The notes under the pieces were generated by a model that worked only from the letters and a program-made list of their open reading frames with translations, made no database searches and had not been told where the DNA came from. From NCBI RefSeq assembly GCF_003334315.1, contig NZ_QOWR01000020.1: a stretch of DNA of 64,000 bases; one strand, written 5' to 3'. Of the stretch, positions 1 through 64,000 are shown one piece after another (position 1 is the stretch's first letter; the number at the start of each line of letters is the position of its first letter). The stretch comes from Escherichia coli (lineage in GTDB: Bacteria > Pseudomonadota > Gammaproteobacteria > Enterobacterales > Enterobacteriaceae). Both the position numbers and the translations under genes were made by a program.

Positions 1-149
1 GGTTGAGAAGCGGTGTAAGTGAACTGCAGTTGCCATGTTTTACGGCAGTGAGAGCAGAGATAGCGCTGATGTCCGGCGGTGCTTTTGCCGTTACGCACCA
101 CCCCGTCAGTAGCTGAACAGGAGGGACAGCTGATAGAAACAGAAGCCAC
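1..149 (-). CDS. insA: IS1 InsA, N-terminal part only (GTG start at 149, truncated by window edge)
   Basis: Minus-strand translation from GTG at 149 gives [50 protein letters not shown], the InsA N-terminus. Confidence 0.85.
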
Positions 150-204
150 TGGAGCACCTCAAAAACACCATCATACACTAAATCAGTAAGTTGGCATCAT
201 CACC
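1..204 (-). mobile_element. IS1: IS1 insertion sequence, terminal ~204 bp including terminal inverted repeat; element continues beyond window start
   Basis: Reverse complement of 1..204 reads GGTGATGATGCCAACTTACTGAT... then the insA 5' region, matching the IS1 left end as recalled (one mismatch in the IR versus the canonical GGTGATGCTGCC). Confidence 0.9.
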
Positions 205-422
205 TAGTTTGTGATAACGACTGCTGGATTGATGATGAAGGGACGTACACCATTCACACCATTCATGCGTCTTATCAGTTCGCTAATGTGATGGATATGG
301 AGAACTTTAATATTTACCTCGGGACGTATTACTCCATTCTGGATAGCGACGGTGATAAAAAACACGGTGATGATACTGATGACCGTTACGGCGCACGCGT
401 TCGCTTTAAATACTTCTTCTGA
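205..422 (+). pseudogene. 3' remnant (72 codons) of an outer-membrane beta-barrel (porin-like, possibly KdgM/OmpL-family) gene, 5' part replaced by IS1
   Basis: Open frame from the IS1 boundary to TGA at 420-422 encodes ...TYTIHTIHASYQF...NFNIYLGTYYSIL...RYGARVRFKYFF with alternating beta-strand pattern and terminal aromatic FKYFF typical of OMP C-termini; no start codon or upstream gene body. Confidence 0.4.
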
Positions 423-462
423 TGAAGTCGCGGTGCTGGATATTTTCCGGCACCGCAACTCA

Positions 463-777
463 TTAAGGCAGGTAAAACACTTCTTGCAGCTCGCTACTCA
501 CCGGGCTGTTATCCGGGTTAGCTGGCATAACGTCGGTCATATATTTCCACCAACGTTGGCAGATTTCAGTGCTGGCTACCGCATTCCAGCGTTCTTCAGA
601 TTCAATCTCTACCATGGCAAACAGCAGATTACGCGCTTTGTCGAGGTAAATGGCGTAGTTATGCGCACCGTGAGATTTCAACACTGCTTCCAGTTCCGGC
701 CAGATGGGGTTATGCCGACGCTGATACTCTTCGTGGGCGTCGGGGTTAACCTGCATGATAAAGGCTTTGCGGATCAT
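463..777 (-). CDS. rhaM: L-rhamnose mutarotase
   Basis: 104 aa [37 protein letters not shown]... matches RhaM (YiiL). Confidence 0.95.
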
Positions 778-786
778 GTTTGCTCC

Positions 787-1611
787 TTACAGCGCCAGCG
801 CACTGGCTAGTGGTGTAACGCCGAAGCGCTTGCCGAGCGCTATCAACTCTTCACGGCTGATGGTCTGTTTCATGCCGCCCATCGAATAAACCTTCACTAA
901 TACTTGTGCTGATTTTTCTGCGGTGTCGATTAAACCGAAGGTTTCATCCAGCGTCGGTCCGCTGCCGAAGACGCCGTGGAAGGGCCACAACACCAGCGAA
1001 TGTTTTTGCATCTCTTGTGCGGTCGCCTGGCCGATTTCGTCCGTGCCGGGCACCATCCACGGCAAAATGCCAACGCCATCCGGGAATACCACCAGACACT
1101 CGGTGCTGCCTTCCCACAGTTGGCGAGTGAAGACCGCGGTGTCGTTTTCAAGTACATAGGTGAGGGCGATCAGGTTGGTGGCGTGGCAGTGCATGATCAC
1201 CCGATCTTTGCCGTTGGTGGCTTTAATGCGCTCGCAGTGGGAAAGGAAGTGAGCCGGAAGTTCGGAAGTGGGGACGGCTTCGTTGGTTAACCCCCAAAGA
1301 ATGTGGTAGCCCGCGCCGTCGCTGTCGACTTTTACGATGCCTAAGTTAGCCGCAGGATCAAGCTGGACGTTACGGAAGAATTTGCCCGAGCCGGTGACAA
1401 TAAACGGTGTATTTGCCAGTAAAGGCATGGGCTGGCTGAGCGGGATATAGCGCGGTTGTTGGTGGAAATTGTCGTGATATGGTGCGATATCGGCGTCATC
1501 CAGGCGTAGCGTCAGGTTGCCGCCGTTGCGCTCATCCCAGCCTTTCAGCCAGGCGTCGGTGGTGGCTTTGATCATTCCCTGGACAAACCAGGACTGAGTA
1601 ATGTTTTGCAT
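787..1611 (-). CDS. rhaD: rhamnulose-1-phosphate aldolase
   Basis: 274 aa from [25 protein letters not shown]...; ORF track N-terminal extension runs into a REP element and was trimmed. Confidence 0.95.
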
Positions 1612-1638
1612 GTTCTGTGTTCCTGTAAATTCGGTGTT

Positions 1639-1690
1639 GTCGGATGCACGACCCGTAGGCCGGATAAGGCGCTCGCGCCGCATCCGGCAG
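1639..1690. repeat. REP element in rhaA-rhaD intergenic region
   Basis: GTAGGCCGGATAAGGCGCTCGCGCCGCATCCGGCA palindromic unit. Confidence 0.8.
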
Positions 1691-1693
1691 TGT

Positions 1694-4706
<3,013 letters not shown>

Positions 4707-5543
4707 ATGACCGTATTACATAGTGTGGATTTTTTTCCGTCTGGTAACGCGTCCGTGGCGATAGAACCCCGGCTCCCGCAGGCGGATTTTCCTGAACATC
4801 ATCATGATTTTCATGAAATTGTGATTGTCGAACATGGCACGGGTATTCATGTGTTTAATGGGCAGCCCTATACCATCACCGGTGGCACGGTCTGTTTCGT
4901 ACGCGATCATGATCGGCATCTGTATGAACATACCGATAATCTGTGTCTGACCAATGTGCTGTATCGCTCGCCGGATCGATTTCAGTTTCTCGCCGGGCTG
5001 AATCAGTTGCTGCCACAAGAGCTGGATGGGCAGTATCCGTCTCACTGGCGCGTTAACCACAGCGTATTGCAGCAGGTGCGACAGCTGGTTGCACAGATGG
5101 AACAGCAGGAAGGGGAAAATGATTTACCCTCGACCGCCAGTCGCGAGATCTTGTTTATGCAATTACTGCTCTTGCTGCGTAAAAGCAGTTTGCAGGAGAA
5201 CCTGGAAAACAGCGCATCACGTCTCAACTTGCTTCTGGCCTGGCTGGAGGACCATTTTGCCGATGAGGTGAATTGGGATGCCGTGGCGGAGCAATTTTCT
5301 CTTTCGCTGCGTACGCTACATCGGCAGCTTAAGCAGCAAACGGGACTGACGCCTCAGCGTTACCTGAACCGCCTGCGACTGATGAAAGCCCGACATCTAC
5401 TACGCCACAGCGAGGCCAGCGTTACTGATATCGCCTATCGCTGTGGATTCAGCGACAGTAACCACTTTTCGACGCTTTTTCGCCGAGAGTTTAACTGGTC
5501 ACCGCGTGATATTCGTCAGGGACGGGATGGTTTTCTGCAATAA
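4707..5543 (+). CDS. rhaS: AraC-family activator of rhaBAD and rhaT
   Basis: 278 aa [46 protein letters not shown]... Confidence 0.95.
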
Positions 5544-5616
5544 CGCGAATCTTCTCAACGTATTTGTACGCCATATTGCGAATAATCAACTTCGTTCTCT
5601 GGCCGAGGTAGCCACG

Positions 5617-6465
5617 GTGGCGCATCAGTTAAAACTTCTCAAAGATGATTTTTTTGCCAGCGACCAGCAGGCAGTCGCTGTGGCTGACCGTTATCCGCAA
5701 GATGTTTTTGCCGAACATACACATGATTTTTGTGAGCTGGTGATTGTCTGGCGCGGTAATGGTCTGCATGTACTCAACGATCGCCCTTATCGCATTACCC
5801 GTGGCGATCTCTTTTACATTCATGCTGACGATAAACACTCCTACGCTTCCGTTAACGATCTGGTTTTGCAGAATATTATTTATTGCCCGGAGCGGCTGAA
5901 GCTGAATCTTGACTGGCAGGGAGCGATTCCGGGATTTAGCGCCAGCGCAGGGCAACCACACTGGCGCTTAGGTAGCGTGGGGATGGCGCAGGCGCGGCAG
6001 GTTATCGGTCAGCTTGAGCATGAAAGTAGTCAGCATGTGTCGTTTGCTAACGAAATGGCTGAGTTGCTGTTCGGGCAGTTGGTGATGTTGCTGAATCGCC
6101 ATCGTTACACCAGTGATTCGTTGCCGCCAACATCCAGCGAAACGTTGCTGGATAAGCTGATTACCCGGCTGGCGGCTAGCCTGAAAAGTCCCTTTGCGCT
6201 GGATAAATTTTGTGATGAGGCATCGTGCAGTGAGCGCGTTTTGCGTCAGCAATTTCGCCAGCAGACTGGAATGACCATCAATCAATATCTGCGGCAGGTC
6301 AGAGTGTGTCATGCGCAATATCTTCTCCAGCATAGCCGCCTGTTAATCAGTGATATTTCGACCGAATGTGGCTTTGAAGATAGTAACTATTTTTCGGTGG
6401 TGTTTACCCGGGAAACCGGGATGACGCCCAGCCAGTGGCGTCATCTCAATTCGCAGAAAGATTAA
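5617..6465 (+). CDS. rhaR: AraC-family activator of rhaSR
   Basis: 282 aa from GTG start (V)[37 protein letters not shown]...; longer ORF-track form overlaps rhaS and was trimmed. Confidence 0.9.
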
Positions 6466-7496
6466 TTCGCCATGCCGATGCCGACGATGTTAGCGGCGAC
6501 AATAATCACCACACAACCGAGGCTCAACACCGTTACCGGACGGCGTCCTGCATTGTTCCACTCTTTCAGCACCAGCCCGACGATACCGCCGCACAATACA
6601 TAGAAACTCATATGCAGCATCCAACTGATGTAGTCATACTGCGCCGGAATGCGGGCGTGGCCCCAGGCATAGAAAAAGAATTGCAGATACCACATCAACC
6701 CGCCCAGTGCCGAGAGTAACACATTGTGAATGATCAGCGGTTTTGCCAGCGAGAAGTCGGCTTTTAGCGACAAATCCTTCACTTTTGCCAGACGAATAAA
6801 ACAGAAACCGAGGTTAATGATCGCGCCGCCGCCCATGATGACAACATAGCTTGGCAGAGCGACATACAGTGGATCGACGCCAAGTGCGGCAGCGGCTTCA
6901 TGCATCGGTTTTGCGGCGTTCATCGCAAAGGACATCCCGGCAGAGAAAATGCCGCACATCACCGCCAGCACCAGCCCTTTTTTCAGATTGAACTCTTCGG
7001 CTTTAATGCCCATCTTGCGCTCTTTCAACTGCCCGGCTCGAGTTACAATCCCTACGCCAATCAGCGCCACCAGAACGCCGAGCAACGTCATGCGTCCGCC
7101 TTCGGTGTTAATCAACACATCGAAATTGCCGTTGATAATTGGCGTCATCAGCGTACCGACAATCAACGTAATGCCAATGGCGATGCCAATTCCCATCGAC
7201 ATGCCGAGATAACGCATGGTCAGGCCGTAGTTGATATTACCGATCCCCCACATAGCGCCGAACAGAAAAACAGGCAGCAGCGTAGAGAGACTAAACGAGC
7301 TGTAATACGCCCAGAAATTCGGTAGTAACAGGGCGCTGATGGCCCACGGCAGAATAATCCACGAAACAATCCCACCGACTGACCACATGGTTTCCCATGA
7401 CCATTTTTTTACTTTTTTGAACGGAGCGTAAAAACAGGCTGCACTGGCCGCGCCGATCAAATGCCAAAATATCCCCATCGTAATCGCGTTACTCAT
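6462..7496 (-). CDS. rhaT: L-rhamnose:H+ symporter
   Basis: 344 aa [26 protein letters not shown]..., hydrophobic membrane protein. Confidence 0.95.
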
Positions 7497-7684
7497 CTTC
7501 TTATCCTCATCATTTTTCGTCGCGTCACATCTCCGACGAGATGAGTGTAAAAATCGTGCTGTCGATTAACCTTTCGCCTGTTGCCGCCGTTGTCGATTTA
7601 CTGGCAATCACGGCATTAAGTGGGTGATTTGCTTCACATCTCGGGCATTTTCCTGCAAAACCATACCCTTACGAAAAGTACGGC

Positions 7685-7725
7685 ATTGATAATCATTTTC
7701 AATATCATTTAATTAACTATAATGA
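7685..7725 (+). promoter_or_regulatory. sodA promoter with Fur-box-like operator
   Basis: TGATAATCATTTTCAATATCATT resembles the Fur consensus GATAATGATAATCATTATC; TATAAT -10 hexamer at 7718-7723. Confidence 0.6.
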
Positions 7726-7780
7726 ACCAACTGCTTACGCGGCATTAACAATCGGCCGCCCGACAATACTGGAGATGAAT

Positions 7781-8401
7781 ATGAGCTATACCCTGCCATC
7801 CCTGCCGTATGCTTACGATGCCCTGGAACCGCACTTCGATAAGCAGACCATGGAAATCCACCACACCAAACACCATCAGACCTACGTCAACAACGCCAAC
7901 GCGGCGTTGGAAAGCCTGCCAGAATTTGCCAACCTGCCGGTTGAAGAGCTGATCACCAAACTGGACCAGCTGCCAGCAGACAAGAAAACCGTACTGCGCA
8001 ACAACGCTGGCGGTCACGCTAACCACAGCCTGTTCTGGAAAGGTCTGAAAAAAGGCACCACCCTGCAGGGTGACCTGAAAGCGGCTATCGAACGTGACTT
8101 CGGCTCCGTTGATAACTTCAAAGCAGAATTTGAGAAAGCGGCAGCTTCCCGCTTTGGTTCCGGCTGGGCATGGCTGGTGCTGAAAGGCGATAAACTGGCG
8201 GTGGTTTCTACTGCTAACCAGGACTCTCCGCTGATGGGTGAAGCTATTTCTGGCGCTTCCGGCTTCCCGATTCTGGGCCTGGATGTGTGGGAACATGCTT
8301 ACTACCTGAAATTCCAGAACCGCCGTCCGGACTACATCAAAGAGTTCTGGAACGTGGTGAACTGGGACGAAGCAGCGGCACGTTTCGCGGCGAAAAAATA
8401 A
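7781..8401 (+). CDS. sodA: Mn superoxide dismutase
   Basis: 206 aa [43 protein letters not shown]... Confidence 0.97.
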
Positions 8402-8457
8402 TTATTTGCCGCCTGCTGCAATGAGGCGTATAGGCCGCATATCAGCTTAAAAAATGA

Positions 8458-8485
8458 ACCATCGCCAACGGCGGTGGTTTTTTTG
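8458..8485 (+). terminator. rho-independent terminator after sodA
   Basis: Hairpin CCATCGCC...GGCGGTGG followed by TTTTTTT. Confidence 0.7.
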
Positions 8486-8660
8486 TGATCAATTTCAAAA
8501 TAAAAACAATGATCCGATAAAAATAAAACAGTGTTTCAATTGATGTGGTTTTGATCACTTTTATTGATTAAATGAATGTCTATCTTCGTTTCCATCAACA
8601 CTGATGCTCCATTGAGGAATTACGCATCAGCCCTTAAAAATATGCCGACAGGTGATGGAA

Positions 8661-9644
8661 ATGCAGATAAAACGCTCGATTGAGAAAATCCCGGGGGGGA
8701 TGATGCTCGTCCCGCTATTCCTTGGCGCACTGTGCCACACCTTCTCGCCGGGGGCGGGGAAATATTTTGGATCATTCACCAACGGGATGATTACCGGTAC
8801 GGTGCCCATTCTGGCGGTGTGGTTTTTTTGCATGGGGGCGTCAATAAAATTAAGCGCGACGGGAACGGTACTGCGTAAATCCGGTACGCTGGTGGTAACT
8901 AAAATTGCCGTCGCGTGGGTGGTTGCGGCAATTGCCTCGCGTATTATTCCGGAACATGGTGTTGAAGTTGGATTCTTTGCCGGACTTTCAACGCTGGCAC
9001 TGGTGGCGGCGATGGATATGACCAATGGTGGACTTTACGCTTCCATCATGCAGCAGTACGGCACAAAAGAAGAAGCTGGGGCATTTGTGTTGATGTCGTT
9101 GGAGTCCGGGCCGCTCATGACGATGATTATTCTGGGCACTGCAGGGATTGCCTCGTTTGAACCGCATGTTTTCGTCGGCGCAGTATTACCGTTCCTGGTG
9201 GGCTTTGCCCTGGGGAACCTTGACCCTGAATTACGAGAATTTTTCAGCAAAGCGCTGCAGACGCTGATTCCATTCTTTGCCTTCGCGCTGGGCAATACCA
9301 TTGATTTGACTGTGATTGCCCAGACTGGTTTGCTGGGAATCCTGTTGGGTGTGGCAGTAATTATCGTGACCGGTATTCCGTTGATTATCGCCGATAAATT
9401 GATTGGCGGTGGCGATGGCACTGCCGGAATTGCCGCTTCCAGTTCCGCAGGGGCCGCGGTAGCGACACCTGTGCTGATTGCAGAAATGGTGCCTGCGTTT
9501 AAACCGATGGCTCCGGCAGCAACTTCGCTGGTAGCGACGGCGGTCATTGTGACTTCGATTCTGGTGCCAATTCTTACCTCTATCTGGTCACGTAAAGTCA
9601 AAGCCAGAGCAGCGAAAATCGAAATTTTAGGTATGGTGAAATAA
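8661..9644 (+). CDS. kdgT: 2-keto-3-deoxygluconate permease
   Basis: 327 aa from [28 protein letters not shown]... Confidence 0.93.
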
Positions 9645-9666
9645 ACCTGCTTCCTTAATCCCCACA

Positions 9667-9699
9667 GCCGGATGAACTAACGTTCGTCCGGTTTGCTAT
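9667..9699 (+). terminator. probable terminator after kdgT
   Basis: Hairpin CCGGATGAAC...GTTCGTCCGG followed by TTTGCTATT. Confidence 0.5.
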
Positions 9700-9792
9700 T
9701 GAGTTCCTGCCTGGATACTTACCGCGAAAACAGCACGCCTGACATAAAATAAATATGGTCTAATGGGGAAATTTCTCGTGGAGAGGGAACAG

Positions 9793-10467
9793 ATGCGATA
9801 TCCGGTTGATGTATACACAGGCAAGATTCAGGCTTATCCCGAAGGCAAACCCAGCGCAATTGCTAAAATCCAGGTTGATGGTGAGTTGATGCTGACGGAG
9901 CTGGGGCTGGAAGGTGACGAGCAGGCGGAGAAAAAGGTTCACGGCGGGCCAGACAGAGCGCTGTGTCATTATCCTCGTGAGCATTATCTCTACTGGGCGC
10001 GGGAATTTCCGGAACAGGCGGAGTTGTTTGTTGCGCCTGCGTTTGGTGAAAACCTCTCAACCGACGGCCTCACGGAAAGTAATGTTTATATGGGCGATAT
10101 TTTCCGCTGGGGAGAGGCATTAATTCAGGTCAGCCAGCCGCGCTCGCCTTGCTATAAACTCAATTACCATTTTGATATCAGCGATATAGCGCAGTTGATG
10201 CAAAACACAGGTAAGGTGGGGTGGTTGTATAGCGTGATAGCGCCAGGGAAAGTGTCTGCGGACGCGCCGCTGGAGTTGGTTTCCCGTGTCAGCGATGTGA
10301 CCGTGCAGGAGGCTGCCGCCATCGCATGGCATATGCCGTTTGATGACGATCAGTATCACCGTTTACTCTCCGCTGCCGGGTTATCGAAAAGCTGGACGCG
10401 AACGATGCAAAAGCGCCGACTGAGCGGCAAGATCGAAGATTTTTCCCGCCGGTTGTGGGGAAAATAA
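9793..10467 (+). CDS. yiiM: MOSC-domain protein (6-N-hydroxylaminopurine resistance)
   Basis: 224 aa from MRYPVDVYTGKIQAYPEGKPSAIAKIQVDGELMLTELGLEGDEQAEKKVHGG... Confidence 0.9.
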   Translation: MRYPVDVYTGKIQAYPEGKPSAIAKIQVDGELMLTELGLEGDEQAEKKVHGGPDRALCHYPREHYLYWAREFPEQAELFVAPAFGENLSTDGLTESNVYMGDIFRWGEALIQVSQPRSPCYKLNYHFDISDIAQLMQNTGKVGWLYSVIAPGKVSADAPLELVSRVSDVTVQEAAAIAWHMPFDDDQYHRLLSAAGLSKSWTRTMQKRRLSGKIEDFSRRLWGK

Positions 10468-10475
10468 CCCCCGGA

Positions 10476-10562
10476 GTGTAGGCCTGATAAGACGCTATCA
10501 GCGTCGCATCAGGCATCCTGCTCAAATGCCGGATGCGGCGTAAACGCCTTATCCTGCCTACA
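10476..10562. repeat. REP pair (BIME) between yiiM and cpxA
   Basis: GTAGGCCTGATAAGACGC...GCGTCGCATCAGGC and GCCGGATGCGGCGTAAACGCCTTATCC units. Confidence 0.8.
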
Positions 10563-10572
10563 AATGCGGAGT

Positions 10573-11946
10573 TTAACTCCGCTTATACAGCGGCAACCAA
10601 ATCACCAGCCGTAAACCGCCCAGCGGGCTGTCTTCTGCCTTCACCCAGCCACGATGCTGCTGAATGGCGGTTTCAACAATCGCCAGCCCCAATCCTGTAC
10701 CGCCAGATTCACGATCGCGTGCTTCATCGGTCCGATAGAACGGACGGAAAATCTGTTCGCGATCTTCCGGGCTAACGCCAGGACCATCGTCGTCCACCGT
10801 AATGGTGATACCGTCTTTATCTACCGCAAAGCCCACTTCAATCTTCGTATGGGAATAACGCAGAGCATTACGAACAATGTTTTCCAGCGCACTTTCCAGG
10901 GCGTTCGGATTGCCGTACAGCGGCCACGGCCCAGGCGGGAAGTTAACTGTCAACGACTTGCCCATTTGCTCGGCTTCGAACGCCGCGTTATCCAGCACTT
11001 CACTCCACAACTGATTGGCTTTGATGGTCTCGCTAACCAGCGCGTTTTTTTGCTGATTACGTGACATCACCAACAGGTCGTTGATCATGCTGTCCAGACG
11101 TTGCGCTTCGGTTTCAATACGCTCCAGTTCCTTGCTTTCACCGCTACGACGGCGCAGTAACGCCGTACCCAGTTGCAGACGCGTCAGCGGGGTGCGCAGC
11201 TCGTGAGAGATATCAGAAAGCAGACGCTGCTGGGAGGTCATCATGCGCTCCAGCGCGGTGACCATCTGGTTAAAACTGGCACCTGCGGCAAGGAATTCCT
11301 GTGGCCCCGCTTCCAGTTCCGGGTGCTGGCGTAAGTTTCCCTGGGCAACTTCATCGGCAGCGTTTTTCAGCTTACGCGCCGGTTTTGCCAGACTCCAGGC
11401 CAACCACAACAGCAGCGGCGTACTGACCAACATGGTGACAATCAGCAGTAATAGCGGGCGGTCAAACAGTAAGTTAATGAAATCGGATTGAGAACTGCTG
11501 GCCGGACGAATCAGATAAAGTTGGTAATTATCTTCGCCATCACGCACGGAGAACGGACCGACCAGTTCCACGCGGCCATACTTTTTCTTCTGCGGATGAT
11601 CGGCGTTATCGGCCTGACCAATAAAGTTACGAATGATCTGCATTTCGCTGCGTTCAGCGCCGATCACGCGGCCTTCGGTGGTCACCAATAATAAACGCTG
11701 TCCTGGCGGTGCCCACTTATCAATCGCCCGAAACAGACGCCGCCACCACATTAAATCGTTGGGCGGATCGTTCGCCAGCTCCGCTTCGACATGCTGCTCA
11801 ATCATCAGCCCCTGACGCTGTTCGCTATCCAGAAGCTCGGTCATCTGGCGTGAATCGAGCTTGGGTAACATCAAAACCAACATCAACACCAGCGCCAGCG
11901 TCAGCCAGAAGATGGCGAAGATGCGCGCGGTTAAGCTGCCTATCAT
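10573..11946 (-). CDS. cpxA: envelope stress sensor histidine kinase
   Basis: 457 aa MIGSLTARIFAIFWLTLALVLMLVLMLPKLDSRQ... Confidence 0.97.
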   Translation of the reverse strand: MIGSLTARIFAIFWLTLALVLMLVLMLPKLDSRQMTELLDSEQRQGLMIEQHVEAELANDPPNDLMWWRRLFRAIDKWAPPGQRLLLVTTEGRVIGAERSEMQIIRNFIGQADNADHPQKKKYGRVELVGPFSVRDGEDNYQLYLIRPASSSQSDFINLLFDRPLLLLIVTMLVSTPLLLWLAWSLAKPARKLKNAADEVAQGNLRQHPELEAGPQEFLAAGASFNQMVTALERMMTSQQRLLSDISHELRTPLTRLQLGTALLRRRSGESKELERIETEAQRLDSMINDLLVMSRNQQKNALVSETIKANQLWSEVLDNAAFEAEQMGKSLTVNFPPGPWPLYGNPNALESALENIVRNALRYSHTKIEVGFAVDKDGITITVDDDGPGVSPEDREQIFRPFYRTDEARDRESGGTGLGLAIVETAIQQHRGWVKAEDSPLGGLRLVIWLPLYKRS

Positions 11947-12641
11947 GAAGCAGAAACCATCAGATAGCCGCGACCACGCAAGGTTTTAAACCACGGGTGA
12001 CCATCTTTACGATCCGGCAGTTTACGACGCAGGTTGGAAATGTGCATATCGATAGCGCGGTCGAAAGGCGTCAGGCGTTTGCCCAGCACTTCCTGGCTTA
12101 AATGTTCACGGGAAACCACCTGACCCAGATGCTGTGCCAGCAAATAGAGCAGGGTAAACTCAGTGCCGGTTAACTCCAGCGTTTGCCCGTCGAAGCTGGC
12201 TTCCTGACGGCCTGGATTCAGCACTAAGGCATCAACTTCCAGTGTCGGTGAACCGTTGTCGTTGTTTTGCTGTTGCTCGCTCCAGTGCGAACGGCGCAGG
12301 ATCGCGCGAATACGTGCCACCAGCTCACGATCATTAAATGGTTTCGGGAGATAGTCATCTGCGCCCAGCTCAAGGCCGAGAACGCGATCAAGTTCACTGC
12401 CGCGCGCCGTCAACATAATGACAGGCGTCTGGTGTGTCTGGCGAAGTGCTTTTAATGTGTCGATACCATTTTTCTTCGGCATCATTACGTCAAGCAAAAG
12501 TAAATCAATGCTGTCGTCCAGAAGATCAAGCGCCTGTTCCCCATCGTGGGCAACAATCACGTTGAAGCCTTCCATCTCGAGCAGCTCCTTTAATAGGGAA
12601 GTCAGCTCTCGGTCATCATCAACTAACAGGATTTTATTCAT
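11943..12641 (-). CDS. cpxR: envelope stress response regulator
   Basis: 232 aa MNKILLVDDDRELTSLLKELLEMEGFNVIVAHDGEQAL...; 4-bp overlap with cpxA. Confidence 0.97.
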   Translation of the reverse strand: MNKILLVDDDRELTSLLKELLEMEGFNVIVAHDGEQALDLLDDSIDLLLLDVMMPKKNGIDTLKALRQTHQTPVIMLTARGSELDRVLGLELGADDYLPKPFNDRELVARIRAILRRSHWSEQQQNNDNGSPTLEVDALVLNPGRQEASFDGQTLELTGTEFTLLYLLAQHLGQVVSREHLSQEVLGKRLTPFDRAIDMHISNLRRKLPDRKDGHPWFKTLRGRGYLMVSAS

Positions 12642-12696
12642 TGTTTAAATACCTCCGAGGCAGAAATTACGTCATCAGACGTCGCTAATCCATGAC

Positions 12697-12711
12697 TTTA
12701 CGTTGTTTTAC
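12697..12711. promoter_or_regulatory. CpxR box in cpxR-cpxP divergent promoter region
   Basis: Reverse complement reads GTAAAACAACGTAAA, matching the GTAAA-N5-GTAAA consensus. Confidence 0.6.
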
Positions 12712-12790
12712 ACCCCCTGACGCATGTTTGCAGCCTGAATCGTAAACTCTCTATCGTTGAATCGCGACAGAAAGATTTTGGGAGCAAATG

Positions 12791-13291
12791 ATGCGCATAG
12801 TTACCGCTGCCGTCATGGCCTCAACGCTGGCAGTCAGTTCATTAAGCCACGCTGCTGAAGTCGGTTCAGGCGATAACTGGCATCCGGGTGAAGAACTTAC
12901 GCAGCGCAGTACGCAGAGCCATATGTTCGACGGCATAAGTTTAACCGAACATCAGCGTCAGCAGATGCGAGATCTTATGCAACAGGCCCGGCACGAACAG
13001 CCTCCTGTTAATGTTAGCGAACTGGAGACAATGCATCGCCTTGTCACCGCAGAAAATTTTGATGAAAACGCTGTGCGCGCACAGGCAGAAAAAATGGCGA
13101 ATGAGCAAATTGCTCGTCAGGTTGAGATGGCAAAAGTCCGCAACCAAATGTATCGCCTGTTAACGCCGGAGCAGCAAGCGGTTTTAAACGAGAAACATCA
13201 ACAACGAATGGAGCAGTTGCGCGACGTGACGCAATGGCAAAAAAGTTCATCGTTGAAGCTATTGAGTAGTAGCAACTCACGTTCCCAGTAG
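12791..13291 (+). CDS. cpxP: periplasmic Cpx pathway inhibitor/adaptor
   Basis: 166 aa from [40 protein letters not shown]... Confidence 0.95.
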
Positions 13292-13298
13292 TAAACCC

Positions 13299-13358
13299 TG
13301 TTTTCCTTGCCATAGACACCATCCCTGTCTTCCCCCACATGATGTGGGGGTTTTTTTT
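13299..13358 (+). ncRNA. cpxQ: CpxQ, 3'UTR-derived small RNA of cpxP (approximate 5' boundary)
   Basis: Known sRNA processed from the cpxP 3'UTR; here the 3'UTR ends in a strong terminator CCCCCACATGATGTGGGGG TTTTTTTT. Confidence 0.5.
13332..13358 (+). terminator. rho-independent terminator of cpxP/CpxQ
   Basis: CCCCCACATGATGTGGGGG stem followed by eight T. Confidence 0.85.
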
Positions 13359-13439
13359 ATCCTCAATTTGCCTGCTGCTTAATGCATTGCAGATGATTTG
13401 CTTCCGTTATACTAGCGTCAGTTGATAGCGGGAGTATTT

Positions 13440-40514: not shown

Positions 40515-40751
40515 ATAGTGTGGCTTTTGTGAAAATCACACAGTGATCACAAATTTTAAACAGAGCACAAAATGCTGCCTCGAAATGAGGGCGGGAAAAT
40601 AAGGTTATCAGCCTTGTTTTCTCCCTCATTACTTGAAGGATATGAAGCTAAAACCCTTTTTTATAAAGCATTTGTCCGAATTCGGACATAATCAAAAAAG
40701 CTTAATTAAGATCAATTTGATCTACATCTCTTTAACCAACAATATGTAAGA

Positions 40752-43023
<2,272 letters not shown>

Positions 43024-43031
43024 TCTGACCC

Positions 43032-43065
43032 CGTTCAGCGGCTGCTTGCTGGCAGTCGCTGAACG
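43032..43065 (+). terminator. terminator after katG
   Basis: CGTTCAGCGGCTGCTTGCTGGCAGTCGCTGAACG hairpin followed by TTCTTT. Confidence 0.6.
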
Positions 43066-43115
43066 TTCTTTACCAGCGTATAGTGGGCGAACGAAAACTA
43101 CACACTGGATCTCTC

Positions 43116-44021
43116 ATGTCTGCCGCAGGAAAGAGCAACCCACTGGCAATCAGTGGCCTGGTTGTGCTCACACTTATCTGGAGTTATAGCTGGATTTTCA
43201 TGAAGCAAGTCACCAGTTACATCGGTGCCTTCGACTTTACCGCCTTACGCTGCATTTTCGGCGCTCTCGTTTTATTCATCGTCCTTTTATTACGTGGTCG
43301 CGGAATGCGCCCGACACCGTTTAAATACACCTTAGCCATTGCCCTGTTACAAACCTGCGGGATGGTTGGTCTGGCGCAGTGGGCGTTGGTCAGCGGAGGT
43401 GCGGGGAAGGTGGCGATCCTGAGCTATACCATGCCGTTCTGGGTGGTGATTTTCGCCGCGTTGTTTCTCGGTGAACGCCTGCGACGTGGGCAATATTTCG
43501 CGATTCTGATTGCCGCTTTCGGCTTATTTTTGGTGTTGCAGCCGTGGCAACTCGATTTCTCTTCGATGAAAAGTGCCATGCTGGCAATCCTCTCCGGCGT
43601 CAGTTGGGGGGCGAGCGCGATTGTTGCTAAACGTCTGTATGCCCGTCATCCGCGCGTGGATTTATTGTCGTTAACATCCTGGCAGATGCTGTATGCGGCG
43701 CTGGTGATGAGTGTGGTCGCTTTACTGGTGCCGCAACGTGAAATTGACTGGCAGCCCACCGTGTTCTGGGCGCTGGCCTACAGTGCGATTCTGGCGACGG
43801 CACTGGCGTGGAGCTTATGGTTGTTTGTATTGAAAAACTTGCCTGCCAGTATTGCCAGCTTAAGCACACTGGCCGTTCCCGTTTGCGGCGTACTCTTTTC
43901 CTGGTGGCTGCTCGGCGAGAATCCGGGGGCCGTTGAAGGTAGCGGTATTGTGCTGATTGTGCTGGCACTGGCGCTGGTGAGCCGTAAGAAAAAAGAAGCC
44001 GTCAGTGTAAAAAGGATCTGA
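43116..44021 (+). CDS. yijE: EamA/DMT-family inner membrane transporter
   Basis: 301 aa from [45 protein letters not shown]... Confidence 0.9.
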
Positions 44022-44047
44022 ATTTTTTCTTCATGTGGGGCGATCTC

Positions 44048-44665
44048 TTATTTAACAAAATAACGATAATGCCCCACCATCCGCCAGTTAAACAGCACAT
44101 CTTCTTCCTGCGCGCCTGCGCCAATGTTATGTATCACCAGCGGCGTACCGTCGCGGGCGAAGCCATCTGAAACCACCCCAATATGTGCCAGCCCGTTATC
44201 CAGTCGCCAGGAGACAATATCGCCCGCTTGATAGTCACTGGGGTTCTTGCTGGTGGGGCGTGTTTTATCATGGCGGCTAAACCAGGTTTCCAGATTAGGC
44301 ACCCGACGGTGATCGATGTTGCTGTCCGGGCGCTTTAACTTCCATTTTTGCGGGTACTCAGCAAAATTCTTCGCCATATCTTCGTGAACCAGTTTCTGCA
44401 AATCGACCTTCTGGCTGCGCAATGCGCGGATCACCACATCGGAACATACACCGCGTTCTTGCGGAACATCACCGCCAGGATAAGTAAGCTGCACATACGC
44501 CGGATCGTAAAATAGCGTGCTGCCAATTTGCTGTCTGGCACCGTCTGCGATGGCAAGGTTGGTATTGGCCTGGATTTGTACCACGGTTGGTGGAACGGCG
44601 GGAGATTTTAAGGAGTGGCTGGTAAATGCCGTTAGCAGGCTGAGCAGCGCCAGTGAAGCTTTCAT
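44048..44665 (-). CDS. yijF: DUF1287-family periplasmic protein
   Basis: 205 aa MKASLALLSLLTAFTSHSLKSPAVPPTVVQIQANTNLAIADGARQQ... with signal peptide. Confidence 0.9.
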   Translation of the reverse strand: MKASLALLSLLTAFTSHSLKSPAVPPTVVQIQANTNLAIADGARQQIGSTLFYDPAYVQLTYPGGDVPQERGVCSDVVIRALRSQKVDLQKLVHEDMAKNFAEYPQKWKLKRPDSNIDHRRVPNLETWFSRHDKTRPTSKNPSDYQAGDIVSWRLDNGLAHIGVVSDGFARDGTPLVIHNIGAGAQEEDVLFNWRMVGHYRYFVK

Positions 44666-44796
44666 CTGGTTCGTCCGTGAAAATAAGAGTCACAGATTCG
44701 ACCTTCCGGGCTAACGATTGTTCTGTAGAGAAAATGTCCAGAAGCGGATAAAAAATTCCTGAACAACGTGGGAGTTTCAGATTACTGGCACAGAGT

Positions 44797-44894
44797 GCCG
44801 GATGCGGAGTGAACGCCTTATCCGGCCTACAAAAGCACGCAAATTCAATATATTGCAGAGATTGCGTAGGCCTGATAAGCGTAGCGCATCAGGC
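44797..44894. repeat. BIME/RIP-type element between yijF and gldA
   Basis: GCCGGATGCGGAGTGAACGCCTTATCCGGCCTAC ... linker GCAAATTCAATATATTGCAGAG ... GTAGGCCTGATAAGCGTAGCGCATCAGGC. Confidence 0.8.
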
Positions 44895-44939
44895 AATTTT
44901 GCGTTCAAACTCCCGGACAAGCCGGGAGTTTGGAGTAGG

Positions 44940-46043
44940 TTATTCCCACTCTTGCAGGAAACGCTGACCGTACTGGTCGGCTACCAGCAGAGCGGCGTAA
45001 ACCTGATCTGGCGTCGCGCCGCCAGGCATGTTGTGAATGGTTTCACCTTCTGCACATGCCGCTTCTGCCACAATTCGCATTTTCGCCGGGACATCTTCTT
45101 TAATATCCAGTTGAGCGAGAGTTATTGGCAAACCTACCGCATGGCTAAGGGCAGCTACGGTTTCGATTTCCTCCACCGGCGCATTTTCCAGAACCAGCTG
45201 CGTCAGCGTACCGAATGCCACTTTTTCACCGTGATAATAGTGATGCGCGTCCGGGATAGCGGTCAGGCCGTTATGCACTGCGTGCGCCGCAGCCAGACCA
45301 CCACTTTCAAAACCAACACCGCTCAAATAGGTGTTCGCTTCAATCACGCGCTCCAGCGCCGGAGTCACTACATGCTGTTCGGCAGCAAGCATCGCTTTTT
45401 CGCCTTCTTCCAGCAGGGTGTTGTAGCACAGTTCAGCCAGTGCCAGCGCAGCCTGGGTGCACTTGCCGCCCGCCATGGTGGTCGCGCCGCTACGAGAGCA
45501 GGCACGCGCTTCAAACCAGGTTGCCAGCGCATCGCCGATACCCGCCGCTAACAGACGTGCAGGTGCGCCAGCGACGATTTTGGTGTCGACAATGACCATA
45601 TTCGGGTTATTTGGCAACAGCAGATAGCGGTCAAACTCACCCTCATCGGTGTAGATAACAGACAATGCGCTGCACGGTGCATCGGTAGAGGCGATAGTCG
45701 GTGCGATCGCTACCGGAACACCCATGAAATGTGCCAGTGCTTTGGCAGTATCGAGGGTTTTTCCGCCACCGATACCGAGAATTGCGCCACACTGCGCAGT
45801 CTCCGCGATGCCACGCAGACGGTCGATCTCATTTTGCGAACATTCACCGCCAAACGGCGCAATTTCTACTACCAGTCCAGCATCTTTAAAGCTTTTCTCG
45901 ACAGTGGATTGAGCAAAACCTAAAACAAATTTGTCACCCACCACTAACCAGCGTTCTGCCAGCGGCTTCAGGTATTCGCCCAGACGATTAATCACATCAG
46001 CGCCCTGGATGTATTTACCCGGTGATTGAATAATGCGGTCCAT
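44940..46043 (-). CDS. gldA: glycerol dehydrogenase
   Basis: 367 aa from [45 protein letters not shown]... Confidence 0.95.
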
Positions 46044-46053
46044 AATTGCTCCT

Positions 46054-46716
46054 TTAGAGATGAGTAGTGCCAAATGCGGCATTCCAGTCGTGTTCGAACT
46101 TCTCTATAGCTGACTCTACCGCAGGGGTGTTGAGCATTTGTTGCGCTACATCTAAGGGCAGGGTGATGGATTCACATCCTGCCAGTAAACAGTCCAGCGC
46201 CTGACGCGGCGTTTTAAAGCTGGCCGCCAGCACCATGCTTTCTGGCGCGTGCATTTCTAACAGCGTTTGCAGCTCCTGAACCGTACGAATGCCGTCCCCG
46301 CCCTGGGCATCTACGCGGTTAACATACGCAGCAACGTATTTTGCCCCTGCCAGTGCGGCTAATAACCCTTGTGCGGCGCTATATACAGCGGTGCCAAGTG
46401 TAGTAATACCCTCTTTTTTCAGCAACTTAATGGCGGCCAGACCTTCGGAAGTCACCGGGATTTTCACCACAATGCCCGGAATGGCGTCGCGCAGGCGCTT
46501 CGCTTCTTCCACCATACCCTGCGCGTCACGACTCATAGTCTGAGCAAACAGAATGCCCTCATCACCAATCGCTTTTTGCAGACGCGGCAGCACTTCCCAG
46601 ATGGACTCCTTGCTGGCAGCGATAATGCTCGGGTTAGTTGTCACCCCGGCAATGGGGAATATGCGTGCCAGACGTTCGACTTCTGCGACGTTAGCGGTGT
46701 CCAGATACAGTTCCAT
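46054..46716 (-). CDS. fsaB: fructose-6-phosphate aldolase 2
   Basis: 220 aa [46 protein letters not shown]... Confidence 0.95.
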
Positions 46717-46727
46717 GATGTTTCCTT

Positions 46728-49229
46728 TTACAGTTCCAGTTCATGTTGCAGCAGGCTGGCGATAGCGTCGGCAGAGGCGGCGTTAACCAGCGCGTTACGG
46801 AATTCTTCGTGCATGATGCGGCGAGCGAGGCGCGAGAAAATGCGCATATGCTGATCGCCCGCAGCGTGTTTGTTCAGGGTTAACATAATGATGAATTGCG
46901 CTTCATCATCGCCCCAGCGCACCGGCGCTTGCAGACGCGCTACGCTGATGGTGGATTGCTCAATGTGTTCTGATTTGCTGTGGGGAATGGCAAAACTAAA
47001 GCCCAGACCGGTAGAGAAAACGGCCTCGCGCGCCCATAAGTCGGCTTCCAGTTTACGCGGATAGCGGCAGCGGCCCGCCAGCAGCAGGTTATCGGTCATG
47101 CCTTTGAGCACTTCTTCTTTGCTGCGCCAGTCACTTTCCAGCGTGATGCACTCGGCGGTGACCAGCGGTGCGTCCTGTTGGGTCATGCGGAATTGCGCCA
47201 GCAGATGTTCCACTTCCAGCGAAGTACGGCAGGCCATTGCCTGGTTGAGCAACTGGCGGCACTCACGGCTATCAAGTTGCGCCATTCGCGCTTTCGCCGC
47301 CGGAATTGACGGTGCGCTCATGCTGAGTTCATCCAGCCCTAAACCGACCAGCAACGGCAGCACGGAACCTTTCGCTCCCAGCTCACCGCACAGACCAATC
47401 CATTTGCCCTGGCGATGCACCGCCTGCACGGCGTAATCGAGCGCCCGCAAGAATGCCGGATTCAGGCTGTTGTAGTGACGAGTAACCTTAGCGTTATCGC
47501 GATCCACCGCCAGCAGATATTGCGTCAGGTCATTACTACCAATACTAAAGAAATCAATCTCTTCGCAGCATTGATCGATGATGAACATCACCGACGGCAC
47601 TTCCAGCATAATGCCGAGCTGGATCTTCTCATCAAACGGAATGTGTTCGTTACGCAGTTGCTGTTTGGCTTCCGCCAGTTTTTCTTTCACCCATAAGATC
47701 TCTTCCATTGAGGAGATCATCGGGATCATGATTTTCAGGCTGCCGTGAGCAGAGGCGCGCAGGATTGACCGTAGTTGTGTGGTAAACAACGACGCGTATT
47801 CTTCATAAATACGCACCGCGCGATAACCGAGGAACGGGTTAGCTTCTGCCGGAATGTTCAGATAATCAACGGGTTTATCACCGCCAATGTCCATAGTGCG
47901 CACAATAATGCTGCGTCCGTTGGCAGACTCCAGCGCCTGACAAAAAATGTTGTACAGCTCGCTTTCACCCGGTGCACTGGTGCGATCCATATAGAGCATT
48001 TCAGTGCGGAACAAACCAACGCCTTCCGCACCATTGCCGAATGCGGCCTGCGCTTCCACGGAGTGAGCGATGTTAGCGGCAATTTCAATACGGATACCGT
48101 CAGCGGTACGGGCTTGTTGGGTCAGCCAGACACGCTGTTGCTCACGAAGGGCGTCCTGTACGCGGGCTTCTTGCTGATAATAACGAGCTACGGCTTCCCC
48201 TGGCTCAACCACAATCGCCCTAGCGTTGCCGTCGATATAAATCGTTTGATGCTGCCACGGAGTGAGGGCATCAATATCCACACCAACCAGTGTCGGAATG
48301 TTGAACGAACGGGCAAGGATCACCGTATGTGAGGTGGTGCCGCCGCTTTTGAGCAACAATCCTTTGAGGTGATTTTTATCCAGTTCGAGGAACTGGCTGG
48401 GGGTCAGTTCATCAGCCATACAAATGGCGGGCTGCGTCAGTTTTCCCGGTGCCGGGAAGCGTTGCTCACCGTAGATTTGCTGGAGTAACTGGAAGCAGAC
48501 GTCGCGTACGTCCAGGGCACGTTCTTGCAGGTAGCTGCTGCTGGAACGGGAAAACTCTTCGCAAAAGTGATTCGCGCTGGCAACAATTGCTTCGGCGCAG
48601 CTTAATCCGGCGCTGACGCCTGCCAGTAAATGTTCGCGCAGGGAAGTATCGCCAGCCAGGGATCGGTGAGCTTCCAGAATCGCGCTGGTAGCACCGTCGC
48701 TATCCAGCAGACGAAACTCAATGTTTTTCAGTACCAGCGTCAGGCCGTTTTCCAGTGCGGATTGCTCGGCGTCAACGCCTTTGGCTGCGGGAAGATTACC
48801 CAGCGCATTGAGATCTAAAGAAGAGATCGGCGTCAGAATGCCGCCTGCACTACCGCTGCACACGGTGCGGGCGCGGATAATTTGCGGATTCAGATTGGTC
48901 AGTGAAACCGGCAGTGGTTCCAGTTCGTCAGATTTAACTTCCGCCAGCGGCGCATCGCAGTGGGGGAATTCATCGCGCAGCCATTGGCTTAAACGCTGGT
49001 GCGCTTCCTGTTCGTCGGCCCCGGAAATCAGTAACTGGCAGTTATCGCCCGCCAGCGTATCGGTGCCAATCAGCGCAAGGGCGCTTTTGGCGTTGCCCTT
49101 GCGGTCAGTGCGCAGGTTATGCCACTCAATTTGTGATGAAAAAGTATTACACAGCGTTTCAACGTGGCTTGCCGGACGCGCATGTACGCCGTTAGGTAGC
49201 TCACAAATAAATTCCACAATCAGGGCCAT
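46728..49229 (-). CDS. ptsA: PTS multiphosphoryl transfer protein (fused EI/HPr/EIIA-like)
   Basis: 833 aa [51 protein letters not shown]... with HPr-like N-terminus and EI PEP-utilising domain. Confidence 0.93.
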
Positions 49230-49537
49230 TGCCTCTCTCCCGGTACGGTTTTCTGTTTACAGGATAAGAGCGCACGGCAACGGCCTGCCATGTGACAAAT
49301 CTGCCAAAAGCTGGACAAATGTAATGTAACCGTCAATTTGCGACGCGTCTCACAAGACGCTGTTTTGCGGCATGCTTCCGGTTTATCGCAAGTTATGAGG
49401 CGGATCGCATTTTTGTACTGATATTACAAAAGTCCAGTAAATGGCCTTTTTATCCACTGTTTGCTCCGCCTGCGATTGCCTATTGTTTCCTCCATCAAAA
49501 ATATGGACATGGGCTTTCGCAAGCCCGGGAGCAGCTT

Positions 49538-50617
49538 ATGAATGAGTTGGTGCAGATCCTGAAAAATACCCGTCAGCATTTAATGACGGGCGTTTCACAC
49601 ATGATTCCCTTCGTGGTATCGGGCGGTATTTTGCTGGCGGTTTCCGTCATGTTGTATGGCAAAGGCGCAGTGCCGGATGCCGTAGCCGATCCAAATCTGA
49701 AAAAACTGTTTGATATCGGCGTTGCGGGCTTGACGCTGATGGTGCCTTTCCTCGCAGCGTACATCGGTTATTCCATTGCAGAGCGTTCTGCGCTGGCTCC
49801 GTGCGCTATCGGTGCCTGGGTTGGTAACAGCTTTGGTGCGGGCTTCTTTGGTGCACTGATCGCCGGGATTATCGGCGGCATCGTGGTGCATTACCTGAAG
49901 AAAATTCCGGTGCATAAAGTTCTGCGCTCGGTGATGCCTATCTTCATTATTCCTATCGTCGGCACACTGATTACCGCAGGCATCATGATGTGGGGCTTGG
50001 GCGAGCCTGTAGGGGCGTTGACCAACAGCCTGACTCAGTGGCTTCAGGGGATGCAGCAGGGCAGCATTGTTATGCTGGCGGTGATCATGGGTCTGATGCT
50101 GGCGTTCGATATGGGCGGTCCGGTTAACAAAGTGGCCTATGCCTTCATGCTGATTTGCGTTGCTCAGGGTGTTTATACCGTGGTGGCCATCGCTGCCGTG
50201 GGTATTTGTATCCCGCCGCTGGGGATGGGGCTGGCGACGCTGATTGGTCGTAAAAATTTCTCCGCAGAAGAGCGCGAAACCGGCAAAGCGGCACTGGTGA
50301 TGGGCTGTGTTGGCGTTACTGAAGGGGCGATTCCTTTCGCCGCTGCCGATCCGCTGCGTGTCATTCCTTCCATCATGGTCGGTTCAGTTTGTGGTGCAGT
50401 AACTGCGGCGCTGGTCGGTGCGCAGTGCTATGCAGGCTGGGGTGGTCTGATTGTGCTGCCGGTGGTTGAAGGCAAGCTGGGTTATATCGCAGCAGTGGCT
50501 GTCGGAGCAGTGGTGACGGCTGTTTGTGTGAACGTGCTGAAAAGTCTGGCGCGTAAAAATGGGTCTTCGACTGATGAAAAAGAAGACGACCTGGATTTGG
50601 ATTTTGAAATTAATTAA
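49538..50617 (+). CDS. frwC: PTS fructose-like EIIC component
   Basis: 359 aa MNELVQILKNTRQHLMTGVSHMIPFVVSGGILLAVSVMLYGKGAV... Confidence 0.95.
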   Translation: MNELVQILKNTRQHLMTGVSHMIPFVVSGGILLAVSVMLYGKGAVPDAVADPNLKKLFDIGVAGLTLMVPFLAAYIGYSIAERSALAPCAIGAWVGNSFGAGFFGALIAGIIGGIVVHYLKKIPVHKVLRSVMPIFIIPIVGTLITAGIMMWGLGEPVGALTNSLTQWLQGMQQGSIVMLAVIMGLMLAFDMGGPVNKVAYAFMLICVAQGVYTVVAIAAVGICIPPLGMGLATLIGRKNFSAEERETGKAALVMGCVGVTEGAIPFAAADPLRVIPSIMVGSVCGAVTAALVGAQCYAGWGGLIVLPVVEGKLGYIAAVAVGAVVTAVCVNVLKSLARKNGSSTDEKEDDLDLDFEIN

Positions 50618-50631
50618 TTGAGGAACGAGCC

Positions 50632-50952
50632 ATGACGAAAATTATTGCAGTAACCGCATGTCCTTCAGGTGTTGCCCATACCTATATGGCAGCAGAGGCG
50701 CTGGAAAGTGCCGCGAAAGCGAAAGGCTGGGAAGTGAAAGTAGAAACCCAGGGGTCAATTGGTCTGGAAAATGAACTGACTGCGGAAGATGTGGCGAGCG
50801 CTGATATGGTGATTCTGACCAAAGATATCGGCATCAAGTTTGAAGAGCGTTTTGCTGGCAAGACCATCGTGCGCGTCAACATCAGCGATGCAGTAAAACG
50901 TGCTGACGCCATTATGAGCAAAATTGAAGCTCACCTGGCGCAAACCGCTTAA
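50632..50952 (+). CDS. frwB: PTS fructose-like EIIB component
   Basis: 106 aa MTKIIAVTACPSGVAHTYMAAEALESAAKAKGWEVKVETQGSIG... Confidence 0.95.
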   Translation: MTKIIAVTACPSGVAHTYMAAEALESAAKAKGWEVKVETQGSIGLENELTAEDVASADMVILTKDIGIKFEERFAGKTIVRVNISDAVKRADAIMSKIEAHLAQTA

Positions 50953-51002
50953 GTTCTTCTCCCGCTCGCAAGGGCGGGTTCGCTTTCCCACAGGAGTTCC
51001 TC

Positions 51003-53300
51003 ATGACGAATCGTATCTCTCGCCTCAAAACTGCACTGTTTGCCAATACCCGTGAAATCTCGCTGGAGCGGGCGCTGCTTTATACCGCCAGCCATCGGCA
51101 AACCGAAGGCGAACCGGTGATATTGCGCCGGGCGAAAGCAACAGCGTATATCCTTGAACATGTTGAAATTTCGATTCGTGATGAAGAACTGATTGCCGGT
51201 AACCGCACCGTAAAACCGCGCGCCGGGATTATGTCGCCGGAAATGGACCCTTACTGGCTGCTGAAAGAGCTGGATCAATTCCCGACGCGTCCGCAGGACC
51301 GCTTTGCTATCAGCGAAGAAGATAAACGTATCTACCGTGAAGAGTTGTTCCCGTACTGGGAAAAACGTTCGATGAAAGATTTCATCAACGGGCAGATGAC
51401 AGATGAAGTAAAAGCCGCGACCAACACGCAGATTTTCAGCATCAACCAGACGGATAAAGGCCAGGGGCACATTATTATTGATTACCCACGCCTGTTGAAT
51501 CACGGGCTGGGTGAGCTGGTGGCACAGATGCAGCAACATTGTCAGCAACAGCCGGAGAATCACTTTTATCAGGCCGCGTTGTTACTGCTGGAAGCCTCGC
51601 AGAAACACATTTTGCGTTACGCCGAACTGGCGGAAACGATGGCGGCAAACTGCACAGATGCCCAGCGTCGCGAAGAGCTGCTGACTATTGCAGAGATCTC
51701 CCGCCATAACGCGCAACATAAGCCGCAGACGTTCTGGCAGGCGTGCCAGTTATTCTGGTACATGAACATCATTCTGCAATACGAATCCAACGCCAGTTCG
51801 CTATCGTTGGGGCGCTTCGACCAGTATATGTTGCCGTTCTATCAGACATCATTAACCCAGGGCGAAGATGCGGCGTTCCTGAAAGAACTGCTCGAATCTT
51901 TATGGGTGAAATGCAACGACATCGTGCTGTTGCGCTCCACCAGTAGCGCGCGTTATTTCGCCGGTTTCCCGACCGGCTATACCGCACTGCTCGGCGGGTT
52001 AACCGAGAACGGACGTAGCGCGGTGAACGTGCTTTCGTTCCTTTGCCTTGACGCCTATCAAAGCGTGCAATTACCGCAACCGAACCTCGGCGTGCGCACT
52101 AACGCCTTGATCGACACGCCGTTCCTGATGAAAACCGCCGAAACCATTCGCTTCGGCACCGGTATTCCGCAAATCTTTAACGATGAAGTGGTGGTGCCAG
52201 CGTTCCTCAACCGTGGCGTTTCGCTGGAAGATGCGCGCGACTATTCCGTAGTGGGCTGTGTGGAATTATCTATTCCCGGCAGAACCTACGGCTTGCATGA
52301 CATCGCGATGTTTAATCTGCTGAAAGTGATGGAAATCTGCCTGCATGAAAATGAAGGCAATGCTGCGCTGACTTATGAAGGTTTACTGGAGCAGATCCGC
52401 GCCAAGATCAGCCACTACATCACCCTGATGGTTGAGGGCAGCAATATTTGTGATATCGGCCATCGCGACTGGGCACCTGTACCGCTGCTCTCATCGTTTA
52501 TCAGCGATTGTCTGGAAAAAGGCCGCGATATTACCGATGGCGGCGCGCGTTATAACTTCTCCGGCGTACAGGGGATCGGTATCGCCAACCTGAGCGATTC
52601 TCTCCATGCGTTGAAAGGGATGGTTTTTGAGCAACAGCGTTTAAGTTTTGACGAATTGCTGTCGGTATTAAAAGCCAACTTCGCAACGCCAGAAGGCGAA
52701 AAAGTCCGCGCTCGCTTAATTAACCGCTTCGAGAAATACGGTAACGATATCGACGAGGTGGATAACATCAGCGCCGAACTGTTGCGCCACTACTGCAAAG
52801 AAGTGGAAAAATACCAGAACCCGCGCGGCGGCTACTTCACGCCGGGATCGTATACCGTTTCTGCTCACGTCCCGTTGGGATCGGTGGTTGGCGCGACGCC
52901 AGACGGTCGTTTTGCCGGAGAACAGCTGGCAGACGGCGGCTTGTCACCCATGCTGGGCCAGGACGCACAAGGGCCAACAGCGGTACTGAAGTCAGTCAGT
53001 AAGCTCGATAACACGCTGCTGTCTAACGGTACGTTGCTGAACGTGAAATTCACTCCGGCGACCCTGGAAGGTGAAGCAGGATTACGCAAACTGGCCGACT
53101 TCTTACGGGCGTTTACCCAGCTTAAGTTACAACATATTCAGTTTAACGTGGTGAACGCCGACACGTTGCGGGAAGCGCAACAGCGCCCACAAGATTATGC
53201 CGGGCTGGTGGTGCGCGTTGCCGGATACAGCGCCTTCTTTGTCGAACTGTCGAAGGAGATCCAGGATGACATCATCCGCCGGACAGCGCATCAGCTGTAA
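51003..53300 (+). CDS. pflD: glycyl-radical enzyme, pyruvate formate-lyase paralogue (formate acetyltransferase 2)
   Basis: 765 aa MTNRISRLKTALFANTREISLERALLYTASHRQTEGEPVILRRAKA...; C-terminal glycyl radical motif RVAGYSAFFVEL. Confidence 0.95.
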   Translation: MTNRISRLKTALFANTREISLERALLYTASHRQTEGEPVILRRAKATAYILEHVEISIRDEELIAGNRTVKPRAGIMSPEMDPYWLLKELDQFPTRPQDRFAISEEDKRIYREELFPYWEKRSMKDFINGQMTDEVKAATNTQIFSINQTDKGQGHIIIDYPRLLNHGLGELVAQMQQHCQQQPENHFYQAALLLLEASQKHILRYAELAETMAANCTDAQRREELLTIAEISRHNAQHKPQTFWQACQLFWYMNIILQYESNASSLSLGRFDQYMLPFYQTSLTQGEDAAFLKELLESLWVKCNDIVLLRSTSSARYFAGFPTGYTALLGGLTENGRSAVNVLSFLCLDAYQSVQLPQPNLGVRTNALIDTPFLMKTAETIRFGTGIPQIFNDEVVVPAFLNRGVSLEDARDYSVVGCVELSIPGRTYGLHDIAMFNLLKVMEICLHENEGNAALTYEGLLEQIRAKISHYITLMVEGSNICDIGHRDWAPVPLLSSFISDCLEKGRDITDGGARYNFSGVQGIGIANLSDSLHALKGMVFEQQRLSFDELLSVLKANFATPEGEKVRARLINRFEKYGNDIDEVDNISAELLRHYCKEVEKYQNPRGGYFTPGSYTVSAHVPLGSVVGATPDGRFAGEQLADGGLSPMLGQDAQGPTAVLKSVSKLDNTLLSNGTLLNVKFTPATLEGEAGLRKLADFLRAFTQLKLQHIQFNVVNADTLREAQQRPQDYAGLVVRVAGYSAFFVELSKEIQDDIIRRTAHQL

Positions 53301-54144
53301 CGTTGTGGAAACGCGCCGCGATGATGTGGCGCGCATTTTCAACATTCAGCGTTATTCACTGAATGACGGCGAGGGCATTCGTACGGTGGTCTTTTTTAAA
53401 GGCTGTCCGCATCTTTGCCCGTGGTGTGCTAATCCGGAGTCGATCTCCGGCAAAATCCAGACGGTACGCAGAGAGGCGAAATGTCTGCACTGTGCGAAAT
53501 GTTTGCGTGATGCGGATGAATGCCCCTCCGGGGCGTTTGAACGGATTGGTCGCGATATCAGCCTTGACGCTCTGGAACGGGAAGTGATGAAAGATGACAT
53601 TTTCTTTCGCACGTCCGGCGGCGGCGTCACGCTTTCTGGCGGCGAAGTGTTAATGCAGGCGGAGTTTGCTACCCGTTTTTTACAGCGACTGCGGCTGTGG
53701 GGTGTGTCATGCGCCATTGAAACTGCCGGAGACGCACCAGCCAGCAAGCTATTACCGCTGGCGAAATTGTGCGATGAAGTGTTGTTCGATTTAAAAATTA
53801 TGGACGCGACTCAGGCGCGGGATGTGGTGAAGATGAACCTGCCACGCGTGCTGGAGAATCTGCGTTTGCTGGTGAGTGAGGGCGTCAACGTGATCCCGCG
53901 TTTACCGCTGATCCCTGGTTTCACGCTCAGCCGGGAGAATATGCAGCAGGCGCTGGATGTACTGATCCCGCTGAATATCAGGCAGATCCATCTGTTACCG
54001 TTTCATCAGTACGGCGAACCGAAATACCGCCTGCTGGGGAAAACATGGTCGATGAAAGAGGTGCCTGCGCCGTCGTCAGCTGATGTGGCAACGATGCGCG
54101 AAATGGCAGAACGGGCCGGACTTCAGGTTACCGTGGGAGGTTAA
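53266..54144 (+). CDS. pflC: glycyl-radical enzyme activase (radical SAM)
   Basis: 292 aa from MTSSAGQRISCNVVETRRDDVARIFNIQRYSLNDGEGIRTVVFFKGCPHLCPWCANPES...; CxxxCxxC cluster; start overlaps pflD 3' end by 35 nt. Confidence 0.9.
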   Translation: MTSSAGQRISCNVVETRRDDVARIFNIQRYSLNDGEGIRTVVFFKGCPHLCPWCANPESISGKIQTVRREAKCLHCAKCLRDADECPSGAFERIGRDISLDALEREVMKDDIFFRTSGGGVTLSGGEVLMQAEFATRFLQRLRLWGVSCAIETAGDAPASKLLPLAKLCDEVLFDLKIMDATQARDVVKMNLPRVLENLRLLVSEGVNVIPRLPLIPGFTLSRENMQQALDVLIPLNIRQIHLLPFHQYGEPKYRLLGKTWSMKEVPAPSSADVATMREMAERAGLQVTVGG

Positions 54145-54145
54145 A

Positions 54146-64000: not shown

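Follow-up and report, generated by a model that had tools for sequence, protein, structure and literature searches.

IS1 is a 768-bp insertion sequence of the DDE-transposase type. Members of its family are bounded by terminal inverted repeats of ~23–30 bp, the left one (IRL) starting GGTGATGCTGCCAACTTACTGAT; just inside IRL lies insA, whose product InsA is a zinc-finger/HTH repressor, and further family traits are the insB frame, an A6C –1 frameshift site that yields InsAB′ with its DDE motif, IRR and the total length of 768 bp. Published accounts of IS1 describe this anatomy together with an 8–9-bp target duplication, as well as a weak promoter, PIS1, that partly overlaps IRL (PMC12428005). 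The closest described relative of the second component of the locus is RafY, the glycoporin of the raffinose plasmid pRSD2 (Pfam PF16966, Porin_8), which according to literature cited in PMC4809568 is a sugar channel in the outer membrane; the chromosome of O157:H7 carries a rafY homolog (‘rafY2’) without rafRABD (PMC4809568).

The DNA analysed here is a 64,000-nt stretch of an Escherichia coli genome (hereafter the window), the first positions of which join an IS1 end to the tail of a RafY-like porin gene. Positions 1–204 (minus strand) are the left (IRL) end of IS1, that is, IS1 nt 1–204 of 768, and comprise the 23-bp inverted repeat, the promoter region and insA codons 1–49, with the window edge cutting the element. 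An earlier sequence-only reading had proposed an IS1 end in this orientation, containing the inverted repeat and the insA 5′ end and carrying one substitution in the repeat relative to the canonical form, and both proposals are borne out: 203 of the 204 bases are identical to IS1A of K-12 MG1655, and the sole mismatch, at window position 197, is position 8 of the repeat. Full-length matches to these 204 bases occur in 4,961 of 5,426 complete E. coli genomes, many of them at 100% identity (E = 9e-102). The repeat itself (GGTGATGATGCCAACTTACTGAT; 182–204, minus strand) matches the IS1-family repeat at 22 of 23 positions, with A for C at position 8. The 5′ part of insA (1–149, minus strand) begins with a GTG start at 149 and runs, as translation shows, for 49 codons plus 2 nt before continuing past the window edge, and alignment shows its DNA to be identical to K-12 insA1. 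A consensus scan placed a promoter-like site (ATGCCA–16 nt–TATGAT; 170–197, minus strand), of putative function, across the edge of IRL, and the variant base at window 197 is the first base of its –35-like hexamer ATGCCA. Compared with K-12 IS1 (IS1A/IS1E consensus type), the window copy thus has the same insA start, the same first 49 codons and a promoter-like site that overlaps IRL as PIS1 does, and differs in having A, not C, at repeat position 8. RefSeq names ends 100% identical to that of the window as both IS1A and IS1B, and the 204 of 768 nt in the window do not assign the copy to IS1A, IS1B or another isoform.

The substitution in the repeat is not confined to this copy. The reverse complement of window 193–204 reads GGTGATGATGCC, one substitution away from the canonical GGTGATGCTGCC, and the exact 45-nt variant end is present in 363 of 9,282 matching records, while in 8,065 of these records the best copy lies one mismatch from it. 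Among the matches listed, 100%-identical IS1 ends adjoin unrelated genes on chromosomes and plasmids. The presence of the allele beside unrelated genes at many sites implies that it has transposed repeatedly, and A at repeat position 8 is a recurrent minority allele and not a private mutation of the window copy.

Immediately beyond the IS1 terminus, window 205–422 (plus strand) is the 3′ remnant of a porin gene, a pseudogene fragment of 218 nt that holds the last 72 codons and the stop codon and is 100% identical to porin nt 1178–1395 of strain CP53. The intact gene in CP53 is 1,395 bp long, encodes 464 aa, is annotated ‘carbohydrate porin’, and lies between frvA and rhaM in convergent orientation with rhaM; from position 205 on, the window is colinear with and 100% identical to the porin–rhaM–rhaD region of that strain. 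The 464-aa CP53 protein covers positions 1–372 of 372 of Pfam PF16966 (Porin_8, ‘porin-like glycoporin RafY’; E = 7.7e-154), and a 43-aa remnant ORF in the window has a precomputed match to the same family. A search of NCBIfam with the porin found no model, and a PDB sequence search detected no solved relative. The intact ortholog of the disrupted gene thus fits the whole family model to which RafY of pRSD2 belongs. Unlike rafY of pRSD2, the disrupted gene is chromosomal and adjoins rhaM instead of a raf operon, and its role as a sugar channel is putative; the ‘rafY2’ of O157:H7, also chromosomal and also without a raf operon, may be the same gene. The porin 3′ end adjoins rhaM in about 2,589 of the 5,426 (~48%) complete E. 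coli genomes, and porin homologs with 60–80% identity are common on plasmids. With a GC content of 44.9%, the porin gene is AT-richer than its neighbours (50–56%).

K-12 lacks this gene. The sequence-only reading had stated that K-12 MG1655 has no IS1 at this position and that frvA there stands next to rhaM, and the K-12 locus agrees with it. Where the porin-bearing lineage has a 1,761-bp segment containing the gene, K-12 has ~150 bp of AT-rich sequence that is unrelated to it. Even without IS1, then, the locus would not be that of the reference, because the window's lineage has the porin gene and K-12 does not, and K-12, having no porin gene, is a poor reference for this spot. The same reading had placed IS1 directly downstream of the rhamnose locus; proximity to rhaM stands, but the porin remnant at 205–422 lies between the two, and this segment should be annotated as a broken porin tail and not as intergenic DNA.

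Several observations on the porin region were made alongside. No similarity to the porin region could be detected in the K-12 frvA–rhaM spacer (L001 6974–7123), which is ~150 bp long and AT-rich. Almost every background has the same last 218 nt of the porin (window 205–422 compared with 423–800 across loci L002–L041), including backgrounds whose adjacent 378 nt (rhaM) differ at 6–16 positions. One genome (L025, Logan ERR1789821, 8745–12528), ~91% identical over this part, carries the porin–rhaM pair in a different context, with aldB-like and Fe-ADH genes upstream of the porin and an Fe-ADH gene between rhaM and rhaD, from which it follows that the pairing of porin and rhaM is older than the E. 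coli frv context. In another locus (L022 8369–10132), which lacks all of the frvRXBA operon and the 5′ half of the porin, yiiG adjoins a porin fragment, and no IS gene was called at this yiiG–porin join.

The junction between IS1 and porin is exact. IS1 ends at window position 204 and meets the porin at nt 1178, within codon 393 of 464; the stop codon of rhaM lies 258 bp away. Across the site the intact gene reads ...TTCAGCGGTG|TAGTTTGTGATAACG, TTCAGCGGTG TAGTTTGTG being porin nt 1168–1186, whereas the window has the terminal C of IS1 before TAGTTTGTG; the base at this place in the intact CP53 porin is G. The nine bases at window 205–213 (TAGTTTGTG; porin nt 1178–1186) are the presumed right-hand copy of a target-site duplication, of which one copy is visible in the window. 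For retrieval of this insertion from other assemblies, the 40-mer AGTAAGTTGGCATCATCACCTAGTTTGTGATAACGACTGC can serve as a search string.

The 72 residues cut off from the porin make up the C-terminal fifth of the Porin_8 model, including the C-terminal beta-strands and the terminal ...KYFF, and to judge from this loss the truncated porin should be non-functional. Between the convergent porin and rhaM genes lies a GC-rich hairpin (430–456) that is likely a bidirectional terminator and that the insertion leaves whole; its folding energy is –29.7 kcal/mol (z = –6.4) for one strand and –26.6 kcal/mol (z = –6.1) for the other. Beyond it, the ORF list and colinear annotated loci show rhaM, encoding L-rhamnose mutarotase (463–777, minus strand), to be intact, as are rhaD, rhaA, rhaB, rhaS, rhaR and rhaT further on. 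Since the rhamnose genes and the hairpin are untouched, no polar effect on rhaBADM or on rhamnose catabolism is expected. The strain is probably without this RafY-like porin, which is relevant to studies of its sugar uptake or outer membrane.

A look-up of the 43-aa remnant ORF retrieved a second insertion at the same site, along with several others close by. In the draft genome GCA_003000595.1 (L023, PSQV01000007.1) a complete 768-bp IS1 occupies the same nucleotide in the same orientation as in the window, flanked on both sides by the 9-bp duplication TAGTTTGTG, the very sequence that the sequence-only reading had put forward as the target duplication. Upstream of this IS1, frvA, frvB, frvX and frvR are intact, and a 396-aa truncated porin is called there, matching the prediction for a simple insertion. 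The L023 copy differs from that of the window in having the canonical inverted repeat and one further SNP (2 of 204 positions), and over 10.2 kb of flanking DNA the identity to the window is no more than 97.6%, so that L023 represents a different background. The two insertions are either independent hits on a preferred site or one allele moved by recombination; the 97.6% identity of the flanks and the two differences in 204 IS1 bases favour independent hits without proving them. We rejected an argument for shared ancestry drawn from the identical 223 nt beside IS1 in the two genomes, because almost every background shares these bases unchanged and they are thus uninformative on descent.

The earlier suggestion that the insertion is strain-specific agrees with its distribution: the 5,426 complete RefSeq E. 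coli genomes, among which derivatives of E. coli B are to be expected, yielded no copy of the junction when searched with a 121-nt probe across it, and the only two full-coverage matches to the probe were IS1 insertions ~410 bp away. The junction was likewise absent from the GTDB representative genomes and, with either repeat allele allowed, from the JGI metagenomes, and the predicted 396-aa truncated porin, in three alleles taken from near relatives, was not recorded in a collection of gene positions; each of these three is a weak negative, as the source genome may lie outside the collection concerned. Look-ups of rhaM and of three possible remnant ORFs likewise gave no match with the window's own junction. 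To the right of the junction, several commensal, animal and clinical E. coli match the window at ~100% identity over the first 23.8 kb, and in the closest relatives examined the porin and the frv operon are intact. No other IS was found within the 64-kb window, which holds REP-type repeats only. We considered a Shigella origin and judged it unlikely, given the ~100% identity of these 23.8 kb to commensal and animal E. coli, the intactness of the checked ORFs and the absence of any other IS from the 64 kb.

We consider it probable that the junction arose by simple insertion of IS1 into the porin gene. The chromosomal RafY-like glycoporin gene between frvA and rhaM would have received IS1 in its 3′ part, after porin nt 1177/1186, with IRL toward the porin 3′ end and with insA transcribed away from the junction, as rhaM is. 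In its most likely form, the whole structure would then be porin nt 1–1186, IRR...IS1...IRL and porin nt 1178–1395, with a 9-bp duplication of TAGTTTGTG and an unchanged frv operon upstream. On the plus strand, the left side is predicted to read ...GAATTCAGCGGTG TAGTTTGTG, followed by the remaining 564 nt of IS1 with GGTAATGACTCC... at their outer end, while further left would come the porin 5′ part and, at a distance of ~1.65 kb, frvA; from a reading of the IRR sequence the product would be porin residues 1–395, Gly and a stop (396 aa). We infer that in the genome of the window IS1 is complete, the duplication present and the upstream context intact. As biology, this is already known: an ordinary strain-specific IS1 insertion that knocks out an accessory porin gene.

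Alternatively, IS1 may mark the junction of a rearrangement, whether a deletion adjacent to it, an inversion or deletion between IS1 copies, or the arm of a composite IS1-flanked transposon; something other than the 5′ portion of the porin would then lie to the left of IS1, and the frv operon might be lost or located elsewhere. IS1 does promote deletions and rearrangements (PMC12428005), and relatives in the lineage are rich in it, with a median of 10 and up to 68 IS1-end matches per genome. At this very locus, strain 100416 (L018 1948–3205) carries IS1 without a target duplication and lacks 647 bp of the porin (nt 14–660), which looks like an IS1-associated adjacent deletion, and the failure to find the predicted product of a simple insertion for the three porin alleles points the same way. 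Against these stand the six of seven fully readable IS1 events at the locus that are simple, the same-site insertion of L023 among them, and the colinearity of the window with relatives, which extends for 23.8 kb or more from the junction, with no other IS and no sign of a rearrangement within the window itself. We regard a rearrangement junction as unlikely. An artefact of assembly, in which contigs were wrongly joined at one of the repeated IS1 copies, is highly improbable. In its favour, IS1 is multicopy and often breaks or misjoins assemblies, and many draft contigs end in this region. Against it, a wrong join within the repeat would not cut the porin precisely at an IS1 terminus, yet the terminal nucleotide of IRL is exactly where the break lies, and IS1 independently uses the same target nucleotide, with a proper 9-bp duplication, in L023.

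Simple insertion is also the common outcome in the other genomes with IS1 in or just upstream of the porin, where five of six other events are simple insertions with 9-bp duplications. MIN14 (L003 5293–6060) and EC19 (L019 2437–3204) both carry IS1 at porin nt 766–774 in the same orientation, with the duplication TTAAACACG in each; the two copies are only 93.4% identical, from which it follows that two IS1 isoforms hit this site independently. The remaining simple insertions are those of CFSAN051542 (porin nt 1210–1218; duplication GAAGGGACG), EC09 (nt 1294–1302; duplication GGGACGTAT) and 19SZHZ869Rt (nt –35 to –27; duplication AGCGTAGGG). In B18271 and CM148361 the search alignment alone gives the same match geometry as the IS1 of EC09. 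Further IS1 copies were seen with one readable junction each: one abuts porin nt 1192 in a JGI metagenome contig (L028), and one in the opposite orientation abuts nt 1254 in two contigs (L027 and L020), its IRR lying at window-equivalent 281. Another contig (L026, ~340–400) has an IS903-like end (...TTCAACAAAGCC), with a product matching DDE_Tnp_1_5, that abuts porin nt 1181 (window 208 equivalent), so that an element of a different IS family sits at nearly the same spot, 3 bp from the IS1 site of the window. As a side observation, twelve draft or metagenome contigs of varied backgrounds (L029–L040) start at window-equivalent 289–297 in the porin tail, beside the opposite-orientation IS1 site, which suggests a widespread repeat insertion there.

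These insertions raise the question of whether the gene attracts IS1. From ~10 IS1 ends per genome, a 1.9-kb target, a ~5-Mb genome and 2,589 genomes, a rough calculation gives ~10 IS1 hits expected in the porin if targeting is uniform and independent, whereas the search, which could detect one orientation, showed hits in 8 genomes (6 events). Enrichment of IS1 at the level of the gene was thus rejected, there being no clear excess, and we therefore claim reuse at the level of the site only. With uniform targeting, it would be unlikely for two pairs of unrelated genomes each to be hit at one and the same nucleotide. A preference of IS1 for certain target sites is known from the older IS1 literature and fits the reuse seen in the porin, and these recurrent hits on identical nucleotides give a small example of such preference in natural genomes. 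The two same-nucleotide pairs, the IS903-like end, the IS1 copies at nt 1192, 1210, 1254 and 1293 and the breaks in draft contigs could also be taken to mean that the 3′ third of the porin is a true hot spot for several elements, or that loss of the porin is repeatedly selected, for instance because phages or bacteriocins use it as a receptor or a toxic compound enters through it; we hold this to be rather unlikely.

Two further features of the window concern repeats elsewhere in it. The rhaD–rhaA spacer (window 1612–1693) shows a length polymorphism of intergenic repeats: it measures 82 nt here and in L023, but CP53 has 174 nt and K-12 has 450 nt. At window 60354–60722 there are three tandem 123-nt units, all containing a REP-like palindrome, of which the second matches the first at 98% and the third at 85% identity, and further REP-like copies are scattered at window 10527, 34959 and 44796.

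Follow-up and report, generated by a model that had tools for sequence, protein, structure and literature searches.

Downstream of an IS1 element and facing the rhamnose mutarotase gene rhaM, a short open reading frame raises two questions: which gene does it come from, and does it still give rise to a product? The frame lies near the left end of a 64,000-nt stretch of Escherichia coli DNA, the whole of which is referred to here as the window. The original prediction had read it as the C-terminal fragment of an outer-membrane β-barrel gene truncated by IS1, possibly related to OmpL and the KdgM family (PF06178). We are highly confident that window positions 205-422 are an inactive remnant, left when IS1 cut a chromosomal RafY-family porin gene near its 3' end, and that many E. 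coli carry this gene between frvA and rhaM. Thus, fragment and truncation are borne out, the former by a Pfam match to Porin_8 and the latter by the IS1 left end that abuts the remnant, while the proposed relatives are not.

The native, non-IS1 DNA starts at window position 205. From 207 to 419 the frame comprises 71 sense codons, followed by the TGA at 420-422 and, directly after it, a second in-frame TGA at 423-425. The encoded peptide ends in ...VCDNDCWIDDEGTYTIHTIHASYQFANVMDMENFNIYLGTYYSILDSDGDKKHGDDTDDRYGARVRFKYFF (...RYGARVRFKYFF), and the three peptide strings quoted in the original prediction are all present in the translation. Two further points of that prediction stand in part. The frame described as 72 codons from the IS1 boundary to the TGA does end as stated, after 71 sense codons, but it is not bounded by the IS1 junction, as it stays open leftwards to 117, within IS1, with a stop at 114-116. 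The second point was the lack of both a start codon and a 5' body. No 5' part of the porin gene was found in the window, where a BLAST search with the whole porin locus matched only 205-485, but GTG 288, the first possible in-frame start, and ATG 291 would open a 44-aa ORF. The features of the locus are collected in Table 1.

Table 1. Features at the IS1 junction and the adjoining rhaM locus, in window coordinates.
Feature	Position	Strand	Basis
IS1 left end (IRL facing the remnant)	1..204	-	InsA translation, NCBIfam domain, identity to annotated IS1 copies
3' remnant of the chromosomal RafY-family porin gene (rafY2, 'carbohydrate porin')	205..422	+	100% identity to the CP53 gene and Pfam Porin_8
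GC-rich hairpin, intact	430..456	.	RNA fold -29.2 kcal/mol, z -6.5
rhaM (L-rhamnose mutarotase, 104 aa), intact, convergent with the remnant	463..777	-	ORF; rhaM annotated at the matching place in CP53, ES6 and K-12

Throughout the 281 nt of window positions 205-485, the sequence shows 100% identity with the 3' end of an annotated gene that is intact in E. coli CP53. In this strain the gene comprises 1395 nt, encodes 464 aa, and lies between frvA and rhaM, convergent with rhaM. The remnant is likewise 100% identical to the intact gene at the same place in E. coli ES6. PGAP names the chromosomal gene 'carbohydrate porin'. The remnant corresponds to the final 218 nt, stop included, and matches gene nt 1178-1395. 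The break at nt 1178 falls in codon 393, phase 1, and therefore the window copy keeps residues 394-464. They comprise a loop in which a CxxxC motif is conserved, the three β-strands predicted to be the last of the barrel and, at the C-terminus, the ...RFKYFF signal. In Pfam, the 71-aa fragment matches Porin_8 (PF16966) at model positions 303-372 of 372 with an E-value of 3.7e-26, and no other Pfam family was found in it, even at E<=10. The intact CP53 protein covers the complete model (1-372/372, E 7.7e-154), which is described as 'Porin-like glycoporin RafY'. An NCBIfam scan of the intact protein and the fragment returned no family. On sequence grounds, the 71-aa frame is not a chance ORF, given that 281 nt agree fully with an annotated gene and that the Pfam match is strong. 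The window copy is a fragment of a RafY/Porin_8 member, not a functional member.

The suggestion of KdgM and OmpL as relatives was based on the last residues of the peptide. K-12 OmpL does end in ...IRIGTKYFF, as the original prediction stated, so that both proteins, each an outer-membrane β-barrel, share their last four residues. There is nevertheless next to no chance that the fragment derives from an oligogalacturonate-type porin of the KdgM/OmpL family (PF06178). The Pfam scan of the fragment gave only Porin_8, with no KdgM match at E<=10, and in a BLASTP comparison with K-12 OmpL the fragment reached only E=14, with nothing alike beyond the ending. Furthermore, the product of the intact gene has 464 aa, an N-terminal coiled coil and about 16 predicted strands, as against a 230-aa, 12-strand barrel. 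Terminal aromatic motifs are common to most outer-membrane barrels, and the KYFF shared by OmpL and the fragment is the generic aromatic C-terminal signal of such proteins. In the remnant, this β-signal is present as ...GARVRFKYFF, with V, F, Y and F at positions -7, -5, -3 and -1. Among 39 homologues, R453, Y454, G455, R457, R459, F460, K461, Y462 and F464 are invariant. The cysteine pair of the CxxxC motif (VCDNDCW; C395/C399; window 211-225) is nearly invariant in the same 39 homologues, which come from several genera. The loop carrying C395 and C399 may be closed by a disulfide.

The structure of the intact protein was modelled with AlphaFold2 from a 39-sequence alignment. The model has a mean pLDDT of 63.6 and a pTM of 0.62, with most barrel segments scoring about 70-89 pLDDT. 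In the model, the intact allele begins with a signal peptide region (MKKSILSLAIGLLLTCSTGMA...), followed by an N-terminal helix at 28-70 (coiled coil) and about 16 strands. The strands at 405-418, 427-440 and 453-463, after the C395/C399 loop, are the last three. As the confidence of the model is only moderate, the number of strands in the remnant is approximate. A Foldseek search of the model against the PDB was led by 16-stranded general porins (BpsOmp38, VhChiP, OmpU, OmpF and OmpC) with TM-scores of 0.45-0.66, and neither LamB/ScrY nor KdgM-type barrels were among the top matches. This predicted fold agrees with the 16 strands that TCDB gives for the RafY family (PMC4827864), and is supportive of the assignment.

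The name 'carbohydrate porin' in RefSeq could also point to an 18-stranded specific sugar porin of the LamB/ScrY type (PF02264). The N-terminal helix of the intact protein has a weak match to Sugarporin_N (E 0.06), and in a TCDB-based phylogeny the RafY family is closest to the sugar porin family (PMC4827864). It is nevertheless very unlikely that the gene belongs there. No LamB-family Pfam match was obtained for the intact protein at E<=10, and a PDB sequence search returned nothing at E<=0.01, the solved ScrY and LamB included. The best structural matches of the moderate-confidence model are the 16-stranded general porins named above, rather than 18-stranded barrels. Moreover, RafY is a general diffusion pore according to Andersen et al. 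1998, as that work is cited in PMC4827864.

With the gene identified, the effect of IS1 on it can be considered. IS1 transposed into the gene at codon 393 (of 464 codons), and its IRL faces the remnant. This cut the last 71 codons off from the promoter, the ribosome-binding site, the start codon, the signal peptide, the N-terminal coiled-coil helix, and the first approximately 13 of 16 strands. Without these elements the remnant cannot make a porin and is a pseudogene. With three strands and the C-terminal aromatic signal, its product could neither be exported nor form a barrel, so that the strain would lack this porin. From this anatomy we infer that the remnant is not expressed.

A small protein could in principle still be made from the remnant, either from the 44-aa ORF or by read-through from IS1, for instance a peptide that binds BAM through its β-signal. 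No stop interrupts the frame between 117 and 419, and the same 44-aa ORF was called by a gene caller on a metagenome contig. Such a call is mechanical, however, and there is no in-frame start codon between 117 and 288, nor any obvious Shine-Dalgarno-like sequence before 288 in the window. The only promoter-like site nearby, that of insA at 197-170, faces away from the remnant and into IS1. As it has no signal peptide, such a product could not reach the periplasm, where BAM acts. Expression as a small protein with some activity is extremely unlikely.

The element to the left of the remnant is identified by its sequence and by the N-terminus of InsA. Its terminal inverted repeat lies at 182-204, and the 5' coding part of insA, located on the minus strand, extends from 149 past the left edge of the window. 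The N-terminus of InsA matches the IS1/IS1595 zinc-binding domain of NCBIfam (NF050000) with an E-value of 5.5e-11, and all 204 positions (204/204) are identical to annotated IS1 copies in the strains HS30-1 and cM2a. As the window begins within IS1, only the junction on the side of the remnant is visible. This exact junction was found in none of 5426 complete E. coli genomes. The search included only 22 nt of IS1, which avoided confounding by the many IS1 copies, and all best matches started at query base 23, and thus none of these genomes has the window junction. The exact 43-nt junction pattern also had no match in JGI metagenome contigs. The junction is a private allele, and could serve as a lineage marker.

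Other IS1-disrupted alleles of the same porin gene are found in HS30-1, cM2a, MIN14, B18271, CM148361 and one ENA metagenome contig. At least five other independent insertions, in both IS1 orientations, are represented in these strains, at gene nt 224, 766, 1210, 1254 and 1319, as compared with 1178 in the window. The insertion at nt 1254 was found by looking up the 44-aa ORF and belongs to the ENA contig, in which IS1 has the opposite orientation. RefSeq labels the cut copies of HS30-1, cM2a, B18271 and MIN14 'carbohydrate porin, incomplete'.

These alleles bear on what may lie beyond IS1 in the window strain. Probably, IS1 simply inserted into the gene, the 5' part of which should then lie beyond the element, together with a 9-bp duplication, TAGTTTGTG. 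Past the other end of IS1, the porin sequence would then be found up to nt 1186 as ...GGTGTAGTTTGTG (...AATTCAGCGGTGTAGTTTGTG), with TAGTTTGTG duplicated. An IS1-mediated adjacent deletion, or recombination between two IS1 copies, could instead have removed the 5' part of the gene, perhaps together with frv and further genes. There is a precedent in HS30-1, where IS1 at gene nt 1319 stands between fdhD and the final 75 nt of the porin gene, with yiiG and frvRXBA lost, and the window itself holds no 5' part of the gene. By contrast, in three of the four annotated comparators, namely cM2a (nt 224), MIN14 (nt 766) and B18271 (nt 1210), IS1 simply inserted, producing a 9-bp target duplication and leaving both halves of the gene in place, and a deletion in the window strain is rather doubtful.

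The repeated hits, at a minimum of six independent sites, could mean that the loss of this orphan large-pore porin is selected for. If so, a phage, a colicin or an antibiotic might enter the cell through it. Such selection is unlikely. A rough estimate from about 2560 genomes with the gene, about 10 IS1 copies in each, and a 1.4-kb target in about 4.9 Mb gives approximately 7 expected random hits, against 6 genomes observed. The genomes hit are rich in IS1, with 27-31 places each, and IS1 prefers AT-rich targets. The alternative is neutral decay of the gene, and nothing appears to call for selection.

To the right of the remnant, the locus is intact. The hairpin listed in Table 1 sits in the 40-nt gap between the convergent stops of the porin gene and rhaM, and none of 200 shuffled sequences folded as well. 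It has no T-run and is therefore not called by a terminator scan, i.e., it is no canonical intrinsic terminator. In K-12, the alignment shows a hairpin at the corresponding position behind rhaM that resembles this one but differs from it. The hairpin, rhaM and the neighbouring rha operon are unaffected by IS1. A 152-aa ORF on the plus strand (window 352-810) runs antisense across rhaM and is almost certainly spurious.

Beyond this region, window positions 205-20000 are 100% identical to ES6 and cM2a, and positions 205-64000 are collinear with and about 100% identical to CP53, ES6 and cM2a, which are commensal and livestock E. coli. Since the remainder of the window is thus collinear with ordinary E. 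coli, IS1 is its only structural peculiarity. A Shigella origin, which the presence of IS1 might suggest, is rejected on the same grounds. The spacer between rhaD and rhaA (window 1612-1693) varies in length between strains, with about 82 nt in the window, ES6 and cM2a, 174 in CP53, 358 in HS30-1 and 450 in K-12. This variation is probably due to a variable number of repetitive extragenic elements.

The original prediction could not place the fragment in the K-12 gene list, took it as possibly strain-specific accessory DNA, and proposed to look for an intact homologue at this locus in other strains. K-12 indeed has a 300-bp frvA-rhaM spacer without a porin remnant, the frvA-proximal 148 nt of which align at 74% with CP53. 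Many other strains have an intact copy between frvA and rhaM, and 'strain-specific' proved too narrow, as about half of the complete E. coli genomes carry the gene. In a megablast search with window positions 205-470, 2856 of the 5426 complete genomes matched the 3' end of this gene or of a rafY paralogue. At almost all of these matches, the annotation gives a 'carbohydrate porin' CDS adjoining rhaM. In CP53, the GC content of the porin gene is 44.9% and that of the 476-bp spacer upstream of it 35.9%, as compared with 50-56% for the flanking frv and rha genes.

A porin gene convergent with rhaM is also present in Citrobacter rodentium, in another Citrobacter, and in Klebsiella sp. B345. Since the porin gene is carried by about half of E. 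coli, and at the same place by Citrobacter and a Klebsiella, sequence comparison indicates that K-12 most likely lost the gene. The adjacency to rhaM across Escherichia, Citrobacter and a Klebsiella also means that the position is old. In Citrobacter the porin gene is solitary, as in E. coli. In Klebsiella sp. B345, it is preceded by genes for a LacI-type regulator, a GH36 α-galactosidase and a LacY-type permease, forming a chromosomal raf-like cluster. With such a cluster located at rhaM, the gene that stands alone in E. coli appears to be all that is left of a chromosomal raffinose-type cluster, and in the window strain it has decayed further. In Citrobacter and Klebsiella, the rhaM operon also contains, upstream of rhaM, an Fe-ADH gene that E. 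coli does not have.

The remnant is an ordinary IS-disrupted pseudogene of an already known gene, and copies of this kind are annotated by RefSeq in other strains. The correct label is that of a RafY-family (Porin_8) porin pseudogene, IS1-disrupted and missing its N-terminus, and neither a KdgM/OmpL fragment nor a novel ORF. Beyond correct annotation its importance is small. It does illustrate that a gene list centred on K-12 misses a gene that about half of E. coli possess.

RafY (TC 1.B.15) is the glycoporin of the raffinose plasmid pRSD2 (Ulmke et al. 1997). The plasmid RafY compared here is the porin encoded on pMS6192A-NDM, at the end of the plasmid raf locus. Its neighbours are annotated as LacI-family regulator, α-galactosidase, MFS transporter and GH32 hydrolase; these are read as rafR, rafA, rafB and rafD, and the porin there is RafY. 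The plasmid and the intact chromosomal protein share 353 of 444 residues (80%) across residues 21-464, the same length of 464 aa, and the same Pfam family over the full model. Their C-termini are nearly alike, with ...DDRYGAR(V/L)RFKYFF. The two genes differ in their setting. The plasmid gene follows rafR-rafA-rafB-rafD, whereas the E. coli chromosomal gene stands alone between frvA and rhaM, unlinked to the α-galactosidase, permease and invertase genes of a raf operon. In the literature consulted that cites the founding work, pore activity towards di- and trisaccharides is on record for the plasmid RafY only.

In E. coli O157:H7 the chromosomal gene is called rafY2 and is described as a homologue of rafY that occurs there in the absence of rafRABD (PMC4809568). 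It is the same gene, with 98.6-98.7% nucleotide identity to the CP53 gene, and carries the label 'glycoprotein' in the Sakai record. In O157:H7 rafY2 is intact, whereas the window copy is truncated by IS1. GlyP of Klebsiella pneumoniae has been assigned to the RafY family as well (bioRxiv 10.64898/2026.03.29.715108). It belongs to another species and another locus than the E. coli porin, and is set beside it by its published description. Up-regulation of GlyP is reported to confer a fitness advantage in carbohydrate competition (bioRxiv 10.64898/2026.03.29.715108), and GlyP may serve as an example of what an intact member of the RafY family can do.

Follow-up and report, generated by a model that had tools for sequence, protein, structure and literature searches.

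The 3' untranslated region of cpxP in the Escherichia coli DNA analysed here (a stretch of 64,000 nucleotides, hereafter the window) almost certainly encodes CpxQ, a 58-nt Hfq-dependent small RNA derived from the cpxP mRNA, at positions 13301-13358 on the plus strand, a reading to which we assign a probability of about 97%. CpxQ has been known since 2016 and is a textbook case of a regulator released from the 3' end of an mRNA; the RNA identified here is thus already known, and its identification is an ordinary one without discovery value. The curated record of E. coli K-12 MG1655 annotates an ncRNA cpxQ (b4716, 'small regulatory RNA CpxQ') of 58 nt at 4106330-4106387, and alignment of b4716 with 13301-13358 yields 57/58 identities, bearing out the proposal of a first-pass annotation of this DNA that the published CpxQ sequence would match the cpxP 3' untranslated region. 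The sole mismatch, at 13342 (A here, C in K-12), is the middle base of the terminator loop, and no effect of the change on the terminator stem is expected. Apart from this loop base, the K-12 RNA and its counterpart in the window agree in locus, strand and length and share the seed, both stems and the U8 tail, with cpxP and a CpxR-type box upstream in each case.

The register of the RNA in the window, UUUUCCUUGCCAUAG, places U at nt 1, U at nt 7 and C at nt 11. Bianco et al. describe CpxQ as a 58-nt RNA with its seed at the 5' end and used a C11G substitution together with a compensatory change at G135 of cfa (PMC6755755), while Schilder and Goerke report a U at the 5' end of the RNA and pairing of U7 with nhaB (PMC10250213). 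The window register fits CpxQ because U1, U7, C11 and the length of 58 nt all agree with this published numbering. The mature 5' end at 13301 was set from the K-12 annotation of b4716 and is consistent with the same numbering; the interval of 13299-13358 proposed in the first-pass annotation is right at its 3' end and begins 2 nt upstream of the mature RNA, a boundary that this annotation had not claimed to read from the sequence. The CpxQ site is found in 5426/5426 complete E. coli genomes. The 67-nt cpxP untranslated region is identical to that of the window in 4190 E. coli records and differs at one position in 1235, and the K-12-type records sampled belong to the latter group.

The window spans the E. 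coli cpxA-cpxR / cpxP-fieF-pfkA region. The cpxP coding sequence (12791-13291, plus strand), taken from the open reading frame list and aligning in its coordinates with MG1655 b4484, encodes a 166-aa protein of the LTXXQ family and constitutes the parental mRNA of CpxQ; cpxR and cpxA lie divergently upstream, and fieF starts downstream, approximately 80 nt beyond the CpxQ terminator. A query of 801 nt over cpxP finds a match of at least 95% identity in 5426/5426 complete E. coli genomes, with identity of at least 99% in nearly all E. coli records; the records matched carry cpxR, cpxP and fieF annotations, and cpxP is so named in all listed genomes. Two antisense open reading frames (13044-13340 and 13198-13338) were set aside as mechanical reading frames opposite cpxP. 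The cpxR-cpxP spacer that precedes cpxP contains an exact match to GTAAA-N5-GTAAA, the established consensus of a CpxR site, at 12697-12711 on the minus strand; no second match occurs in the 64-kb window, where chance would give 0.04, and the box is likely, as judged from the motif, to be the site by which CpxR-P drives the cpxP-CpxQ transcript. At its other end, the cpxP reading frame closes with a TAG stop codon (13289-13291), the next codon in frame being TAA (13292-13294), and these tandem stops (TAG-TAA, 13289-13294) stand just 5' of the inferred CpxQ processing site.

Between the cpxP stop codon and the 5' end of CpxQ given by the K-12 annotation lies a spacer of 9 nt, UAAACCCUG (13292-13300, plus strand), and the mature 5' end annotated in K-12 would place the processing site between G13300 and U13301. 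The position at -2 of this inferred cleavage site is U, where the RNase E consensus carries a purine, which counts against this reading. RNase E cleavage has been reported, for Salmonella and E. coli K-12, as the route by which CpxQ is released (PMC9438474, PMC6755755, PMC10250213), with a requirement for Hfq (PMC9438474, PMC6755755), and the RNA has been described as very stable and as carrying a natural 5' monophosphate (PMC10250213). A different origin, in which CpxQ would be a primary transcript started at a promoter within the last part of cpxP, deserves mention because some small RNAs of 3' untranslated regions do arise in this way, and a weak or non-sigma-70 promoter is compatible with the sequence. 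A plus-strand scan of 12400-14000 nevertheless found no sigma-70-like promoter within cpxP and no promoter-like site anywhere 5' of 13301, which fits processing rather than separate transcription, and the native 5' U is an unfavourable base for initiating transcription (PMC10250213). Together with the reported RNase E dependence and 5' monophosphate, this makes transcription from an internal promoter a highly improbable account of an RNA that we read as a cleavage product of the cpxP mRNA. We found no sequence evidence against the CpxQ reading.

In its predicted fold, the 58-nt RNA leaves the first 13 bases unpaired and then forms two hairpins, a small one (AGACA/UGUCU) and that of the terminator, which is followed by a U8 tail. 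The free energy of the fold is -17.4 kcal/mol (z = -2.7 relative to shuffled sequences, 2/200 of which are as stable). The single-stranded 5' part, unpaired in the predicted fold, is the target-pairing seed, UUUUCCUUGCCAU (13301-13313, plus strand); the internal hairpin, with a 7-nt loop, occupies 13314-13330 on the same strand. The intrinsic terminator (13332-13358, plus strand), supported by the terminator scan, the fold and covariation, comprises a G+C-rich stem of 8 bp, 6 of them G-C pairs, a 3-nt loop and a U8 tail; the hairpin, CCCCCACATGATGTGGGGG, extends over 13332-13350 as CCCCCACA-TGA-TGTGGGGG, and is followed by T8 at 13351-13358. The strong terminator that the first-pass annotation had placed at the end of the cpxP 3' untranslated region is thus present as hairpin and T8. 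The generic terminator scan is not significant by itself (3 found versus 1.6 expected in 1.6 kb). Among 15 distinct sequences of the terminator stem, both-sided changes occur in 3/8 pairs and 93.8% of cells are paired; the covariation score was reached by 0/500 shuffles, and in slid controls pairing fell to 37-52%. The stem variants, CCCCCACA/TGTGGGGG, CCCCCTCA/TGAGGGGG and CCCCGCC/GGCGGGG, are related through compensatory substitution. The terminator hairpin is not a chance match, because it is conserved with compensatory changes. The pairs of the internal hairpin are almost invariant in the 15 distinct sequences, making covariation uninformative either way for this element. The terminator (13332-13358) is presumed to be the 3' module bound by Hfq, the binding itself being known from the literature.

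CpxQ function is documented in E. coli and Salmonella (PMC4817254, PMC9438474, PMC6755755, PMC10250213). The RNA lowers expression of Skp, NhaB and cfa and protects the inner membrane (PMC9438474, PMC4817254, PMC6755755), and base pairing has been demonstrated through C11G and a compensatory change in cfa (PMC6755755). Duplex prediction between the CpxQ seed and the K-12 cfa leader gives a best duplex of -25.7 kcal/mol, equalled by 1/300 shuffled seeds, and in this predicted duplex C11 stands opposite G-135, which is the published compensatory pair. Only cfa stood out in this way, unrestricted duplex prediction for nhaB and skp being no better than with shuffled seeds, and the nhaB and skp pairings therefore rest on published work. 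A scan restricted to the seed recovers the nhaB coding-region site at +307..+314. The best nhaB duplex in the seed-restricted scan (-15.3 kcal/mol) lies at approximately -15 from the start codon of K-12 nhaB (L129); the Salmonella site at the nhaB translation start has been said not to be conserved in E. coli (PMC10250213).

These elements can be arranged into a proposed sequence of events. Envelope stress would activate CpxA/CpxR, and CpxR-P would drive the cpxP promoter through the GTAAA-N5-GTAAA box, the role of which is inferred. The cpxP transcript would end at the intrinsic terminator (13332-13358), and RNase E, to which the literature assigns the cleavage, would cut just past the stop codon, between G13300 and U13301. 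The resulting 5'-monophosphate RNA would, following the literature, be bound and stabilised by Hfq, and its seed would pair with the nhaB, skp and cfa mRNAs, lowering their expression and reducing inner membrane damage. One transcript would in this manner supply both CpxP, a protein of the periplasm, and an RNA regulator that acts in the cytoplasm. SdhX, SroC and NarS, which are likewise RNase E-cut mRNA 3' ends, resemble CpxQ in that the terminator of the coding transcript serves as the Hfq-binding end and in that the seed lies just past the stop codon (PMC9438474), and differ from it in their parent genes, seeds and regulons, no relationship in sequence being expected.

The conservation of the region across cpxP loci was analysed on an unbiased locus set, assembled by searching CpxP against protein cluster representatives and retrieving the contigs of nine homologues (36-62% identity). 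These are true cpxP loci, since cpxR and cpxA lie divergently upstream in 9/9; seven of them were compared quantitatively. In four (L130-L133, with CpxP 46-58% identical as measured), CpxQ nt 1-31, that is, the 31 nt 5' of the terminator hairpin, are 94-100% identical to the window, whereas identity is 60-65% for the cpxP coding DNA, 56-63% for the last 90 nt of the coding sequence and approximately 50% for the 60 nt of spacer past the terminator. In these four protein-anchored loci, the CpxQ 3' untranslated region is thus more conserved than the cpxP coding region. The pattern corresponds to the signature reported for CpxQ (PMC9438474). CpxQ similarity falls to 79%, 62% and 68% in L134, L135 and L137, respectively, the three most divergent of the seven loci. 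Across cpxP loci, the block CCUUGCCAUAGA persists as far as approximately 38% measured CpxP identity, and is absent from L137 (CpxP 36%) and L136 (36%, the least identical in the protein search). The putative cleavage context, with CCCUG before and UUUU after the cut, is conserved in most orthologous loci.

This distribution of conserved and diverged sequence bears on the simplest account of the stretch, according to which it would be merely the cpxP terminator and an untranslated tail, without function in trans. Genes of this kind need a terminator, and the hairpin and T8, taken alone, are explained in this way; a mere tail would drift, however, and the 31 nt preceding the hairpin in L130-L133 have not done so between flanks that have diverged. 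That account is also contradicted by published genetics, in which deleting and overexpressing the CpxQ segment in E. coli alters how much Skp is present and how well the cells resist stress (PMC4817254), and in which C11G, combined with a compensatory change in cfa, shows base pairing (PMC6755755). We therefore give it very little credence next to the CpxQ reading.

Other routes to distant loci were less informative. The DNA pattern CTGTTTNCCTTGCCA, searched against a 298-Gb contig collection, has too few specified bases and returned mostly chance matches; the pattern-derived set holds at least 8 true cpxP-CpxQ loci, from Enterobacteriaceae, and is biased towards an intact seed. Two of the pattern matches, L100 (Serratia oryzae) and L043, were rejected as chance hits rather than cpxP-CpxQ loci. 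A homologue listing at 88% CpxP identity or above was of no use for distant loci.

The first-pass annotation had also claimed that annotation based on open reading frames misses this feature, and the sampled E. coli records annotated by the RefSeq pipeline indeed carry no feature under the 67-nt untranslated region. Rfam has no CpxQ family, and none of its families reaches its gathering score at the site. Under permissive settings, RF02628 (Hrs1) matches 13286-13358 on the minus strand; the score of 44.5 bits (E = 1.2e-07) stays below the gathering score of 56.4. Hrs1 takes its definition from Erwinia amylovora, in which an Hfq-dependent RNA, seen on a Northern blot, is encoded on the cpxP strand in the interval from cpxP to fieF (PMC4070566), and it was deemed Erwinia-restricted in the defining paper (PMC4070566). 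It resembles CpxQ in its Hfq dependence, its cpxP-fieF position and its strand, and the Rfam model departs from CpxQ in matching the opposite strand and in being tuned to Erwinia-like sequences. In two Erwinia-like loci of the protein-anchored set, the model reaches 83.4 bits (L132:2029-2101) and 64.6 bits (L133:2005-2078), in both on the strand opposite to cpxP.

Taken at face value, these matches would place a functional RNA on the minus strand, with the hit in the window at 44.5 bits and related loci scoring above the gathering threshold opposite to cpxP. Read in that direction, however, the element opens with A8 and has no U tail past the hairpin, hence no terminator; the Hrs1 paper itself puts the RNA on the strand of cpxP and fieF ('> > >', PMC4070566), and the K-12 annotation and all functional work refer to the plus strand. 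A minus-strand RNA is accordingly a most unlikely reading of the locus. The RF02628 consensus opens with A7 followed by a hairpin, which corresponds to the terminator read backwards, and the model appears to be both reverse-complemented and too narrow. Because reverse-complementing the Hrs1 consensus gives a CpxQ-like sequence, Hrs1 is, on the comparison of sequences, CpxQ under an earlier name, and the alignments of cpxP loci contradict an Erwinia-only range. E. coli falls below the RF02628 threshold because of model orientation and a narrow seed rather than for biological reasons, and we infer that the same flaw probably explains the absent cpxQ annotation in the sampled RefSeq pipeline records of E. 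coli. Correction of RF02628 should let automatic annotation recover CpxQ across the Enterobacterales.

Several other Rfam families match above their gathering scores within the window. naRNA4 (CssrE) and ES036 (CssrF), which are elements of the repetitive extragenic palindrome type, match at 10481-10558 (minus strand), 15563-15604 (minus strand) and 34994-35035 (plus strand), at places that include the regions following cpxA and pfkA. A ClpQY (hslVU) promoter element (29293-29350, minus strand) and an L31 ribosomal protein leader (33962-34014, plus strand) were also detected, and both are expected for this region of the chromosome.

The 3' part of CpxQ coincides with a phage attachment sequence. 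A stretch of 47 bp (13315-13361), composed of CpxQ nt 15-58 (the 3' 44 nt) and a further ATC, is identical at 47/47 positions to the attP core of Wphi, and is likewise 100% identical in L-413C, fiAA91-ss and further P2-like phages, with 62 phage records in all. In Wphi the core lies between ogr and int, with TGTGGAC-type arm repeats at its flanks. The phage cores carry A at the position equivalent to 13342, as does the window, unlike the C of K-12. The window holds one copy of the 47-bp core, and since this copy is single the attachment site is empty. With a 201-nt query centred on the site, the sequence is continuous in 4591/5426 complete E. coli genomes and split in 835/5426 (15.4%); the two split sites inspected contain P2-like prophages, with all 58 nt of CpxQ intact at attL. 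Hybrid attL and attR junctions are seen in prophage records and in two chromosomes, and the prophage records show the order cpxR-cpxP-complete CpxQ-int at attL and D-ogr-core-fieF side at attR. Integration places int, on the opposite strand, in place of the sequence past the U tail, and leaves at attR, upstream of fieF, another copy of the hairpin and terminator of CpxQ that lacks the seed.

Use of the site by phages offers a further account of the high conservation, which could be imposed by attachment rather than by RNA function, given that 47 bp match a Wphi-type attP core and that 15% of E. coli genomes carry a split site. Phages choose conserved targets, however, and attachment brings the host no benefit; moreover, the most conserved and functionally proven part of the RNA, the seed at 13301-13314, falls outside the phage core, and the conservation holds in distant cpxP loci whose terminator departs from that core. 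Selection on attachment thus stands as a scarcely credible source of the conservation that we attribute to CpxQ function.

Two candidate extensions of the phage relationship were considered and not retained. One of them, in which the terminator copy carried by the phage would serve ogr and lysogens would produce a chimeric small RNA, is weakened by the presence of a terminator-like hairpin belonging to Wphi ogr itself (L003:2400-2419). Phage-like sequence, TTTTTTTTATCAnTCAnTT, was observed after the CpxQ terminator in Pseudescherichia vulneris (L103:3891-5477) and in Enterobacter sp. Bisph1 (L047); in the former, a stretch of 1.5 kb is bounded by a degenerate terminator repeat (5453-5477, 88%). 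A full prophage at the Pseudescherichia site was rejected, as no Wphi-like integrase was found there and the four open reading frames between CpxQ and fieF have no NCBIfam match, and from its sequence the stretch is probably a remnant.

The cpxP-fieF interval has been described, as an intergenic region, as the insertion site of Wphi1 in E. coli W (PMC3032704) and as the location of a prophage in a strain of O157 (PMC7609406), and P2-type elements at rybB, cyaR and cpxP-fieF are listed side by side in the E. coli W genome (PMC3032704). No paper connecting the cpxP-fieF phage site with CpxQ was found in the literature searched. At the P2-like sites in rybB, cyaR, ssrA and tRNA genes, as at this one, the phage carries the 3' part of an RNA gene, and the gene is rebuilt at attL because of this copy; the cpxP-fieF site differs from them in being described as intergenic in the papers found. 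With the 3' 44 nt of CpxQ serving as a Wphi-type target, we put forward, as a tentative and on balance unlikely proposal, that lysogeny could alter the termination or stability of CpxQ, the expression of fieF or the occupancy of Hfq. If true, this would tie an envelope-stress regulator to prophage carriage. Whatever the effect of lysogeny, the well-known 'intergenic cpxP-fieF' integration site in fact lies inside the CpxQ gene, and CpxQ thereby joins the small RNA genes targeted by P2-like phages.

Follow-up and report, generated by a model that had tools for sequence, protein, structure and literature searches.

A BIME-1 element in a probably split gldA terminator of Escherichia coli, and duplication of whole hairpins at BIME-1 insertion sites

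Introduction

The BIME-1 family is said to have been defined by Gilson and colleagues in 1991 and by Bachellier and colleagues in 1994. Repeats of this kind reportedly also received the names RIP (repetitive IHF-binding palindromic element), from Oppenheim and colleagues in 1993, and RIB, from Boccard and Prentki in 1993, and both of the latter groups are credited with reporting that members of the family bind IHF. A second described system is REPIN/RAYT, in which REP doublets are said to be mobilised by TnpA_REP, according to work attributed to Bertels and Rainey, to Nunvar and colleagues and to Ton-Hoang and colleagues.

In the definition followed here, a BIME-1 consists of a z1 and a y REP, occurs as a single copy and has a long conserved L linker, often with an IHF site (PMC3333891). 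The mechanism usually invoked for REPs is of the IS200/IS605 type, which is described as making no target duplication (PMC3333891, PMC2817692). RAYT (TnpA_REP) is the candidate transposase in the literature, although its activity, too, reportedly produces no duplication (PMC3333891). According to one review, REPs "do not display MITE signatures" (PMC3184786), and the dissemination of REPs and BIMEs is left unresolved in all three of these papers (PMC3333891, PMC2817692, PMC3184786). Outside the enterobacteria, the Correia/NEMIS element of Neisseria (155 bp) resembles BIME-1 in its terminal inverted repeats, its length of ~155 bp, its central IHF site and its intergenic location, and furthermore in its long RNA stem-loop and its filled/empty polymorphism (PMC2229807).

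The element described here, which lies downstream of gldA in Escherichia coli, is a BIME-1 (RIP/RIB). It belongs to an already catalogued kind of repeat, and nothing essential in it differs from the family. The new part concerns its surroundings, namely a terminator that appears to have been split by the element and hairpins that are generally duplicated around BIME-1 insertions; the duplication may be a new observation or one already reported.

Results and Discussion

The gldA-yijF locus

All positions refer to the window, that is, the whole 64-kb stretch of E. coli DNA that was analysed; a window position plus 4092992 gives the position in NC_000913.3 (MG1655). The window is DNA of E. coli K-12, a 401-nt stretch around the element showing 100% identity to E. 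coli K-12 MC4100 and other K-12-like strains. The element is extragenic: the gldA stop (44940) and the start of yijF (44665) stand on either side of it. It thus follows the 3' end of the ptsA-fsaB-gldA unit, which is treated as one operon (PMC6643234). By match to MG1655 genes, fsaB and ptsA are also on the minus strand. The gldA stop codon occupies 44940-44942 and follows a C-terminus reading ...QRFLQEWE. The names yijF and gldA, which an earlier note made from the sequence had proposed for the neighbouring genes, are correct by the MG1655 annotation. The features of the locus are listed below from yijF to gldA, with hp1 and hp2 denoting the gldA-proximal and the distal hairpin, respectively.

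44048-44665, minus strand: yijF (DUF1287), the gene that comes after gldA on that strand (ORF list, MG1655 annotation)
44748-44777, minus strand: hp2 remnant and ancestral U tract, reading AAACUCCCACGUUGUUCAGGAAUUUUUUAU in the gldA sense (Escherichia comparison, fold, inverted repeat)
44778-44796, minus strand: shortened terminal motif on the Y ('A') side, CAGATTACTGGCACAGAGT on the plus strand (end consensus of 30 loci)
44797-44830, plus strand: Y-type REP, GCCGGATGCGGAGTGAACGCCTTATCCGGCCTAC (degenerate REP pattern with 0 mismatches, alignment)
44831-44865, no strand assigned: L linker, 35 nt (linker search, IHF scan, Rfam)
44866-44894, minus strand: short Z-type REP, inverted, the minus strand reading GCCTGATGCGCTACGCTTATCAGGCCTAC (pattern search, alignment)
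44895-44905, minus strand: truncated terminal motif on the Z1 ('B') side, AACGCAAAATT in the gldA sense (Escherichia comparison, end consensus)
44906-44932, minus strand: hp1, a perfect 11-bp stem CAAACUCCCGG/CCGGGAGUUUG with a 5-nt loop (inverted repeat, fold, covariation)
44940-46043, minus strand: gldA coding sequence (ORF list, MG1655 annotation, translation)

The gldA-yijF repeat is presumably already annotated as a RIP in GenBank/EcoCyc; the RefSeq annotation of MG1655 has only CDS rows at the site and no repeat_region. No paper naming gldA together with yijF was found in our literature search. The supplements of Adams et al. 2021, which were checked for transcript 3' ends, contain neither gldA, yijF and fsaB nor the coordinates of the locus, and Prieto 2012 (IHF ChIP-seq) does not mention REP in the sense of the repeat element.

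Anatomy of the gldA BIME-1

A "RIP-like BIME" between yijF and gldA at 44797-44894 was described in the earlier note, and this holds: a single copy of Y REP, IHF linker and short Z REP lies there, at the 3' end of the unit. The two REPs are in inverted orientation, one of the Y type (GCCGGATG...) and the other of the Z1 type (GCCTGATG...), and the linker carries the sequence GCAAATTCAATATATTGCAGAG at 44839-44860. We infer that the short Z REP is Z1, because the short Z occurs in each of the window's three L-linked pairs and BIME-1 is given as z1 + y (PMC3333891). The element is present as a single unit, with no tandem array, in K-12 and six other E. coli.

Two more REP-linker-REP units were found in the window, at 15542-15639 (minus strand, pfkA-sbp) and 34960-35056 (plus strand, metJ-yiiX), and the gldA unit had rightly been counted as the third. 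The three units align at 88% mean column identity. The similarity of their linkers, an alignment check named beforehand, was borne out by a core common to all three, AAATTCAATA[A/T]ATTGCA. This core is also conserved across 30 BIME-1 loci from the survey described below, but those loci were picked by that motif. The degenerate REP pattern gave nine matches in the 64-kb window, compared with none in 100 shuffles, and the linker search gave two matches at ≤3 mismatches where none was expected. As RNA, the REP-linker-REP unit folds at -41.7 kcal/mol (z = -5.1) and hp1 at -19.2 kcal/mol (z = -5.8). On these values, neither the BIME-1 nor the hairpin is a product of chance.

An IHF-like core, ATTCAATATATTG, lies in the middle of the linker at 44843-44855, with one mismatch to WATCAANNNNTTR. 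It is the only site matching WATCAANNNNTTR with ≤1 mismatch within 260 nt (44701-44960). On DNA, the linker is expected to bind IHF, probably as other members of the family do, and IHF occupancy is predicted for the gldA locus. Against Rfam, the linker matched ES036/CssrF (RF02751) at 44831-44873 on the plus strand with 34.8 bits (E = 8.7e-5), below the gathering score of 37.6, while the two other RIPs in the window passed with 46.2 and 39.6 bits. The Rfam family ES036/CssrF is in effect the RIP linker.

In a survey of BIME-1 loci, metagenome contigs were scanned for a pattern of Z1 tail plus linker core. This yielded 120 loci, which reduced to 30 distinct sites with flanks of 160 nt. Across the 30 loci, a complete BIME-1 is ~155 nt long and is bounded by conserved outer motifs, which read from outside inwards are TGAGACTGATGACAAACGCAAAAYT on the B side and TCAGATTGTTGACAAAGTGCGCTTTGTTCAT on the A side. 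We take these to be, probably, the 'B' and 'A' motifs of Gilson and colleagues (1991). The consensus ends are TGAGACTGATGACAAAC... and, for the other end reverse-complemented, TCAGATTGTTGACAAAG..., forming terminal inverted repeats T[G/C]AGAYTGWTGACAAA of ~16 nt that lie outside the REPs. Both are shortened in the gldA copy, whose B-side motif lacks 11 nt relative to E. whittamii and to a genome labelled 'E. coli SCPM-O-B-8794' (hereafter L011). The best explanation is that the gldA copy, at ~130 nt, is a partly trimmed version of a ~155-nt palindromic non-autonomous element, of which the full layout would be terminal motif, Z1 REP, linker with IHF site, Y REP and terminal motif.

The gldA-proximal hairpin and its orthologs

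On the transcribed strand, hp1 starts 7 nt past the stop of gldA. A perfect hairpin, AAACTCCCGGACAAGCCGGGAGTTT, had been noted at 44907-44931 just downstream of the stop; it is present, one pair longer than described (44906-44932), and is orthologous and covarying across genera. One genome per bacterial species was scanned for the conserved C-terminal codons of gldA, giving 43 loci. A homologous hairpin (...ACUCCCGG-loop-CCGGGAGU...) at equal distance from the stop was found in Phytobacter, a Citrobacter, Pluralibacter and several Klebsiella, 10 non-Escherichia taxa in all. These outgroup hairpins run directly into a U-rich tail, e.g., GUUCUUUUAUG, or UUUUUUAUG in K. pneumoniae. This sequence comparison makes hp1 orthologous to the one intrinsic terminator hairpin that gldA has in those genera.

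The stem was further examined in an alignment of 13 taxa, comprising the 10 non-Escherichia taxa and three Escherichia. In this alignment 93.7% of the cells were paired, and five of the 11 pairs had changed on both sides, with 20 such cells. None of 500 shuffles reached the observed value, and sliding the partner by 1-3 columns lowered the paired fraction to 35-45%. The compensatory pair changes in the hp1 orthologs are good evidence for a conserved terminator structure. It should be noted that a consensus terminator scan, which needs at least five T in eight positions, did not call hp1; we retain hp1 as a former terminator on the strength of the cross-genus comparison and not of the scan.

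Taken at its word, the earlier note would mean that hp1 has kept its full function as an intrinsic terminator, so that the ptsA-fsaB-gldA transcript ends there and the BIME, essentially untranscribed from gldA, has a DNA-level role (IHF, gyrase, topology) or none. We consider this unlikely, although several observations speak for it. The hairpin is GC-rich and very stable (-19.2 kcal/mol), and UUU comes after its stem, the leading uridines of a tract being those that count most for termination. It is also identical in seven of seven diverse E. coli aligned, while the neighbouring BIME varies, and it is kept in the allele that carries the RSA repeat (see below). However, the hp1 tail, UUUGAACG, has only three U in its first 8 nt and a T-score of 2.45, compared with 2.8-4.6 for the outgroup tails, and the scan made no call. 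The invariance within E. coli is weak evidence, since the non-repeat flanks are nearly invariant too. We keep to the reading of hp1 as a former terminator that has probably been weakened.

A second hairpin beyond the element

Read in the gldA sense, the arrangement hp1 - BIME-1 - hp2 - TTTTTTAT was found in K-12, Escherichia sp. E1V33, E. albertii, E. whittamii and L011. The tail of hp2 is TTTTTTAT in all of these Escherichia, and the terminator of K. pneumoniae has an identical tail. The two hairpin copies of L011, AACTCCCGCGTCAGCGGGAGTTT and AAACTCCCGCGTTAGCGGGAGTTT, are ~90% identical (~21/23 positions, by eye), and both fold stably, at about -20 and -18.9 kcal/mol. In other lineages, the fold of hp2 becomes progressively weaker: -11.9 kcal/mol in E1V33, -11.5 in E. 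whittamii, -7.5 in E. coli O104, -7.1 in E. albertii, -5.1 in Nissle and -3.4 in K-12 (44748-44777), the last being no better than shuffles. Because hp1 and hp2 of K-12 have only 19 of 25 positions in common, a duplication is unconvincing from K-12 alone; the case for it is made by the other Escherichia and by the general rule described in the next section.

Among the loci retrieved, Escherichia alone has yijF after gldA. The outgroup genera differ in their downstream synteny, which leaves the gldA locus without an empty site that is strictly orthologous. In addition, an 8-nt inverted repeat, GGGAGTTT/AAACTCCC, joins the hp1 and hp2 regions in K-12. It was considered as a long-range RNA stem enclosing the BIME, but the minimum free energy structure does not use it, and a remnant of the duplicated hairpin fits better.

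Hairpin duplication across BIME-1 loci

The 30 surveyed sites were used for a flank test, in which the left and right flanks of each locus were aligned locally and the flanks of mismatched loci served as the null. Flank similarity exceeded the null's 95th percentile at 11 of 30 loci and the null maximum at seven (Mann-Whitney p = 0.002). The flank repeats that cleared the null adjoin the ends of the element, with a tandem-array locus (cluster 2) as the sole exception, and at many sites the same locus-specific hairpin stands directly outside both ends. The truncated end motif of the gldA locus caused the test to miss it. In some 60% of the 30 loci no flank repeat was detectable, which could reflect decay, trimmed ends or a different history. 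Within the window, the pfkA RIP is another example of the duplication: it is preceded by a degenerate copy, AGGCAGATTCCTTTAGCCT, and followed by the real terminator of pfkA, AGGCGGATTTCTTCCGCCTTTTTT. No convincing flank repeat was seen at the metJ-yiiX RIP (34960-35056), and the rule is not visible at every locus.

Four loci gave clean filled/empty pairs, in which the empty allele has one hairpin and the filled allele has two around the element. These polymorphic loci were compared pairwise, and the difference at each may reflect insertion or excision:

metE-ysgA: one hairpin, AACCGGGTGGTAATACCACCCGGTCTTTTCTC, in E. coli; hairpin - element - hairpin - TTTTTCTC in a relative
ymdF-rutG: polymorphic in E. 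coli, filled in 1,734 of 5,426 genomes, including K-12; single hairpin CACCGCCGGTWACCCCGGCGGTTTTCTG when empty
srmB-yfiE: filled in 2,525 genomes; single hairpin AATGCCGGGTTTAAGCCCGGCATTATTTTTAT when empty
yajD-tsx: single hairpin AAAAATGCCGGATATGGAATCCGGCATT when empty

At the last three of these loci, E. coli still segregates for the filled and the empty allele. What is duplicated is the stem-loop as a whole, a segment of 19-27 nt, and its length tracks the hairpin. The loop sequences show that the two copies are direct and not inverted repeats. The four pairs and the flank test on 30 loci show that BIME-1 is bounded by terminal inverted repeats and that, on insertion, it doubles the entire target hairpin of 19-27 nt. 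Bachellier and colleagues reportedly described "excisions of a whole BIME-1" among natural isolates in 1997, and such excisions would fit recombination between flank repeats of this kind.

These data also bear on whether the gldA target was duplicated at all. In K-12, the GGGAGTTT/AAACTCCC match covers only 8 nt and is expected, by our estimate, ~0.7 times by chance in 300 nt; hp2 might be a chance product or the outcome of local gene conversion, or else the mobile element itself might contain the hairpins. The flanking hairpins, however, vary between loci yet match within a locus, and so are not carried by the element; the empty alleles have exactly one copy, and other Escherichia species have near-perfect hp1/hp2 pairs. 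An origin of the two gldA hairpins without target duplication is thus very improbable.

A split terminator at the end of the gldA transcript

The best explanation for the gldA locus, and in our judgement a highly probable one together with the consequences set out here, is that a BIME-1 inserted into the gldA terminator and duplicated the whole hairpin. The insertion would have taken place in the intrinsic terminator of gldA in the ancestor of the genus Escherichia, before the genus diversified, doubling the terminator hairpin into a proximal copy (hp1) and a distal copy (hp2). The stem would have survived in the proximal copy and the U tract in the distal one, the stem of which would have drifted, to the point of decay in K-12. 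Like an intrinsic terminator, hp1 is a GC-rich hairpin 7 nt past the stop codon, orthologous to canonical terminators. It differs from one in that its U tract would have been moved ~150 nt away by the insertion, leaving hp1 as a stem without a tail and hp2 as a tail without a good stem. The locus is what a terminator dismantled by a repeat looks like, with a strong hairpin lacking its U tract and the U tract 150 nt off behind a decayed stem.

hp1 should still fold on the gldA mRNA as a weakened terminator, probably a leaky one, since only UUU stands before GAACG. Transcripts that read through would carry the REP-linker-REP hairpin of -42 kcal/mol. Both this hairpin and hp1 could then act as barriers to 3' exonucleases and define stable 3' ends; REP and other stem-loops have been found to set stable 3' ends at Rho-dependent ends by Dar & Sorek (PMC6061677). 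Final termination would occur further downstream, either Rho-dependently or by transcription reading into yijF, the start of which is 83 nt past the U tract of hp2. Because hp2 of K-12 no longer folds, some read-through may reach yijF. A terminator split in this way should be leaky, and one would expect 3' ends that are protected by the REPs and perhaps read-through that reaches yijF.

The earlier note had suggested that the hairpin and the BIME together form the 3'-end structure of the ptsA-fsaB-gldA transcript, and as a putative structure this is plausible but only partly supported. hp1 has lost its U tract, and the consensus scan did not call it. The link between the two features, with the hairpin as one copy of a duplicated insertion target, had been missed there.

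Comparison with mobile elements

BIME-1 resembles the REPIN/RAYT system in that its inverted REP doublet can fold as one long hairpin (-41.7 kcal/mol) and is presumed to be non-autonomous and mobile. It differs in the duplication of a 19-27 nt hairpin at filled sites and in terminal inverted repeats that extend beyond the REPs. In classical MITEs the duplications are short and of fixed length (e.g., TA), whereas that of BIME-1 equals a stem-loop of 19-27 nt. Of the features by which MITEs are recognised, BIME-1 has terminal inverted repeats and a target duplication with one copy in empty sites, the duplication being atypical.

It is quite possible, although we would stop short of calling it probable, that BIME-1/RIP, and possibly RSA, are structure-targeted MITEs that enter GC-rich terminator stem-loops and duplicate each of them whole. 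If so, cleavage or joining would take place at both feet of a hairpin or cruciform that has been extruded, and not at a fixed stagger. Each insertion would split a terminator into a tailless stem and a tail whose own stem may decay, with gldA as one old example. Duplication of the flanking hairpin is undescribed in the REP, BIME and MITE literature that we searched, the scope of which did not extend to the original BIME papers of the 1990s. Should it be absent from those papers as well, it would place a concrete, testable constraint on how REPs and BIMEs spread.

Variation at the gldA site

At ≥80% query coverage, the BIME-1 allele was found in 4,589 of 5,426 complete E. coli genomes. Most of the remaining genomes (~15% of E. 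coli) carry an unrelated palindromic repeat in the same slot, end motif to end motif, between hp1 and hp2. The replacing repeat is ~152-154 nt long with ~6 copies per E. coli genome, and we take it to be the RSA of the K-12 repeat catalogues. Its ends resemble the terminal motif of BIME-1, but its interior is unrelated, with GGGGAGAGGGTTAGGGTGAGGGG-type palindromes and neither a REP nor an IHF linker. No copy of the RSA motif was found inside the K-12 window.

This variation raises the question of whether the gldA BIME-1 is a decaying, functionless relic of selfish DNA, for which IHF binding and RNA structure are irrelevant at gldA. Both of its terminal motifs are trimmed. The Y REP of O157:H7 has changes that disrupt its stem, and in the two strains that carry the variant linker, Nissle and G749, the IHF core is mutated, with TTAC in place of TCAA. 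In addition, the ~15% of genomes with RSA in its place have not lost the flanking genes. Nevertheless, the element has been kept at the site since before the split of E. coli and E. albertii, and its Z1 REP and linker core are identical in K-12, E1V33, E. albertii and E. whittamii, whereas the Y REP and hp2 drift. Retention alone is no proof of function; on balance, we regard a functionless relic as a doubtful reading of the locus.

One further rearrangement was seen in Escherichia sp. MOD1-EC7003, in which the element is inverted relative to gldA and present as at least 4.2 tandem units. Such an inversion would result if the 3' arm of hp1 recombined with the 5' arm of hp2.

Ends and target sites of BIME-1

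We compared 30 BIME-1 (RIP) loci from metagenome contigs (L052-L171). Beyond the REPs, BIME-1 ends in inverted repeats, for which these loci give the consensus T[G/C]AGAYTGWTGACAAA. At many of the 30 loci, a terminator hairpin of 19-27 nt, different from locus to locus, is present on both flanks of the element in direct orientation, and only one hairpin was found in the empty alleles (those lacking BIME-1 at the same site) of four filled/empty pairs. Filled/empty polymorphism persists within E. coli at three of the four paired sites.

Filled and empty alleles
metE-ysgA: filled L089, empty L172
ymdF-rutG: filled L062, empty L174/L175
srmB-yfiE: filled L068, empty L176
yajD-tsx: filled L064, empty L177

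The yijF-gldA BIME-1 is swapped exactly for an unrelated palindromic repeat of ~154 nt in ~15% of complete E. coli genomes. This RSA-like repeat, with GGGGAGAGGGTTAGGGTGAGGGG motifs and ~6 copies per genome, is bounded by the same two copies of the gldA terminator hairpin as BIME-1 (hp1 and hp2).

RSA-like repeat
L002 783-962 (strain 405), also L005: in place of window 44778-44905
L002 777-812 and 936-972; L051 381-416 and 536-572: ends compared

Both ends of this repeat are similar to the terminal motif of BIME-1 (e.g., TGAGATTGCTAACAAAC vs TGAGACTGATGACAAAC), which suggests that the two families have end-recognition machinery and target sites in common.

Orientation and the pfkA-sbp copy

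Nine loci with a duplicated hairpin were oriented from Z1 to Y and inspected visually. In ~8 of them (a small sample), the split terminator has its U tract on the Y-REP side, so that Z1 is proximal to the upstream gene. The elements at gldA (- strand) and pfkA (+ strand) are oriented in this way too relative to transcription. This hints that polarity is imposed by the terminator and not by replication.

The hairpin copy/RIP/hairpin copy layout is common to gldA and pfkA. The RIP 3' of pfkA has the intact pfkA terminator on one side and a degenerate copy of its hairpin on the other.

pfkA-sbp RIP region (window 15490-15700)
~15508-15526: degenerate hairpin copy, AGGCAGATTCCTTTAGCCT
~15670-15693: intact terminator, AGGCGGATTTCTTCCGCCTTTTTT

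Variants of the gldA locus

The RIP unit of Escherichia sp. MOD1-EC7003 (L050 5578-6265) is inverted relative to gldA. It forms at least 4.2 tandem copies with a period of ~160-168 nt, the locus record stopping within the array, whereas BIME-1 is described as single-copy. In Nissle and G749 (L003, L004; aligned to window 44839-44856), the linker IHF core AAATTCAATAT is changed to AAATTTACTAT, which should weaken the IHF consensus; their hp1 hairpin is the same as that of the window.

Rfam matches and other REP arrays

The BIME-1 linker corresponds to Rfam family RF02751 (ES036/CssrF), which is listed as an sRNA and whose modelled strand is antisense to the mRNA of the upstream gene in all three window cases.

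ES036/CssrF matches in the window
15563-15604, - strand
34994-35035, + strand
44831-44873, + strand

The REP pair at window 10479-10561 matched Rfam naRNA4 (RF02564, nucleoid-associated ncRNA 4) with 78.6 bits, above the gathering score. A tandem BIME array occupies window 60356-60700, where three identical Y REPs (60421, 60544, and 60667; period 123 nt) alternate with inverted REPs of the GTCGGATGCG type.
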